A stretch of 64,000 nt of DNA. Origin: an uncultured Verrucomicrobiae bacterium. GTDB lineage: Bacteria > Verrucomicrobiota > Verrucomicrobiia > Chthoniobacterales > UBA10450. Position numbers and translations under genes: made by a program. This document shows positions 1-64,000 of the stretch, one piece after another. Each line of letters begins with the position of its first letter. The stretch's first letter is position 1. The notes under the pieces are model-generated. The model searched no databases. It was given only the letters and a program-made list of their open reading frames with translations, and had not been told where the DNA came from. The DNA lies in the NCBI GenBank assembly GCA_963834385.1, contig CAWIBO010000005.1, positions 320,001 through 384,000 on the forward strand. Direction: 5' to 3'.

Positions 1-922
1 CCCGGGCGGAAGCGGAGTCCGTGCTCATGATGTTCACGGTGACGCCTTCAGGAATCTCCGCAGCCAGGAGAATGGAACCGTCGGGATTCACCGCCAGGGG
101 AACACGCAGCTTGTAGCCGTCGCCGGTATCGATGCCGAGGATGTTGTGGAGAAAGAAAGGCATCGGATCGGCACGGTCGAACTTTTGCCCCGTCGCCTCC
201 GCATACTCCTGGTAAACCTCGAGGATCGGTGTGGCGTTCAGACTGGTGAGGACGGCGCCGTTAGCTTCCGTGACCCGCATCGGACTGGAGGCAGGCGACC
301 AGCCGTGGCGAACGCCGATGCCAATCGGGCGCTCGGATATGATCTCGAGCGCGACGGCGGCATCATGGGCCACCTCCGTCCCGAGGAACACCTGGGTATG
401 TTTGAAGTTCGCGTCGTCGCCGGCGCCGCCGCCAAAGAACTGGTGGCTGCCGCCGGTGGTGAGCGTGAGTTCCTCAATCAACTCGTCAGCATGCCCGGCG
501 AGCGCGTCGGTCAGAATAAGGGCGGCGCAATATTCGTTCGATGACTGCTGGCCGCATCGGAAGTTGCGCACCATGTCTGCGGCGGCCGTTTTCCGGCTTT
601 TGCCGATGCCGCGCCCGATGCCGGCGGCAAATTGGAGGCTGGAAGAGCGGAAGGCGACGGCGCAAGCCTTGCCCTCTCCCTGGGTCTGGTCGGTGAACTC
701 ACCCGCAGAGGAGCACCCGACAATCAGGGTGACGCCGCTCGTTTGCATGACGCCCTGCACCAGCTCGCCCGCTTCGTAGCGCGGGGAGACAAAGAGGATG
801 ACAGCGTCCGCGACTTCACCCCCGAGTCCCGACTTGATCTGCCGCCCGAGATCTTCGCCGGCCGAACGACTCGCGGCCGCTTCCGTGTAGACGACAATGC
901 TTCGCGTGCCTTGCATTTGCAT
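1..922 (-). CDS. FIST N/C-domain signal-transduction protein (3' end runs off window; absent from ORF track)
   Basis: Manual translation of the minus strand from ATG at 922: MQMQGTRSIVVYTE...LIVGCSSAGEF...ILTDALAG...FFGGGAGDDANF...GIGVRHGWSP...RVTEANG. GCSxAGE, GGxAGD and HGWxP are FIST-family motifs; frame open to the window edge. Confidence 0.85.
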   Translation of the reverse strand, partial: MQMQGTRSIVVYTEAAASRSAGEDLGRQIKSGLGGEVADAVILFVSPRYEAGELVQGVMQTSGVTLIVGCSSAGEFTDQTQGEGKACAVAFRSSSLQFAAGIGRGIGKSRKTAAADMVRNFRCGQQSSNEYCAALILTDALAGHADELIEELTLTTGGSHQFFGGGAGDDANFKHTQVFLGTEVAHDAAVALEIISERPIGIGVRHGWSPASSPMRVTEANGAVLTSLNATPILEVYQEYAEATGQKFDRADPMPFFLHNILGIDTGDGYKLRVPLAVNPDGSILLAAEIPEGVTVNIMSTDSASAR

Positions 923-1037
923 GGGCTGAGTGTCGCCGCGGTTCCCCTGTGTTCAACCGATATCATCCGGGCCACGGGACGCGCTGCGGAACCTGGCGAC
1001 AGTTGACACGTTTGGGCTCTCGCGCAGATGATCAGGC

Positions 1038-1355
1038 ATGAACAAGCGGTTTTGCATTCTTCTCGGCGTAATGGTGTTTCTGCTTAATGGCGGGGTGGCA
1101 TGGGCCGCGGAACACGAGTTTCGTTACAAGGCACCGGAGGCGACGAGCGTCGAGCTGATGTGCGAGCACAACGGCTGGAAAGCGGTGTCGATGACCAAGG
1201 GCGACGACGGGGTCTGGACGGTGAAAGTGGATCTCCCCGAGGGGACCCACGCCTACAAGTTCCTGGTCAACGGCAAGGACTGGGTTTTTGACCCGGACAA
1301 TTCGGCGAAAAAGACGGTGGACGGAAACGAGAACTCGGCGGTCGAGATCAAATAG
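1038..1355 (+). CDS. Secreted glycogen-binding (CBM48/AMPK-CBM-like) domain protein
   Basis: Signal peptide ending AWA; F-Y-APEA-SVEL..NGW..M-K..DGVW...LPEG.HAYKFLVNGKDWVFDP.N...DGNENS matches the CBM48/E-set domain. Confidence 0.85.
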   Translation: MNKRFCILLGVMVFLLNGGVAWAAEHEFRYKAPEATSVELMCEHNGWKAVSMTKGDDGVWTVKVDLPEGTHAYKFLVNGKDWVFDPDNSAKKTVDGNENSAVEIK

Positions 1356-1382
1356 AGGCCGGGCGCGGGCCTTGCCTCCTGG

Positions 1383-2645
1383 CTATTCTTCCGCCGGCCC
1401 GGACGCGGGTGGCCCCGAGGCAGGTTTGTTCTCGTCCAGGAACGCCCGGGCGATATCGGCCGAGAGATGGAGCAGGGCGCCGGAACCGCCCGTAAGAGCG
1501 TTGCCGCAGACCGCGACGACGATCTCTTTCTCGGGCGCGACCATGAGCATGCATTCGGAGCCGAGCGCGGTGCCGCCGTGATGAATGATGGGAGTGGTGG
1601 TGGCGGCTCCCTTGGGTATGCCCATGGTGCCCTGCCGCCAGCCCAGGGCGTAGTGCTGGGAATTCAGCTCGCCGTTCGGCAGCTTGCGCGGCGTCGTCAT
1701 TTCCGTGAGGGCCGCAGCCGAGAGAACTCCGCCGGCCCAGGTTCGGCCGGCAAACTGCACGAGGTCGCGCGGGGTCGAGGCGAGACCGCCCCCGGCCCAT
1801 TTGTAACTCGAATCACTTGCCGGGGCCGGCATGACTCCGGCCCCACGAAAGCCGAGAAAGCTTTCTGCCAGGCGCGCCGGTGGCGGCGATTTTCGGTTCA
1901 GCCCGGTGGCCTCCAGCTCGAGGGGAACAAAAAGGAGGCGCGCCATGAGCGACGAAAAATCCTCCTTGGTGGCGGCCTCCATCACCCGGCTGGCAAGGGA
2001 ATAGCCAAAGGTGGAGTAGTTGAACGAGGTGTCCGGCTGAAAAAGGAGCGGATCATCCAGGAAAACCGAGAGACCTTCCTCCACCGTGGGGAAAGGCTTG
2101 TTCAAGCCGTTCTCGCTGAAGAAAGGCGGGATCCAGGCGCGCCGGTAATGGCGCACACCGGCCTGGTGCGAGAGAAGCTGGCGCATGGTGACTTTCCCAT
2201 ATTCAGCCGGCAGGTCGGGCAGCCAGGTGGAAATCGGCGCGTCGAGCGTAAGCACGCCCTGCTCAACGAGGATCATGGCCGCGGTGGCCGTCAGCGCCTT
2301 GGAGACACTCCCGATCGGGTATTGCGTGTCGACCGTGGCGGCGACCGGATCGTTGATGGCGGCCCAGCCGATTGATTCCTGCCAGAGCAGCTCGTTTCTG
2401 CGCGCGATTGCGACCGAGAGGGAGGGATAGGAAACGTCGCGCCGCAATGTTTCGACGAAGCCGCGGGAGGCCGCGATCGCGTTCGTGTGCGCGGCCGAAG
2501 CGGTGCCGGTGTCGCGGGGCGGGGGATTTGCGCCCTCCGGAAGCGGCTGGATGGCGGAGACCAGCCATCCGACGAGTCCGAGGACGAGAAGGACGATGAA
2601 CGCAAGGAGGGAGAGGAAAGGGTGGCGTCGGAGAATGCTTTTCAT
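1383..2645 (-). CDS. Serine hydrolase, beta-lactamase class C/PBP-like family
   Basis: SxxK (GSVSK), LLSHQAG, YSTFGY, HHGGT motifs; N-terminal TM anchor. Confidence 0.9.
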   Translation of the reverse strand: MKSILRRHPFLSLLAFIVLLVLGLVGWLVSAIQPLPEGANPPPRDTGTASAAHTNAIAASRGFVETLRRDVSYPSLSVAIARRNELLWQESIGWAAINDPVAATVDTQYPIGSVSKALTATAAMILVEQGVLTLDAPISTWLPDLPAEYGKVTMRQLLSHQAGVRHYRRAWIPPFFSENGLNKPFPTVEEGLSVFLDDPLLFQPDTSFNYSTFGYSLASRVMEAATKEDFSSLMARLLFVPLELEATGLNRKSPPPARLAESFLGFRGAGVMPAPASDSSYKWAGGGLASTPRDLVQFAGRTWAGGVLSAAALTEMTTPRKLPNGELNSQHYALGWRQGTMGIPKGAATTTPIIHHGGTALGSECMLMVAPEKEIVVAVCGNALTGGSGALLHLSADIARAFLDENKPASGPPASGPAEE

Positions 2646-2783
2646 TGAGGGACGCGAGTGAACCGAAGGGGGAGGCAGTTAGCAAGAGAATGAAATGCCT
2701 GACTAACGGCCGGCGGTGCGGGACTGGCAGGGCGATGGCGTGGTGACCCGCCGTGCATGGGTCTTTGTCCTCCAAAATTCAGC

Positions 2784-2818
2784 AGGCCGCCCGGGCACTG
2801 GGACCTGGGCGGCCTTTT
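2784..2818. terminator. GC-rich hairpin, likely intrinsic terminator
   Basis: AGGCCGCCCGGG...CCTGGGCGGCCT followed by TTT, immediately downstream of the 2837..3328 gene. Confidence 0.5.
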
Positions 2819-2836
2819 CCTGAACTTGAGACGGCC

Positions 2837-3328
2837 TTATTTAGGCAGCGGATCGGACGCGAAGTTGGCGTGAACCAGCGTCCACTTGTTATCCTTCTTC
2901 ACGTAGATGCGGGTTGATTTCGCACGGTTCGGCGTGGTCTTGCCGTCCTTGTCGATGGTCATGCCCGCGTAGTTGTAGGTCAGGATGGCAGTATCGCCAT
3001 TGTAGACCTGCACTTTCGGATTGAGCATCTCGGCGGCGATGCCTTTGCCGGCGTCTTTCGCGGCCCCCTCGGCCAGACGCGAATTAAGGGCCTTGCCGTC
3101 CACGCGGGTGGCGAAGTCGCCGTTGAATTCCGTGTAGTCTTCCGACATGTCCTTGGACTGCTCGGCGACATTGGCCGGGTCTTTCATTGCCGCGGCCCAC
3201 TGGGCCTTGGCCATGGCAATGACGGCGTCAGCGATGGCCTGGTCTCCCTGCGCTTGCGCGGAAGAGTTGGTAGGCCACGCGCTGCAGCAGAGCGACGTGA
3301 TGGTGATGAGAACGAGTTTTTTGATCAT
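2837..3328 (-). CDS. Secreted NTF2-like (DUF4440/SnoaL-like) protein
   Basis: Signal peptide MIKKLVLITIT...AQA; PKVQVYNGDTAILTY...STRIYVKKDNKWTLVHANF is an NTF2-fold pattern. Confidence 0.8.
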   Translation of the reverse strand: MIKKLVLITITSLCCSAWPTNSSAQAQGDQAIADAVIAMAKAQWAAAMKDPANVAEQSKDMSEDYTEFNGDFATRVDGKALNSRLAEGAAKDAGKGIAAEMLNPKVQVYNGDTAILTYNYAGMTIDKDGKTTPNRAKSTRIYVKKDNKWTLVHANFASDPLPK

Positions 3329-3525
3329 CGATTTTTCTTTCCGGGGTATGCCCCCTTGGCGGCGGGACCAGGCCGATATTTTCTGCAGCAGTCGACAAGG
3401 TCCTAAACTATTGCCGCTGAACCGGTAACAATACCGGATGCTCGCTTGGAAAAGCGTTGAGTCCGGTATGAGACCGAAAGAAGGATGAGTCAATACAATT
3501 GCCCGGAACGGTTCTTTCTCCTCTA

Positions 3526-4194
3526 ATGAGCGGCGTGCTACCGGCGGTGATCGAGAAACAACGGCGGGCGTCGCCCTGTGTGACGCCGCAGGCGCTGGCC
3601 TGGGACGGGCAGGGGATGCTCCTCAGTTCGCGCGACCTCGGCACGCTTTACCGGATCGATTGCCAGCAATGGAAGGTGGTGGAAGAGATCGATCCACCGG
3701 GGGTGGTCTGGGCCGCGGTGCTGACCAACGACGGCTGGCGGCTGACGCTGGGCAAGGGGTTGAACGATGACCGGTATGTTTATCGTTACACGCGGGAGGA
3801 AGGTTTTCGGCGGCTCTTTGCCTGCCCGGAATTTACCGGCTCCTACCTGAGTTGTGACGGCGAGAACCTGCATCTCAGCCAATGGTATAAAGGCGAGATT
3901 CATCGCATGGATGGCGGGGCAATTTCCTCCACCATCCCGGTCGAAGCCGAAATCTGCGGGCATGCCTTTGTCGACGGTGCGCTTTACGTCCTGCGCGGAA
4001 AGGAAAACAAGGAGGTCCCGGGGGCCGCGGAAGAATGGCGCCTCGCCCGGGTTGATCTTGATGGAGCGTCGGTCCGGGTGACGGACCTCGCCACGATCCC
4101 ATTTGCTGCGCGCTCTCTCACCCACGACGGCGCCTTGTTCTGGTCGAACCACCGGGCGGCGAACGAGGTGGTCGGGTTTTCCCTGCCGGATTGA
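3526..4194 (+). CDS. Hypothetical protein, probable small beta-propeller
   Basis: Repeated blade-like motifs: PQALAWDG, YLSCDGENLHLS, RSLTHDGALFWS. Confidence 0.6.
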   Translation: MSGVLPAVIEKQRRASPCVTPQALAWDGQGMLLSSRDLGTLYRIDCQQWKVVEEIDPPGVVWAAVLTNDGWRLTLGKGLNDDRYVYRYTREEGFRRLFACPEFTGSYLSCDGENLHLSQWYKGEIHRMDGGAISSTIPVEAEICGHAFVDGALYVLRGKENKEVPGAAEEWRLARVDLDGASVRVTDLATIPFAARSLTHDGALFWSNHRAANEVVGFSLPD

Positions 4195-4272
4195 TGTTCC
4201 GGAGGCTGCGCGCACCCAAAGTCGATCGGTTGCGGCCCCCTGGTTTCCGCCTGATGATCGTCGCCTGAAAAG

Positions 4273-4833
4273 ATGAAATTCTTTGCCATCGGGACGGCCT
4301 GGCTGGCGGGCGCCATCATGTTTGGCGCTTCCGGGGCGCTGGGGGCGATGCCCCCGCCGGTGCCGCAACTGATTATCCTGGCCCTGACGGCGGGACTGGT
4401 CCTGGCGGCAAAGCTGAAGGGCGATTTCGCGGTCTGGTTGCGCGAGGTCGACCTGCGCCTGGTGATTGGCCTGCACCTGAGCCGGTTCGTCGGTTTTTAT
4501 TTTCTCCATCTCTATGGGCAGGGAGAGCTTCCCTACGCCTTTGCCGTGCCGGGCGGTTGGGGCGACATCGTGGTGGCCGTGCTGGCGTCGGGCATTCTGC
4601 TTGGCTGGTCTTATTTTGCGCGTCACCGGGGCTGGTTGCGACTCTGGAACGTGGTCGGCCTGGTCGATATCCTGGCGGTGGTCATCACGGCCGGCCGCTG
4701 CGCCACGGCCGACCCCGGGTCGATGGCGGCGCTGCTGCGGCTACCGCTCAGCCTCTTGCCCACTTTCCTCGTCCCATTGATTGTGGCGAGCCATCTTCTT
4801 GTCTTCCAGCGGCTGCGCGCGGCTCGCCTTTAG
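4273..4833 (+). CDS. Hypothetical integral membrane protein
   Basis: About 6 hydrophobic segments; LHLSRFVG, FAVPGGWGDI, WNVVGLVDI, PLSLLPTFLVP motifs. Confidence 0.75.
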   Translation: MKFFAIGTAWLAGAIMFGASGALGAMPPPVPQLIILALTAGLVLAAKLKGDFAVWLREVDLRLVIGLHLSRFVGFYFLHLYGQGELPYAFAVPGGWGDIVVAVLASGILLGWSYFARHRGWLRLWNVVGLVDILAVVITAGRCATADPGSMAALLRLPLSLLPTFLVPLIVASHLLVFQRLRAARL

Positions 4834-5864
4834 TTCAAGGCAAGGCGACGGCGTCTCACGCTGCGCCGGGTGCGCCCAGGCCCAATAGGCTCGAGCAAGC
4901 CGCGTTCGCTTAGGCGGGTGACGGCGCGTTGAATCATCCCGTAACCGAAGTGGCCCTGCGGCACCGTGATCAGTTCCGAACCGGCCCAGGCTTCGCGCAG
5001 CGCCTCGAGGTCGTGCAGCCGAACCACGCGGTCGTAAACGCCCCCGACGATGATGGTGCGGCCGGTGATGTCGGCGCCCGGCGGCGTGTGCAAAGGCGAA
5101 GAAAGGTGGGCGTGCCGGTCGAGCAACGCGCGTTCGAGCCGGGCCCGGGCGAGATGATGCCGGAGCGTCCAGCTGGTGGGACCTTCATAAAGGGCATGGC
5201 CCGGGTTCACCATCGGCGCGAGCAGGGCCAGGAACCGCAGATCGGGTTCGAGACAGCCAAGAAGAGAGCCGACCCAGCCGCCGTAGCTGGTGCCGAGAAG
5301 GCCGATCCCGGCCGACCCGCGCATCCGCAACCAGGCCATGAGCTGACGTGCTTCCACCACGGCCTGCCGCACCGTGTCGCCCGTGAGGACCAGATCCGCC
5401 GTGCAGCAAAGTTCGCCATTGAGATGGCCGCGCGGCCGGCGCGAATAATGGAACGGCAGATGGAGAAACGCGGCATTCCAGCCGAGCGCGTTGAAGCGGC
5501 GCGCCCAGCGCACATAGCCGGTGTCGGAGACCGACATGAGCGCATGCAGCATGAGAACAGTGGGAGCCTCCGGGCGGACCTCAAAGAGGTGGGCGCGGGC
5601 ACGTCCGTTGACGGGAAATTCACCGAGGGAGAGCGCCGGGCTCTGCCAGGTGATGACGCCGGGCGCCTCCTCCCGGAGATCGTCCATCGCCGGAGGCAGG
5701 GCGAAATGCCGCGGGCGATCCTCGGCTTCGCAGGCCGAGAGATAACGGTCAACCGCCTCGAGGGAGGAGACCCGCCCGGCGTGTCGCCGGTGGACAAGGG
5801 CAAGCGTGCCGCAAAGAAGGTGATCGACCAGCACGCCGAAACTGCGGTTGAGCATCGCCCTCAT
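4830..5864 (-). CDS. Alpha/beta hydrolase (ABHD18-like)
   Basis: Nucleophile elbow GTSYGG, LHLPFHYSRRP, GVYDRVV, QGH; start overlaps the upstream acyltransferase stop (ATGA). Confidence 0.8.
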   Translation of the reverse strand: MRAMLNRSFGVLVDHLLCGTLALVHRRHAGRVSSLEAVDRYLSACEAEDRPRHFALPPAMDDLREEAPGVITWQSPALSLGEFPVNGRARAHLFEVRPEAPTVLMLHALMSVSDTGYVRWARRFNALGWNAAFLHLPFHYSRRPRGHLNGELCCTADLVLTGDTVRQAVVEARQLMAWLRMRGSAGIGLLGTSYGGWVGSLLGCLEPDLRFLALLAPMVNPGHALYEGPTSWTLRHHLARARLERALLDRHAHLSSPLHTPPGADITGRTIIVGGVYDRVVRLHDLEALREAWAGSELITVPQGHFGYGMIQRAVTRLSERGLLEPIGPGRTRRSVRRRRLALN

Positions 5865-6562
5865 GATTCGGTTGCGCGGGATGGTTGTCCGCGCCGCTCC
5901 TGCGGCGTGAGCGGCCAATCGTCCGGTTGCAGCGCGAAATGGCGGCCGGCGGTCGCGGCCAGTTCGCGCAGGACCATGGCCAGCCGCTCGTCGGCCTCGT
6001 CGCTGTCGAGCTCGGCCACCGAGAACGGGGCGCCGATGGCAACCCAAACCGGGACGCGCGGCGGACCGGGGAGCCAACTGCGGGTGGCGTAGAGCCGGTC
6101 CGAGCCGAGGACAAGACAGGGCAGGAGGGGAACGCCGGCGAGACGGGCGAGCGCGGTGGCGCCGCGGCGGGGTGGGGCGCCGCCAAGGATGGAAGTGGCG
6201 CCGGCGCGAATGCCGCCCTCGGGAAAAACGCCGACCAAACGTCCGGCCTGGAGGCGGGCCACCCCATCGCGGAGAGAGCGGCGATCAGGGCGGGAACGAT
6301 CTACCGGGAAGGTATCGACCGCGCGGAGCCAGGACCCGATGACCGGAATGGAGTAAAACTCCGACGTCGTCATCCAATCGATCCGGCGTTGCAGCACGGG
6401 CGTGAGAAAGAAGGGATCGAAGTGCGAGATGTGGTTGGAAACGAGGACAGCGCCGCCGGCAGGCTCAACCGCGCCCGGTGTTTTCCAGACCTGCAGCCGG
6501 ACGAACGGTTTCAGCATCCAATGCCCCGCCTGTCCCGAGATGCGATAGGCCAGTGCGCTCAC
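5861..6562 (-). CDS. Lysophospholipid / 1-acyl-sn-glycerol-3-phosphate acyltransferase (PlsC family)
   Basis: NHISHFD (HxxxxD), FPVDR and VFPEGG motifs. Confidence 0.9.
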   Translation of the reverse strand: MSALAYRISGQAGHWMLKPFVRLQVWKTPGAVEPAGGAVLVSNHISHFDPFFLTPVLQRRIDWMTTSEFYSIPVIGSWLRAVDTFPVDRSRPDRRSLRDGVARLQAGRLVGVFPEGGIRAGATSILGGAPPRRGATALARLAGVPLLPCLVLGSDRLYATRSWLPGPPRVPVWVAIGAPFSVAELDSDEADERLAMVLRELAATAGRHFALQPDDWPLTPQERRGQPSRATES

Positions 6563-6624
6563 CGTCCGTTCCTAGCGGAACCGGGGAGGGCAGCACAGAA
6601 AAATTCCGGCGCGCGCGAAAGGGG

Positions 6625-6948
6625 TCAGCGGGCGGCCGACATGCTGTAGCCGTTGCGTGCGCCGTCCTTGGACCTGCGCGCCGACGGTGCTGAAAGCGGG
6701 AAACGAAGCGCGGTGGATTCGGGGAGAAACTGGTGGGTTCGCAGGTGGCGATTGGAGATGAACCAGATCTGGTCTTCGTCGTTGGAAAGAATGAAGAAAG
6801 CCTCGCCGCTCTCGGAGAGTGAGAAGGCCCCGAGGACAAGGTAAGCCGTGTCCGGGGAGAACCCATGCTCGAGCGGCCGGGGGGCCGGGGCAGGCGGTCC
6901 CTCCATCTCCTCGATGGTGACGTAAAGACCGGGATTAATCGAGATCAC
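6625..6948 (-). CDS. Hypothetical protein
   Basis: Protein-like composition (YLVLGAFSLSESGEAFFILSNDEDQIWFISNRHLR); same strand as neighbours. Confidence 0.65.
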   Translation of the reverse strand: MISINPGLYVTIEEMEGPPAPAPRPLEHGFSPDTAYLVLGAFSLSESGEAFFILSNDEDQIWFISNRHLRTHQFLPESTALRFPLSAPSARRSKDGARNGYSMSAAR

Positions 6949-7007
6949 ATAAGGTAAACGCTTCCTCCTGCGGTGGCGGATGCACTGCGTTACCCGGTTG
7001 AGTGAGG

Positions 7008-7940
7008 TTATCTTGGGTCGGACGAGGAAGGGTCCGCCGCGCCGGCTTTCTCCGCGGGAATGATGAAGTCGCGGACCACGGCCATGTGCTGCATTTGTTC
7101 GGCGCCGCTGTCGTCGCGCTGGACCGGCGGCACCTCGGCCAGCGCCGGGAAGGTGCGGCTGTCGAAGACGAGGCCGCCCGGGAAACGGGCGGAGCCGAGC
7201 ACCACCGGCGTTTTGTACGGCTCGAGGTCGGCATCGGCCAGAATCCAGTCATAGGGATGGTTCCGTTTCGCGTTGGTCCCTTCGATCCCGCGTTCGTCCA
7301 CGGGGAACGGCGGGGCCACGACCAGCACGGCGGCAAGCGCCCGGACGCAGCTCTCGAGACGCGAGGTGGTGTTGAAATCGCCGCCCAAGACCAGAAAATC
7401 GCGCTCGGGCACATGCTGGCGAATGAAGCGGAGCAGGGCGTCCGCCTCATCCGCGCGGCGGCCCGGTTTCCGGGCCAGGAAATGGACCGAGATCACCCAA
7501 AGATCGCGGTCGCCGGGGAGGTCAAGACGCGCCCAGGCAAAATCGCGGTTGGTTACTTCCGGGTCGTCCCATTCGCCCGAGGCGAGGATCGGCCAGCGAC
7601 TGACAATGCCGTTCGGGATCTCGCCTTCCTCGCGGTAGACAAAAAACTCCGGACCGAAAACGGCGCGCACCCAGCCTTTCAGGGCGGCATCACTCTTGTC
7701 GCCGATGTTCATTTCCTGGATGAGCGCGACGTCCGGTCGCAACGCCTGGAGAATCCGGCTGCCATGGCCGGGATCGTAGGATTGATAACGTCCGCTGGTC
7801 AGGTTGCCGGTGACGATGCGAAGGCGGGTGCCGGCTTCCCCGGCCGGGGCCGGTATGGGCCAAAACGCGAGGCCGAGCAGGAGAAGCGCGGCGACGCGAC
7901 GAAGAAGAGCCGGCCGGCGGCGGCGCGAGTGAACTGGCAC
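7008..7940 (-). CDS. Secreted endonuclease/exonuclease/phosphatase (EEP) family protein
   Basis: IVTGNL, PDVALIQE, NGIVSRWP, VISVHF, GGDFN, YDWIL, QHMAV catalytic motifs; signal-like N-terminus. Confidence 0.85.
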   Translation of the reverse strand: MPVHSRRRRPALLRRVAALLLLGLAFWPIPAPAGEAGTRLRIVTGNLTSGRYQSYDPGHGSRILQALRPDVALIQEMNIGDKSDAALKGWVRAVFGPEFFVYREEGEIPNGIVSRWPILASGEWDDPEVTNRDFAWARLDLPGDRDLWVISVHFLARKPGRRADEADALLRFIRQHVPERDFLVLGGDFNTTSRLESCVRALAAVLVVAPPFPVDERGIEGTNAKRNHPYDWILADADLEPYKTPVVLGSARFPGGLVFDSRTFPALAEVPPVQRDDSGAEQMQHMAVVRDFIIPAEKAGAADPSSSDPR

Positions 7941-7946
7941 GGGGGT

Positions 7947-8438
7947 TCACGCCGAAGTCTCCTCGAACTCGCCGCGCTCGCGGTTTTTTCGGCAACGATC
8001 CCACGGGAAACATTTGCCGTTCATCGCGATATAAACGCCCGGGGGCAGGGCTTGCACAAACGAGAGCGCGCTCCCGAGATTGAACATCCCATCCGAGCTG
8101 CCAAAGGCGTAAGGGATCATGGCGCCGGTCAGGACCACGGTCTTGTCGCGGACCACGCGGGCCACCGCGGCGGCGGTCTCGACCATGGTGTCGGTGCCAT
8201 GCGTGATCACCACCTGGTTCTCTTCCGCCTGCGCGCAATTCTGCGCGATGAGGGCGCGATCGGCCTCGGACATCTCGAGGCTGTCCACGAGCATGACCGT
8301 GCGAATGTTCACCTCCACCCGGCAACGGCCCAGCTTCAGCATGTCGGCCACGTTTGAGTCCTTGAAATGGAGGCGGCCGGTGAGCTCGTCGTAATCCTTA
8401 TCGAAGGTGCCGCCGGTAACGAGAATGCGAATGGCCAT
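7947..8438 (-). CDS. Short L-asparaginase N-domain protein
   Basis: ILVTGGTFDK, DSLEM, VITHGTDTM, VLTGAMIP, SDGMFNL motifs. Confidence 0.9.
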   Translation of the reverse strand: MAIRILVTGGTFDKDYDELTGRLHFKDSNVADMLKLGRCRVEVNIRTVMLVDSLEMSEADRALIAQNCAQAEENQVVITHGTDTMVETAAAVARVVRDKTVVLTGAMIPYAFGSSDGMFNLGSALSFVQALPPGVYIAMNGKCFPWDRCRKNRERGEFEETSA

Positions 8439-8541
8439 GGCCACAGGAAAGCCGACCCGTGAAACGCTGCAAAGCTGAAATGACATCGGCGCGGAGCCCG
8501 GGCCTTGCAACTCCTGCGCGCCGGCGTGATCCTGCCGGGCG

Positions 8542-9260
8542 TTGAAAAGACTGACTTTCCTGGTTCTGCTGGCGTTCGCGTGTGAAAGCGCGCGCGCCAC
8601 GGGCGATGCGGACGCGGCGGCGCGCGCGAGTCTGGCGCGGATAGAGGCGCTGCTGAAGGAAAGACCGGGGGATGGCCTGCTCAAATATTATCAGGCATTG
8701 GCCCATCTTCGGTTGGGCGAGCGCAAAGCGGCTTACGAGCTGCTGCGGGGCCTGGCCGACCGGAAACTCGGGCTTGTGCCGGTGCGTGAGTTCGGTTTTG
8801 CGAGCGTCTGGCAAGACCCGGAATTTCAAAAAATTCGCGACGAACTCGTCCGGAATGAACCCCGGACGCCGCCGTCGCCGGTGGCTTTTCGTCTGACCGA
8901 TCCAAAACTGATTCCCGAGGGAATCGCCTACGACGCGACCGGCGACCGATTTTTCATCGGCAGCACTGCCCAGCGAACAATCATCGTGACCGATGGCCGG
9001 GGGCGGCCCCGGGATTTTTCCGGGCCGGAAGATGGACTGGAGGCGGTGCTCGGGCTGACAATCGATCCAGCGCGAGGACATCTGTATGCGGTCAGCACGA
9101 ACGGATTTTTTGAGCGCGCAAAGACGGAGCGACGCAATGAAGTGGTGCGTTATGACCTGAAGAGCGGACGGGTGGTCGACCGGTTCTCCGCGCCCGAGGC
9201 GCGGCAACTGAACGATCTGGTGGTGGCGGCGGACGGCACCCTCCTCGCGTGACCGATTCC
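8542..9260 (+). pseudogene. SMP-30/gluconolactonase-like beta-propeller protein with TPR-like N-terminus, apparently truncated
   Basis: Signal peptide; PEGIAYD, LGLTIDP, LNDLVVAADGT blades. The expected continuation (V)TDS lies in another frame at ~9249 and then runs into the DMT gene, so only about half a propeller is present. Confidence 0.55.
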
Positions 9261-9281
9261 ATGGCCTCCTTTTGCGCAACC

Positions 9282-10163
9282 GTGACCACTTCACCCAGGC
9301 TTCTCAGCGCCGCCGTCGGCAACATGCTTCTGGCGACGCTCGCCTTTGCGGTCATGAACGTCTTCGTGAAGCAACTCGACCGGATCCCGGTGATGGAGAT
9401 CGTCTTTTTTCGCTGCCTCGTCTCGGCCGCGCTTTGTTTCGCCGGGCTGCGCCGGGCCGGGCGCGACTGGAAAGGGCACAGCCGGGCCATGCTGATCGCG
9501 CGGGGCAGCTTCGGGACGCTGGCGCTCTTTTTCTTCTTCGTCACGATCCAGAACATGCCGCTGGCGACCGCGGTTACGATCCAATATCTCTCCCCGATCT
9601 TCACCGTCCTCCTTGGCGTGTTCCTGCTCGGGGAAAAAGTGCGCCCGTGGCAATGGCTCTTTTACGCGCTCGCCTTTGCCGGCGTGCTCGTGATCAAGGG
9701 ATTCGATCCGCGCATCTCAACCTTTTACCTGCTCGTCGGCATTCTCTCGGCGCTCTTCTCCGGGGTCGCCTACAACCTGGTGCGACGGCTGCGGGAACGC
9801 GAACATCCGCTCGTGGTGGTCCTGCATTTCCAGCTCGTCGGCGTGGTCGCCGGCCTGCTTTTCACCCTTTTCCAGTGGACCACGCCGACGCCGTGGGAAG
9901 GGTTCAGCCTCTTCATGTGCGGCGTGCTCACGCAGGTGGGCCAGCTTTGCCTGACCAAAGCGCTCCAGGCCGAGGCGGTGGCCAACGTCTCGATTCTCAA
10001 TTACACCGGGCTGATCTACGCGTTTGCCTTTGGCGTGCTCCTCTTCGGCGAACGTTACACCGGCACGGTGATCCTCGGGAGCGCGCTGGTCGTGGTCGGC
10101 GTGGTCTGCAGCGTCCTTTACAGCCGGCGCAAACGCCTGGCTGTGGCCGGCGCCGCGGCCTGA
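9282..10163 (+). CDS. DMT/EamA family transporter (start uncertain)
   Basis: About 10 TM segments, two EamA repeats (EIVFFR, MPLATAVTIQYLSPIF, LGEKV, FGERY). Confidence 0.9.
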   Translation: MTTSPRLLSAAVGNMLLATLAFAVMNVFVKQLDRIPVMEIVFFRCLVSAALCFAGLRRAGRDWKGHSRAMLIARGSFGTLALFFFFVTIQNMPLATAVTIQYLSPIFTVLLGVFLLGEKVRPWQWLFYALAFAGVLVIKGFDPRISTFYLLVGILSALFSGVAYNLVRRLREREHPLVVVLHFQLVGVVAGLLFTLFQWTTPTPWEGFSLFMCGVLTQVGQLCLTKALQAEAVANVSILNYTGLIYAFAFGVLLFGERYTGTVILGSALVVVGVVCSVLYSRRKRLAVAGAAA

Positions 10164-13045
10164 TCAGAAGGTGAGCGTCACGCCGCCGCTGACCGCGTTG
10201 CCGGAGTAATTGTTTCGGCCAAACTCGCCCTGGTAGAAGAGATACGTTGAGAAGCGCTCGTTCCAGGCCGCGGTGGCCCCGAATTGCACGAGGGCGCTGT
10301 CACGTCCGGTTCGCGGTCCCCAGACGGTGAAGGCGTCGCCCGCGCCGGAGGCGAGCCGGGAATCGATCGGATAAGCGCGTTCGCTGAAGTTATGATTCCA
10401 TGAGACCCGCAGCTCGGGACGGAGAGAAACGCCACGCAGCGCCAGGCTGGCCGACGCGCGCGCTCCCAGGGTGGTGCGAACGAAATCCTGCTCCTGATCC
10501 GGGAAATGCAGCGGCGCCAGCGACCCGGCTTCGGTGAAGGCGTCGAAATCCGCGTAGGTGTATTGCACGGAGCCCACCGGCCCGAGGCGAACATTCCGGA
10601 ACGTCCAATCGTAACCGGCCGCGGCGAGACCGTTGTATTCCATTCCGTTGGTGTCGCCGGTGGCGGCGCCGCCGAGCGCGCCGCGGCGAATATCGTAGCT
10701 GTTCAGCCCGGCGCTTCCCGCGAGGTCAAGATAGAAGCCGTTGGCCTGCATGGTTGAGAAGAGGGCGATCTTGCCTGCGTTTACTTCGAGATGGCCGTTA
10801 TTGGCCAGGTCCGCCCCGGTGTGGGCGAAGCTGCCGGCCAGGCCAAGGGCCCATTGGCTGGTCAGACGATAATCGGCGCCGAAAGTGAAAACGCCCGAGG
10901 CAAAATCGTAGCCGCGCGCATTGGAATCCTCGTTATCCACATTGGCGAACTGGCCGCTGCCGCTGGCAAAGAAGCCCCAGCGATTCCCGGCGGCTGGCGC
11001 AAAAGCGGGGGCCGGCGGTGCCGGATCGAGGACCGCCTTGCCTTCCGTCTTTTGCAGGAACCCGTAGGTGTCGCGCGCCTGGTATCCCGTCGAGGCGAAC
11101 CCAGTCGAGCCCGCGCGAATGGCGTCGGTCCGCTCCTGGATCTGGCTGGCCATGAGGGCGCCTTGCGCCCGGGCGATCTCGTAGATGGCGGCGAGTTCTT
11201 CGGGCGCGATCAGATCGTAAAGACCGGGAAGACTCTCCAGCGGTTGCGTCACAAGGAAGTCGATCAGGTCCGCCGCGCGCGGATCGTGCCGGGCGGAGTT
11301 GAGCATGTCGCCGGTCGATTCCTGGTTGGGCGTAAGCCCAGGCAGGGCATCGAAGGAGGAAACTTCGAAGCGGACATGAAAGTCAAAAGACCCGTAATAA
11401 ACGACGGGCTGGATCAAGCCGGTAAAGGTGCTCGTGACATCGTCAAAAGTGCCGGTGCGGCCGTTGGGAGTGAGCGTCACCCCGAGGGTGGCGACGTCCC
11501 CGGGATTGGGATCGTAATTATTGACGCGGACGAGGGCGAGGGTGCCGCCGAGGGAGAGTCCTGCTCTACGAGAACGGCATCATTTTCCCCGGTGCCGAAG
11601 CCCGGTCCGCCGATCCGGAGTTGCAGGGTTCCACCGTCCTGCGAGTAGCTGGCGGCCTTGAGCCCGTGTTGATCGTCGTGAAACCGCAAGGTGCCGCCGT
11701 GGACAATCACGTCGCTGTTCCCCACGCCCGCGCCGCCGATGGCCAGGACCCCTTCGTCCAGGGTGGTCGTGCCGGTGAAGGTGTTGAAAGAAACAAGGGG
11801 ATCAGCGGACTCCAAAGTCAGGGTGCCTGTTCCCACCTTCCTGAGCGAGCCGCCGGTGCCCCCCTGCAATCCGCCATCCTGGATGATGCCGGAAAAGAAG
11901 CTCACGCTGTCATCCGTACCAATGGTCAGCTCCTTGCTGCCGAGGTTGACGATGCCATCGCCATTGAGCGAGCCGATGGTTGTTCCTTCACTGAAAAGGC
12001 CGCTGATATCAAGGTTACCGCGCCCCTCGAGATGAACCCGGGCCATGTCGCCCGAGGCATACCAGATGAACTGGATGGAGCCTCCGCTCACGCCGTCACT
12101 CGCTTCCAGAAAGGCGGTGCCCGCATTTGAGCTCTGAAACACATTCGCCGGGGTTCCCGCGAAGAGAGTCACGCCTCCGTTTCCAAACTCGCTGCCGTAA
12201 CTCCGGATCCTGCTGTTCCCTGCCGTCGAGGTGTCAAAGAATTCCGTCCGGCCACCGTCCGCTCCGGCCACCGTGGCCCCATTGTTATCGATCTTGGCTT
12301 CCGCTGCGGTGGCGCTGTTCTGGAAAATGGTCCGGCCGGCCCCGGCGCCGACGGCCCCTCCCGGGTCATTCATAATGAAACTGTTCTCCGCGGTGCCGTT
12401 GAGAAAATTGGTGGAGCCGCCGAACGCGTCCGCGGTGACTCCGCCATAATTGATAAAAATTCCGTCGTCCGCGCTCGTGCCGGTGTCGAGGAATTGTGTG
12501 GCGCCACCCCCGGCGCCCGCGGCCTGGCCGCCTTCGTTGAGAAAGACGCCAAATCCGGCGCCCGACATGTCATAAAAATTCGTGATCCCCGGGACCGCGG
12601 CAATCAGAGCGCCGTTATTAAGGTAGGAAACGTCGGTCGCTTCGAGCAGGTTGGCGACGGCGGCACCCCTGAAGTGGATCTGGCCGTAGTCTCCGCCGGC
12701 CGAGGTTTCCGTCATCAACTCCTGCGGGTTTGCGGTTGAACTGGCGACCCCCGTGCCGCTGATGGTGAGCGTGTTGCCTGGCGTCGCCAGAATGTCGAAG
12801 GGATCACCGGTGAAAAGGATCGAATCCACCTCGGTATCGGCGGAGAGCGCGGGGGATGTGATCGAGGAAGTGTTGAAAATGGCATCGGCCGTGGAGGAGT
12901 TGGGCACGCCCGCGCTCCAGTTGGCCGCGTTATTCCAGTCGGAGTCGGCCGGCATGCTGCTCCAGGTGGTAGTCTGGGCCCGGGCCGGCAGGGAACAGGC
13001 GAGAGTGAGGATCAGGCAGGGAAGAAAGCGCTGGAGTGAATTCAT
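10164..13045 (-). CDS. Autotransporter (type Va) with PATR-containing passenger; single-base frameshift near 11560
   Basis: Signal peptide, WNNAANWS, Gly-rich beta-helix repeats, PATR repeat (LRKVGTGTLTL..NTFTGTTTLDEGVL), C-terminal barrel ending VTLTF. Adding one G at GAGCAG^GACTC joins the two ORFs (EQGLSLGGTLALVRVNNYDPNPGD). Confidence 0.85.
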
Positions 13046-13168
13046 AAGGGTTGGGATGTAGGTGGCGACGGGTCTTTTCCGTGGTTCCCCAAAACTCCCT
13101 TACCCGCGTAAGAATCAGCCGCTGCAGGGGAGGGAAAGCGGTTTATACCCGGTCGTCGAGAAAAAAGA

Positions 13169-14593
13169 CTATTCGCGCGCGCGGCAGAAGGGTGTGCCGC
13201 CCAGCTTGCGGCAGAGCGCGTCACCGATCTCCGAGACAATCTCGATCTTTGTCGGGTGATAATATTCGCCCGTGACCAGCTCGTGCACCGTGTGCTCGTG
13301 GTCGATGGCGTAGGCCGGCAGATGAATCAGGTTGGCCGCGTCCTGGCAAAGCAGGCCGGCGCCGAGCAGGCGGCCGTCGTCCGCGTCGGCGACAAATTCC
13401 CCAAAACCCATGAGGTCGCCGGCGAGGTGCAGCTTGCCGACATCCGCGCTCTCGGCTGAAGCGGTCACCACCTTGCACCCCGCTTTCTCGGCCGTCTCCC
13501 GGCTCTGGCCGGCGAAGGCAAACTCGGGATCGGAAAAGACGACCTGGATGTTGGAGCGGCGATCCCATTTGCGCCCGCTTTCATTCACCGCGTTTTCCGC
13601 GGCGATCCCGGCCTCGATGTGGGCCTGGTGCACCACCATGCGCAAACCGGCCACGTCGCCTGCGGCGAACAGATGGTCGCTGCCCTTTATGCGCATGTCC
13701 GGCTCGACCTCGAGTTTGCCGCGCTGGTTCGGAGCCACGCCGGCGGCATCGAGGTTCAGGGTTCCGAGGTTGGGGCGGCGCCCGGTGGCGATAAGGACAC
13801 GTTCGCTCCGGAGAGTGTGGCCGTTCGGCGAGCCTTGCGTGCGGACGTCGAATTCGCTCCCGGCGCGATCGATTCCCAGCAACGTCTGCCCGAGGAGAAT
13901 GCGGACACCTTCGCCCTCGTAGATTTTTTGCAGGCGCTCGCCGAACTGCGGCGGAAACTTTGAAAGCAGGGCGGACCGCGAAAGGATGGTGACCTCGCAG
14001 CCGAGCCGCGCATAGCGCAGGGCGAACTCGAGGCCGACAGGCCCGGCTCCGATGACCGCAAGTGACTTTGGGAGCACCGTGTTCGCGAGAATTTCGTTGT
14101 TGGTCCAGGCGTCCTCCGGGCCGATCGGGACGCGAACCTCATCCGGGATCCAGTTCTTCGATCCACTGGCGATGATGGCGGCGTCGAAATGATGACGTTC
14201 CACACCGTCATCGAGTTCGTGCGGCCCGAGGAAGCGCGCGTTGCGCCCGATGATCTGAAAGTCCGGGCCCTGGAGCCGCGCAAGCTCCTGTTCGCGGTAA
14301 TACCGGAAACGGGCGATCTCGCGGTCTTTCCAGGCCACGATCTGGGCGAGAAAATCCTCCGGTTGCCGGGGCCGCACCTCCAGCCAGCCATGGCGGCGCG
14401 CGTGATGCATCGCGTCGATTGGTTCGAAGATCGCCTTCGAGGGCATGCAACCGCGCTCGATGCAAAGCGAGGCGTGCGCTCCCCGTTCCCCCAGGAAGAG
14501 GAGCACACGCGCGCCCAGTTCGCGTGCGGTCCGCGCGGCGGTCAGGCCGGCGGAACCGCCGCCGAGGATGGCGATGGTCCGGGGTTTGGTCAT
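13169..14593 (-). CDS. Pyridine nucleotide-disulfide oxidoreductase (dihydrolipoyl dehydrogenase-like)
   Basis: GGGSAG FAD motif, CIERGC redox disulfide, GAGPVGLE, FAAGD, C-terminal HPTKIE. Confidence 0.85.
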   Translation of the reverse strand: MTKPRTIAILGGGSAGLTAARTARELGARVLLFLGERGAHASLCIERGCMPSKAIFEPIDAMHHARRHGWLEVRPRQPEDFLAQIVAWKDREIARFRYYREQELARLQGPDFQIIGRNARFLGPHELDDGVERHHFDAAIIASGSKNWIPDEVRVPIGPEDAWTNNEILANTVLPKSLAVIGAGPVGLEFALRYARLGCEVTILSRSALLSKFPPQFGERLQKIYEGEGVRILLGQTLLGIDRAGSEFDVRTQGSPNGHTLRSERVLIATGRRPNLGTLNLDAAGVAPNQRGKLEVEPDMRIKGSDHLFAAGDVAGLRMVVHQAHIEAGIAAENAVNESGRKWDRRSNIQVVFSDPEFAFAGQSRETAEKAGCKVVTASAESADVGKLHLAGDLMGFGEFVADADDGRLLGAGLLCQDAANLIHLPAYAIDHEHTVHELVTGEYYHPTKIEIVSEIGDALCRKLGGTPFCRARE

Positions 14594-14713
14594 GAAGACG
14601 CGCCCAATCTTTCACGGAACCCGCCGGATGCCCAGTCCCTCCTGCCATGCCGGGCGCGCGAGGTCCGGTCGAAAAAGTGAGCCCGGGTCCGGGCGCGGCG
14701 CCGTATTCCCAGT

Positions 14714-14956
14714 ATGGCGAAGAAAAAAACCGAACAGCAGAAACGAGCGGCCAAGTTCAGCAAGGGCGACAAGGTCACGTGGAAAACGTCGCAGGGAAAA
14801 ACGAGCGGCACCGTCGTGCGGGTGGTGAAATCCGAGACCAAGGTTAAAGGGCACAAAGCCTCGGCCTCCAAGAAGAAGCCGCAGGTGATGGTGAAGAGCG
14901 CAAAGAGCGGCAAACGCGCGGTGCATAAGCCGGGTTCGCTGAAAAAGAAGAGCTAG
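14714..14956 (+). CDS. DUF2945 / HVA1 TUDOR-like small basic protein
   Basis: FSKGDKVTW.T..G.T.G.V...P...VKS.KSGK.AVHKP..L pattern. Confidence 0.8.
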   Translation: MAKKKTEQQKRAAKFSKGDKVTWKTSQGKTSGTVVRVVKSETKVKGHKASASKKKPQVMVKSAKSGKRAVHKPGSLKKKS

Positions 14957-14998
14957 GGCGGGGGTTTGACCGGGGCGCAGCCGGGCCGATGGTTTTCC

Positions 14999-15997
14999 AT
15001 GCGCATAATCCTGGCAGCGGTTTTTGCGACGGTCCTTGGCCTGACGGTCGAGGTGAAGGCGGCGGAGGTCGCGGGCGAAAACGGGGGGAGCAGCAAAGGC
15101 TACATCAGCACCGACGACGGGACCCGGCTCTATTATGAGAAGGCCGGGTCGGGACCGACCATCATTCTCCCGCTGCATCTCTTCACCTTCGAAGCTTTCC
15201 GTTCGCTGGCGGACAAGTTCACCGTCATCGCCTACGACACGCGGGGGCGGGGACAGTCCGACGCGATTCCGGACGCGGAGAAGGCAAAAATGCTGGGCAT
15301 CCGGCATGACCTCGCGGACCTCGAACGGGTCCGTAAACATTTCGGAGCGGAGAAGGTTCACCTCATCGGCTACTCCTACACCGGCATGCTCATTGTCATG
15401 TATGCCATGGAACACCCGGCGCGGGTGCAGCGACTGGTGCAATTGGGGCCGGTGCCGATCAAGTTCGGGACGGAATACCCGAAGAATCTCACGGCCACCG
15501 ATGAGCCGGGCGACCCAAAGGAATGGCAGGAACTGCGCCGCCTCCGGAAGGAGAACTTTCACGAGACGCAGCCGAAAGAGTATTGTCTAAGAGAGAACCG
15601 ATTTCTTCGGGCGCGCCTGGTGGGCGATCCGGCGAACGCGGAGAAGATCAGCCTCGGGCCGTGCGAACATGCGAACGAGTGGCCGATCAACCTCGCCAAA
15701 CACTTCGAGTTCTCCTTCGGCTCGGTGCAGAAGCTTGAGCTCGACAAAGAGAAGATCGCAGAAGTTGAGGCGCCGGTCCTGACCGTGCATGGCCGGAAGG
15801 ACCGCAACGCGCCGTATGGAGCGGGGCGGGAATGGGCGTTTACCCTGCCGAACGCGCGCCTGCTCACCATCCCGGGCGCGGCCCACCAGGCGTTCTCCGA
15901 GTTCCCGGATATCGTGCTGCCGGCAGTGCGAACGTTCCTCTCGGGAGATTGGCCGGAAGGAGTTGAGAAGGTGACGGCGCTCGAGCCGTCGGCCTGA
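14999..15997 (+). CDS. Secreted alpha/beta hydrolase (proline iminopeptidase-like)
   Basis: Signal peptide; DGTRLYY, YDTRGRGQS, GYSYTG elbow, HGRKD, GAAH. Confidence 0.85.
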   Translation: MRIILAAVFATVLGLTVEVKAAEVAGENGGSSKGYISTDDGTRLYYEKAGSGPTIILPLHLFTFEAFRSLADKFTVIAYDTRGRGQSDAIPDAEKAKMLGIRHDLADLERVRKHFGAEKVHLIGYSYTGMLIVMYAMEHPARVQRLVQLGPVPIKFGTEYPKNLTATDEPGDPKEWQELRRLRKENFHETQPKEYCLRENRFLRARLVGDPANAEKISLGPCEHANEWPINLAKHFEFSFGSVQKLELDKEKIAEVEAPVLTVHGRKDRNAPYGAGREWAFTLPNARLLTIPGAAHQAFSEFPDIVLPAVRTFLSGDWPEGVEKVTALEPSA

Positions 15998-16018
15998 GCC
16001 GGCGCACCTGGGTTCCGC

Positions 16019-17050
16019 ATGAACGAGAGCGAACCGGCGCCGCGTCCGCCGCGGCGTCCGCGTTACCGCGGGAAGAACCCGCGGCGGTTTGAGGAGAAAT
16101 ACAAGGAGCGTGACCCGGCGCGTTATGGCGAGACGGTGGCGAAGGTTCTCGCGTCGGGGAAAACGCCCGCGGGCAGCCATCGCCCGGTCATGGTGACGGA
16201 AGTGCTCGAGGTCCTCGCGCCCCGGCCGGGCGAGACCGCGGCTGATTGCACGCTCGGTTTTGGAGGTCACGCCCGTGAAGTGATGGAGCGCCTTCGACCG
16301 GGCGGACGGTTGCTTGGGCTCGACGCCGACCCAATCGAGTTGCCCCGGACCGAGGCCCGCCTGCGCGCGCTTGGGTTCGACGAACTGGTGGTGGTGCAAA
16401 GCAACTTTGCCGGCCTGGCCCGGGCGCTTGCGCGGGTCGGATGGCCGGGCGCCGACATTATCCTGGCCGATCTGGGCGTTTCCTCGATGCAACTGGACGA
16501 TCCGAGCCGCGGATTTTCGATGAAGCACGACGGACCGCTCGACATGCGAATGAACCCGGGCAAGGGGCAGTCGGCCGCCGCGTTGCTGGAGAAGATCAGC
16601 GCGGCGAAGCTTGCCGCGATCCTGCGGGAGAACGCGGACGAACCCGCGGCGGACATCCTGGGGGCGGCGCTCTCGGGCAAAAAGTTTGCGGGCACGCTGG
16701 AGCTGGCGGCAGCGATCAGGGCAGCCGTGCCGGGACACGACAGCGAAGCGACGGAGCTGTCCGTTCGTCGTGTCTTCCAGGCGCTGCGCATCGCCGTGAA
16801 TGAAGAGTTCGGCGCGCTCGAGACGTTCCTGCGTTCCCTGCCGCAGTGCCTGAACCCGGGTGGCCGTGTGGCCATCCTTTCCTTCCACTCCGGGGAGGAT
16901 CGCCGGGTAAAGAAAGCCTTCGCGGCCGGTCAGCGAGACGGCCTTTACGCGGAGGTGAGCCGTGAAGTCATTCGGCCAGGCAGCGCGGAACGCGGCGCCA
17001 ACCCGCGGTCGGTCCCGGCCAAACTGCGCTGGGCGAAGCGCGGAACCTAG
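16019..17050 (+). CDS. rsmH: 16S rRNA m4C1402 methyltransferase RsmH/MraW family, N-terminally extended paralog
   Basis: HRPVM, DCTLGFGGH, DLGVSSMQLD, GPLDMRM, FQALRIAVNEE, SFHSGEDRRVK, NPRS..AKLR. Confidence 0.9.
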   Translation: MNESEPAPRPPRRPRYRGKNPRRFEEKYKERDPARYGETVAKVLASGKTPAGSHRPVMVTEVLEVLAPRPGETAADCTLGFGGHAREVMERLRPGGRLLGLDADPIELPRTEARLRALGFDELVVVQSNFAGLARALARVGWPGADIILADLGVSSMQLDDPSRGFSMKHDGPLDMRMNPGKGQSAAALLEKISAAKLAAILRENADEPAADILGAALSGKKFAGTLELAAAIRAAVPGHDSEATELSVRRVFQALRIAVNEEFGALETFLRSLPQCLNPGGRVAILSFHSGEDRRVKKAFAAGQRDGLYAEVSREVIRPGSAERGANPRSVPAKLRWAKRGT

Positions 17051-17370
17051 TCAGTCCAGGCGACGCTGACGACCTGCTCGATTTCGGTTTTGCCGCCCGC
17101 CTCGGCGATTTCTTCCACGCCCGTCTTGATCGTGACACGACATTTCCGACCGACGAATTTTTCCGGGTCGTTCAGCACCGCCTCGACCGAGGAGTCGGGT
17201 CGCAGGATGAAGTAGGAGACGGCTTTGCCATCGCCCGTGCGCATTTGCCAATGGGCATAATCGCCCTGCTCAATGCCCTGGAAAGAACCCTCGACCACCC
17301 GGGTTTTGGAATCTTCCGCCCGGGCGAAGGTGAAAGCGGTCAGGCAGCAAAGCAAAAGTAACGATCTCAT
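17047..17370 (-). CDS. Hypothetical secreted protein
   Basis: Signal peptide ending ARA; GIEQGDYAH motif. Confidence 0.65.
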   Translation of the reverse strand: MRSLLLLCCLTAFTFARAEDSKTRVVEGSFQGIEQGDYAHWQMRTGDGKAVSYFILRPDSSVEAVLNDPEKFVGRKCRVTIKTGVEEIAEAGGKTEIEQVVSVAWTD

Positions 17371-17439
17371 CCCGCGAGGTTGGCAGGATTCAACGGCGTG
17401 CGCAATTCGCCATCCAAGGGGGTGGATTTCGCCGCCTCG

Positions 17440-18166
17440 CTATTTTGCCGGCGAGATCAGGTAGATGACGTGCAGGCTTTGGTTGGCCGTGACCGGGGCC
17501 AGCCGATACTGCGACGGGTCTGGTTGCGCCATTTCGCGGGCGGCGATAAGCAATCGGACCCTGGCGGCCGAAGATTCGGCCGGAGATTTCCGGGAAAGGC
17601 ACCGGCGAGATGGCGAAAACCGAATCGATCTTCATCCCGGCGGCCTTGAGCGCGCGGTCGGCGTGAGCGCGCGCATCGGCCAGCGCCTTGTCCCAGGCTT
17701 CGTCGGCCATCTCCTTTTCCTTCTCCAGCCCGGGCTCGACGCCACCGAGCTCGAGACCGTTGATTGCCAGAAGTTGATCGATGAGGGCCGGCAGAGTGGT
17801 GAGGTCGCGCAGTTTGACCGTGAATGAACGGTTGACCTTGTAACCGATGAGTTTTCCGACCTTGCCCGGGTCCTGCGGATCCCGCTCGTATTCCGCTTCG
17901 GAGCGGATGTCACCGGCGACGACATCCTGCTGCGCCACCTTGCGCTGGTTGAGCAGGGCGAGGATCGAGGTGGCCGTGGCCTGCACCTCCTTGTTGGCGG
18001 CGGCCTGTTCCGGGGCGCGCGCGAAAATCTCAAAGCGGAGTTTCGCGAGGTCGGCCGCTTTTTCGACCTCCGCTTTGCCTTCGACGTATATATATGGTTG
18101 CGAGGGAAGGCCGCCCTGTCCGAGGAGGGTGAGAGGGAGAAGAAAGAGAGCGAGCAGGATTCTCAT
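17440..18166 (-). CDS. SIMPL/DUF541 domain protein; +1 frameshift near 17545
   Basis: Signal peptide; IYVEGKAEV...D.A, GYKVNRSFTVKLRD, ALADARAHA. Removing one base at GCTTAT(C)GCCGCC restores AYAAREMAQPDPSQYRLAPVTANQSLHVIYLISPAK*. Confidence 0.8.
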
Positions 18167-18261
18167 GCCATAACGGTGGCGGCACCGGGCGGTCCCGGCA
18201 AACGGCTTGATTGCCACAGGGAGTGCCGTCCGCGATACTCCGGCAGGCCGGTGCCCCCCCG

Positions 18262-19428
18262 ATGAAACCATCCAGACTCCTTCTTGTTCTTTTCTGCGGA
18301 TTGGTCGTGGGCATCCTGGTCGATCGTTTCCTGCTGCCGCGCGTTTCGGACAGTGCGAATGCTTCGCCCCGCGGTGAGGAAAGGGCCGGCGCGGAACCAG
18401 GCGACGCGAAGAGGGAGTCTGTGACATCCGCGCAGGCCGACGCCGAAGAAGTTTCCGCGGCGGCGGAGAACGCGTCCGCCGACCAGCCGACCCTGGATGC
18501 GATCCTGGCCCTGACCGACCGGGGCCGGCGGACGCGGGCGTTGCAGGCTTACATCAATCGGCTGTCGCCGACCGAGTTCGCCGGGGCTTTGCAGAGCCTT
18601 GGCCGGATCACGAGCACAAACGAACGCGAACTGGCTTCGCGCCTGCTGGTCGCGGCCTGGGTGGAAGCCGACCCAGATGGCGCCCTGCAATTCGCGGCTT
18701 CCAACCGCGGGTATGAATACCTGGCCGAGGATGTTTTTTTGCACCGGGCCGCGAACGATTTCGACGGGGCGCTGACGCAGGCGCAGGCCCTCCCGGGGAA
18801 CGAGCTGCGTTATCGCGCCCTGCGCGGTCTCCTGCAGTTCAGGGCCGACACCGACCCGGCGGGAGCGGTGCAACTGGCGCTGACTCTGGGCGAGTTTCCG
18901 GGTAACGAATCGCTGACCGGCGCGGTTTACCGGCAATGGGCCAAAGTCGATCCCGAGGAAGCGGCGCGGCAGGCCGCGCTGAACAACACCGGGCAGGGCT
19001 GGCGTTCGCCGGTGCAACAGGTGGTGGGCACGTGGGCCGACCAGGACCCGGTCGCGGCCGCGAAATGGTCGTTGACCCTGCCCGACGCGGAGACGCGCGC
19101 GCGTTCCGTTTCCGAAGTGATGCGTGATTGGAGCCGCGAAGATCCGGGCGCGGCGGCGAACTGGATCCACAGCCTGCCGCAGGGTGCGGAAAGGGATGCG
19201 GCGGTGGCGGGTTATGCTTATTCCGTGGCCGGCACCGAGCCGCAGGTGGCGCTGGAGTGGGTCGCGACGATGAGTGATGAAAGTGCGCGCCAGCGCACCC
19301 TGCAACGGGTGGGTCGCATCGTGATGTGGCGCGATCCGCAAAATGGTCCCGCACTCCTGCAGGCGGCCGGAGTTCCGGCAGACCAGATCGTCACGCCGCG
19401 TCGACGCCGCGGCGACGGCGACCGCTAG
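18262..19428 (+). CDS. Membrane-anchored alpha-helical repeat protein
   Basis: N-terminal TM; about 8 repeats of W/x-xx-DPxxAxxW/x spaced ~30-33 aa. Confidence 0.75.
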   Translation: MKPSRLLLVLFCGLVVGILVDRFLLPRVSDSANASPRGEERAGAEPGDAKRESVTSAQADAEEVSAAAENASADQPTLDAILALTDRGRRTRALQAYINRLSPTEFAGALQSLGRITSTNERELASRLLVAAWVEADPDGALQFAASNRGYEYLAEDVFLHRAANDFDGALTQAQALPGNELRYRALRGLLQFRADTDPAGAVQLALTLGEFPGNESLTGAVYRQWAKVDPEEAARQAALNNTGQGWRSPVQQVVGTWADQDPVAAAKWSLTLPDAETRARSVSEVMRDWSREDPGAAANWIHSLPQGAERDAAVAGYAYSVAGTEPQVALEWVATMSDESARQRTLQRVGRIVMWRDPQNGPALLQAAGVPADQIVTPRRRRGDGDR

Positions 19429-19469
19429 GAAATGCCATGAACCGGGCGTGCAATCCGGTAGATTTGCGC

Positions 19470-19886
19470 ATGAAGATTTCGCGCCGAGGCCTCGCCGGTC
19501 TTGTTATTGTCCTCACCGCGGCCAGCCTGGTCGCCGAACTTCCTCCTTCAGCCTACGAACAACTTCAGGCCGAAGCGCCTGAGGTCGTCGAGATCGAGGT
19601 GCAATCTGTGCGCGTGACGAAGTCGGCCAAATCGGAAGGGATGCGGACGGAGGTCCGCGCACTTGCCGCTATCAGGAAGGTGACGCGAACCGCCACCGGG
19701 TTGAAGCCCGGCGACACGGTCAGCCTCAATTATTCCCGCCTCGAGTTCCGGGTGCCGACGCCGGGGCCGGGTCAGCCGGTCCTGGTGAAGAAAGGCGAAC
19801 GCTACCGCGCCTTCCTGGAGCGCGCAGCCAAGTCCGAGGCCTACACCATCGCCGCGGGCGGGCAGAGTTTTCAGCGCGCGGAGTGA
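19470..19886 (+). CDS. Hypothetical secreted protein
   Basis: Signal peptide followed by ELPPSAYEQLQAEAPE; coding-like composition. Confidence 0.65.
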   Translation: MKISRRGLAGLVIVLTAASLVAELPPSAYEQLQAEAPEVVEIEVQSVRVTKSAKSEGMRTEVRALAAIRKVTRTATGLKPGDTVSLNYSRLEFRVPTPGPGQPVLVKKGERYRAFLERAAKSEAYTIAAGGQSFQRAE

Positions 19887-19920
19887 ACGTCCGGGCAAAC
19901 GGCCGCCGCGGAAAACTCCT

Positions 19921-20523
19921 GTGAAGGCACCGGAGATTGAGCCGCGGCTGGCGCCACCCGGCGCCGGACTTCCCGCGCTGGAGCTGTTCATTGTGCGGAT
20001 CCTGTTTGGTCTGAACCGGCGGCTGGGGAACCGGGAGGGGTTTACCGCCCGTTTCCTGGAACAGCGGCGGCAGATTCGCCGGCTGATTGAGGAAACGGAC
20101 CCGGCAGATCGCGGTCGGCGGGTCCTGATCAAGCGTCCGCCCGGGTTGGAGGAGAGCAGCCGTTATTGGTCGGTGCTGATGACGCTGGATCACCTGCGGA
20201 TTGTGCATCGCGAGTTTGCCCGGATCATTGCCGACCTGGCGGCGGGTCGAAAGCCGGAGGGAGAAGCGAGCACCGCGGCGGTCAAGCCAGGCCCGGCGGC
20301 AGGACCGTCGGTCATCGGCGCGTATGAGGATTCGTGCGAGCAGTTGCTCGCGACGGTGGCGGCGGCGTCCGATCTCAGGACGCCGGTTCGCTTCGCGCAT
20401 CCCTGGTTTGGTCCCCTCGACGCGGCGGGCTGGCATGCGCTGGCCGGCGGCCACATGGCGATCCACCGGGTGCAGATCGAACGAATTCGCGCGGGGCTGT
20501 GTGATCTCAAGAAAGCCGAATGA
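19921..20523 (+). CDS. DinB family protein
   Basis: WSV.M.LDHL, HPWFGPLDAAGW....HMAIH..Q motifs. Confidence 0.8.
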   Translation: MKAPEIEPRLAPPGAGLPALELFIVRILFGLNRRLGNREGFTARFLEQRRQIRRLIEETDPADRGRRVLIKRPPGLEESSRYWSVLMTLDHLRIVHREFARIIADLAAGRKPEGEASTAAVKPGPAAGPSVIGAYEDSCEQLLATVAAASDLRTPVRFAHPWFGPLDAAGWHALAGGHMAIHRVQIERIRAGLCDLKKAE

Positions 20524-20573
20524 CCTCGGGAGGATGGTTGACTTCCGCCTTCCTCTGCCCTCGAATTTGCGGA

Positions 20574-21056
20574 ATGAAGCCTCTTCTCCTGCTCGTCATG
20601 GTCGCGTTCGCGTGCTCACCTTGTCTCGCCACGGAAATATCCACGGCTCCGGCCGCGACGGAACTGACTGCGCTCCTGCGGGAATTTCTCGCCGGCGCGT
20701 CCAAGGATGACGTGGCAGTGCATGACCGGTTCTGGGCGGAGGACCTGATCTACACCGGCTCGGTCGGCCGCCGCCTTGGCAAATCCGAAATCATGGCGGA
20801 GGTGCGGAAGGAAGCCGCGGCGTCTGCGAAGCCGGAAGAGGGCACGACCGTGTATACCGCCGAGGAGATCCGGGTGCAGCAATATGGCGACACCGCGATT
20901 GTCGCCTTTCGTCTGGTCGGGACGACCACCAAGGAGGGAAAAACGGAAGTCGCGCATTACCTGAACTCCGGGACGTTTTTGAAACGCTCCGGCGAGTGGC
21001 GCGTGGTCAACTGGCAGGCAACGAAGATGCCGGCGGAAGAAGCGAAGAAGGAATAG
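20574..21056 (+). CDS. Secreted NTF2-like (DUF4440) protein
   Basis: Signal peptide; WAEDLIYTGS.G...K, VQQYGDTAIV, FLKRSGEWRVVNWQAT. Confidence 0.85.
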   Translation: MKPLLLLVMVAFACSPCLATEISTAPAATELTALLREFLAGASKDDVAVHDRFWAEDLIYTGSVGRRLGKSEIMAEVRKEAAASAKPEEGTTVYTAEEIRVQQYGDTAIVAFRLVGTTTKEGKTEVAHYLNSGTFLKRSGEWRVVNWQATKMPAEEAKKE

Positions 21057-21116
21057 GGAGCGGCGCGCGCGCAGGGAAGAATTGACGAGGCGCAGGACAA
21101 CTCGCACGGTCAGCTT

Positions 21117-21596
21117 ATGAAACGTCTTTGCCTTCTCGGAACTCTCCTTGCGCTGAATTTTTCACCGGGCGCCTGGGCCGGTCCGACGATTGAGGCCGTC
21201 GTGGCGGTCGACCAGAAGACGAAGCCCACCGACACCTTCTCACCTGATGCCGCGAAGCTGTATGCCTTCTTTCGCAGCACCGGGCTGCAGGAGGGCGACA
21301 AAGTGCGCGCGGTCTGGATCGCCGAGGATGTGGGCACGGCCGCACCGGCCAACACCAAGATCGACGAAGCCAGCCTGACCGCGAACGGGGAGGGATTCCA
21401 TGGAGCGTTCAGCCTGAGCCGGCCGGACAAGGGATGGCCGCCGGGCCGTTATCGAGTCGACATTTATCTCGGCGAAAAAGTGGCCACGAGCGTGAAGTTC
21501 ACCATCACGGAAGGCGAAGCCGAAGCCGAAGCCAAAGCCGGGGAGGGGGATGAAGGCGAGCCGGAGAATCCATGGCGGGAAGAAGAGCAGGAGTAA
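21117..21596 (+). CDS. Hypothetical secreted beta-sandwich protein with acidic tail
   Basis: Signal peptide ending AWA; F.PD..K.Y, W.AEDVG, GWPPG.YRVDIYL. Confidence 0.7.
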   Translation: MKRLCLLGTLLALNFSPGAWAGPTIEAVVAVDQKTKPTDTFSPDAAKLYAFFRSTGLQEGDKVRAVWIAEDVGTAAPANTKIDEASLTANGEGFHGAFSLSRPDKGWPPGRYRVDIYLGEKVATSVKFTITEGEAEAEAKAGEGDEGEPENPWREEEQE

Positions 21597-21629
21597 GTCG
21601 CGTTTGAGGGCGCGACAGTCGGGCCGCAG

Positions 21630-22085
21630 GTGAGCAAGGCGTTTACGAAAGAGGATGTTGATCCGCCGGAGCGGACCGGCCGGGCCCGTTCGGCCTCGGG
21701 CCTCCCGCCGGGCGCCACCAATTACATCACTGCGGCCGGGGCGCGACGGCTGCGACGCCGGTGCGAGGAACATCGGCAGGCCGGAGCGCGTGAGCGGGCG
21801 GAGGAACTGGAGCAGGTCCTGCGGGAGGTCACCGTGGTGGAACCGCCGGAGCAACCCGACCGGAGCGTCGGGTTCGGTGCGCGCGTGCACGTGCGCGCGA
21901 AGGATGGGCGCGCCGCGGTTTACCAGATCGTTGGCGTGGAGGAACTCGATCAGCCGGAAGCGTTGAGCTGGCTTTCGCCGGATGGCCGGACGCTCCTCGC
22001 CGCCGGAGAAGGCGATCGGGTCACCCTCGAATCCCTCGGCCCGGCCACGATCGAACGGGTCGAGTATCCGGCGGCGCAACCGTAG
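21630..22085 (+). CDS. GreA/GreB family elongation factor-like protein
   Basis: MSKAFTKE, NYITAAG, VGFGARV, YQIVGVEE, LSWLSP.GR.L...GD.V. Confidence 0.8.
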   Translation: MSKAFTKEDVDPPERTGRARSASGLPPGATNYITAAGARRLRRRCEEHRQAGARERAEELEQVLREVTVVEPPEQPDRSVGFGARVHVRAKDGRAAVYQIVGVEELDQPEALSWLSPDGRTLLAAGEGDRVTLESLGPATIERVEYPAAQP

Positions 22086-22103
22086 CGGCGGCCGGCAACG
22101 GAC

Positions 22104-23324
22104 TCAGGCTGTTTTCCCGGCCAGGACGCGGATGGCTTCGACCAGGCGGGTGATCTCGGCGCTGCTGGTGTAGCAGGCGCAGCCCACCCGGATAAAACCT
22201 GTTTCGCCGACGCCGTAGCGTTGCGCCACGGTGCTGGCGTAGAAGTCGCCGTGCGAGGCAAAGATTCCGTGATCCACGAGCGCCGCGGCCACGGTCGCGG
22301 GAGATTGACCGTCTATGGTGAAGGAAAGGGTCGGGGTCCGGGCCTCCCCGGGGCCGGGACCGTAAAGCCGAAGGCCGGGGATCTCGTGCAGCCCGGACCA
22401 AAGCTGCGCAAAGAGATTGGCCGCCCGCTCGTGCAACAGGGCAAAGGCATTGCCGAGTCGAGCACGCAAGGTTTCGCCGTCCGCGAGCGATCCAAGGAAC
22501 CGGACGGCCGCGGCCGCCCCGGCAATTCCCTCGAAATTGCCGGTGCCGGTCTCGAGCCGGTCCGGGACGGTGTCGGGCGCCGGCTCCAGTTTCGGCAGGT
22601 CGAGTTTCGCCAGGAGATCGCCTTTGCCATAGAGGATGCCGACATGCGGCCCGTAGAACTTATAGGCTGAGCAGGCCAGGAAATCGCAGTCGAGCGCGCG
22701 CACATCGACGAGCTGATGCGGGGCGTAATGCACCGCGTCGACGAAGGTGAGCGCGCCGTGATCATGCGCCATGCGGGCGGCACGGCGGACATCGGTGATG
22801 GTGCCGAGGGCGTTGGAAGCCGCGCCGATGGCGAGCAGCCTGGTCCGCCCGGTGAAAAGCCCGGCCAGGTGTTCCCAATCGAGCTGACCCGTCTCGGGAA
22901 TCATGCGCGCCACCCGAATCTGAAGGCCGCGCTCCGTTTCGAGCGCGCGCCACGGGGCGATGTTGGCGTGGTGATCGAGCTCGGTGACAATGATCTCGTC
23001 GCCTGCCTGCCATTCCCGCCCAAGAGCGCGCGCAAGATGAAAGGTCAGCGTGGTCATGTTCGCCCCGAAAGCGATCTCGGCCGGGGCAGCGTTGAGAAAA
23101 GTGGCCAGGGTCTCGCGCGCCCCGGCGACGAGAGCGTCCGTCTCGACACTGGTGGGAAAGGCCCAGTGGGTGTTGCCGTTGTGATGCAGCAGGTAATCCG
23201 AGACCGCCTCGGCCACCGCCCGCGGCACCTGTGTTCCCCCCGGCCCGTCGAAATAGGCCACCGGTTTGCCGGCGTGGCGCCGGGCGAGGGCAGGGAACTC
23301 AGCGCGAATCTGGTCAACGGTCAT
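22104..23324 (-). CDS. Cysteine desulfurase-like PLP enzyme (aminotransferase class V)
   Basis: YFDGPGGTQVP, LDHHAN, VDAVHYAPH, CSAYKFYGPH, ETGT; lacks the SufS RxGxHC catalytic Cys. Confidence 0.9.
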   Translation of the reverse strand: MTVDQIRAEFPALARRHAGKPVAYFDGPGGTQVPRAVAEAVSDYLLHHNGNTHWAFPTSVETDALVAGARETLATFLNAAPAEIAFGANMTTLTFHLARALGREWQAGDEIIVTELDHHANIAPWRALETERGLQIRVARMIPETGQLDWEHLAGLFTGRTRLLAIGAASNALGTITDVRRAARMAHDHGALTFVDAVHYAPHQLVDVRALDCDFLACSAYKFYGPHVGILYGKGDLLAKLDLPKLEPAPDTVPDRLETGTGNFEGIAGAAAAVRFLGSLADGETLRARLGNAFALLHERAANLFAQLWSGLHEIPGLRLYGPGPGEARTPTLSFTIDGQSPATVAAALVDHGIFASHGDFYASTVAQRYGVGETGFIRVGCACYTSSAEITRLVEAIRVLAGKTA

Positions 23325-23432
23325 GGGCGCAAACGTATCCCGTTTTCCCGGCGCCGCCGCCCCGAAGTCGCCATCACGCCGCGACCGCCCGCTTGTGCGG
23401 ACGGTCGCGCGTGAAAGATGAAACGTCCGACC

Positions 23433-23609
23433 TTAGAGGCCGGCGCGGTTCTTAAACCTCTCCGAGAGGATAAAAAGCGTCGGGGCCCAGAGACCGACGA
23501 AGATGGCAAGGCGCTGGCCCGTGGCCGCATCGGCATTCGGGAAAACGAACCAGAGGGCGAGGGAGAGAAGGATGGAAAGGCATCCGGCGATGAAGAAGAG
23601 TGTGCTCAT
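23433..23609 (-). CDS. Small two-TM membrane protein, 58 aa (absent from ORF track)
   Basis: Manual translation: MSTLFFIAGCLSILLSLALWFVFPNADAATGQRLAIFVGLWAPTLFILSERFKNRAGL*. Confidence 0.7.
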   Translation of the reverse strand: MSTLFFIAGCLSILLSLALWFVFPNADAATGQRLAIFVGLWAPTLFILSERFKNRAGL

Positions 23610-23723
23610 AATGTTTGGTCTGTGGTGATGGTTGGACGCTCAGGAGTAAAGAGAGAGCGTCGTCTTGCCCAGCCTATTCGTAGGAATGTCATGAGGAAGA
23701 GCCGCGCCGGCGTAGAGTGGACC

Positions 23724-24749
23724 ATGCCCAAGCGATCCCCGGCCCAGCCCTCCGCTCCGCTGCGCCTCGGGTTCCCGGTGAAGGTGATGGGCCGGGAAGG
23801 ATTGAAGAGCAACGACACCCGACGCTGGCAGAAAAAGCCGCACCTCCGCACCTCAATCGAGTATTTGCACGCCATCTTCGCCTACCTCGAAAAGGCGGGT
23901 CTCGGGATGTATCGGATCTCGAGCGACATTGCCCCTTACCTGACGCACCCGGAGAAACCAGAGTTCCGTCACCAGATCCGGGAGGCCCGGGCCGACCTGG
24001 TCGCGCTCGGGCGCGAAGCGCACCGCCTCGGGCTGCGCCTCTCCTTTCACCCGTCGCAATACATCATCCTGAATACGCCCGACGAAAAACTGCTGCGGCA
24101 GAGCATCCATGACGTCGAGAGCCAGGCTGAGATGCTTGAGGTGATGGGTCTCGGCCCCGAGGCACGCGTGGTCATCCATGTCGGCGGCCTCTACGACGAT
24201 CGCGAGGCGGCCCGCGAACGCTGGATGCAGACCTATGAAAAGCGTCTTTCCGACCGGGTCCGGCGTTATCTTGCCCTTGAGAACGACGACATCTCGTTCG
24301 ATGCCGCGGATGTCCTCGCCATCCATCGGCGGGTGGGGGTGCCCCTGATCTTTGATCACCAGCATTTCTGGTGTTTGAACCGGGAAAGGCTGGAGATGCG
24401 CGCGACGGTGGAAATGTTCCTGCGTTCGTGGCCGGCGGGGGTTCGCCCAAAGATTCATTTCTCCTCCCCGCGCACGGAATTGCGGGAACTGGTCCAGCGG
24501 GACCCGGCGACGCGCCGGAACCGGAAGGTGCTGAAACCTCCGCTTTTGACCGGGCACGCTGACTACACCAACCCCTTTGAATTCACCTACTTCATGCGGG
24601 CGATGGAGGGGCTGGAGTTTGACGTCATGCTGGAGGCGAAGATGAAAGATCTGGCAGTGCTGCGGCTGCGGCGGGACCTGGTCCGGAGCGCGCCGGAGGT
24701 GGCGGAACGGTTTGGCCTGGAAGAGGGAAGCGACGGGAAGCCGAAGTGA
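23724..24749 (+). CDS. uvsE: UV DNA damage repair endonuclease
   Basis: YRISSD, LRLSFHPSQY, IHVGG.Y, LENDD, FDHQH, PKIHFSS, HADY, DVMLEAK.KDLA. Confidence 0.92.
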   Translation: MPKRSPAQPSAPLRLGFPVKVMGREGLKSNDTRRWQKKPHLRTSIEYLHAIFAYLEKAGLGMYRISSDIAPYLTHPEKPEFRHQIREARADLVALGREAHRLGLRLSFHPSQYIILNTPDEKLLRQSIHDVESQAEMLEVMGLGPEARVVIHVGGLYDDREAARERWMQTYEKRLSDRVRRYLALENDDISFDAADVLAIHRRVGVPLIFDHQHFWCLNRERLEMRATVEMFLRSWPAGVRPKIHFSSPRTELRELVQRDPATRRNRKVLKPPLLTGHADYTNPFEFTYFMRAMEGLEFDVMLEAKMKDLAVLRLRRDLVRSAPEVAERFGLEEGSDGKPK

Positions 24750-24887
24750 GTCAGGTTATACCGCAGACACAATAAATACGGGTGTAACAGTCACAGGAAT
24801 GTGAGGTTACGGCTGACATAAAACGCGGGGAAAATCGGCCCGGGGGGCGGCGAGGCTTGCATGGGGGGCCATCCCGCCCCAACATGA

Positions 24888-25367
24888 ATGATGGCTATAG
24901 AAAAAGCGACATTCGGCGCCGGGTGCTTCTGGGGCGTGGAGGCGACCTTCCGCAAAATCGAGGGTGTGAAAGAGGCCCTCGTCGGCTACGCCGGCGGGAA
25001 GACGGAGAACCCGACCTATGAGGAGGTCTGCACGGACCGGACCGGGCATGCCGAGGTGGTGCAGGTCGAGTTCGACCCGGCCGTGATCAGTTTCGAGAAA
25101 TTGGTCTACGTTTTCTTTGCCAACCACGATCCGACGACGTTGAACCGCCAGGGGCCGGACGTGGGCACGCAGTATCGGTCGGTCATTTTTTATCATTCGC
25201 CGGAGCAGAAAGAGACCGCGGAGAAGGCGACGGCCACCCTGCAGGAGGCCGCCAGTTTTCCGCGCCCGATCGTGACGCAGATCGAGCCGGCCCCGAAATT
25301 TTATCCGGCGGAGGAATATCACCAGCGCTACCTCGAAAAGCGCGGCCAGACGCATTGCGCGGTCTGA
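24888..25367 (+). CDS. msrA: Peptide methionine sulfoxide reductase A
   Basis: GAGCFWGVE, GYAGG, TGHAE, NRQGPDVGTQYRS, AEEYHQRY. Confidence 0.97.
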   Translation: MMAIEKATFGAGCFWGVEATFRKIEGVKEALVGYAGGKTENPTYEEVCTDRTGHAEVVQVEFDPAVISFEKLVYVFFANHDPTTLNRQGPDVGTQYRSVIFYHSPEQKETAEKATATLQEAASFPRPIVTQIEPAPKFYPAEEYHQRYLEKRGQTHCAV

Positions 25368-25380
25368 ACCGGAAAGATTG

Positions 25381-26085
25381 ATGGTGAGCGAAGTTATTCG
25401 GACCAAAAAATTTGCCGCGGACGCGGCGGAATTCATTTTGCAGGAAGCCCGGTCGGCTCTCGGAGAGGGAGGCCAGTTTCGGATTGCGCTCTCGGGCGGG
25501 AAAACACCGCGGCCGGTTTACGAGGAGCTGGCGCGGCGCGGCCATGATCTGCCGTGGGAAAGGGTTCTGTTTACCTTTGGCGATGAACGCTGCGTCCCGC
25601 CGGACGACAAGGAGAGCAACTTTCGCATGGCGAACGAGGCGCTCTTCAAACCGGCCGGGGTGCCCTCGGATTCGATTGTGCGCATGGAAGGGGAGGCTGA
25701 ACCGGCGGTGGCAGCCCGGAAATATGAGGACGCGCTCGCGCTCCTGGCGATCCAGCACGCGGAAGTGATCTACCGGCACGACCTGATCCTGCTGGGGATG
25801 GGCGAGGATGGGCACACCGCCTCGCTTTTCCCGGAGACGGCCGCGCTGGACGAGCAGACGCGCACGGTCGCGGCCAACCACGTCCCGAAGCTGGAGGCGT
25901 GGCGGCTGACCTTTACCTTCCCGCTGATTGCCGCGGCGAAAAAGGTCCTTTTCCTGATCGACGCCGCGAAACATGGCGCGGTCCTGGAGAAAGTGCTGAA
26001 GGGTGACGCCAGCTATCCGGCGGGACGGGTGGAGACGCTGGGCGCGGAAGTGACCTGGATGCTCGACGACAAATCGTCGAAGTAA
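25381..26085 (+). CDS. pgl: 6-phosphogluconolactonase
   Basis: ALSGGKTP, FGDERCVP, SNFRMA, LLGMGEDGHTASLFP, RLTFT. Confidence 0.95.
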   Translation: MVSEVIRTKKFAADAAEFILQEARSALGEGGQFRIALSGGKTPRPVYEELARRGHDLPWERVLFTFGDERCVPPDDKESNFRMANEALFKPAGVPSDSIVRMEGEAEPAVAARKYEDALALLAIQHAEVIYRHDLILLGMGEDGHTASLFPETAALDEQTRTVAANHVPKLEAWRLTFTFPLIAAAKKVLFLIDAAKHGAVLEKVLKGDASYPAGRVETLGAEVTWMLDDKSSK

Positions 26086-26112
26086 CGGGCGGCGGCGATC
26101 CGCCGCGCGCGG

Positions 26113-26526
26113 CTAGTATTCCTCGCCGGGATCCTGCTTCGGCTGATTCGGCGTCACGCGGTCTTCGATGCCCCAGACGTGGAACATGACCCCGAACCAA
26201 AAAATCGGGAGGAGACCCAGGCCAAAGCCGGCGGTGAAAGTGGCGATGAGGCCCGCAAGGCCGACGGCCATCGGCGTGCCGACGAACATGAGAAGAAGGC
26301 CGATGACCTTGTAGCCCTTGTAAATGTGGCCGAGCCCCGGCATGACGCTCAGGAGCACCGCCACCGCGTCGCTGGCCTTGCCCTCGACCGATTCGTCCAC
26401 TCCCTGTTGTTCCCAGTCACATTGATCGCAACTCTGCGCCTCTTCCGGCAGGATGTGGCCGCAAAGCGGGCAGGGTTTCTGGCGGGCCGCCGGGAGCGGC
26501 TGCGTCGGGGCATCGGTATATTCCAC
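26113..26526 (-). CDS. Hypothetical zinc-ribbon plus TM2-like membrane protein
   Basis: CPLC...CDQC ribbon; LLSVMPGLGHIY.G followed by TM helices; GTG start with an AGGAGG RBS. Confidence 0.7.
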   Translation of the reverse strand: MEYTDAPTQPLPAARQKPCPLCGHILPEEAQSCDQCDWEQQGVDESVEGKASDAVAVLLSVMPGLGHIYKGYKVIGLLLMFVGTPMAVGLAGLIATFTAGFGLGLLPIFWFGVMFHVWGIEDRVTPNQPKQDPGEEY

Positions 26527-26614
26527 GGTGGTTCCTCCTTCGAAAAAGCGTGGCTAACCGTCACCAGCCGGAAGGGCGGAGTCAAGAAAAAGGCCGCAGG
26601 GCCGTGCAGGTGAA

Positions 26615-27043
26615 CTAGGAGGCGGCCGGGCCGCGGACGCGCGCGCGCAGGGCCGGCCGGCGTTCCAGCTCACTCGTCAGGCGCTCGATGGCGACGAGTG
26701 TGGCCGGGCTGATGTGGTGTTCCATTCCCTCGACATCATGCTCGATCACTTTCTCCTCCACCCCGAGCAGCCGGAGGAACCCGGTGAGCAACTCGTGCCG
26801 CCGCATGATGGAGCGGGCCACCTTTTCGCCCGCCTCGGTCAGGACGAGTCCGCGATATTTTTCGTATTTCACCAGGCCTTCGCTGTCGAGGCGCTGGATC
26901 ATGTTGGTGACGCTGGCCTGAGAAATCTTGAGGGACCGGGCGATATCGACCACGCGGGCGTAACCCTTGGCGTCGATTAGTTCGAGGATGCGCTCCAGGT
27001 AATCCTCGGCGGCGGAAGTGGGCGTGGCGGCTTTAGCGGGCAT
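26615..27043 (-). CDS. mntR: DtxR/MntR family metal-dependent repressor
   Basis: EDYLE.I..L, ARVVDIA..L.IS.ASVT.MI.RL, LT..G, RRHE.L, DVEGMEHHIS. Confidence 0.92.
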   Translation of the reverse strand: MPAKAATPTSAAEDYLERILELIDAKGYARVVDIARSLKISQASVTNMIQRLDSEGLVKYEKYRGLVLTEAGEKVARSIMRRHELLTGFLRLLGVEEKVIEHDVEGMEHHISPATLVAIERLTSELERRPALRARVRGPAAS

Positions 27044-28022
27044 GGAGCGGGCGGGGAAAGGCGTCGGCTGGTTTATCGGGGTCGGCGGAACGGCGGCGGC
27101 GGAGAAGCTGACGGAGGAGTCCGTCGCGCGGGCCGAAGATCCAGGCGAGCAGGAAAAGGAACGCGCCGGCCACGACCATGGCGCCGGCAATGGAACACTC
27201 GAGCCAGACGGCGAGATGAATCCCCATGAGCGAGGAGAGCGCCGCGTGCAGCACGCTCAGGAACAGCACGCGCGGCAGGCGCACGGAGAGAAGCGAGGCG
27301 GTAGCGCCGGGGAGAATAAGCATGGCGATGACCAGAATGGCGCCAACGGATTCAAAGGCGCTCACGACCACGACGGAGAGCATGGCCATGAGGGTGTAAT
27401 GCATCACGGTGGCGTTGACGCCGAGGGAAGCGGCCAGGCCGGAATCGAAGGAGCTGACCAGCAGTTCCTTGTAGAAAAAGAGAATGAGCAGGATGACGAG
27501 GAAAGCCACCGCGGCCATGCGCACGACCGGGGCCGGGGCGAGGCTGAGCTGGCCGAGCCGGACCAGCGGCTCGAGCGGGATAAAGGCGATTTCGCCGTAA
27601 AGAACGCATTCCTGGTCGAGATCAACCCGGTCGGCATACAGGCTGACGAGGATGACCCCGAAGGCGAAGAGGGAGGAGAAAGCGATCCCGATGGCGGCGT
27701 CCTGTTTCACGCGCGTCTTCTTGTGGATGACCTCGATGATCACCGTGGTGAGGATGCCGGCAATGAGCGCGCCGGTGAACATGGCGAGAGTGTTGCGGCT
27801 TTGGGCGAGAAGAAAGGCGAGAACAAGCCCCGGGAGGACGCTGTGGCTGATGGCATCGCCGACGAGGGACATGCGGCGGAGAATAAGGTAATTGCCGATG
27901 AGGCCGCACGCGGTCGCGACCAGGAAACCCATGAGCCCGATCCAGAAGAAGCTCTGGAACCCGCTCGTCCAGGGCTCGACGAAGACGCGGCTGAATTGGA
28001 AAGGCGGGATGAGCTGGCTCAC
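27033..28022 (-). CDS. Mn/Zn ABC transporter permease (TroD/MntD-like)
   Basis: LRRMSLVGDAISHSVLPG, DAAIGI, ELL..SFD, AFESVGAILVIAMLI; GTG start overlaps the upstream stop. Confidence 0.9.
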   Translation of the reverse strand: MSQLIPPFQFSRVFVEPWTSGFQSFFWIGLMGFLVATACGLIGNYLILRRMSLVGDAISHSVLPGLVLAFLLAQSRNTLAMFTGALIAGILTTVIIEVIHKKTRVKQDAAIGIAFSSLFAFGVILVSLYADRVDLDQECVLYGEIAFIPLEPLVRLGQLSLAPAPVVRMAAVAFLVILLILFFYKELLVSSFDSGLAASLGVNATVMHYTLMAMLSVVVVSAFESVGAILVIAMLILPGATASLLSVRLPRVLFLSVLHAALSSLMGIHLAVWLECSIAGAMVVAGAFLFLLAWIFGPRDGLLRQLLRRRRSADPDKPADAFPRPLHAR

Positions 28023-29523
28023 AAAGGTCGCGGGTTGGGGGCCGGGTAAATGTCGCCCAGGCCGGGAATAAGGCGTCCATGCGGATCGCGCCGGGCAAAC
28101 TGCAGGCGGCGCTCCAGGTCGCGCACCGTCTCGAGACCGAGGACGTGCTCGATTTTCTCGGCTTCCTCGTGCACGTGGTCGCTCGCGTATTGCATGGCGT
28201 TGGTCAGGTAAAGTTCCCAGAGACGGTGGTTGCGGACGATTTCGCAGGCGCGCTGCCAGCCCACCGGGGTGAAGAAAAGGACGTTGCCGGCTTCGTGCGT
28301 CGTGACAAATCCGTGCCGGACGAGGGCGGCGGTGCGCGTTCGCGCCTCCTCGAGACTTTCCTGTCGCAGCTCGGCCAGCTCGCGCAGCGAAACGCCTTCC
28401 GGCCGGAAATCGCGTTCCTCGAGGACGCGGTAGACGGTCTTGAGCGTGTTCTCGCGCTGGATACGTTCGCCGCGGGAACGGTGCCGCCACCAGCGCACGG
28501 CCACCCCGTGCCGCGGGCCGAAGAAGAAGGCGGCCACAAAGACCGCGCTCGCGCCGAGGACCATGAGGGGGCCGGTCGGGAGCGAGTTGCCGACAAAGGA
28601 AAAGAACGCGCCCAACACTCCCGCGAGCATGCCGAAGAGCGACGCGAGCAGGAGCATCCAGTGCATCCGGTCGGTCAGCAGATAGGCGGCGGCGGCGGGC
28701 GTGATGAGCATGGCGGAAACGAGCACCACCCCGACCGCCTGGAGCGCGACCACCACGGCAAACGCCAGGAGCAGCATCAGCCCATGATGAAGCCAGACCG
28801 CGGGCAGGCCGATGGACCGCGAAAAACCGGCATCGAAGCTGGCCACGAGGAATTCCTTGTAAAGGAGGACGATGACCGCCGCGACCACCAGGGTGATGAT
28901 GCTCATGAGCTGCACGTCGGCCGCGCTGATGGCGGCGGCCTGCCCAAAGAGAAACTTGTCGATGCCGCTTTTGTTCCCAGTCGGGAGCCGCTGGATCATG
29001 GTGACGAGGCAGATGCCGACGGCGAAGAAGGAGGCGAGGACAAGGCCAAGGGCGGCGTCCTCCTTCAACCGGGTGGTCTGTTTGATCAGGCCGACCACGG
29101 TGGTCCCGAGGAGCCCGGCGATGGTGGCGCCGAGGAAAATGGCGAAGGGATCCTTGGTCTGGGCCCAGAGAAAACCGGCGGCGACGCCGGGAAGAACGGC
29201 ATGCGAAAGCGTGTCGCCGACCAGGGCCATGCGCCGGACGACGATGAAGCTGCCGAGCAACCCGCAGGTGAAACCAAGGAGGAGCGAGCCGATCAAGGCA
29301 TAACGCAGGGAGGGATCCTGGAAGGTGAAAAAGCGGAGAGCCTGTTCCGCCACGGTGGTCTGCGTGACCTCGCTGACGCGCGCCGCCTGGGCGGAGAGGG
29401 GGAGGAGGAGGAGAAGAAGAGAAGAAGAGGGTGGAGGATGGAGGGTGGAGGCTGGAAGCGTGAATGGTGAATCGTGAATGGTGAATGGTGTTTCACGATC
29501 CGGTAGGCGGCGGGGGAGCTCAT
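28019..29523 (-). CDS. Mn/Zn ABC permease fused to a C-terminal DtxR-like domain (TroC/YtgC-like); start uncertain, probable frameshift in low-complexity N-terminus near 29410
   Basis: RRMALVGDTLSHAVLPG, LKEDAALG, LFGQAA; C-terminal RNHRLWELYL...HVHEEAEKIEH...DPHGRLIP. ATG at 29523 overlaps the upstream stop but reads in another frame until the CTT/CTC run. Confidence 0.85.
29428..29490. repeat. 9 x 7-bp degenerate tandem repeat (AGGRTGG then AATSGTG units)
   Basis: agggtgg aggatgg agggtgg aggctgg aagcgtg aatggtg aatcgtg aatggtg aatggtg. Confidence 0.9.
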
Positions 29524-29915
29524 GGTGCGTCCTCCTTGATGCGAGAGCCGCAGAAGTCGTCTGCCCGCGCAATCATCCGATGGAGCATCGCGCCAACATG
29601 CTGCCAGGCGGCATCACGCTCCTTGAACTGATCATCATCGATGTAGCCGGCGTCCAGGGCGTCATCCAGCCATGATTGCGTTTCCGTGGCCTCGGCGATG
29701 GCGTCAGTGAGTTTGCTGACAAAAGCGGCGGGATATCTTCGTTTGGCCCACGCCTCGGCCACCATGGCTTTGACCGCCCGGGAAGAGCGGCGCACCTGGT
29801 CGGTCAGGGAATATTTTTCCTCGGGCGGAAAGGCTTTGCTGATCCCAAGGATCAACCCCGCCTCGGTCCGGGCGAGTTGATAAACCTTCAAGTCACGAAA
29901 TGTTCGGATTTCCAT
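29520..29915 (-). CDS. Four-helix bundle protein (23S rRNA intervening-sequence protein/S23 family)
   Basis: F.DL.VYQ.A, FP.EEKYSLTDQVRRSSR.V....AEAW.KRRY...F.SKL.D...EA.ET..WL signature. Confidence 0.92.
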   Translation of the reverse strand: MEIRTFRDLKVYQLARTEAGLILGISKAFPPEEKYSLTDQVRRSSRAVKAMVAEAWAKRRYPAAFVSKLTDAIAEATETQSWLDDALDAGYIDDDQFKERDAAWQHVGAMLHRMIARADDFCGSRIKEDAP

Positions 29916-29940
29916 TCTCCATCCTCAATCTTCCATTCTC
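29913..29940. repeat. 4 x 7-bp tandem repeat (CATYCTC class), inverted relative to the 29428 array
   Basis: cattctc catcctc aatcttc cattctc; on the minus strand the last unit supplies the ATG of the four-helix bundle gene. Confidence 0.85.
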
Positions 29941-29952
29941 ATGCAGCGAAGC

Positions 29953-30720
29953 TCACGCCTGCTTCACCGCCTCGGCCACGTCGGAGAGAATGGTCAGGCG
30001 GCCGCCGTAGGTGGTCTGGAGCAGTTCCTGGGTGAAGACTTCGGCGGTCGGGCCGAAGGCGACCACGCGCATGTTCAGCAGGATGAGCATGTCGAAATAC
30101 TGGCGCGCGGTCGGGAGATCGTGGTGCACCACCAGGATCGTCTTGCCGCGGGCGCGCAACTCGTGCAGGAGGGTGATGATGGCGCTCTCGGTCGCGGCAT
30201 CGACCCCCGAGAACGGTTCGTCCATGAAATAGAGGTCGCTTTCCTGGGCCAGGGCGCGCGCGAGGAAAACGCGCTGCTGTTGTCCGCCTGAGAGGTTCGA
30301 GATCTGGCGGTTGGCAAACGGAAGCATCTTCACCTTCTCCAGCGCGGCCCGCGCCGCCTCCCGGTCCGCCTTGCCCGGTCGCCGGACAAGGCCGACATGG
30401 CCGTAACGGCCCATGAGCACGACGTCCATGACGTTGACCGGAAAATCCCAGTCGACCGATTCGCGCTGCGGGACGTAGCCGACCCGGCGCAGGTTTTTCT
30501 TGTAGGGTTGGCCAAAAATTTTCACCCAGCCGCTGCTCAGCGGAACCAGGCCCATGATCGCCTTGATCAGGGTCGTCTTGCCGGCCCCGTTCGGCCCGAC
30601 GATCCCGATCAGCTTGCCGGCCGGCGTTTCCAGGTCGATGCCCCAGAGCACCGGCTTCTTGTGATACGCCACGGTCAGATCGTGGATTTCGAGCGGGGAG
30701 GGCTGGCCGGTGTTCTCCAT
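29953..30720 (-). CDS. Mn/Zn ABC transporter ATP-binding protein (TroB/MntB-like)
   Basis: GPNGAGKT, YVPQRESVDWDFP, LSGGQQQRVFLARAL, MDEPF, VHHDL. Confidence 0.95.
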   Translation of the reverse strand: MENTGQPSPLEIHDLTVAYHKKPVLWGIDLETPAGKLIGIVGPNGAGKTTLIKAIMGLVPLSSGWVKIFGQPYKKNLRRVGYVPQRESVDWDFPVNVMDVVLMGRYGHVGLVRRPGKADREAARAALEKVKMLPFANRQISNLSGGQQQRVFLARALAQESDLYFMDEPFSGVDAATESAIITLLHELRARGKTILVVHHDLPTARQYFDMLILLNMRVVAFGPTAEVFTQELLQTTYGGRLTILSDVAEAVKQA

Positions 30721-30774
30721 AGGTCTAGCGCCGCGCGACGACCGAGGCGGAACTGTGGTTGTGAGCGGCAATCC

Positions 30775-30822
30775 GGACGCGCGGAAGCGCGTCCCTCCGG
30801 AGGGAGATGCTTCCGCGTGTCC
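30775..30822. repeat. Inverted pair of 24-bp REP-like palindromes (GGAGGGAC-NN-GCTTCCGC-NN-GTCC)
   Basis: ggacgcgcggaagcgcgtccctcc + ggagggagatgcttccgcgtgtcc; the same family recurs at 63096..63145. Confidence 0.8.
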
Positions 30823-30861
30823 GGGCTTTGACGCAATGATCGCGTTTCATCCTTCTCTATA

Positions 30862-31734
30862 CTAGAAGCGCCAGGTCGCTCCGAGGAAGGGGTTGAAATC
30901 GTCCGCGGCCCGGGTCAGCCCCAGGTTGACCCCGAGATCGAGCTGAAAATCGCGCGTGACCGCGTAGGTCAATCCGCAGTCGAAGGTCGCGATCCAGTCC
31001 GCCCCTTTCTCGCTGCTGACCGCGCTGAAGATCTCGGCGTAACCCCCCAGGTTCCCGATCAGGTCGCGGCCCAGGGCGACGGTCTGCACCCATTCGAGGT
31101 GGGTGCCGCGGCCGTCTTCGTCGCGGTTGAAATCAAACTCCGGCATCACTCCAAGGCTCCAACCGGCCGGCAGCTCGATGGCGAACGGAAAGATGAGGCC
31201 GCCTTCGACCGCGCCGTTGCCCAGGTCCTTCGCGGCGGTGGGAAACTTGAGGAACGGCATGACGGCAAACGCGGTCCGGCCGCCGTCGTTGCCCCAAAGG
31301 TTGATCTTGAGGCGCGAAACCAGGTCGCCGAACCCGCTGGTCTTGCGGGTCAGCCCCGCGCTGCGGTCCTCCATCCGGACCGTATTGAAGGCGGGCACGA
31401 TGATCTGGAGATCAATGTGGTGGAACAACCCGGCCTTCAGGTTTGTGTTCGCAAACGACCAGCTCTCGACCCGGGTGTTGGCGGCGTCGCCGTTGTAGGC
31501 GTCGCGACTGTAATTGAAAAGATCGGCCTCCACCTGGAAATGGCCGGGATCGACCGTGTAGGGACTTTCCGTCTTGTCCGGCCGATCGGTGCTGAGATCA
31601 CGCAACGCTTCGCGCGGCACGGGCCGGAAAAGATGATAGCCGGTCTTGTCGAGGACCGGCGCCTCGCCCGCGCACAGGCCGGCGGCCGACAAAAGCAAAC
31701 CGGCGGAGAAGAGGCCGAGCGTCAGGCTCTTCAT
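30862..31734 (-). CDS. Putative outer-membrane beta-barrel (MetA-pathway/Phenol_MetA_deg-like transporter)
   Basis: Signal peptide; TDRPDKTESPYTVDPG.FQVE, SGFGD, K.PT, QLD.G, terminal Phe (ATWRF). Confidence 0.8.
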   Translation of the reverse strand: MKSLTLGLFSAGLLLSAAGLCAGEAPVLDKTGYHLFRPVPREALRDLSTDRPDKTESPYTVDPGHFQVEADLFNYSRDAYNGDAANTRVESWSFANTNLKAGLFHHIDLQIIVPAFNTVRMEDRSAGLTRKTSGFGDLVSRLKINLWGNDGGRTAFAVMPFLKFPTAAKDLGNGAVEGGLIFPFAIELPAGWSLGVMPEFDFNRDEDGRGTHLEWVQTVALGRDLIGNLGGYAEIFSAVSSEKGADWIATFDCGLTYAVTRDFQLDLGVNLGLTRAADDFNPFLGATWRF

Positions 31735-32648
31735 CGCAGACCCTCCACGATGGTGGTGAGATTATGTTTGATCATCCCCTCGTAAGTCCCGAGGTCGTAA
31801 CCGTTCTCCATCTGGCCGGGCGTTCCCATGGCATCGGAGAAAAGTTCGCCGCCGATCTTCACCCCGGCGTCGCGGCTGATCCGCTCAATCGTGGTGTGCG
31901 GGACGCTCGACTCGACGAAGACGGCTTTGACCCCTTTGTCCCGGATGAAATCAGTCAGCTTGGCCATGTCGGCGAGCCCGGCCTCGGTCACGGTGGAAAT
32001 GCCCTGGAGGCCGACCACCTGGAACCCGTAGGCGCGTCCGAAATAATTGTAGGCGTCGTGGCTGGTCACGAGGATGCGCCGTTCCGGCGGCAGCTCGGCC
32101 GCTTTCTGCACCGCCCACTGGTGCAGGGTCTCGAGGCGTGCGCGCGTTTCCTGCGCGCGGCGGCGGTAGAGTTCGGCGCCGGCCGGGTCGGCTTCGCTCA
32201 GGCCTTTCTCGATCGTGGCCAGACATTCCTGCCAGAGGGTGACATCAAACCAGACATGCGGGTCGTAATGGCCGGCGAACTCGGGGGGCTCGAGCAAACG
32301 CTCCGGCGGGATGGTCTCGGTTACGGCATAAACGAAACGCTGGGAGCGGGCGAGCTTCGCCAGGACATCCTGCATTTTGCCTTCGAGGAGCAGGCCGACG
32401 TAGAAAATGATATCGGCGTCGCGGAGCCGGGTGAGATCGGCCGCGGTGGCTTTGTAAAGGTGGGGATCGACGCCGGGCCCCATGAGCGGGGTGACCGCGA
32501 CCCGGTCGCCGCCGACCTGTTGGGCGAGATCGGCGATCATGGCGACGGTGGTGGTGACCTTGAGCGGGAGACTGGGTTCGCGGGCGGGGGGCGGGGAACA
32601 GGCGTGGAAAAGAGCGGGGAGCAGGAGGAGAAGAAAGCGGCGCTTCAT
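31731..32648 (-). CDS. Mn/Zn ABC substrate-binding lipoprotein (TroA/MntA-like)
   Basis: Lipobox FHAC; GPGVDPHLY, DPHVWFD, TSHDAYNYF, FVESS, LFSDAMG. Confidence 0.95.
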   Translation of the reverse strand: MKRRFLLLLLPALFHACSPPPAREPSLPLKVTTTVAMIADLAQQVGGDRVAVTPLMGPGVDPHLYKATAADLTRLRDADIIFYVGLLLEGKMQDVLAKLARSQRFVYAVTETIPPERLLEPPEFAGHYDPHVWFDVTLWQECLATIEKGLSEADPAGAELYRRRAQETRARLETLHQWAVQKAAELPPERRILVTSHDAYNYFGRAYGFQVVGLQGISTVTEAGLADMAKLTDFIRDKGVKAVFVESSVPHTTIERISRDAGVKIGGELFSDAMGTPGQMENGYDLGTYEGMIKHNLTTIVEGLR

Positions 32649-32668
32649 TATAGGAAATACAAACAAAG

Positions 32669-32704
32669 TTAGGCAAGACTAAATCCCGGCGGCGGGGTTG
32701 TCAA
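32669..32704 (-). promoter_or_regulatory. Sigma70 promoter (TTGACA-17-TAGTCT) overlapped by DtxR/MntR-type operator TTAG-N6-CTAA
   Basis: Minus strand -35 TTGACA at 32704..32699, -10 TAGTCT at 32681..32676; palindrome TTAGGCAAGACTAA at 32669..32682, ~20 bp upstream of the troA-like start. Confidence 0.8.
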
Positions 32705-32769
32705 GCCGGAAGGTGGGCCCGGCCGGATTCGGTGGCAGAGGGGGCTGACCCGCGCTTAGGTGGCGCTGC

Positions 32770-33996
32770 ATGAAGGCGCTCTTCCTGACCAACGAGTATC
32801 CTCCGCACATCTATGGCGGCGCCGGCGTGCACGTCGATTATCTCTCGCGCGAACTGGCCCGGCTGATCGAGGTGGAGGTGCGCTGCTTTGGCGACCAGCA
32901 AAGCGAGGGGAAAAACCTGCGCGTGCGCGGGTTCGAGGCCGACACCGCTGCCTACGCCTGCCCGAAGCCGCTTCGGTCCGTCTTCGGTGCCCTCGAGCGC
33001 TGCAACGATTTCAACGCCGCCGGGATCGACGCCGACGTGGTGCATTGCCACACCTGGTACAGCCATTGGGGCGGGATTCTCGCGAAAAAGAACTACGGTC
33101 TTCCGCTGGTGATCACGGTGCACTCGCTCGAGCCGTTGCGGCCCTGGAAACGCGAGCAGCTCGGCGGCGGCTACGATTTCAGTCTCTGGGTGGAAAAAAC
33201 CGCGCTGGAAATGGCGGACGCCGTCATCGCCGTTTCGCAGGAGACCAAGTCCGATATCCAGCGCCTCTTCAAGGTGCCGGATGATCGGCTGCATATTGTC
33301 TACAACGGGATCGACCTGGAGGAATACCGGAAGGTCACGACCACGGCGGCGCTGGAGCGGTTCGGGATCGATCCGGCCCGGCCTTTCGTCCTCTTTGTCG
33401 GGCGGATCGCCCGCCAGAAGGGCATTGTCCATCTTGCCCGGGCGATCGCGCACATGGAGAAGGGATTCCAGGTCGTCCTTTGCGCGGGGGCGCCCGACAC
33501 CCCGGAGATTGCCGCGGAGATGAGCGCAGCGGTGGAGGCGGCCCGGGCCGGCCGGGGCGACGTGATCTGGATCGACGAGATGGTGGACAAAAAATCGGTC
33601 ATTGAACTTTACTCCCAGGCCGCGGTTTTTTGTTGTCCGTCGATTTACGAGCCGTTTGGGATCATCAACCTCGAGGCGATGGCGTGCGAAACCGCGGTGG
33701 TGGCGAGCGCGGTCGGCGGGATCAAGGAAGTGGTGGTGGACGGCCAGACCGGGCTGCTCGTTCCGCTCGACCAGATGGAGGAAAGTCCGTTCGAGCCGCG
33801 CGACCCCGAGGCTTTTTCCCGCGCGTTGGCGGACCGGATCAACGAGCTGATGCGCGACCAGGAACGCCGTGAAGCCTTCGGGCGGGCCGGCCGGAAACGG
33901 GCGGAGCAAAAATTCGGATGGAACGCCATCGCGCGCGAGACCGTGGCGGTCTACGAGAAGGTGCTCCGGACGGGCGGGCGCGCCGCCGTTTCCTGA
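32770..33996 (+). CDS. glgA: Glycogen synthase, GT4 (GlgA/GlgM-type)
   Basis: TNEYPPHIYGGAGVHV, HCHTWY, HSLEPLRPWKREQLGGGY, GAPDTPEI, CPSIYEPFGIINLEAMAC. Confidence 0.9.
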   Translation: MKALFLTNEYPPHIYGGAGVHVDYLSRELARLIEVEVRCFGDQQSEGKNLRVRGFEADTAAYACPKPLRSVFGALERCNDFNAAGIDADVVHCHTWYSHWGGILAKKNYGLPLVITVHSLEPLRPWKREQLGGGYDFSLWVEKTALEMADAVIAVSQETKSDIQRLFKVPDDRLHIVYNGIDLEEYRKVTTTAALERFGIDPARPFVLFVGRIARQKGIVHLARAIAHMEKGFQVVLCAGAPDTPEIAAEMSAAVEAARAGRGDVIWIDEMVDKKSVIELYSQAAVFCCPSIYEPFGIINLEAMACETAVVASAVGGIKEVVVDGQTGLLVPLDQMEESPFEPRDPEAFSRALADRINELMRDQERREAFGRAGRKRAEQKFGWNAIARETVAVYEKVLRTGGRAAVS

Positions 33997-34044
33997 CCCG
34001 ATTTCGCGCGGGACAGGTTCGCCGAGGAGTGGCACTTTGGACCG

Positions 34045-35175
34045 ATGTTTGTCGACCGAATAAGGATCTTTGCGCAGGCCGGGAAAGGGGGGCGCGGCTG
34101 CGTCAGCTTCCGCCGCGAAAAGTTTGTGCCCAAGGGCGGGCCGGACGGTGGCGACGGCGGCAAGGGGGGCGACATCATTTTGCAGGCGGACAAAAACACC
34201 GACAACCTGACCGCGCTTTTCTACGAGCCGATCGTCAAGGCCAAGAGCGGCGTGCACGGGCAGGGGAAGAAGAAGCATGGGCGTTCCGCCGTGGCGAAGG
34301 TGGTGAAGGTGCCGGTGGGCACAATTGTTTACGAGGCGGCGGCGCCGGTCCGGCGGGACGAGTGGGAAGAGGAGAAGGTTGAGGCGGGAGAAGAGAAGGC
34401 GCCCGTCTTGCCGCCGGTGTTGGGCGAGCCGGTCGCGGACCTGGCGCGGGACGGCGAGGAATTTGTGCTTTGCCGCGGCGGCGCAGGCGGCAAGGGCAAC
34501 GTGCATTTCAAGAGTTCACGCAACCGGGCGCCGATCCAGTACACCGAAGGCGCGGACGGCGAGGAGGGCCATTTCCTTTTCGAGCTGCGGACCATCGCTG
34601 ACGTCGGGCTGGTCGGTTATCCCAACGCGGGCAAGTCCACCCTGCTGACGCGTCTTTCCGCAGCCCATCCGAAAATTGCGCCGTATCCGTTTACCACCCT
34701 GCATCCGGCGGTCGGGGTGGTGGAGATGGGCGAGTACGCGCGGATCACGGTGGCCGATATTCCCGGCCTGATTGAAGGGGCGCATCGAAATCTCGGGCTG
34801 GGGCACGATTTTTTGCGGCATATCACCCGCTGCCGCGTCCTGTTGTTCGTGCTCGACACGGCGGGGAGCGAGGGGCGGCATCCGGCGGAGGATCTGCAGA
34901 CGCTGCGGCGGGAACTGGACCTGTATGATGCCCGGCTCTCGCGCCGTCCGTGGTTCGTCGCGGCCAACAAAATGGACCTTCCGGGCGCGATTGAGCATCT
35001 GGAGGCGCTGCGCCAGCGTTTCCCCGGGGTGAACATGGTTCCCATCTCGGCGGAGAAGCGCGCAGGGCTGGACGAACTTAAAGAACAACTGGCACGGATG
35101 TTACCTTCCGAGCCGGCCGCGGACGCGCCGAAAGAGGAAGGCGCCGACATGGTGGAAGCCGAGAATATCCGTTAG
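34045..35175 (+). CDS. obgE: GTPase ObgE/CgtA
   Basis: FRREKFVPKGGPDGGDGG, GYPNAGKS, YPFTTL, DIPGLIEGAH, NKMD. Confidence 0.97.
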   Translation: MFVDRIRIFAQAGKGGRGCVSFRREKFVPKGGPDGGDGGKGGDIILQADKNTDNLTALFYEPIVKAKSGVHGQGKKKHGRSAVAKVVKVPVGTIVYEAAAPVRRDEWEEEKVEAGEEKAPVLPPVLGEPVADLARDGEEFVLCRGGAGGKGNVHFKSSRNRAPIQYTEGADGEEGHFLFELRTIADVGLVGYPNAGKSTLLTRLSAAHPKIAPYPFTTLHPAVGVVEMGEYARITVADIPGLIEGAHRNLGLGHDFLRHITRCRVLLFVLDTAGSEGRHPAEDLQTLRRELDLYDARLSRRPWFVAANKMDLPGAIEHLEALRQRFPGVNMVPISAEKRAGLDELKEQLARMLPSEPAADAPKEEGADMVEAENIR

Positions 35176-35177
35176 AC

Positions 35178-36434
35178 ATGGTGAAAAGTTCCGCCCAAAG
35201 TCGGCCTCCCATGGAGGCGCGCACGGTTGCCAGCTATTGCACCACCTTCCTCAAGCCGGAGATGCTCCATGTCTACCGGCAGGTGACGGGGCTGCAGCGT
35301 TATCGCACCTTTGTCATGACACGGGCGTTGCAGGACGCCGACCGTTTTCCGTTCCCCGACGTTGAGATCCTGCCGCGGCCGCACATGAATCTGTTCCGGC
35401 ACGGGTATCTGAAGTTCATCGAGAAACGGCCGCCGGTGATTTACCGGGGCGAATACCAGATGCTCTCGTCGCTGCTCGAGGGGCGCGGGGCCGACCTGAT
35501 GCACATTTATTTCGGGCACACCGGAGTCCATTTGCTGCCTTTCATCGAGGTCTGGAACAAGCCCTGCGTGGTCTCGTTCCATGGCGCGGATGTGGCGGTG
35601 AAAAAGGATGTGCCCGATTACGCCGCCAAACTGGCGCGCCTCTTCAAGGCGGCCACGCTCGTCTTTGCGCGCTCGGAGTCGCTGGCGGCGCGTTTGCGGC
35701 AGTTCGGTTGCGCCGAGGAAAAACTCCGGATCAATCGCACCGGCGTGCCGCTCCATCGTTTTCCCTTCCGGGAGCGAACCCCGGCCGAGGCGGGCCAATG
35801 GAAGATCGTGCAGGCCTGCCGCTTGATTCCGAAAAAGGGGCTGGTCACCGCCCTGAAGGCCTTTGCCCGGGTCCTCGCGCGCCATCCGCAGGTCCATTTT
35901 TGCATCGCCGGCAAGGGTCCGATGCAGCGGGAGCTGGAGGAATTGTGCGACCGGCTGGGCATTGCGGAGCACGTCACTTTCGCCGGCTTCCTTTCGCAGG
36001 AAGATCTCTGCGAGCTTTATCACGAGTCCCATCTGTTCCTGCACCCGAGCGAAATGCAGCCGGACCAGGACCAGGAAGGCGTGCCCAACTCGATGCTGGA
36101 AGCGATGGCCACCGGTCTGCCCGTGGTGGCCACCCGCCATGGTGGCATCCCGGAGGCGGTGGAGCATGGCGAAACCGGTCTCCTGGTGGAGGAACGGAAC
36201 GAAGTGGCTCTGGCGGACGCGATCACGACACTGCTTGAGTCAACCGAGCTGCAACGGTCGCTCGGGCGCGCCGCCAGCCATTCCGTGGCCCACCAATTCG
36301 AGCAGCAGACGCAGATCGCGCGGTTGGAAAGCTTTTACGATGAGGCCATTGCCCGCGGCGCGGAACAGCCGGCGACCGAGCCCGTCTCCACTTTTCCCGG
36401 TCTTTCCTTGCAGGGCCAGACCGCGTTGAAGTAA
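35178..36434 (+). CDS. Glycosyltransferase family 4 (WcaL-like)
   Basis: SFHGAD, RL.PKKG, EGVPNSMLEAMATGLPVVATRHGGIPEAV. Confidence 0.9.
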   Translation: MVKSSAQSRPPMEARTVASYCTTFLKPEMLHVYRQVTGLQRYRTFVMTRALQDADRFPFPDVEILPRPHMNLFRHGYLKFIEKRPPVIYRGEYQMLSSLLEGRGADLMHIYFGHTGVHLLPFIEVWNKPCVVSFHGADVAVKKDVPDYAAKLARLFKAATLVFARSESLAARLRQFGCAEEKLRINRTGVPLHRFPFRERTPAEAGQWKIVQACRLIPKKGLVTALKAFARVLARHPQVHFCIAGKGPMQRELEELCDRLGIAEHVTFAGFLSQEDLCELYHESHLFLHPSEMQPDQDQEGVPNSMLEAMATGLPVVATRHGGIPEAVEHGETGLLVEERNEVALADAITTLLESTELQRSLGRAASHSVAHQFEQQTQIARLESFYDEAIARGAEQPATEPVSTFPGLSLQGQTALK

Positions 36435-36598
36435 CGGGCGCGCTTTCTCTCCAAAAAAAGGGCGGAAAGTCGCTTGTCAGAACCGCAAAACAGGCTTTGC
36501 TATGCGCGCACGCAAGCGTCCCTTGTGTTGAGTGCGAGGCCTCGCGGCCGCCGCACCGGCAGAGAGTTCGGGCCGCTGCCTTGCAGATACCCATACGC

Positions 36599-37543
36599 AT
36601 GCCGTTTCGTTCCTTTTTAGTTTTTGTCAGCCTGTTCTTCCTCGTCGCCGGCGGGGAAATGTTCGCGGCCGCGCCGGCCGCGGATCAACACGGGACCGCC
36701 GCGGGCGAACACGCCGCCGGGCACGACGAACACCACACTCTGCCGCTGCACGCGGTGCCCCTTTTCCAGATCGGCAAGTTCCCCGTGACCAACTCGATCC
36801 TGGTCACCTGGGTCGTGGCCGCCCTCATCATCTTTTTCGCGCAGATGGCCACCCGCAAAATCCAGGCGGTCCCGAGCGGCGCCCAGAATTTCTGGGAATG
36901 GCTCGTGGAAAGCCTCTACGATTTCCTCGGGAACGTCATCGGGGCAAAGCTGGTGAAGATGACCTTCTGGTTTTTCGCCACCACCTTCATCTTCATCCTT
37001 TTCCTTAACTGGTTCGGCCTCATCCCCGGCGTGGGCACGATCGGCTGGGGCCATACCAATCCGGCTACTGGCAACTTTATCGTCACGCGCCCGCTCCTGC
37101 GCGGCGCCAATGCCGACCTGAACCTGACGCTCGCGATGGCCTGCGTCTTCTTCGTCCTCTGGATCATCTGGGCCATCCGGATGAACGGCGTCGGCGGCGT
37201 GCTCGTCCACGTCTTTGGCCCGAAAGGCGAGACCTCGGGCGCGCTCAAGGTCCTGATGGTGGTCATTTTCTTTCTCGTCGGCATCCTCGAGGTGGTTTCG
37301 ATTCTTTTCCGCCCGATTTCGCTCAGCTTCCGGTTGTTCGGAAACATCTATGCCGGCGAAGTGATGCTCGAGTCGATGGCGGCGGTGGGCGGCCAGTTTC
37401 TCGCCTGGCTTGTCCCGATCCCGTTTTACTTTTTGGAATTGCTGGTGGGCCTGGTTCAGGCCCTCGTTTTCATGCTGCTCACCGGGGTCTTTACGCTCCT
37501 GATTGCGCCGCATGAACCGGGGCACGATTCATCCCATCACTAG
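36599..37543 (+). CDS. atpB: F0F1 ATP synthase subunit a
   Basis: VP..AQNF.E, NWFGLIPG, RPISLSFRLFGNIYAGE, ELLVGLVQALVF.LL. Confidence 0.96.
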   Translation: MPFRSFLVFVSLFFLVAGGEMFAAAPAADQHGTAAGEHAAGHDEHHTLPLHAVPLFQIGKFPVTNSILVTWVVAALIIFFAQMATRKIQAVPSGAQNFWEWLVESLYDFLGNVIGAKLVKMTFWFFATTFIFILFLNWFGLIPGVGTIGWGHTNPATGNFIVTRPLLRGANADLNLTLAMACVFFVLWIIWAIRMNGVGGVLVHVFGPKGETSGALKVLMVVIFFLVGILEVVSILFRPISLSFRLFGNIYAGEVMLESMAAVGGQFLAWLVPIPFYFLELLVGLVQALVFMLLTGVFTLLIAPHEPGHDSSHH

Positions 37544-37609
37544 ATAAACAATTTTGGCGGTTGTGACCGTGGTTCCCGCGGAAGCCGCCGAAGAGAAAGG
37601 AAAAAACAA

Positions 37610-37819
37610 ATGACACCAATACTCGCAGAATTAACAGGCAGCCTTCACGTCGGTCTCGCGGCGCTGGGCGCGGCGGTCGGCGTGGGTTTGATCGGCATGG
37701 GCGCCTCGAGCGCGGTCGGTCGCAACCCCGGCGCGGCCACCCCGATCCTGGTGCAGGCGATTCTCGCGATCGCGCTCGCGGAAGCGATCGTGTTCTACGC
37801 CCTGTTCCTCGTTAAGTAA
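37610..37819 (+). CDS. atpE: F0F1 ATP synthase subunit c
   Basis: Gly-rich GLAALGAAVGVG, GRNP loop, proton-carrying Glu in LAEA. Confidence 0.96.
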   Translation: MTPILAELTGSLHVGLAALGAAVGVGLIGMGASSAVGRNPGAATPILVQAILAIALAEAIVFYALFLVK

Positions 37820-37823
37820 TCCC

Positions 37824-37862
37824 GCGGGCGCGGGCGCTTCGGCGTCCGCGCCCCGCACTTTT
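37824..37862 (+). terminator. Strong UUCG-capped hairpin with short U tract between atpE and atpF
   Basis: GCGGGCGCGGGCGC-TTCG-GCGTCCGCGCCCCGC-ACTTTT. Confidence 0.65.
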
Positions 37863-37867
37863 CCCTT

Positions 37868-38407
37868 ATGTATCTCCATATTCTAGCTCAAGCCGACCTT
37901 CTCGAGACCGCCCGGACCACGGGCGAGACTTTCGGGTTCAACATGTGGCTTTTCCTTTCGCAGGTGATCTCCTTCGTCATCGTGGCCCTGGCCCTGCGCC
38001 GTTTTGCCTACAAGCCGATCCTGGCCGTGCTGGAACAGCGTCGCCAGCAAATCGCCGAGGCGCAGATGAACTCGGAGAAGATCAAGCAGCAACTGGCCGA
38101 GGCCGAGCAGCGTTACGCCGAGATCCTTTCCAAGGCGAACGCGCAGGCGCAGAAGATGATCGACGAGGCGCGTGAAAGCGCCTCGCACGTGGCCGAGCGC
38201 AAACAGCAGGAGGCCGTGGCCGCGGCCGAGCAGATCGTGGCCAAGGCGCGCGAAGCCAGCGCGATCGAGCACGAGCGCACCATGGCGGAGTTGAAACGCG
38301 AGCTGGGCCGCCTGGTCGTCGACACCACCGCGAAGGTCACGGGCAAGGTGCTCACCCCGGAAGACCAGCGCCGGCTCCAGGACGAGGCTTCCCGGCAGGT
38401 CGCCTGA
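37868..38407 (+). CDS. atpF: F0F1 ATP synthase subunit b
   Basis: Q.ISF.IV..L.RFAYKPI...LE.R...I followed by coiled coil. Confidence 0.95.
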   Translation: MYLHILAQADLLETARTTGETFGFNMWLFLSQVISFVIVALALRRFAYKPILAVLEQRRQQIAEAQMNSEKIKQQLAEAEQRYAEILSKANAQAQKMIDEARESASHVAERKQQEAVAAAEQIVAKAREASAIEHERTMAELKRELGRLVVDTTAKVTGKVLTPEDQRRLQDEASRQVA

Positions 38408-38417
38408 CCGTTTCCCG

Positions 38418-38810
38418 ATGAAGGTCAACAAGGAGATACGGCAAATGTCGCGGGCGCTCATGCGGAGCAGCTTCACCGACGGCCAGCTCGACCAGGGGCG
38501 CATCGCCAAGCTGGTCGACTCGATCATCGAGAAAAAGCCGCGCAGCTATCTCCGCATCCTCGAGGAGTTCAAGCGTCTCCTTCGTCTCGAGGTGGAAAAA
38601 CGCACCGCCACCGTGGAAAGCGCGGCCCAGTTGAACCCCGAGGCGGCCGAGAAAATCGTCGTCAACCTGAAGCGGAAATACGGTTCCGATCTTCAAACCA
38701 ATTTCACCACCAACCCGGACCTGCTCGGCGGGATGCGCATTCGCGTCGGCAGCGATGTCTGGGACAGCAGCGTGCGCAATCGCCTCCAGCGCCTCCAACA
38801 ACAACTTTAA
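38418..38810 (+). CDS. atpH: F0F1 ATP synthase subunit delta (short form)
   Basis: [30 protein letters not shown]; operon position. Confidence 0.92.
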
Positions 38811-38821
38811 CCTACCAAATC

Positions 38822-40357
38822 ATGAGCACCATACTCGAAGAAATCGAAACCAAGATCGCGGGGCTGAAGACCTCAACCTCCAAAAGTAACGTCGGCATCG
38901 TGCGCGAAGCTGGCGACGGTGTCGCCCGCATTGAAGGCCTGAGCGATGTCATGCTCAATGAAATGATCGAGTTTCCAGGCGGGGTCTTTGGTCTTGCGCT
39001 CAATCTGGAGGAGACGGAAGTGGGTGCAATCCTGCTCGGAGATGCCACCAAAATTTCGGAAGGGGACGAGGCGAAAACGACCGGCAAATTGCTTCAGGTC
39101 CCGGTCGGAAAAGCGCTGCTCGGCCGGGTGGTCAACACCCTGGGCCAGCCGATCGACGGCAAAGGTCCGATCAAAGCGGAGACAAATTATCCGCTGGAGA
39201 AGATCGCGCCGGGCATCATCAAACGTCGCAGCGTCAACCAGCCGGTCCAGACCGGCATCATGGCCATCGACGCCATGATTCCCATTGGCCGGGGCCAGCG
39301 TGAACTCATCATCGGCGATCGGGCCACCGGTAAATCGACCATCGCGATTGACACCATCATCAGCCAGGCCCGTCTCAACCGCGCCGCGGAAGAAGGCCGC
39401 CTGAAGGATCATCGTCCGCTCTATTGCATTTACGTCGCCATCGGCCAGAAGAACTCGAACGTGGCCCGATCGCTGGCGGTCCTGGAGAAGGAAGGGGCGA
39501 TGCCTTACACCACCATCATTTCGGCGCCTGCTTCTGACAGCGCGACGAACCAGTATCTGGCTCCCTTCGCCGGTGCGGCCATGGGTGAGTGGTTCATGGA
39601 TAACAAGATGGACGCCCTCATCATCTATGATGATTTGTCCAAGCACGCCGTGGCTTATCGGCAGGTTTCTCTGGTGCTGAAACGCCCTTCGGGCCGCGAA
39701 GCTTATCCCGGCGACGTTTTCTACCTCCATTCCCGTTTGCTCGAGCGCAGCGCCCGCGTGACGGAAGAATTTGGCGGCGGTTCGTTAACCGCACTGCCTA
39801 TTATCGAAACGCAGGCGGGCGACGTCTCGGCCTACATTCCGACCAACGTTATTTCGATCACGGACGGCCAGATCTATCTGGAGACGGATCTCTTCTATCA
39901 GGGCGTGCGTCCCGCGATTTCAGTCGGTCTTTCGGTCAGCCGCGTTGGTTCCGCGGCGCAAATCAAGGCGATCAAACAGGTGGCCGGCAAAATCAAGCTC
40001 GACCTGGCGCAGTTCCGCGAACTCGCGGCCTTTGCCCAGTTCGGTTCCGATCTTGATGCCGGGACCAAAGCGCGCCTCGATCGCGGTCAACGGATCGTCG
40101 AGCTGTTTAAACAGGTTCAGTACAATCCCATCGCCGTGGAAGAGCAGGTCGCCATTCTCTGGGCGATGCAGAACGGGTTTTTCGATGCCGTGCCCGTGGA
40201 GAAGGTGAAACAGTTCCAGGTCAAGCTGCAGGAATATTTGCAGACGCGAAAAGAGAGTGTCCTGGCGGCGATCCGGGACAAAAAGGCGATCGACAAGGAT
40301 CTGGAGGCGGAACTCTCCTCCGCCCTGAACGATTTCAAGGACACCAGCCCGGTTTAG
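38822..40357 (+). CDS. atpA: F0F1 ATP synthase subunit alpha
   Basis: [48 protein letters not shown]. Confidence 0.98.
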
Positions 40358-40360
40358 GCC

Positions 40361-41239
40361 ATGGCGAGCACCCAGGATATCAGGCGCCGGATCAAATCGA
40401 TCCGGAACACGGCCCAGATCACCAAAGCCATGCAGATGGTGGCGGCTTCGAAAATGCGGAAGGCGCAGCAGCATGCTTTGGCGGGCCGCCCTTATGCCGG
40501 CCTGATGAATCGTGTTCTTGTCTCTCTCCAACAACGCACGGACGCAAAATTGCATCCGCTTTTGCAGGTGCGTGAGGTGAAGAAGGAACTTGTCCTGATC
40601 ATCAGTACCGACAAGGGCCTGGCGGGCGCGCTTAATACCAATCTCCTGCGCGAAACCAGCAATTTCGAGACGGAGAAGACCGACTACGTGGCCTCCGGGA
40701 ACAAGGCCAAGCAGTATGTCACGCGGACGCGGCGAAATCTCGTGGCCGACTTTCAATTAAAAGACGCTCCGACCTTTGCCGAGACCAAGACGATCTCGAA
40801 TTTCCTGATCGAGAAGTTTCTGAGCGGCGAAGTGGACAAGGTCTCAGTCCTCTACACCCATTTCGTGAACACGATCAGCCAGAAGCCGATCAACGCCACC
40901 CTCCTGCCCATCACCAACTTCGAGGCCGTCCAGACGGAGGCCGAAAAAGAGGCAGGGAGCAAGGGCGCCGACCCGTTCAACGGCTACCTCTTCGAGCCGA
41001 GCCCGGAAGGGGTGCTCGACATTATGCTTCCTTACTACATCCAGTTTCAGGTTTTTGCCATGATCCTGGATGCGCGGGCCTCGGAACACAGCGCGCGCAT
41101 GGTCGCGATGAAAAACGCGACGGATAACGCCAAGCAATTCATCAAAGACCTGACGCTCGAATACAACAAAGTGCGTCAGGCCGCCATCACCACGGAGCTG
41201 CTCGAGATTTCGACCGCCCAGATGGCCGTCTCAGGATAG
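40361..41239 (+). CDS. atpG: F0F1 ATP synthase subunit gamma
   Basis: I.RRIKS..NT.QITKAM.MVAASK, SEHSARMVAM.NATDNA, RQA.IT.EL.EI. Confidence 0.98.
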   Translation: MASTQDIRRRIKSIRNTAQITKAMQMVAASKMRKAQQHALAGRPYAGLMNRVLVSLQQRTDAKLHPLLQVREVKKELVLIISTDKGLAGALNTNLLRETSNFETEKTDYVASGNKAKQYVTRTRRNLVADFQLKDAPTFAETKTISNFLIEKFLSGEVDKVSVLYTHFVNTISQKPINATLLPITNFEAVQTEAEKEAGSKGADPFNGYLFEPSPEGVLDIMLPYYIQFQVFAMILDARASEHSARMVAMKNATDNAKQFIKDLTLEYNKVRQAAITTELLEISTAQMAVSG

Positions 41240-42667
<1,428 letters not shown>

Positions 42668-42700
42668 GGATCCTTTCCTCCTAACTCTCAACTTCCCCAG

Positions 42701-43111
42701 ATGGCTGAAACCTTAAGACTCGAGATCGTGACTCCCGACGCGAAGGCGTACTCGGAGGACGTGAACATGGTCGTGATTCCGGGCACGGAGGGTGAGCTTG
42801 GAATTTACCCTCGGCACGTCCCCCTGCTCACCACTCTGAAACCGGGTGAATTGCGCGTGCTCAAGGATGGCCGGGAATCATTTCTGGCCGTCGGCGAAGG
42901 CTTCGTGGAAGTGACCGGCGATAGTGTCTCCGTCCTGACGGATGTTGCTCTGGAGGCGTCGAATATCGATGTGGAGGCCGCGGAAGCCGCGATCGAACGG
43001 GCGAAGAAGGCCATGAAGGAGGATCTCGGTTCCGAAGAGATCGCGGCGGTGCAGGCATCGATGCAAAAGGCGCTGGCGCAATTGCACGTGAAACGTCGGC
43101 GCCGCTCCTAG
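42701..43111 (+). CDS. atpC: F0F1 ATP synthase subunit epsilon
   Basis: L.LEIVTP, PG.EGELGI.P.H.PL.T.L.PG, GFVEV. Confidence 0.96.
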   Translation: MAETLRLEIVTPDAKAYSEDVNMVVIPGTEGELGIYPRHVPLLTTLKPGELRVLKDGRESFLAVGEGFVEVTGDSVSVLTDVALEASNIDVEAAEAAIERAKKAMKEDLGSEEIAAVQASMQKALAQLHVKRRRRS

Positions 43112-43217
43112 CGCGGGGCGTGGTTGAGTTCTGATTCAGGGGCACGTCCCCAGACGTTGGACTGTGCCCTCACAAACGCCTTTGCCCCGGCGCGAATTCC
43201 TGACCTAATCATCGGCC

Positions 43218-44036
43218 ATGGAAGGGAAGCCGCCTGCCGTCCTCGGTTTGATCGCCGGGAACGGTGTTTATCCGCTCGAATGGGCTGACGCGGCGCGGGC
43301 TGCCGGCGTGGGCCGGATTGTGACCGTTGCTTTCACCGGCGAAACGCGGCCGGAGATCGCGCAGAAGACCGACGAAGTGCACTGGCTCCGGGTGGGCCAG
43401 CTCGGCCGGATGATCTCCTTCCTGGCCGAGGCCGGGGCGAAACAGGCGATCATGGCGGGCCAGATCGCGCCGCGAAACCTGTTTGATCTCCGGCCTGACT
43501 GGAAAGCGCTGCTGCTTTTGGCCCGGCTGAAACAGCGGAACGCCGAATCGATTTTCGCCGCCATCGGCGACGAACTGGCCCGGAACGATATTCAACTTTT
43601 GCCCGCGACCACGTTCCTCGAGGGAGCGCTGGCCCCGGAGGGACTGATCGTGGGCCGGCGCCTTTCGCGCCGTGAGGAAGAGGATGTGGCCTACGGCTGG
43701 CAGATCGCGAAGGAAATCAGCCGGCTCGATATCGGACAGACCGTGGTGGTGCGTAACGGCACCGTGCTCGCGGTTGAGGCTTTTGAGGGCACCAACGAAG
43801 CCCTGACCCGTGGCGGAACGCTCGGGCGCAAAGGAGCCGTGGCCGTGAAAGTATCAAAACCGAACCAGGACATGCGCTTCGACGTCCCGGTCATCGGCCC
43901 GGAAACCATCGAGATCGCAGCGGCCGCGTCCCTCCGGGTCATCGCCGTCGAAGCCGGCCGCACCCTGCTCCTGGAACGCGAGAAACTCCAGGCCGCCGCC
44001 ACCACCGCCGGCATCACGCTGGTGGGAAAACGCTGA
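43218..44036 (+). CDS. lpxI: UDP-2,3-diacylglucosamine diphosphatase LpxI (DUF1009)
   Basis: LGLIAGNG.YP, DIGQTVVV, AVEAFEGT, K.SKP.QDMRFDVPVIG..T. Confidence 0.92.
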   Translation: MEGKPPAVLGLIAGNGVYPLEWADAARAAGVGRIVTVAFTGETRPEIAQKTDEVHWLRVGQLGRMISFLAEAGAKQAIMAGQIAPRNLFDLRPDWKALLLLARLKQRNAESIFAAIGDELARNDIQLLPATTFLEGALAPEGLIVGRRLSRREEEDVAYGWQIAKEISRLDIGQTVVVRNGTVLAVEAFEGTNEALTRGGTLGRKGAVAVKVSKPNQDMRFDVPVIGPETIEIAAAASLRVIAVEAGRTLLLEREKLQAAATTAGITLVGKR

Positions 44037-44436
44037 AAACTGAAAAGCTGAAACGCTGAAATCCGGAAAGGATCAATTTGGAAACCAGGAATCCAGGAAA
44101 GGAGAGAGGATTGAATCAGGAAAATAGGAACGCAGGAAAAAGCGGAAATCAGGAAAGGATGAATTTGGAAGCCAGGAAACCGGGAATGAGGAGAGAAGGC
44201 TGAAGAACTGAAGATGAATCAGGAAAGCAGGAACACAGGAAGAAGAGGGTAAGATGGAGAACGTGAACCCCGAGCCCTGGCGTCCAAAACAGAATCAGAA
44301 ATCCCACCCTCCCTTCCTGCTTTCCTGAGTTCCTAATTCATTCCTTCTTCTTGGCTTCCTGGTTTCCAAATTAAAAGTCTCTTTCCTGCTTTCCTAAGTT
44401 CCTAATTCATTCCTCTGGTTTCCTGGTTTCCAAATT
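44029..44436. repeat. Composite intergenic element: 8-mer tandem run, then nested inverted array A-B-A-B / B'-A'-B'-A' of 9-mer-based units
   Basis: A=AATTTGGAARCCAGGAA.CC.GGAA (44075, 44162); B=TGAATCAGGAAA..AGGAAC.CAGGAA (44112, 44215); reverse complements at ~44314, 44348, 44382, 44416. Confidence 0.9.
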
Positions 44437-44483
44437 CAAAAATGCTTGCACCGGTGCCGTATCGCGGCCAGCAATGAACGCGC

Positions 44484-45779
44484 ATGAGCAACGCCGATAG
44501 CATTCATTCCAAGCGTTCCACCCGGATCCTGTTTGGGCTCATCATCGGCGCGGTCCTTGGGGGCGTCGCCCAGGCCTGGTTCGGCGGGCCCGGGCTCGAC
44601 GCGGCCGTGGCCAACGTCATCCGGCCGATCGGCAGCATTTTCCTCCGGATCATCTTCATGATCGTGGTTCCGCTGATCATCTCCGCGATCGTGCTCGGGA
44701 TTGTCGGCCTCGGCGATATTCGCCGGCTGGGCCGCGTCGGTTACCGCTGTTTCCTGCTCACCCTTTTGCTCTCGGGGATCAGCGTCATCCTTGGCCTTAC
44801 CCTGGTGAACATGGTGCAGCCCGGACGGTTTCTTGACGCCGATGTGCGCGACCGTCTCCAGACCACTTATTCCACGGATGCGGGGGACAAAATCACCCAG
44901 GCCCAGCAGGCCAAGCCGCTCTCGCAGACTCTGGTCGAACTGATCCCGCAGAATCCGCTCGAGGAAGCGGTCAATTCCTTCAACCCGGCCATCGCCAAGG
45001 GCGGCATTCTTTCCGTCATGGTCTTCAGCGTCTTTGTCGGCGTGGCCATGACCATTCTCGACAAGAAAACCGTGCAACCGCTCACCTCATTTTTCGAGGC
45101 GGTTTTTGCCGTCACCCTCAAGATTATCGATTTTGCCATGGCGATCGCGCCGATCGGTGTGGCCTGCCTCAGTTTTGCGCTCATGGCGACGACGGGCTGG
45201 GATCTGCTCCGGTCGCTGGCGGTTTACATCGTGGTCGTCCTCGGCGGCATGATCCTGCACCAGTTCGGGGTTTACTCGATTGTCCTGCGCACGCTCGGCG
45301 GCAAATCGCCGCTCGCGTTCTTCCGGGAGGTAAAGGAAGCGATGGTGACCGCGTTCAGCACTTCCTCGAGCAACGCCACTTTGCCGGTCTCGCTGCGGGT
45401 GGCCGAGGACGAACTGAAATTGCCGCCGCAGATATCGCGGTTTGTCCTGACCGTGGGCGCGACCGCGAACCAGAACGGGACCGCGCTTTACGAAGGCGTC
45501 ACCGTGCTTTTTCTGGCGCAGGTGTTTGGGGTCGACCTCACCCTCACGCAACAGATCGTGGTCGCGCTGATGTGCGTGCTGGCCGGGTTCGGCACCGCCG
45601 GGGTGCCGGGCGGTTCGCTCCCGCTGGTGGTGGGTGTCCTGATTTCGATCAATGTTCCGGCCCAGGCCATTGCCATTATTCTGGGGATCGACCGGATTCT
45701 CGACATGTGCCGGAGCGCGCTCAACGTTACCGGCGACCTCGTCATCGCCACGGTCGTGTCGAAGACGAAGATTGAATAG
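44484..45779 (+). CDS. Dicarboxylate/amino acid:cation symporter (GltP/DAACS family)
   Basis: FLR.I.M.VVPL, AFSTSSSNATLP, GATANQNGTALY, GTAGVPGG, GIDRILDMCR..LNVTGD. Confidence 0.93.
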   Translation: MSNADSIHSKRSTRILFGLIIGAVLGGVAQAWFGGPGLDAAVANVIRPIGSIFLRIIFMIVVPLIISAIVLGIVGLGDIRRLGRVGYRCFLLTLLLSGISVILGLTLVNMVQPGRFLDADVRDRLQTTYSTDAGDKITQAQQAKPLSQTLVELIPQNPLEEAVNSFNPAIAKGGILSVMVFSVFVGVAMTILDKKTVQPLTSFFEAVFAVTLKIIDFAMAIAPIGVACLSFALMATTGWDLLRSLAVYIVVVLGGMILHQFGVYSIVLRTLGGKSPLAFFREVKEAMVTAFSTSSSNATLPVSLRVAEDELKLPPQISRFVLTVGATANQNGTALYEGVTVLFLAQVFGVDLTLTQQIVVALMCVLAGFGTAGVPGGSLPLVVGVLISINVPAQAIAIILGIDRILDMCRSALNVTGDLVIATVVSKTKIE

Positions 45780-45867
45780 GACAGGCAGCGGGCGAGCAGC
45801 GAAGGCAACGGAGCTGTCCGCTTCAGGAAGGCCCCCGCGTGGCGGATCAGCGTTCCAAATGAAGCCG

Positions 45868-45940
45868 TGGAGCCTAGGGGATTCGAACCCCTGACCTCCT
45901 CAATGCCATTGAGGCGCTCTACCAACTGAGCTAAGACCCC
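45868..45940 (-). tRNA. tRNA-Ala (GGC), CCA not encoded
   Basis: GGGGTCTTAGCTCAGTTGGTAGAGCG-CCTCA-ATGGCAT-TGAGG-AGGTC-AGGGGTTCGAATCCCCT-AGGCTCCA cloverleaf with G3:U70. Confidence 0.97.
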
Positions 45941-46146
45941 GGGTCAGCCGGGGGGAAGCCGAAGGCGTCCCCCGCGTGAAGTGTGAATGGTAGATGGGGA
46001 ATCGGGAAAATCAACCCGTTGGATGCCGCCCGTGCGCACCCTGCCGACGACTCGCTGGGCCGAAGGTTGATGCAGATCAGAAAAACCGATCCAACCCACC
46101 CATTACAAGTGGTGCAGACAGGTTTAAGAGCAGAATCGTCTTCAAC

Positions 46147-46354
46147 AAATCCTGCAAAATCCTGTTCATCCTGTCCTCTTGTGAACGGCGGCAGGGCGAT
46201 GATGGACAGGATTTACATGATTTACAGGATGAACGGAGAGACCGTAGCTCCCAACGCCTTTTGATCCGTTATCCTGTCTTTAAAAAGCGCCGGCCGAGAT
46301 GGCTGGCTCGGTCGGCTCGCTCCGTGATGTCGGGGCGATGGTCTCCGCCTGCGG
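46147..46354. repeat. ~210-bp imperfect direct repeat, copy 1 (9-mer inverted array plus orphan 3' end of the HNH-like gene)
   Basis: Aligns with 49598..49806; minus strand of 46280..46354 encodes PQAETIAPTSRSEPTEPAISAGAF*. Confidence 0.9.
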
Positions 46355-46416
46355 GATGGGGCTAGCCCTGTTAAAGAGGCATCCGGGAGAATTTCGACCG
46401 GCGATTGGATCGTGGC

Positions 46417-46623
46417 ATGGTCTTGCGCACCCTGTTTATTCTGCTTTGCCTGATCGCGGCCGGTTCGGCGCGCGCCTGTACCGTCTGTGATTCCGAGAGA
46501 GGCGTGGCGGTCCGGTCCGGAATTTTCAACGAGTCTTTCTTTTCCACCCTGCTCGAGGTAGCTGCGCCCTTCCCGGTCCTGGGCCTCGCGCTGTACTGCA
46601 TCAACCGCTGGCTGCCCGATTAG
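46417..46623 (+). CDS. Small exported/membrane protein with CxxC after the signal peptide
   Basis: Signal ending ARA-CTVCDS.RG..VRSGIF...PFPVL; directly upstream of a DUF2243-like gene. Confidence 0.7.
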   Translation: MVLRTLFILLCLIAAGSARACTVCDSERGVAVRSGIFNESFFSTLLEVAAPFPVLGLALYCINRWLPD

Positions 46624-46627
46624 CCCT

Positions 46628-46828
46628 ATGAACACCGCAACCGTCACCAAACCGCTCACTCGCGCCGGTATCTTTCTCGGAATCGGGCTGGGAGGATTCA
46701 TCGATGGCATCCTTTTTCACCAGATCCTTCAGCTCCACAACATGCTGACCGCGCGCATCCCGAAGGACACCATCCCGAATATCGAGATCAACATGGTCTG
46801 GGGAGCAGGATGGGCTGAAGGACCGTAG
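46628..46828 (+). pseudogene. DUF2243-like membrane protein, 3'-truncated
   Basis: GIFLGIGLGGFIDGILFHQILQLHNM...NMVW matches the DUF2243 N-half; similarity stops where DG(L)FH is expected (~46801). Confidence 0.7.
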
Positions 46829-46847
46829 AACCCGATTGGAGGGGGGA

Positions 46848-49460
46848 CTAGGGCTGATGATAGGCCTCTATCAAGCCGACCCCGGTGCCGGGACCAGCGC
46901 TCTCGAGAATCACGGTATAGCCGCCAGGGGCGAACGAAGAGATCAGGGCGGCCTCCCGGTCGTCGTTCGGCGCGAGCCCGGCCTCAATCAATTCAGCCTC
47001 CTGGTGCTCACGCCAGTTATCGTTGGTGACCATGGTCTGCCCGTTTTGATTAACGACACGGATCTTCGGATTTGGCAGCGCGTTTTGAACGCCTGCCGAG
47101 GCGAGAGTCGGCCCAGGCCGCGGATGACAATGCTCGTTGCCATGCCCGGCGAACCGTAGGCGGCAATGAAGCCCCCGATCATCACATTATCATTCGTGCC
47201 GACGAAACCGCGGGTGCTGATGTTCGCGAGAATGGATTCGGAAATCGAATCCCCATTGTAAACCTCCACCATTCCCACGCCTGTGCCGTTCTTCCCCCGC
47301 ACAATGGCCGTGTAAGCGCCGGGCCACAGATCGACCCCGATGGCCGCTTCCCGGTCGACGACAGGCGCCAAGCCTCGCTTCGAGACCTCAACTGACGGGT
47401 TATCCTTCCAATCGTCCATGGTGACGAACAAATGGCCCGTCCCTGTGTAAAGCTCCAGAACCGGATCCTGCAACACTCCGGCGACGCCGTAACGGCTCAA
47501 GGACGGACCAAGCGCACGAACGACCACGAATTTAGGACTCGCCCCGTTGACGATGAAACCCGCGATCCCCACATTGTCTCCGGTCTGGACGGAAAGCCGC
47601 GTGCTGATATTTGCCAGTTTTGGGGCCACCGGCGTCATCGGTGTCAGATGAACATAGGTGCCCGCCTCGGGGACATGAGTGAATGTTTCTGAACCAAGAT
47701 AGCCCAAGGCGATGCCGTCAAACTCGTGGCCGACGACCAGGCGCCCACTCGAATCGATGTCGATGTCCAGCAAGTAAAGGTGGCCCACTCCTGCACTCCA
47801 TTGCAGGCTGCCATCGGGGGCCAAACGATGTATGGCTCCGCCCCGTCCGCAGACGAAAACCGAACCGTCCGCATCGACCGCAAGCGCGGTGATCGGATTG
47901 TGGATCGCCACATATGGGTCAATTTCAAAGGTTCGGACGAAATCGAGGGTATTCGGATCGTAGACGTCGACCAGAACCGCCCGGCTCTGACGTGGAGCAT
48001 AGTAATAAAGCGCGTAAACCATCCCATCGAGACCGCAGGTGACATCGATGTAGTCGCGGCCTTGCGCGAAGCGGACGGAACTGTTGTTGGCCGGATCGAA
48101 CCGGATCAGTCCGGCGGTATGATCGGGCATTTGCCCCCCGGGCGAGGCAACATCCGTGGCGAAAAGGAAAGGGCCGTTAGAATCGAAGCCGGTCGCTCCT
48201 TCGTTCGTCCACCCTGGCTCGAGTCGATGTTCAACCTGACTTGAACTGATCAACGTCAAATGGGCGTCGGGACGGCCATTTGCGACAGCGAACCTTGAGT
48301 CCGGCGCAACAGCCACCCCGCGCAGCGGATCATAGGAAGTCGGCGACCCGAGCGCCGGCACCTGGATTCCGGCGACCGGCCAGAGTTGAGGGGTGAACTT
48401 CCGAATTGTCCGATTCGAAGTTGTTACGATGTCACTCAGGGGTGCCGGAGTGGCCGTGGGGGCAGGCGTGGCGGGCGGTTCAGGCAATGGGGGGTTCGGT
48501 TGTGGGAACTGCCGGGCGAACGTCACGAAGCTGAAGTCTGAGTTGACCACAAATGAAGCAAAGCTGGTCAGCGCTGTGGTTGTGATAAGAACGCGACCCA
48601 GCCGCTCGGCTATGATGACCGTGCCAGCGGGATTGACTTCAATATCGTGTATGTTGTCGAAACCTGTGGACGCTTCCTTTTCCACGGTGCCCGAGGCATT
48701 CAGCCGAAAAACACGGCCGTTCGTCCAGCCGGCAAGAAACATCCGTCCGGCCCCATCCACCGCGATGCCGCGTATATCGGCGGCCACCAGTTCTGATGAA
48801 AGGGTGATACGGTTGAGCAAGAGACCCGAGAGCGGATCGAATGATTCGATGTGGGTCGCCGCGCCGTAAACGCCCCCACTCTGCGAGTAGAGGACGTAAA
48901 GTGTTCCGTCCAGGCCGATATTCAGATCAAGGACATCCCGGCCCTCGCCGATACGAATCCATTCATCCGTAAAAATGTCGTAGCGAATGACACCATTCCA
49001 CCCCAAGCCATCGAGCCAAAAATCAGCGAGAAAAAGATAATTACGAAAAGCGGCGATGGCTCCATGGGTCCCGTTAAAGCCGGTATTCCAAAGCGGAAAA
49101 GTCCGATCAGAGAATTTGCCGCTGGAAGCCTGATAACGTGTCAGAAAGGGAGTCAGCGTTCCGTTATATCCGGCAATGGCGCCGGTCCCATCAATCACGA
49201 TGTCTCGGAGAAATTCTGTCGAAGCGAAATAAGGACGGGTGCTTCCGGCGAAGGAAATTGTCTGCACCAACTGGCCTCCGGTGGTGTACCTCCAGGACCT
49301 GGCTCGCGCTCCCAAAGGTAGCGGAAACCAGGATGTTATTCGGGTTAAGCGGCGCGGCCGACGTCGTCGCCACCAACATCAGCGGCAAAGCCTTGGCGAT
49401 GAAGCGGCCAAGAAATGCCCTTCCGGCGAATCCAAACGGAACATTGAACGGTGGAAACAA
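46848..49460 (-). CDS. Large secreted protein: two NHL-like beta-propellers, P/T linker, tandem C-terminal 'LANISTR' domains; two single-base frameshifts (~49289, ~47110)
   Basis: Three track ORFs join: VLE(g)YTTGG after removing one G; RGLG^PTLASAGVQNALPNP...NDNW after adding one C. RGIAVD.AG blades; LANISTR at ~47617 and ~47231. Confidence 0.8.
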
Positions 49461-49597
49461 CCGCGGCAGGGTCGCATATCTCTACACCCGCGCCAAGACC
49501 ATTGGTGCAAATCCGGAGCCTGGAGGATGACCGAGGGCGTTGAAGCCCTCGTCATGTCGTGCCGCATCTTCACGAGGAGCCTTAATCAGTCCTCTCG

Positions 49598-49806
49598 AAA
49601 TCCTGCAAAATCCTGTTCATCCTGTCCTTTTTTAAACGGCGGCAGGGCGATGATGGACAGGATGGACAGGATGGACAGGATGGGCGTAGGAACCACGCAG
49701 CCCAGCGTCTTCGGCGCCCGATTGCCTGTCTTCAGAAAGCGCCGGCTGAGATCGCAGGCTCGGGCTGCTCGATCCGTGATGCGGGAGTGATGGTCTCCGC
49801 CTGCGG
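49598..49806. repeat. ~210-bp imperfect direct repeat, copy 2
   Basis: AAATCCTGCAAAATCCTGTTCATCCTGTCC...GGCGGCAGGGCGATGATGGACAGGAT...TGGTCTCCGCCTGCGG shared with 46147..46354. Confidence 0.9.
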
Positions 49807-50361
49807 CACGGGTTCCATCAGGCCGGCCCGGCGGAACCGGGCCAGCTCGAATTCCTGGCGCTGGCCGAACGACGCGCCTTTGGTCCGGTTGAGACGGCCC
49901 GGCATCAGTTCCAGGTTGGCGAGGACGTTGTCGAGCTCGGGCACGAGGGAACGCGGCACAATATGGTCAACCGTGAGCAGGTCCCCGGCGTAAGGTCCGT
50001 TTCTGACGGTGGGACATTGTCCGCGCCGCATCTTCGCCATGCCTTCGTCGTCGAGGCAGCCGAGCTTGGTCGCGATATCGAGATTGCGCAGCATGGCGGC
50101 CGCGGTCAGCCGCCCGCGTTCGTCTTCCCAGGCCAGTTGCCGAAAGGCTTCGGCCATGACGTCACCGGGTGTCTGTCCCTCACGCCGGGCTGTTTCCAGC
50201 CAATATACGATTTTCTGCACCCGCGGATTGGCGCCCCGTTCGCCCAGGGTGGCGAGCCGGACCGGGTCGGCCAGGGCGGCAATGTTCCGGGAATAATCGG
50301 GGGCCGCCTGCGCGGTGGCGACGAGGCAAAGACAAAGAAAGAGGGGAAACCGCAGAAACAT
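49732..50361 (-). CDS. Secreted protein with HNH-like (beta-beta-alpha-Me) nuclease motif
   Basis: Signal peptide ending AQA; TVDHIVP....LDN.LANLELMP..LN..KG; GGGGAG RBS. Confidence 0.7.
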   Translation of the reverse strand: MFLRFPLFLCLCLVATAQAAPDYSRNIAALADPVRLATLGERGANPRVQKIVYWLETARREGQTPGDVMAEAFRQLAWEDERGRLTAAAMLRNLDIATKLGCLDDEGMAKMRRGQCPTVRNGPYAGDLLTVDHIVPRSLVPELDNVLANLELMPGRLNRTKGASFGQRQEFELARFRRAGLMEPVPQAETITPASRIEQPEPAISAGAF

Positions 50362-50426
50362 GGTGCTCCCCTGAAGCAAGGGGCGCACCCGATACGATGG
50401 CGTTGGGCCCTCCGCAACGCATTTTT

Positions 50427-50452
50427 ACGGTATGTTCATATGCACATACCGT
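50427..50452. promoter_or_regulatory. 26-bp near-perfect palindrome with LexA-like core TGTTC-N4-GCACA
   Basis: ACGGTATGTTCATATGCACATACCGT, ~66 bp upstream of the HNH-like gene start. Confidence 0.55.
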
Positions 50453-50508
50453 TGGGCGGTCGCTATTTAGGCTGTTTTGGACCCCGGTTTGGGGTCGTCG
50501 GAAGCGGC

Positions 50509-50907
50509 TTATTCGGCCAGGAGGGCTTCGCAGGCTTTGACGCACCGGTGGCAGGCCTCGGCGCAAACCCGGCAATGCTCCATCTTTTGCCCGTGTTTCT
50601 CACAGTGCGCACCGCAAATGCGGCAGGCCTCGATGCAGGCCCGAAGCTGCGCGCCCGCCAGCTTCTTGTCGGTGCGGGTCAGGCGGGAAATAATGCGCGC
50701 GGTGGCGAGACAGACGTCGGCGCAATCGGTGTTATCGCGAATACACTCAACCAGTGAAGCCACTTCCTTTTCGCCGAGGCAGGCATCGGCGCAGGCGTTG
50801 CACGCCTCGGCGCAGGAATAGCAGGCGGTGATGCACTCGATGGCGACGCCCCGGTCCGATGAAGGATGCACCGGGTGCGTCTCGAACATTTGTTTGATGT
50901 AACTCAC
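50509..50907 (-). CDS. Cys-rich four-helix-bundle copper storage protein (Csp3/DUF326-like)
   Basis: Repeated CxxxCxxCxxxCxxCxxxC, DCADVC, CEKH...HCRVCAEAC; no signal peptide. Confidence 0.88.
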   Translation of the reverse strand: MSYIKQMFETHPVHPSSDRGVAIECITACYSCAEACNACADACLGEKEVASLVECIRDNTDCADVCLATARIISRLTRTDKKLAGAQLRACIEACRICGAHCEKHGQKMEHCRVCAEACHRCVKACEALLAE

Positions 50908-50926
50908 AGGCTTGCGCTCGCTCCGA

Positions 50927-51112
50927 TTACAGACCCTCGATCTCGGTCCGGAGATCTTCCTTGGAACGCCCCAGCTTCTCCTGGAGCCGGCCGAGCATCT
51001 CCTCTTCCTTGCCTTCGGCAAAAGTCAGGTCGTCGTCAGTGAGCTGGCCGTACTTCTGCTTCAGCTTTCCTTTCACCTGATTCCAATCGCCCTTGAGACT
51101 TAACTTGTTCAT
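50927..51112 (-). CDS. CsbD family general stress protein
   Basis: KGDWNQVKGKLKQKYGQLTDDDL...EGKEE...GRLQEK.G. Confidence 0.9.
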   Translation of the reverse strand: MNKLSLKGDWNQVKGKLKQKYGQLTDDDLTFAEGKEEEMLGRLQEKLGRSKEDLRTEIEGL

Positions 51113-51153
51113 ATAAATGTAACGCGTCTCGGACGCCCGGCAGATGTAACCGC

Positions 51154-51492
51154 CTAATCGACCCGTGGAGAACCGCTCCGGCGCAGCTCCTCCTCCGCGC
51201 GCCGCCAATGGTCGTCCGCCCGGCCGTCCGGTCGGCCTTCCTCTTCCCATAACTGTTGTGCCCGTTGCGCGATCCGGTCTTCCGAGACGTCCACCGGATT
51301 GGTCTGGCTCCCGGGCACGCCGACGCCCGGGGTGTTGCCATGGCCGCGTTCGTTCTGCCCAAACGCATCGTTGACCGGTTCGCTGGCGGGAATCGGTTTA
51401 TCATCGGGATGTCCGCCGCCGGAAACGGAATCACCGCCATGTTCGGGCGCGCGAAAGATGCGCACGCGCGCGGTTTCGAGGAATAGGTTCAT
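51154..51492 (-). CDS. DUF2934 domain protein (start uncertain)
   Basis: C-terminal ERI..RA.QLWEEEGRPDGRADDHW.RAE.EL motif. Confidence 0.75.
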   Translation of the reverse strand: MNLFLETARVRIFRAPEHGGDSVSGGGHPDDKPIPASEPVNDAFGQNERGHGNTPGVGVPGSQTNPVDVSEDRIAQRAQQLWEEEGRPDGRADDHWRRAEEELRRSGSPRVD

Positions 51493-51582
51493 ACAAGGAA
51501 ATCGCAGCCGGAGAACGCTGTAGATTGGTTTCCCGTGCGAACCGCACCCGGCGTTTCCGTTCCTTCCATAAGGGTGACGTAT

Positions 51583-51600
51583 TCGTAAAAAATGTTACGA
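51583..51600. promoter_or_regulatory. Candidate operator palindrome TCGTAA-N6-TTACGA in divergent intergenic region
   Basis: TCGTAAAAAATGTTACGA between the DUF2934/CsbD/Csp genes and the copA-like ATPase. Confidence 0.4.
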
Positions 51601-51724
51601 GGGCGCCCAAGGTCTCCGGCCGCAAAACAGAGAAAAGAGAGCGCGCAGGGAGGTTGAAGGGCGAAAAGAATAGGAGAGACAGGGCCCGCGCAGGCGGCTT
51701 CGGTCTGGCTGGATATATTCCCAT

Positions 51725-54062
51725 ATGACACCTTCCCAATCCGCCACCGCCGCTCGCGACCCGGTCTGCGGCATGACCGTCCAGCCCGAGGAGGCAGCCG
51801 GAAGCCTGGAGCACGAGGGGACGACATACTATTTTTGTTCCGCCGGTTGCCGGGAAAAATTCAAGTCCGACCCGGAGCGTTACCTCGGCGAATCGGAGGG
51901 CGGCGCTTGCTGCGGTCACGCGGCGACGGCACCGGCCGAGGCGGCGCCGGGCGCGATTTACACCTGCCCGATGCATCCGGAGGTGGAACAGGAAGGGCCG
52001 GGAGACTGTCCGATCTGCGGCATGGCCCTGGAGCCGAAGAATGTCGCGGCCGGTTCCGCGCCGGATAACTCCGAGCTGCGCGACATGACCAGGCGTTTCT
52101 GGGTCGGGGCGGTTCTCAGTCTGCCGGTCTTTCTGCTGGCCATGGCGCATCTCTGGCCAGACGCGCCCGGGTGGTTGGAAGGCGAGTTTTCGCGGTGGAC
52201 CCAGTTTCTCCTGAGCACGCCGGTGGTGCTCTGGTGCGGCTGGCCTTTTTTTGTGCGCGGCTGGCGCTCGGTCCAGAACCGGTCGCCCAATATGTTTACC
52301 CTGATCAGCATCGGGGTGGGGGCGGCTTACTTCTACAGCGCGGTGGCCATGCTGGCGCCCGGTCTTTTCCCAGCCGCTTTCCTCGAGCATGGCCGCATCG
52401 GCGTTTATTTCGAGTCGGCCGCCATCATCACGGTGCTGGTTTTGCTCGGCCAGGTTTTGGAACTGCGGGCGCGGGAACGCACGGGCGGCGCGATCCGGGC
52501 GCTTGCTCGATCTCGCGCCGAAGACCGCGCGGGTGGTGCGCGATGGCGCGGAGGAGGAGGTCTCCCTCGAGGAGGTGCGGCGCGGCGACCGGCTCCGGGT
52601 GAAACCGGGCGAGAAAATTCCGGTGGATGGCGAGGTCACCGAGGGCCGCACCAGCGTGGACGAGTCGATGATCACCGGCGAACCCATCCCGGTGGAGAAA
52701 GGCGAGGGCGACCCGGTCACGGGCGGCACGGTCAACCAGACCGGCAGCATCGTGCTGGAGGCGCGCCGGGTGGGGAACGAGACCATGCTGGCGCAGATCG
52801 TGGAGATGGTCGCGCAGGCGCAACGCAGCCGGGCGCCGATCCAGGGCGTGGCTGACAAGGTGGCGAAGTTTTTCGTCCCGGCCGTCATTGCCTCCGCCGT
52901 GGTGACTTTCGGAATCTGGGCCGGTGTCGGGCCGGAACCGCGCTTTGCCCATGCCATCGTGAACGCGGTCGCCGTGCTCATCATCGCCTGCCCCTGCGCG
53001 CTTGGGCTGGCCACGCCGATGTCGATCATGGTCGGGGTCGGGCGCGGGGCGCAGGCCGGCATCCTGATCAAGAAAGCTGAGGCGATGGAGCTGTTGGAAA
53101 AGGTGAAAACGCTGGTGGTGGATAAGACCGGCACCCTCACCGAAGGCAAACCGGTTTTGCGCGAGGTGATTGAGACCGGGGGAATGGCCGCGGACGACGT
53201 CCTGCGGATGGCGGCGTCGATCGAGGCGCAGAGCGAGCATCCGCTGGCGGGCGCGATCGTGGCCGGCGCGAAGGAACGGGGACTCGACCTGGAAACGGTG
53301 GAAGATTTTCAGTCGGTCACCGGGGGCGGCGTGCGCGGCACCGTGGCCGGGCGGCGCGTGGTCGTGGGCAAACCAAGTTTCCTGGAAGACGAGGGCGTGA
53401 CCGGGCTGGAAGCGCTGGAAGGGCCGGGGACCGGACTGCAGGAGGAAGGGCAGGGGGTGGTTTTCGTGGCGGTGGATGGAAAAGCCGCCGGTCTGCTGGC
53501 GGTGTCGGACCCGATCAAGGAATCGACCCCGGCCGCGATCAAGGGACTGCACCGGCTCGGGTTGAAAGTGATCATGCTGACCGGGGACAACGAACGCACG
53601 GCCCGCGCGGTCGCGCGTGAGCTGGGGTTGGACGAGGTGGAAGCCGGGGTGGAACCGCAGCGCAAAAATGAGCGGGTGCGCCAGTTGCGCCGGGGCGGGG
53701 GACTGGTGGCGATGGCGGGGGACGGCATCAACGATGCGCCGGCGCTGGCCGCGGCCGATGTCGGCATTGCCATGGGAACGGGGACCGACGTGGCCATGGA
53801 GAGCGCGGGAGTCACCCTCTTGAAAGGCGATCTGCGGGGGATTGAAAAGGCCATGCGGCTGAGCCGGGCCATGATGCGGAACATCCGCCAGAACCTGTTC
53901 TTCGCCTTTGTCTATAACACCATCGGCATTCCGGTCGCCGCCGGTCTGCTTTACCCCTATTTCGGTCTTCTCCTCAGCCCGATGATTGCCGGGGCGGCCA
54001 TGAGCCTGAGCTCGGTCTCGGTGATCGTGAACGCCCTGAGACTGCGCGCCTTGAAATTATAG
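51725..54062 (+). CDS. copA: Cu(I)/Ag(I)-translocating P1B-type ATPase with YHS and YTCPMHP domains; +1 frameshift near 52503
   Basis: DPVCGM/YYFCS..C, YTCPMHP..CPICGM, TGEP, CPC, DKTGT, SEHP, GDGIND, YN, MSLSS. Removing one base at GCGCTTGCTCGAT restores AIRALLDLAPK. Confidence 0.9.
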
Positions 54063-54137
54063 GAATTGCGGCGCTTTTCGCCGGGGAAAAAAGAGGAAAC
54101 CGCTGGAGTGCTTCGCGTATCCGGCTATTACTTTGCC

Positions 54138-56993
54138 ATGCTCGCTCGCTTCCTTGTTTGCTCCCTCATGTTTGCCACCGCCGCGCTGCTGCCGGCGCAG
54201 GCTCCCTCACCCGCGGCTAGCCCCGCCGCAACGGCCGCCCCGACCGCTTCTCCTGCGGCCGCGGTTGCCGCTTCCCCCGCTGCTCCAACCACTTCTCCCG
54301 ACGCCGCGGTCGCCGCTTCTCCTGCTGCCGCTGCTTCCCCCGCGGCCACGCCTTTTGAGCTGAGCGATGTCTATTTCAAGAACCTGAAGGTGCGCGCCAT
54401 CGGCCCGGCTGTCATGGGCGGGCGGGTCTCGGAAATCGCGCTCGATCCGCGCAACCCCAATGTCTTTTATGTCGGGCTCGGCACCGGCGGCTTGTTCAAG
54501 ACCTCCGATAACGGCGTCAGTTTCAGCCCGATCTTCGACAAGGAACCGGTCCTCTCGATCGGCGCGGTGGCGGTGGCGCCTTCGAACCCGGACGTCGTCT
54601 GGGTCGGGTCGGGCGAGGCGAACGATCGGAATTCGTCGGGCTGGGGGAACGGCGTCTACCGGTCCACCGACGGCGGCAGCACCTGGACAAACGTCGGTTT
54701 GAAAGAAAGCCGGGCGATTGACCGCGTGGTGGTGCACCCGACCAACCCGGAGACAGCTTATGTGGCGGTGGCAGGTCATTTGTGGGCCGACAGCCCCGAG
54801 CGCGGTTTGTATAAGACGACCGACGGCGGCAAAACCTGGAAAGCGGTCCTGCAGGCGCAGGGCGCGAACGCGCAAAAAGTCGGCTGCACGGACGTGGTCA
54901 TGGACCCGTCGAACCCCGAGGTGCTTTACGCGGCGCTCTACGCCCGGCGGCGCACCCCCTGGAGTTTCACCTACGGGGTGAACGCCACCAACGGCGAGGA
55001 TGCGGGCGGCATTTTCAAGAGCACCAACGGCGGCGGCACCTGGAAAAAACTGGCGGGCGGGCTGCCGGGACAAACCGGCAACATCGGTCTCGCGGTCAGC
55101 GCCTCGAATCCGAAGATCGTGATGGCGGTGGTGCAGAGCGATGAAGGCGGCGCGAGCGACATCAGCGATGTGCACAGCCGGCGCGGCGGCGTTTTCCGCT
55201 CGGAAGACGGCGGGGAAAAGTGGACGCGAATGAACTCCATCAACCCGCGCCCGTTTTATTTCAGCCAGATCCGGATCGACCCGGCGAACGACAAACGCGT
55301 TTACGTCCTCGGTTACGCGCTCCTGGTTTCCGACGATGCCGGCCGGAATCTCCGGGAAGACCTGAGCGACAAGGTCCATCCCGATATTCACGCCCTTGTC
55401 ATTCAACCCGGGACAACGCCCGCGCCGAAGCCGGCCAAGCCGGAGGAAAAAGACAAGGCGCCCAAGCCGCAGGTTTGCCAGCGGTTGATCATGGGCACCG
55501 ACGGTGGCGTTTACCAGAGCTACGCCGCGGGCAATGGCTGGGATTTCCTGAACACCATCCCGTCCGGCCAGTTTTATCGGATCAGCGTGGACGACAGCCG
55601 GCCTTATTACCGGGTGGCAGGCGGTCTGCAGGATAATTGCAATTTCGTCGGACCCACCGGCGTGCCGAGCAAGGAAGGCATCCGCAACTCCGACTGGACC
55701 AACCTGGCGGGTGGCGACGGTTTTTACATTGTCTTTGACCCGACCGACAAGGACATCTTCTACGCGGAAAGCCAGGAAGGGTTCGTCCATCGAATGAACC
55801 TGCGCACGGGTGAAGTGAAGGGGCTGCGCCCGGAACCGGCCGAAGGCCAGCCGCGCTACCGCTTCCACTGGAACTCGCCTTTGATCGGCAGCAAACACAA
55901 ACCCGGCGTTCTTTACCTCGCCGGGAACCGCGTCTTTCGACTGACCGAGCGGGCCGAGCATTACACCGTGATCTCGCCTGACCTCACCCACAGCGATCCC
56001 GCAAAGATCGCCGCGACCGGGAGCGGCGCGGAAAATTTCGGGGTCATCTATGCGCTGGCGGAATCGCCGGTGAAGGCCGGACTGCTCTGGGCCGGGACGG
56101 ATGACGGCCGGCTTTGGGTGACCGAGAACGACGGCGGCAAATGGACGGAGCTGACCGGGAAGCTGCCGGACGACGTGCGCGGGCGCTGGATCGTGGGGAT
56201 TGAGGCGGGCGCGGGCGACCCGAAAGTCGCCTACGTGGCGCTGAACGCTTATCGCACCGGCGATGATCGCCCGATGATCGTGCGCACCGCGGACAGCGGC
56301 CAGACCTGGCAGAGCGTGGTCGGCGAAGGCCTGCCGGCGAATGCGCCGGTTGAGGTGGTGCGCGAGGACCCGGTCAACCCCCGGCTGCTCTACGCCGGGA
56401 CGCACTTCGGCCTGTTTGCTTCCTTCGACCAGGGCGCGCGCTGGATGCGCATGGGCGACATGCCGGCGGTACGGGTGGACGACATCAAAATTCATCCGCG
56501 CACGGCTGATCTCGTCATCGGCACGCACGGCCGCAGCATTGGCATCTTGGACGACACCCGGCCATTGCGCGAGCTGACCCCGGAAGCCGCAGCCCAGCCG
56601 GCTCAACTTTTCAGCGTGCCGCCGGTGAACGGGTTTTACCTTCTGCCGGGCTGGGTCGACTGGAGCGGCAAAGGCGAATTCCGTGGCGAGAACCCGCCGG
56701 AAGGCGCGCTCTTCACCGTCTGGGTGAAGGAATTCACCGGCGACGAAATCAAGATCGCCGTGACCAACGCGAATGGTCAGCCGGTGGCCAATTTGAAATC
56801 GCCGGGCGCGCCGGGCATGACGCGGATGAACTGGGACCTGCGGGTGACAAAAGATCTACGGACCGAGTACGGCGGCGACGATCCTCAAAGATTCGTGCCG
56901 AGTGGCGATTACACCGCCGAGCTGACCTACGGGAAACACAAGGCGAAGCAGACGTTCAAGGTCGAGATCGCCGAAGGAATCAAGACGAGATAG
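54138..56993 (+). CDS. Secreted VPS10/BNR(Asp-box)-repeat glycosyl hydrolase-like protein
   Basis: Signal peptide, Ala/Pro/Ser linker, R.IGP..MGGR, many S/T-x-D-G-G-x-T-W Asp boxes, GGLQDN, GGDGF, GTHGRS. Confidence 0.85.
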   Translation: MLARFLVCSLMFATAALLPAQAPSPAASPAATAAPTASPAAAVAASPAAPTTSPDAAVAASPAAAASPAATPFELSDVYFKNLKVRAIGPAVMGGRVSEIALDPRNPNVFYVGLGTGGLFKTSDNGVSFSPIFDKEPVLSIGAVAVAPSNPDVVWVGSGEANDRNSSGWGNGVYRSTDGGSTWTNVGLKESRAIDRVVVHPTNPETAYVAVAGHLWADSPERGLYKTTDGGKTWKAVLQAQGANAQKVGCTDVVMDPSNPEVLYAALYARRRTPWSFTYGVNATNGEDAGGIFKSTNGGGTWKKLAGGLPGQTGNIGLAVSASNPKIVMAVVQSDEGGASDISDVHSRRGGVFRSEDGGEKWTRMNSINPRPFYFSQIRIDPANDKRVYVLGYALLVSDDAGRNLREDLSDKVHPDIHALVIQPGTTPAPKPAKPEEKDKAPKPQVCQRLIMGTDGGVYQSYAAGNGWDFLNTIPSGQFYRISVDDSRPYYRVAGGLQDNCNFVGPTGVPSKEGIRNSDWTNLAGGDGFYIVFDPTDKDIFYAESQEGFVHRMNLRTGEVKGLRPEPAEGQPRYRFHWNSPLIGSKHKPGVLYLAGNRVFRLTERAEHYTVISPDLTHSDPAKIAATGSGAENFGVIYALAESPVKAGLLWAGTDDGRLWVTENDGGKWTELTGKLPDDVRGRWIVGIEAGAGDPKVAYVALNAYRTGDDRPMIVRTADSGQTWQSVVGEGLPANAPVEVVREDPVNPRLLYAGTHFGLFASFDQGARWMRMGDMPAVRVDDIKIHPRTADLVIGTHGRSIGILDDTRPLRELTPEAAAQPAQLFSVPPVNGFYLLPGWVDWSGKGEFRGENPPEGALFTVWVKEFTGDEIKIAVTNANGQPVANLKSPGAPGMTRMNWDLRVTKDLRTEYGGDDPQRFVPSGDYTAELTYGKHKAKQTFKVEIAEGIKTR

Positions 56994-57050
56994 GTCGGCC
57001 GCGTGTTTGGGAACGAAAAGGCCTGGGGTGGAAACGCCCCCGCCTTTTGA

Positions 57051-58313
57051 TCAGTCGCCCCCAGGCGGCAGGTCCGCTGCTTTCCAATCCATCGCGCGAC
57101 GAATACGACTGCGGCCGCTTGGGTGATCGAAAAAGATGATTTCTTCTAGCTGCGTCGGTTCGAGTTTGCGATAGGCGCCCAGCTTCAGCGCGACCGTGGC
57201 GGCCGCGTCGGGCTCGCGCGCCGTGTTCAGGGCAAAGGCATCGGCCTCGTGCTCGATCGTCCGGATGATCGTGTTGGTCACCGGGGTGAGCACGAGGAAA
57301 ATGGCGGCGATAATGAGCGAGAGCAGCGGCAGGCCCGCGGGATCGGAAATCCCGCGCACACCCCAGGTCGCGCCCCAGCGTCGCAGGGCCACGTCAAAGG
57401 CAAGCCGCGTCAGGCCAAAAGAGACAAAGAAGAGGACACCGAATGCGAACAGGAGTTTGACCGTGTGGCCGAGGATGTAGTGCCCCATCTCGTGGGCCAT
57501 GACGAGGCGGATCTCCGGGAGAGAACATTGTTTAAGGAGATTGTCGTTCAAGGCGATGCGAGTGGTGCCGAGAAAACCGGCCACGTTGGCGCTGATCCGC
57601 TTGGTCTGGCGGGAAGCGTCGACCTCGAAGACCTGGTCGACCGGGATCTGGTTGGCGCGGGCCATGGCCAGGATCGGGTCGCGCAGTTCTGGCTGGGTCA
57701 ACGGCTTGTAGGTGTTAAAGAGGGGCTCGATGTAGACCGGCGCGATCATGGCGAAGAAGGCGAAGAAAAGGACGCAGACCGCTGTGGCCCAAAGCCACCA
57801 GGTGCGCGGCGCGCGCCGGAAAACGGCGTAAAGGATCACGAAGAGGACGGAAAAGGCCACGAGGTTGATGAGGAAGGCGAGGAGTTGTTCGCCGAACCAT
57901 TGCGGGAAGGTCTGCGTGGCCATGCCGTAGGCATGTTCGCGGACAAAATATTGGTACCAGGTGAGAGGAAAGGCCAGAATGGCGCTGATGGTGACAAATG
58001 AGATGACGTAAAGGACCGTTTGCAGCCATTTCCAGCGGGCCCATTGTTCCGCGCGATTACGGAGGTAGGCGGAGAGCCGCGTCGTGAGGAGGAGCAGAGA
58101 GATCGCGGCCGTGACGAGAAAATTCCAAAGGATCAGCCAGTAGCCCCCCTCGAAGTAGGCCTCAGAGCGGGCGCGTGTTTCCGCCGGCACGGTGGCGAGC
58201 CAGGCGGCAGTGGCCTCGGCCGGCGCGAGTGAGGCGGCGGCAGCGGGTGTCGCGGCCGGGACGGGCGGGACGTCCTGCGCGAAAGCCGAGGCGCCGAGGC
58301 AAAGGCTCGCCAT
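57051..58313 (-). CDS. M48 (Ste24-like) metallopeptidase (start uncertain)
   Basis: PLFNTYKPL, VDASRQTK..SANV.G, HEMGH, E.EAD, DHPS...RI. Confidence 0.9.
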   Translation of the reverse strand: MASLCLGASAFAQDVPPVPAATPAAAASLAPAEATAAWLATVPAETRARSEAYFEGGYWLILWNFLVTAAISLLLLTTRLSAYLRNRAEQWARWKWLQTVLYVISFVTISAILAFPLTWYQYFVREHAYGMATQTFPQWFGEQLLAFLINLVAFSVLFVILYAVFRRAPRTWWLWATAVCVLFFAFFAMIAPVYIEPLFNTYKPLTQPELRDPILAMARANQIPVDQVFEVDASRQTKRISANVAGFLGTTRIALNDNLLKQCSLPEIRLVMAHEMGHYILGHTVKLLFAFGVLFFVSFGLTRLAFDVALRRWGATWGVRGISDPAGLPLLSLIIAAIFLVLTPVTNTIIRTIEHEADAFALNTAREPDAAATVALKLGAYRKLEPTQLEEIIFFDHPSGRSRIRRAMDWKAADLPPGGD

Positions 58314-58354
58314 CGCGCCAAGCAAAGCGGGCCGACCCGCTCGAGGGAAAAGCC

Positions 58355-58786
58355 TCAAGAATTTGTGGAATACGGCGTGGTGCTGCCGCGCCGGAGCCGG
58401 TCGAGGCTCCAGACGCCGCCCCCGGCGATGGCCAGGAAAAGACAAACGAAACAATAGGCGATGGCCAGTTCACCCTTGTTCAGGATCGGGAAAAAACCCT
58501 GCGGCGCGTGCGCCATAAAATAGGCCACGGCCATCAGGCCGGAGAGCAAAAACGCCGCCGGCCTGGTGAAAAGACCAAGCACGAGCAGAACGCCGCCAAT
58601 GGTTTCGAGCAGCGCGGCAAAACCAATCAGGGAAAGATAGTCCAGCCCTTCGTGCGGTTTGCTGCCGGGCGGAAAGCCAAACCATTTCTGCAACCCATGC
58701 TGCAGGATCAGGAGCCCGACAATGATACGCAGGATGCTGAGGACGCGCGGCGTCCACCTGGCGGCGAAATTTCCGGAATCAGCCAT
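58355..58786 (-). CDS. DoxX family membrane protein
   Basis: LRI..GL...HG.QK.FG, E..GG.LL.LGLFTRPAAF, MAVAYF, GELA, G.G.WSLD. Confidence 0.92.
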   Translation of the reverse strand: MADSGNFAARWTPRVLSILRIIVGLLILQHGLQKWFGFPPGSKPHEGLDYLSLIGFAALLETIGGVLLVLGLFTRPAAFLLSGLMAVAYFMAHAPQGFFPILNKGELAIAYCFVCLFLAIAGGGVWSLDRLRRGSTTPYSTNS

Positions 58787-58873
58787 GAATCGCATCCTTC
58801 CGAATCCCGCCCTCCCTGACAAGCCAAAAGCGGCCAGGCCTTCCTTCTCCTACTCGCTGAAAATTCGGACAAG

Positions 58874-59060
58874 GGATGAATTTGGAAGCCAGGAAAGCAG
58901 GAAGGGAATGAGGATGGAGGATGGAAGATAGAGGATAGCGAAGTGATCACCGACCACTGATCGCCGATCACCGATCACCGATCACCGATCAGATCAGCGT
59001 GTCAGCGTGTCAGCGTTTCCCCTCAGCGTGTCCAGCTCCCAAGCTCCCAGCTCCAAGCCC
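58874..59060. repeat. Patchwork of short tandem repeat arrays (9-mer, several 7-mers, 8-mer)
   Basis: GAATTTGGAAGCCAGGAAAGCAGGAA (unit A of the 44-kb element); (AGGATGG/AAGATAG)n; (ATCACCG)n; (TCAGCGTG)n; (CCAGCTC)n. Confidence 0.9.
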
Positions 59061-59062
59061 CG

Positions 59063-60055
59063 CTACCGCCCCGGCGCCAGCCGTTCCTGCAACAAAACAT
59101 TTGCCCCGCTTTTCACCCGCCGCACAACCTCCACCGGTCGCCCGGCTCTTCCCGTCTCCCGCACAACCAGCTCATCGCCTTCCATCCGGGCAAACCCTGG
59201 ACCAACCTCAACGAGCGCAGGCCGCGCCGCCGCCATGACGGCAAGCGCGTCGAAGACCGGTCCGCCCTCGAGGCCGAGCCACTTCGTCCAGAACCAGAGC
59301 CAGAACCCACTGCGTTTCGCGACAAACCGGCTTCCCGCCCGGTCGTTGGTCAGCATGGCTTCGCGCGTCCCGGGGCGCAGACGCAGACCGGCCGCCACCT
59401 CGATCGGAACCAGCAGCAACCGCGCGGGCCCGGCCAGGACGCGGCCCGCCGCCGCCGGATCCTTCACCACATTGGCGTCGCTGATGGTGACATGGCGGGT
59501 CCGGCCAAAACGAAGAGCGTCGGAAGGCCGTCGTCCGCCGAGAAAGATCACGCGCCGCAACCGGCGCGCGCTTTCGGGATGCTGCGCCTGGAACGCCGCC
59601 AGGTTGGTCAAGGGACCGAGGGCGATGTAGGTGAGGTTTGTTTCCTTTTCGAGCGCCCGCGCCAGGGCGCGGCTGGCCGGACTCGGGTCGAACCGGCCCG
59701 GCCCGGCTGCTCCCTCGTAAACCGGCACCTTCTCCGCCCGGGCGGCCCGGCGCAGTTCTTCCATGACAGCGCCCGTGCGCGCGAGCGAAGCGTTTCCGTA
59801 GGTGGTGCTGATTCCCACCAGGCGAAGCTCGGGACTGTGCCGGGCCAGCAGAAAGGCAAAGGCATCGTCCACCTCCCGCCAGGGAGCCCCGAGCGAGGGA
59901 TCCATGTCGAGCCAGACCGCGGTGGACGCATCCAAGGCCCGGGCACCGGCGAAAAACAAAAGGAACAGGGTCGCCGGGAGGGAAAGAGCTTTCCAAGGGC
60001 AGGTGAGACGAACAAAATTGGGGCGGCCAAGCCTGGAGAACGAACTGATGCGCAT
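59063..60055 (-). CDS. Nucleoside hydrolase (inosine/uridine-preferring family); start uncertain, signal-like N-terminus
   Basis: WLDMDP......VDDAFA (DxD...DD), GISTTYGN, IALGPLTNLA, DANV.KDP.A, VFDALA. Confidence 0.85.
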   Translation of the reverse strand: MRISSFSRLGRPNFVRLTCPWKALSLPATLFLLFFAGARALDASTAVWLDMDPSLGAPWREVDDAFAFLLARHSPELRLVGISTTYGNASLARTGAVMEELRRAARAEKVPVYEGAAGPGRFDPSPASRALARALEKETNLTYIALGPLTNLAAFQAQHPESARRLRRVIFLGGRRPSDALRFGRTRHVTISDANVVKDPAAAGRVLAGPARLLLVPIEVAAGLRLRPGTREAMLTNDRAGSRFVAKRSGFWLWFWTKWLGLEGGPVFDALAVMAAARPALVEVGPGFARMEGDELVVRETGRAGRPVEVVRRVKSGANVLLQERLAPGR

Positions 60056-60776
60056 ACTGAAGATTCTATTGTTGACCGTGATGACCCTGGCGGCCACCGC
60101 GGAGAGCCGGGCCGCGGACGCGCCCTGGACGGAAACCTACGCCGACCTCTTGAAGCGTTACGTCACGCCGGAGGGAAACGTCCGTTACCAGGCCTGGAAA
60201 GCGAACGGCGCCGATCTCCGCCGTCTTAATCAGGTGGTGCAGGGGATCGCCGGGGCCGACCTGGGCCGGATGAACCGCGCCGAGCAGCTCGCCTTTTACC
60301 TGAACGCCTACAACGCCTGGATTCTGCATGAAGCGCTCGAGAAATATCCGACCAAGTCGGTGAAAGACCTTCTCTTCACCTTTTTCCTGAGCAACCGGCT
60401 GACCGTGGCGGGGGAGAAGATGAGTTTTAATCGGCTGGAGAAGGATATCATCCGCCGGAAATTTGATGAGCCGCTGATCCATTTTGCGCTCAACTGCGCC
60501 AGCCAAAGCTGCCCGCCGCTGCTGGACGAGCCTTACCGGGCCGGGAACCTCAAAGCCACCATGGAAAAGCAGACGCGCGCCTTTGTGAACTCGCCGCGGG
60601 GCGTGGTGGTCGATGGGAAAACCGCGCGGCTCTCGAAGATTTTCGATTGGTACAAGGAGGACTTTCCCAAGGGTGACGTGCTGGGCTTCGTTAACAAATG
60701 GCGGAACAAACCGATTCCGGCCGGGGCGAAGATCGAATACCAGGATTACGACTGGGGCTTGAACGCGGCCCGCTAG
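60048..60776 (+). CDS. Secreted DUF547 domain protein
   Basis: Signal peptide; LAFYLNAYNA, IHFALNCASQSCPPL, SKIFDWY.EDF, YDWGLN. Confidence 0.92.
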   Translation: MRILKILLLTVMTLAATAESRAADAPWTETYADLLKRYVTPEGNVRYQAWKANGADLRRLNQVVQGIAGADLGRMNRAEQLAFYLNAYNAWILHEALEKYPTKSVKDLLFTFFLSNRLTVAGEKMSFNRLEKDIIRRKFDEPLIHFALNCASQSCPPLLDEPYRAGNLKATMEKQTRAFVNSPRGVVVDGKTARLSKIFDWYKEDFPKGDVLGFVNKWRNKPIPAGAKIEYQDYDWGLNAAR

Positions 60777-60781
60777 AAATC

Positions 60782-62227
60782 ATGGTCGCCCTGGTGGACA
60801 CGAGCACGGAGAGACGGCCGCATTGGCGGGCGCGCTGGCATGCCTTTCGGCATCCGATTCATGAGGAAAAGGCAAAGGTCCTGCGGGAGCGCTGGGAAAC
60901 GTTGCCGGCTGAGCTGCGCACGCCGAACCAGATTTCCGGGCGTCACCTGACGCATTGCGGGTTCACCCTGGGCGCGAGCTATTGTTCCTTTCATTGCACT
61001 CATTGTTATCTGCCGAAGAACGCGAACGAGATTCCGATCCCGTCGCTGGAGCAGGTGAAGGAGCAGATCGACGCCAACCGCCGTTTGCAGGGGCCGGGGG
61101 GCGGACTGCAAATCACGGGGGGCGATGTCGCCGACGCTTATTGGAAGAGTGGGCGGGGCGATGAACTGATCGAGATCGTGCGCTACGCCTACTCGGTCGG
61201 ATCGATCCCGATGCTGATGACGCACGGGCAGACGTTGCTCGAGCAACCGCAGTTCCTCGAGCGCCTCGTGGTGGAGGCCGGGCTGCGGCAGATCTCGGTG
61301 CACGTCGACATGACCCAGGCCGGGCGTCATGGCTATCCGATCGGACGGATCAAGTGCGAGGCCGATCTGCATCCGGTGCGCCAGGCTTTCACCGACCTGG
61401 CGCGCGACATCCGGAAGCGCACCGGTTTCCCGCTCGAGTATGCGCTGAGCTTCACCGTCACCCGGCGGAACATTGACGATGTGCCGGAAGTCATCCGCTG
61501 GTATCTGGCCGACCCGGAACGGTCGCTCATCTGGCGCATGCTCAGTTTCCAGCCCGAAGCCGACACCGGGCGGACGATTTTTTCGCAGCGTCCCATCACC
61601 GCGGCCGATGTCTGGGAGAAGATCTGCGAAGGCGTGGGCCTGCCTTTGCGCCGTGACGTTTCGATCTTCGGGCATCCCGATTGCAACAGTTGGGCCTCGC
61701 TCATGGTGGCGCGGCCGTCGGGCGCGATCCTGCCGCTGCTGCCCGATGACAAAAAGTTTGATGTGATTCTTGGCGAGGTGCTCGAGCGGATCGGCGGACT
61801 TTCCCTGGTGAACGATGATGCCGGCACGCCGCCTTACCGCCTGGCCGGGGTCCTGTTCCAGAACCCGCTCCTGGCGCTCCGCCTGGCCGGTCGGTTGCTC
61901 GGTTATTTCACTTCACGCAAGGCGCCGCCCGAGATTCTGCGCTCGATCCTGCGCGGCCGGGTGCATACCCTCGGCGTCGGCATGCATAATTTCATGGGCG
62001 CGGAACAAGTGGCACGGGCGGGGAGCGATCCCGTGATCAAGGCGCGGCTTGATTCCTGTGTCTTCAAGGGAGCGGTCAAGCGCGACGGCAAATGGGAGGC
62101 CGTCCCGATGTGTTCCATGAACCAGCAGACCTGGTCCGAGGTTTACGACGAACGGCTGCGCGACCCCGAGCTTCTCCAGCAGTCGCAGGTCAACCGGCCC
62201 CAGGTCGCCGCCGCGGCGGCGGATTGA
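60782..62227 (+). CDS. Radical SAM protein of unknown specificity
   Basis: CSFHCTHC (CxxxCxxC), QITGGD, LMTHG, HVD..Q, SFQP...GR, HPDC, C-terminal RLDSC...VPMCSMN. Confidence 0.85.
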   Translation: MVALVDTSTERRPHWRARWHAFRHPIHEEKAKVLRERWETLPAELRTPNQISGRHLTHCGFTLGASYCSFHCTHCYLPKNANEIPIPSLEQVKEQIDANRRLQGPGGGLQITGGDVADAYWKSGRGDELIEIVRYAYSVGSIPMLMTHGQTLLEQPQFLERLVVEAGLRQISVHVDMTQAGRHGYPIGRIKCEADLHPVRQAFTDLARDIRKRTGFPLEYALSFTVTRRNIDDVPEVIRWYLADPERSLIWRMLSFQPEADTGRTIFSQRPITAADVWEKICEGVGLPLRRDVSIFGHPDCNSWASLMVARPSGAILPLLPDDKKFDVILGEVLERIGGLSLVNDDAGTPPYRLAGVLFQNPLLALRLAGRLLGYFTSRKAPPEILRSILRGRVHTLGVGMHNFMGAEQVARAGSDPVIKARLDSCVFKGAVKRDGKWEAVPMCSMNQQTWSEVYDERLRDPELLQQSQVNRPQVAAAAAD

Positions 62228-62234
62228 TTCCGCT

Positions 62235-62984
62235 GTGGCCTCGACCGCACCGGAGCACGAGGCGGGGCCGCGCGTCAGCGTGATCATTCCGGCCTGGGGC
62301 GACTCGGTCAGCCTGGCCGCCATTTTACCGACGCTCGAGGCGTTGCCTTTGCACGAGATCATCGTGGTGGATGTCTGTGCCGACACGGCGGACTGCCGGC
62401 TTCCGGGCGGCGGACGGGCCCGGTTGATCTGCACCTGTTCGCCGAGCCGGGGCCGGCAGATGAACCTTGGCGCGGCGGCCGCCGAAGGCGATGTGCTTGT
62501 TTTTCAGCACGCCGACACCCTTTTCTCGAGGGAACATTTGTCGGCGCTGAAGGCGGCCCTGCGCGACAACGCCTCGATCATCGGCGGCGCCTTTCATCGC
62601 CGGTTTGATGGGCGCCATCCGCGGCTGCGCTGGCTGGAGAAAGTGGCGCGTTTCCTTTCCCGGCATGGCGGCACCCTCTTTGGAGATCAGACCGTGTTTG
62701 TCCGGCGCGAGGTGTTTCAGCGGTTACACGGGTTTGCCGAGATCCCGCTGATGGAAGATGTGGAGTTTTCCCGGCGCCTGCGCGCCGCCGGACGGGTGGT
62801 GGTGCTCGATCCGCCCGTGGAAACATCGCCCCGCCATCACCAGGAGAACGGCGCCTGGCGCACCAGCATTCGGAACGGCCTTTTCCTCCTCCTCTTCCGT
62901 CTCGGCGTCTCAGCCGAACGATTGCACGCATGGTATTACCGTCGCCCGCGGCCGGATGTGGGCGCGGCGCCCGTCGGCGCGTGA
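62235..62984 (+). CDS. GT2 glycosyltransferase, TIGR04283-like (arsenosugar biosynthesis-associated)
   Basis: VSVIIPA, R.RQMN.GA, F.HADT, GGAF, FGDQ..FVRR..F..L.GF.EIPLMEDVEFSRRL, TS.R. Confidence 0.88.
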   Translation: MASTAPEHEAGPRVSVIIPAWGDSVSLAAILPTLEALPLHEIIVVDVCADTADCRLPGGGRARLICTCSPSRGRQMNLGAAAAEGDVLVFQHADTLFSREHLSALKAALRDNASIIGGAFHRRFDGRHPRLRWLEKVARFLSRHGGTLFGDQTVFVRREVFQRLHGFAEIPLMEDVEFSRRLRAAGRVVVLDPPVETSPRHHQENGAWRTSIRNGLFLLLFRLGVSAERLHAWYYRRPRPDVGAAPVGA

Positions 62985-63002
62985 GGGGCGGGAATGAAGG
63001 GG

Positions 63003-63228
63003 CGTGAATCGTAAATCGTGAATCGTGAATAGTGGGGAGCTCCCCCGGTAGGGCGACGCTCCGCGGAGCCTGAGAGCACGCGCCGCCAGCTAACCGGAGG
63101 GACGAGCTTCCGCTCGTCCATGGACCTGCGGAAGCAGGTCCCTCCGTAAGAAAAATCCCCCTATCTCAGTGCCCTCTGTGTCCTCCGTGGTAAATCCCTC
63201 CGCGCCCTCTGCGCCTCTGCGGTAAAAA
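63003..63228. repeat. Intergenic cluster: 7-mer run, REP-like inverted pair, 9-mer arrays
   Basis: (CGTGAAT)x4 at ~63003-63030; REP pair 63096..63119 and 63122..63145; CTCAGTGCC-CTCTGTGTC-CTCCGTGGT and CTCCGCGCC-CTCTGCGCC-TCTGCGGT at 63165..63228. Confidence 0.85.
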
Positions 63229-63229
63229 C

Positions 63230-64000
63230 TCAGAGAAGCGCCCCGCCGCAGCTCGACCCCGCGCCCGCAGTGCACCCGAAACAATGTTCGCCGGTCTGGA
63301 TCTCACGCTCTTCCACCGTCTCCGGATCGATCTCCCAGAGATGCAGACCGCGGTCGCCGTCACGCCACTGCATCTTCAGCATCTGATTGAAATCGCAATC
63401 AAAGACCTCGCCCTGCCAGCTCACGTTGATGGTGTTCCGGCACATCAGCCCCTCGACCGTCGCCGGGTTGAAGGCGTCGTTCAGGAGCAACATGTAATCG
63501 GCCAGCTGCCCGTTGTTCTTCAACCAGGAAGCAAAACGCGAGACCGGGAGGTTCGTGATGGTGAAGAGCTTGTTGAAGACGATCCCGAAATGTTCCTGCA
63601 ACTCCCGTTTGTAATCGGCTTCCAGCTCCGCCTGCGGCCCGGGCAGGAACGCGCCGTTCGGGTTGTAAACCAGATGGAGCGGGAGCCGCGGGTCGGTCCC
63701 GTAACCGAGGCTGTTCAGAAGCTGCAATCCCTTGATGCTGCCGTCGAAAACGCCTTCCCCGCGCTGGGCGTTCACGTTCTCGGGCGAATAACAGGGCATC
63801 GAGGCAATGACCTCGATCTCGTGCTCCGCGAGGAACTGCGCGTAATCCTCAAAACCGGGCTCAACCAGGATGGTGAGGTTGCAGCGGTCGATGATGTGCC
63901 GCGGCGGCGTCAGCGCTTTGAGGCGGCGCACCAAATATTTGAAGTCGGGAATCATCTCCGGCGCGCCCCCGGTCAGGTCGACCGTCGGAATGTCGGTCCG
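63230..64000 (-). CDS. arsS: Arsenosugar biosynthesis radical SAM protein ArsS-like (DUF3641 C-terminus); 5' end outside window
   Basis: DLTGGAPE, RCNLTIL, ASMPCY, QRG.GVF..SI, LVYNP.G..LP..Q..LE.DYK, ITNLP..RF, MCR, DCDFNQ, HCFGCTAGAGSSCGG. Confidence 0.9.
   Translation of the reverse strand, partial: RTDIPTVDLTGGAPEMIPDFKYLVRRLKALTPPRHIIDRCNLTILVEPGFEDYAQFLAEHEIEVIASMPCYSPENVNAQRGEGVFDGSIKGLQLLNSLGYGTDPRLPLHLVYNPNGAFLPGPQAELEADYKRELQEHFGIVFNKLFTITNLPVSRFASWLKNNGQLADYMLLLNDAFNPATVEGLMCRNTINVSWQGEVFDCDFNQMLKMQWRDGDRGLHLWEIDPETVEEREIQTGEHCFGCTAGAGSSCGGALL

Follow-up and report, generated by a model that had tools for sequence, protein, structure and literature searches.

A predicted-exported nucleoside hydrolase and a Tes-like radical SAM enzyme in an ArsM/ArsS-type organoarsenic gene cluster of a Verrucomicrobium

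The stretch of DNA analysed here (the window; 64,000 nucleotides of contig CAWIBO010000005.1 from an uncultured Verrucomicrobiae bacterium) ends within an ArsM/ArsS-type organoarsenic gene cluster. We tentatively propose, at somewhat less than even chances, that a predicted-exported nucleoside hydrolase encoded in this cluster cleaves adenine from a 5'-substituted adenosine (e.g., dimethylarsinoyl-adenosine, DDMAA) outside the cytoplasm, with the MTA phosphorylase MtnP performing the biosynthetic step.

Gene content of the cluster

The preliminary description had reported an ArsS-like radical SAM enzyme converging on an operon of a DUF547 protein, a second radical SAM enzyme and a TIGR04283-like GT2, with a nucleoside hydrolase divergently adjacent. 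Sequence and profile searches confirmed all five genes in this layout, with scores over curated or Pfam cut-offs except for the second radical SAM enzyme, which reached 26 bits against PF04055 (cut-off 29.5) and lay far under every NCBIfam cut-off. The features are as follows, those past position 64000 being given in extended window coordinates:

59063..60055, minus strand: nucleoside hydrolase of the IU family, from a Chthoniobacterales-type clade; export predicted, start codon not certain (PF01156, 123.7 bits, cut-off 34.2)
60048..60776, plus strand: DUF547 protein with a signal-peptide-like N-terminus, start ATG 60048 (PF04784, 91.5 bits, cut-off 27)
60782..62227, plus strand: radical SAM enzyme with a GDGT-MAS/Tes-like core and a C-terminal domain (CxxxCxxC motif)
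62235..62984, plus strand: TIGR04283 glycosyltransferase (GT2; 193.3 bits, cut-off 182)
63230..64000, minus strand: 3' part of the ArsS radical SAM enzyme (TIGR04167); the whole gene spans 63230-64189 and starts 189 nt past the window
about 64186-65310, minus strand: PiT/PHO4 transporter (PF01384, 208.7 bits)
65312-66190, minus strand: MIP channel (aquaporin; TIGR00861, 187 bits, cut-off 171.25)
66201-67358, minus strand: ArsM-type methyltransferase (385 aa, 14 Cys)

The 256 aa of ArsS within the window score 361.3 bits against TIGR04167 and the whole protein 441.4 bits (cut-off 300). The gene is the last of a same-strand operon that extends past position 64000 and comprises the arsM-type methylase, the aquaporin, the PiT transporter and arsS. 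An arsM-type gene and a TIGR04282 gene, both of which the preliminary description had suggested seeking beyond the window, are present in the genome. The arsM-type gene lies just past the window end and encodes a protein whose top matches are ArsM models, each under its cut-off (NF040538 349/500, NF008823 206/263, NF038099 132/400); the same form of methylase sits upstream of arsS in Cupriavidus. The TIGR04282 protein is encoded on another contig (C2) and exceeds the cut-off in profile search (163.3/134). A search for sigma-70-like promoters found 0, with 1.2 expected.

The longest open reading frame of the hydrolase begins at GTG 60097, which would give a 50-nt overlap with the DUF547 gene, and the gene therefore more likely starts at ATG 60055, where the head-to-head overlap is 8 nt, or at a non-canonical codon further on. 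The tight divergent junction is also present in relatives, where the hydrolase motif lies 108-194 nt from the DUF547 start.

ArsS has been described as producing DDMAA from dimethylarsenite (PMC13598754; PMC8552651). The closest known system, ArsM and ArsS of Synechocystis sp. PCC 6803 together with the NCBIfam families TIGR04167, TIGR04282 and TIGR04283, has its counterparts here in ArsS, the TIGR04283 and TIGR04282 proteins and the ArsM-type methylase. The names of homologs and loci (Chthoniobacterales) agree with a verrucomicrobial origin of the DNA. The present locus differs in its host, a soil-type Verrucomicrobium, in its longer methylase, which falls under the AsSugarArsM cut-off, and in the addition of the hydrolase, the Tes-like radical SAM enzyme and DUF547, all three of which are absent from the annotation of the Pseudanabaena arsM-arsS locus.

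Active site and predicted location of the hydrolase

The hydrolase falls under all Rih/UriH cut-offs and sits on a long branch of the tree; its AlphaFold model (pLDDT 90) found the plant NRH 4kpn as best match in Foldseek (E 3.7e-23). With the IU hydrolases (RihA and RihB of E. coli, trypanosomal IAG-NH, plant NRH) it has in common the fold (TM about 0.73), the Ca2+ ligands and the nucleophile-positioning Asn, and residue mapping indicates that the Ca2+/ribose core is kept (DxD...DD, GN, GPLTN, the Asn166-equivalent and the last Asp). The clade differs from these enzymes by a 7-residue insertion within the fingerprint (119/120 homologs), an invariant WxxFW helix, a signal-peptide-like N-terminus and three substituted positions of the active site. 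In RihA, Asn158 and Glu164 are reported to bind the ribose 5'-OH and His239 to act as proton donor (PMC2898832). Among the 118 motif matches in 120 hydrolase homologs, the Glu164 position is Asp in every one and Asn158 is kept in 2, the mapping of Asn158 being less sure than that of Glu164 because its position falls within a loop that carries a gap. The His239 position is Phe in 117 of the 120 homologs. An aromatic residue at this leaving-group position is given as a mark of purine-specific hydrolases in a source that also describes very poor turnover of 5'-deoxy nucleosides by ordinary hydrolases and catalytically inactive members of the fold (PMC8910321). Judged by these residues, the active site appears suited to purine ribosides modified at the 5' position, as would be expected for a 5'-substituted adenosine.

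A hydrophobic N-terminal stretch was present in all 110 hydrolase homologs of sufficient length, the 10 others being too short; the signal-peptide-like N-termini of both the hydrolase and DUF547 were assigned by eye and a hydropathy rule rather than by a dedicated predictor. The caveat attached to the preliminary description, that export would imply a periplasmic or salvage role, is the likelier interpretation, and we favour periplasmic salvage over a biosynthetic role of the hydrolase.

Distribution of the hydrolase and its linkage to arsenic genes

Co-occurrence was counted in 221 genomes of the host's family, 72 with and 149 without the hydrolase, all of them kin, so that the independence of these counts is overstated. 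ArsS was matched in 152 of the 221. Canonical ArsS was no commoner in genomes with the hydrolase (49/72) than in those without it (103/149, OR 0.95), and 103 ArsS genomes had no hydrolase match; in genus g192 the hydrolase was found in 0/35 and ArsS in 33/35 genomes. Hydrolase-ArsS co-occurrence was accordingly rejected as simple support, and the link returns only when an ArsS-like paralog is added: ArsS or this paralog is present in 65/72 hydrolase genomes vs 107/149 without the hydrolase. The paralog and ArsS are nearly mutually exclusive, and among the 69 ArsS-negative genomes the paralog occurs in 16 of 23 with the hydrolase vs 4 of 46 without it; seven hydrolase genomes have neither. The best genome-level correlate of the hydrolase was the radical SAM gene (68/72 vs 35/149).

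In 22/72 genomes at least one of arsS, the radical SAM gene and arsM was found no more than 10 kb from the hydrolase, and of the 11 genera with the hydrolase 7 show a physical tie to the cluster. The other 50 of the 72 copies, some of them on short contigs, were not found within this distance, and many copies away from the cluster adjoin lpxI-like or kefC-like genes. The association of the hydrolase with arsS was supported by physical linkage and, for canonical ArsS, not supported at the level of whole genomes. In a sample of the phylum that includes few close relatives, the hydrolase was found in 1/401 genomes, that of the host, and a plasmid search returned two distant matches at 27%. Arsenic-linked copies appear in several branches of the tree and at its root, with long branches and weak support, and we claim no order of events.

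These data bear on the rather unlikely alternative that the hydrolase is a general periplasmic salvage enzyme for purine or other ribosides, or an inactive ribose-binding protein, which hitch-hikes on a mobile island and is unrelated to arsenic. The three different chromosomal contexts, the lack of enrichment with ArsS alone, the status of the hydrolase as the sole member of its family in the genome and the inactive members described for the fold (PMC8910321) are in line with it. On the other hand, tight linkage recurs in 7 genera despite changing gene order, the hydrolase tracks the radical SAM gene and the ArsS-like paralog, and the clade-wide change of the 5'-OH ligands would harm ordinary nucleoside turnover.

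Probable adenine removal by MTA phosphorylase

MtnP (TIGR01694) scored over its cut-off in the host genome, on another contig, and in 5/5 relatives, and is located inside the arsS clusters of Cupriavidus sp. KK10 and Acinetobacter portensis, where it fills the slot matching that of the hydrolase. MtnP removes adenine from 5'-substituted adenosines, as is proposed for the hydrolase; in contrast to the latter it is a cytoplasmic, phosphorolytic enzyme of an unrelated family, and is described as converting 5'-deoxyadenosine to the 1-phosphate (PMC8102628). The hydrolase is a poor fit as a biosynthetic deadenylase because of its predicted signal peptide and because its product would be a free sugar, and MTA phosphorylase is the better candidate for this step. 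Of the preliminary proposal that the hydrolase removes the adenine, the fit of the active site to such a substrate has been retained, and the biosynthetic role has lost ground.

We consider it unlikely that the hydrolase is nevertheless the committed deadenylase, a non-orthologous replacement of MtnP that cuts DDMAA, perhaps in the periplasm, with the free arsinoyl-ribose being re-imported, phosphorylated and glycosylated. Such a role would agree with where the hydrolase gene lies in several lineages, either closing an arsS operon or head-to-head with the DUF547, radical SAM and TIGR04283 genes, with the different N-glycoside-cleaving enzyme that fills this slot in other arsS clusters, and with the altered 5'-pocket. 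It is opposed by the signal-peptide-like N-terminus in 110/110 homologs, whereas ArsS and the transferases are predicted to be cytoplasmic, by the loss of the 1-phosphate on hydrolysis, by the 103 ArsS genomes of the family without a match, among them those of g192 (hydrolase in 0/35, ArsS in 33/35), and by the presence of MtnP in the genome anyway. Incidental inspection of the loci also brought no sugar kinase to light.

The Tes-like radical SAM enzyme and DUF547

A stronger lead than the hydrolase is offered by the second radical SAM enzyme, which has a GDGT-MAS/Tes-like fold, is paired with DUF547 and occurs in ArsS-type clusters. Its closest solved fold by profile and structure is that of Tes/GDGT-MAS (MJ0619; PDB 7tol, 7tom; NF045702), with a profile match to 7tol at E 4.5e-25, a Foldseek match at E 8.9e-16 and a structural match of Z 29.8 in VIA (rmsd 3.6, 356 aligned; next family Z 17.1). 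Both proteins contain the radical SAM core and a C-terminal auxiliary-cluster domain with three aligned Cys: the motifs around Cys301 and Cys426 were found in 120/120 close homologs and 32/32 long representatives, and Cys444 is nearly invariant in a 31-row alignment. The enzyme differs from Tes in its low identity (about 22%) and in having neither rubredoxin nor the N-terminal [4Fe-4S]N cluster motif; one Cys precedes its radical SAM motif, and CxxC is absent there in the 120 close homologs and the long representatives. Tes Met439 and Tyr459, whose roles are treated in PMC9433317, are replaced by His and Gly, as counted in an alignment with a 20-residue tag offset. NF045702 gave no match to the enzyme at E 0.001, and four homologs scored 43-84 against a cut-off of 450. 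The names Tes, TrsS and pterin dimethyltransferase, the last carried by some JGI homologs, were rejected, given the missed cut-offs and the absent N-terminal motifs.

The DUF547 gene is single-copy in the genome; by sequence the protein has no solved relative, and an Atlas search returned DUF547 clusters only. It accompanies the radical SAM gene in 77 of the 80 closest loci. Its proposed link, together with the extra radical SAM enzyme, to the pathway is supported by the recurrence of the pair in ArsS-type clusters across phyla from Verrucomicrobiota to Proteobacteria, including those of Burkholderia, Roseomonas and Cupriavidus (28-32% identity). Within the 80 closest radical SAM loci, arsS lies within 10 kb in only 10, most being located at a zwf/opcA-like site, and a paralog group (57-66%) is mostly without arsenic neighbours. 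The radical SAM enzyme is fused to TIGR04283 in some relatives (P0107, P0111, P0114, P0115); P0287 and P0384, which look like fusions of the radical SAM enzyme with DUF547, have a lipoprotein-type signal stretch in their interior and were counted as adjacency rather than true fusion. DUF547 and the lipid-synthase-like radical SAM enzyme are candidates for the missing steps of arsenolipid synthesis.

A bolder reading, which we regard as quite doubtful, would make the Tes-like enzyme the missing arsenolipid synthase itself: it would abstract hydrogen from a lipid terminal methyl as GDGT-MAS does, the alkyl radical would be captured by the dimethylarsenite of ArsM, and terminal dimethylarsinoyl fatty acids or hydrocarbons would result, with DUF547 and the exported hydrolase as an envelope arm. 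Least probable of all, the hydrolase might act on excreted radical SAM by-products (5'-deoxyadenosine, MTA) instead of an arsenic nucleoside, with the DUF547-radical SAM pair modifying an ordinary membrane lipid and merely co-regulated with the arsenic genes: the radical SAM gene as best correlate, the suitability of the altered 5'-pocket for 5'-deoxyadenosine, the report of this compound in cyanobacterial culture supernatant (PMC8102628) and the location of most pairs in the family away from arsenic genes would fit, but in Proteobacteria and in further Chthoniobacterales families distant homologs of the pair are part of ArsS-type clusters and form fusions with TIGR04283, and ArsM is present in 86/103 genomes with the radical SAM gene vs 35/118 without.

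Proposed pathway and significance

In the reading that we prefer, with extracytoplasmic cleavage by the hydrolase and biosynthesis through MtnP, the PiT transporter and the aquaporin would admit arsenate and arsenite, ArsM would form dimethylarsenite and ArsS would convert it to DDMAA, as shown for the cyanobacterial enzymes. MtnP would turn DDMAA into 5-arsinoyl-ribose-1-phosphate, the CofC-like TIGR04282 protein would activate this sugar phosphate and TIGR04283 would transfer it to an acceptor. The Tes-like enzyme and DUF547 would serve as an accessory pair, likely acting on the lipid acceptor or product of TIGR04283, as suggested by fold, fusion and neighbourhood, and the hydrolase would reclaim adenine from excreted or environmental DDMAA. 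No exporter of DDMAA was identified, which counts against this proposal.

[quoted passage not shown] The reviews consulted give no steps towards oxo-arsenosugars other than SAM-dependent methylation and adenosylation by ArsS, and an adenosyl nucleosidase step has been proposed in the literature without a gene. The locus and its relatives supply candidates: MtnP and the hydrolase for adenine removal, TIGR04282 and TIGR04283 for activation and transfer, and the Tes-like enzyme for the lipid step. Ocean data have led to the suggestion that bacteria are a source of arsenolipids (10.1101/2021.03.22.436501). Should the Tes-like enzyme prove to be an arsenolipid synthase, arsenolipid production by soil Chthoniobacterales and some Proteobacteria would have gone unnoticed. 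Given the occurrence of ArsS in more than two thirds of the sampled family genomes (152/221), such bacteria could make a large and so far unrecognised contribution to organoarsenic cycling.

Gene content of the arsenic locus

The preliminary description had placed an ArsS-like gene convergent to an operon of DUF547, a second radical SAM enzyme and a glycosyltransferase, with a divergent nucleoside hydrolase adjoining it, and all five genes were found as described. The locus is real and represents a variant of the ArsM/ArsS system, which continues beyond the end of the window (G000:C5:320001-384000; coordinates in window numbering):

59063-60055, minus strand: IU-family nucleoside hydrolase (PF01156)
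60048-60776, plus strand: DUF547 protein
60782-62227, plus strand: second, Tes-like radical SAM enzyme
62235-62984, plus strand: TIGR04283 transferase
63230-64189, minus strand: ArsS, running past the window end
about 64186-65310, strand as arsS: PiT transporter, beyond the window
65312-66190, strand as arsS: MIP channel, beyond the window
66201-67358, strand as arsS: methyltransferase of 385 aa, with ArsM models as top matches, all below cut-off
contig C2 of the same genome (G000): TIGR04282 gene, 163 bits against a cut-off of 134

An ArsM-type gene, assigned by best match and position, is thus present in the genome, which is 2.9 Mb in size and 89.6% complete and, judging by homolog names and locus titles, belongs to Chthoniobacterales.

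Short low-complexity repeats occupy 58940-59060, after the hydrolase, and 62985-63230, between the converging operons. A second TIGR04283-type gene (G000:C5:391559-392469; L001:15560-16467), located 4.2 kb past arsM, is divided between two frames covering profile positions 1-106 and 100-213 and is either a pseudogene or an assembly error. The stretch between arsM and this gene (G000:C5:387400-391560; GC 0.556 versus 0.643) looks like an insertion; it holds a Phd-type antitoxin followed by a small ORF that we take to be RelE/ParE-like, as well as a presumably HNH-like ORF. Within the window, a gene at 51725-54062, presumably for a heavy-metal P-type ATPase, is apparently split over two frames near 52400-52850, possibly a second frameshift in the assembly, and adjoins a small Cys-rich protein (50509-50889).

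Features and distribution of the hydrolase

The hydrolase is the sole PF01156 protein of the genome, and its model shows the usual fold (pLDDT 90). Residue roles were mapped by aligning the family profile to E. coli RihA, with roles taken from PMC2898832. The Ca2+ ligands and the Asn positioning the water are retained, and both 5'-OH ligands are altered. Among the 120 listed of 285 homologs found, the position of RihA Glu164 is Asp in 118/118 motif matches, Asn158, which falls in a gapped loop, is retained in 2/118, His239 is replaced by Phe in 117/120, and the DxDxxxDD fingerprint carries 7 extra residues in 119/120. One review states that purine-specific nucleoside hydrolases are distinguished by an aromatic residue in place of this His, and that the hydrolases studied act poorly on nucleosides without a 5'-OH (PMC8910321). 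Taken with the altered 5'-OH ligands, these rules make the clade look like purine riboside hydrolases with a remodelled 5' pocket. A hydrophobic stretch, read as a putative signal peptide, precedes the first motif in 110/110 homologs whose N-terminal sequence is long enough (10 were too short).

One sample of 221 family genomes, G000 among them and each at least 80% complete, was searched with six queries, each genome being scored on its first 7-12 candidates; kin among these genomes are not independent, and the tallies include four unpublished genomes (G406, G519, G539, G616), on which alone no claim rests. ArsS was found in 152 genomes, TIGR04283 in 177, ArsM-type genes in 121, the second radical SAM enzyme in 103 (paralogs counted in) and the hydrolase in 72. 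The expected co-occurrence of hydrolase and arsS failed at the genome level, as ArsS was present in 49/72 genomes with the hydrolase versus 103/149 others (OR 0.95), and genus g192 combined ArsS in 33/35 genomes with the hydrolase in 0/35. A link emerged once an ArsS-like paralog with 22-27% identity, a radical SAM gene revealed by reading the arsM regions of ArsS-negative genomes, was added: at least one ArsS type occurred in 65/72 hydrolase genomes versus 107/149 others. This paralog was detected in 22 genomes, 20 of them ArsS-negative; among the 69 ArsS-negative genomes it was present in 16/23 with the hydrolase versus 4/46 without. It often adjoins arsM and is accompanied by a DUF2064 gene, a flavoprotein and a metallophosphoesterase, as exemplified by L211:3781-8523 (G488:C2), which 21 other genomes resemble.

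The hydrolase also tracked the second radical SAM gene (68/72 versus 35/149) and ArsM (58/72 versus 63/149). At least 19/72 genomes had it no more than 10 kb from arsS, and at least 22/72, from 7/11 genera, had it that close to one or more of arsS, arsM and the radical SAM gene; these are lower bounds, as 20 ArsS matches fall outside the ArsS table and many contigs are short. In a non-random set of 73 hydrolase-clade loci, 11 were too short to judge and 28 arsenic-linked, 23 adjoined a presumed lpxI-like gene, 10 adjoined a presumed kefC-like gene and 1 had another context, six of the 62 judged loci being present twice. That the hydrolase is unrelated to arsenic or inactive appears somewhat unlikely. 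To judge from N-terminal resemblance, the M48 peptidase gene near the hydrolase (57051-58313) apparently also borders arsS in genus g198 (L171, L172, L175, L177), and the arsenic island of G000 and this genus may share a common chromosomal site.

Adenine removal in ArsS clusters

A plasmid search with ArsS returned 53 records, 48 of them from Burkholderia, and five of these loci were read. Plasmid p1 of Cupriavidus sp. KK10 (L246:5967-16666) carries a single unannotated run of genes: PiT-like, ArsM-type, peroxidase-like, ArsS, MerA-like, VTT-like, TIGR04283, TIGR04282, the MTA phosphorylase MtnP (TIGR01694, 276 against a cut-off of 275), a homolog of the second radical SAM enzyme (29% identity) and DUF547-like, the "-like" labels being our presumption. 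The cluster of Acinetobacter portensis comprises arsS, DUF547, TIGR04283, TIGR04282, a methyltransferase, PiT and a convergent mtnP. Thus, mtnP was near arsS in 2/5 loci; in B. thailandensis, Pseudanabaena and Hymenobacter the surroundings of arsS showed neither a nucleoside phosphorylase nor a nucleoside hydrolase by annotation. As these two clusters contain mtnP, adenine-removing enzymes are indeed recruited into ArsS clusters. MtnP is also encoded by G000 (302 bits) and 5/5 relatives.

MtnP converts 5'-deoxyadenosine to the sugar 1-phosphate (PMC8102628). This would be the form needed by a CofC-like nucleotidyltransferase. The earlier proposal that the hydrolase deadenylates dimethylarsinoyl-adenosine (DDMAA), the ArsS product, is partly upheld: it is best read as periplasmic cleavage of DDMAA, a tentative but plausible role. 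A committed biosynthetic step is unlikely, since the hydrolase is predicted to be exported and would yield free sugar, and MtnP is better suited to cytoplasmic adenine removal. Action of the hydrolase on radical SAM by-products is very unlikely.

The DUF547-radical SAM pair

Among the 80 closest loci of the second radical SAM enzyme, DUF547 was present in 77, TIGR04283-like genes in 16, ArsM in 13, ArsS in 10 and the hydrolase in 6; 57-59 of these pairs lie at a site that we take to be zwf/opcA-like. In the 10 loci with the lower identities of 70-74%, the transferase adjoined or lay one gene off in 9, arsS was near in 6 (two probably one genome) and the hydrolase was absent. Still more distant homologs (30-32%) occur in B. 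thailandensis, where they adjoin DUF547 and arsS, and in Roseomonas, where the neighbours are DUF547, TIGR04282 and a 34% relative of the ArsS-like paralog. Sampling across the class (251 genomes) yielded three matches from beyond the family, of which one belongs to a complete ars operon, one adjoins DUF547 only and one stands alone; in a paralog group (57-66%) arsenic neighbours were mostly missing. Therefore, these neighbourhoods and distant homologs identify the pair as an accessory module that occurs widely in ArsS-type clusters and is often sited elsewhere.

On the B. thailandensis plasmid (L237:5700-11018), arsS, a YiiX-like hydrolase, the Tes-like enzyme and DUF547 occur with no annotated arsM near; 47 Burkholderia plasmids matched the Tes-like enzyme and 48 ArsS, B. 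glumae plasmids among them. Larger clusters (L179-L182, L191-L195, L205-L209) add a MerA-like flavoprotein, VTT/DedA, fatty-acid hydroxylase, rhodanese, a transglutaminase-like protein and a second, more distant DUF547; the hydroxylase and VTT among these genes may point to lipid handling. Literature on arsenosugars, ArsS, DUF547 and nucleosidases or phosphorylases, mostly outside subscription journals, yielded no assignment of the extra genes, nor did passages of PMC10456119, PMC12159101, PMC13598754, PMC8552651, PMC8787705 and 10.1101/2021.03.22.436501.

The second radical SAM enzyme

The closest solved relative of this enzyme is GDGT-MAS (profile E 4.5e-25, Foldseek E 8.9e-16), which superposes on its model (pLDDT 92) with Z 29.8 and rmsd 3.6 over 356 residues, the next family reaching 17.1. 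Its three C-terminal Cys align with GDGT-MAS Cys. The enzyme is not a Tes, because Met439, Tyr459 and the metal motifs of the N-terminus, whose roles are described in PMC9433317, are missing. At least four database proteins fuse the transferase to it. From its fold, a lipid substrate may be proposed. Known arsenic fatty acids and hydrocarbons bear their arsenic terminally, the position from which GDGT-MAS takes a hydrogen; on this is based the speculative and rather unlikely idea that the Tes-like enzyme takes part in arsenolipid formation. Among the unknowns of the locus this enzyme is more interesting than the hydrolase, and the KK10 cluster offers a convenient cultured model.
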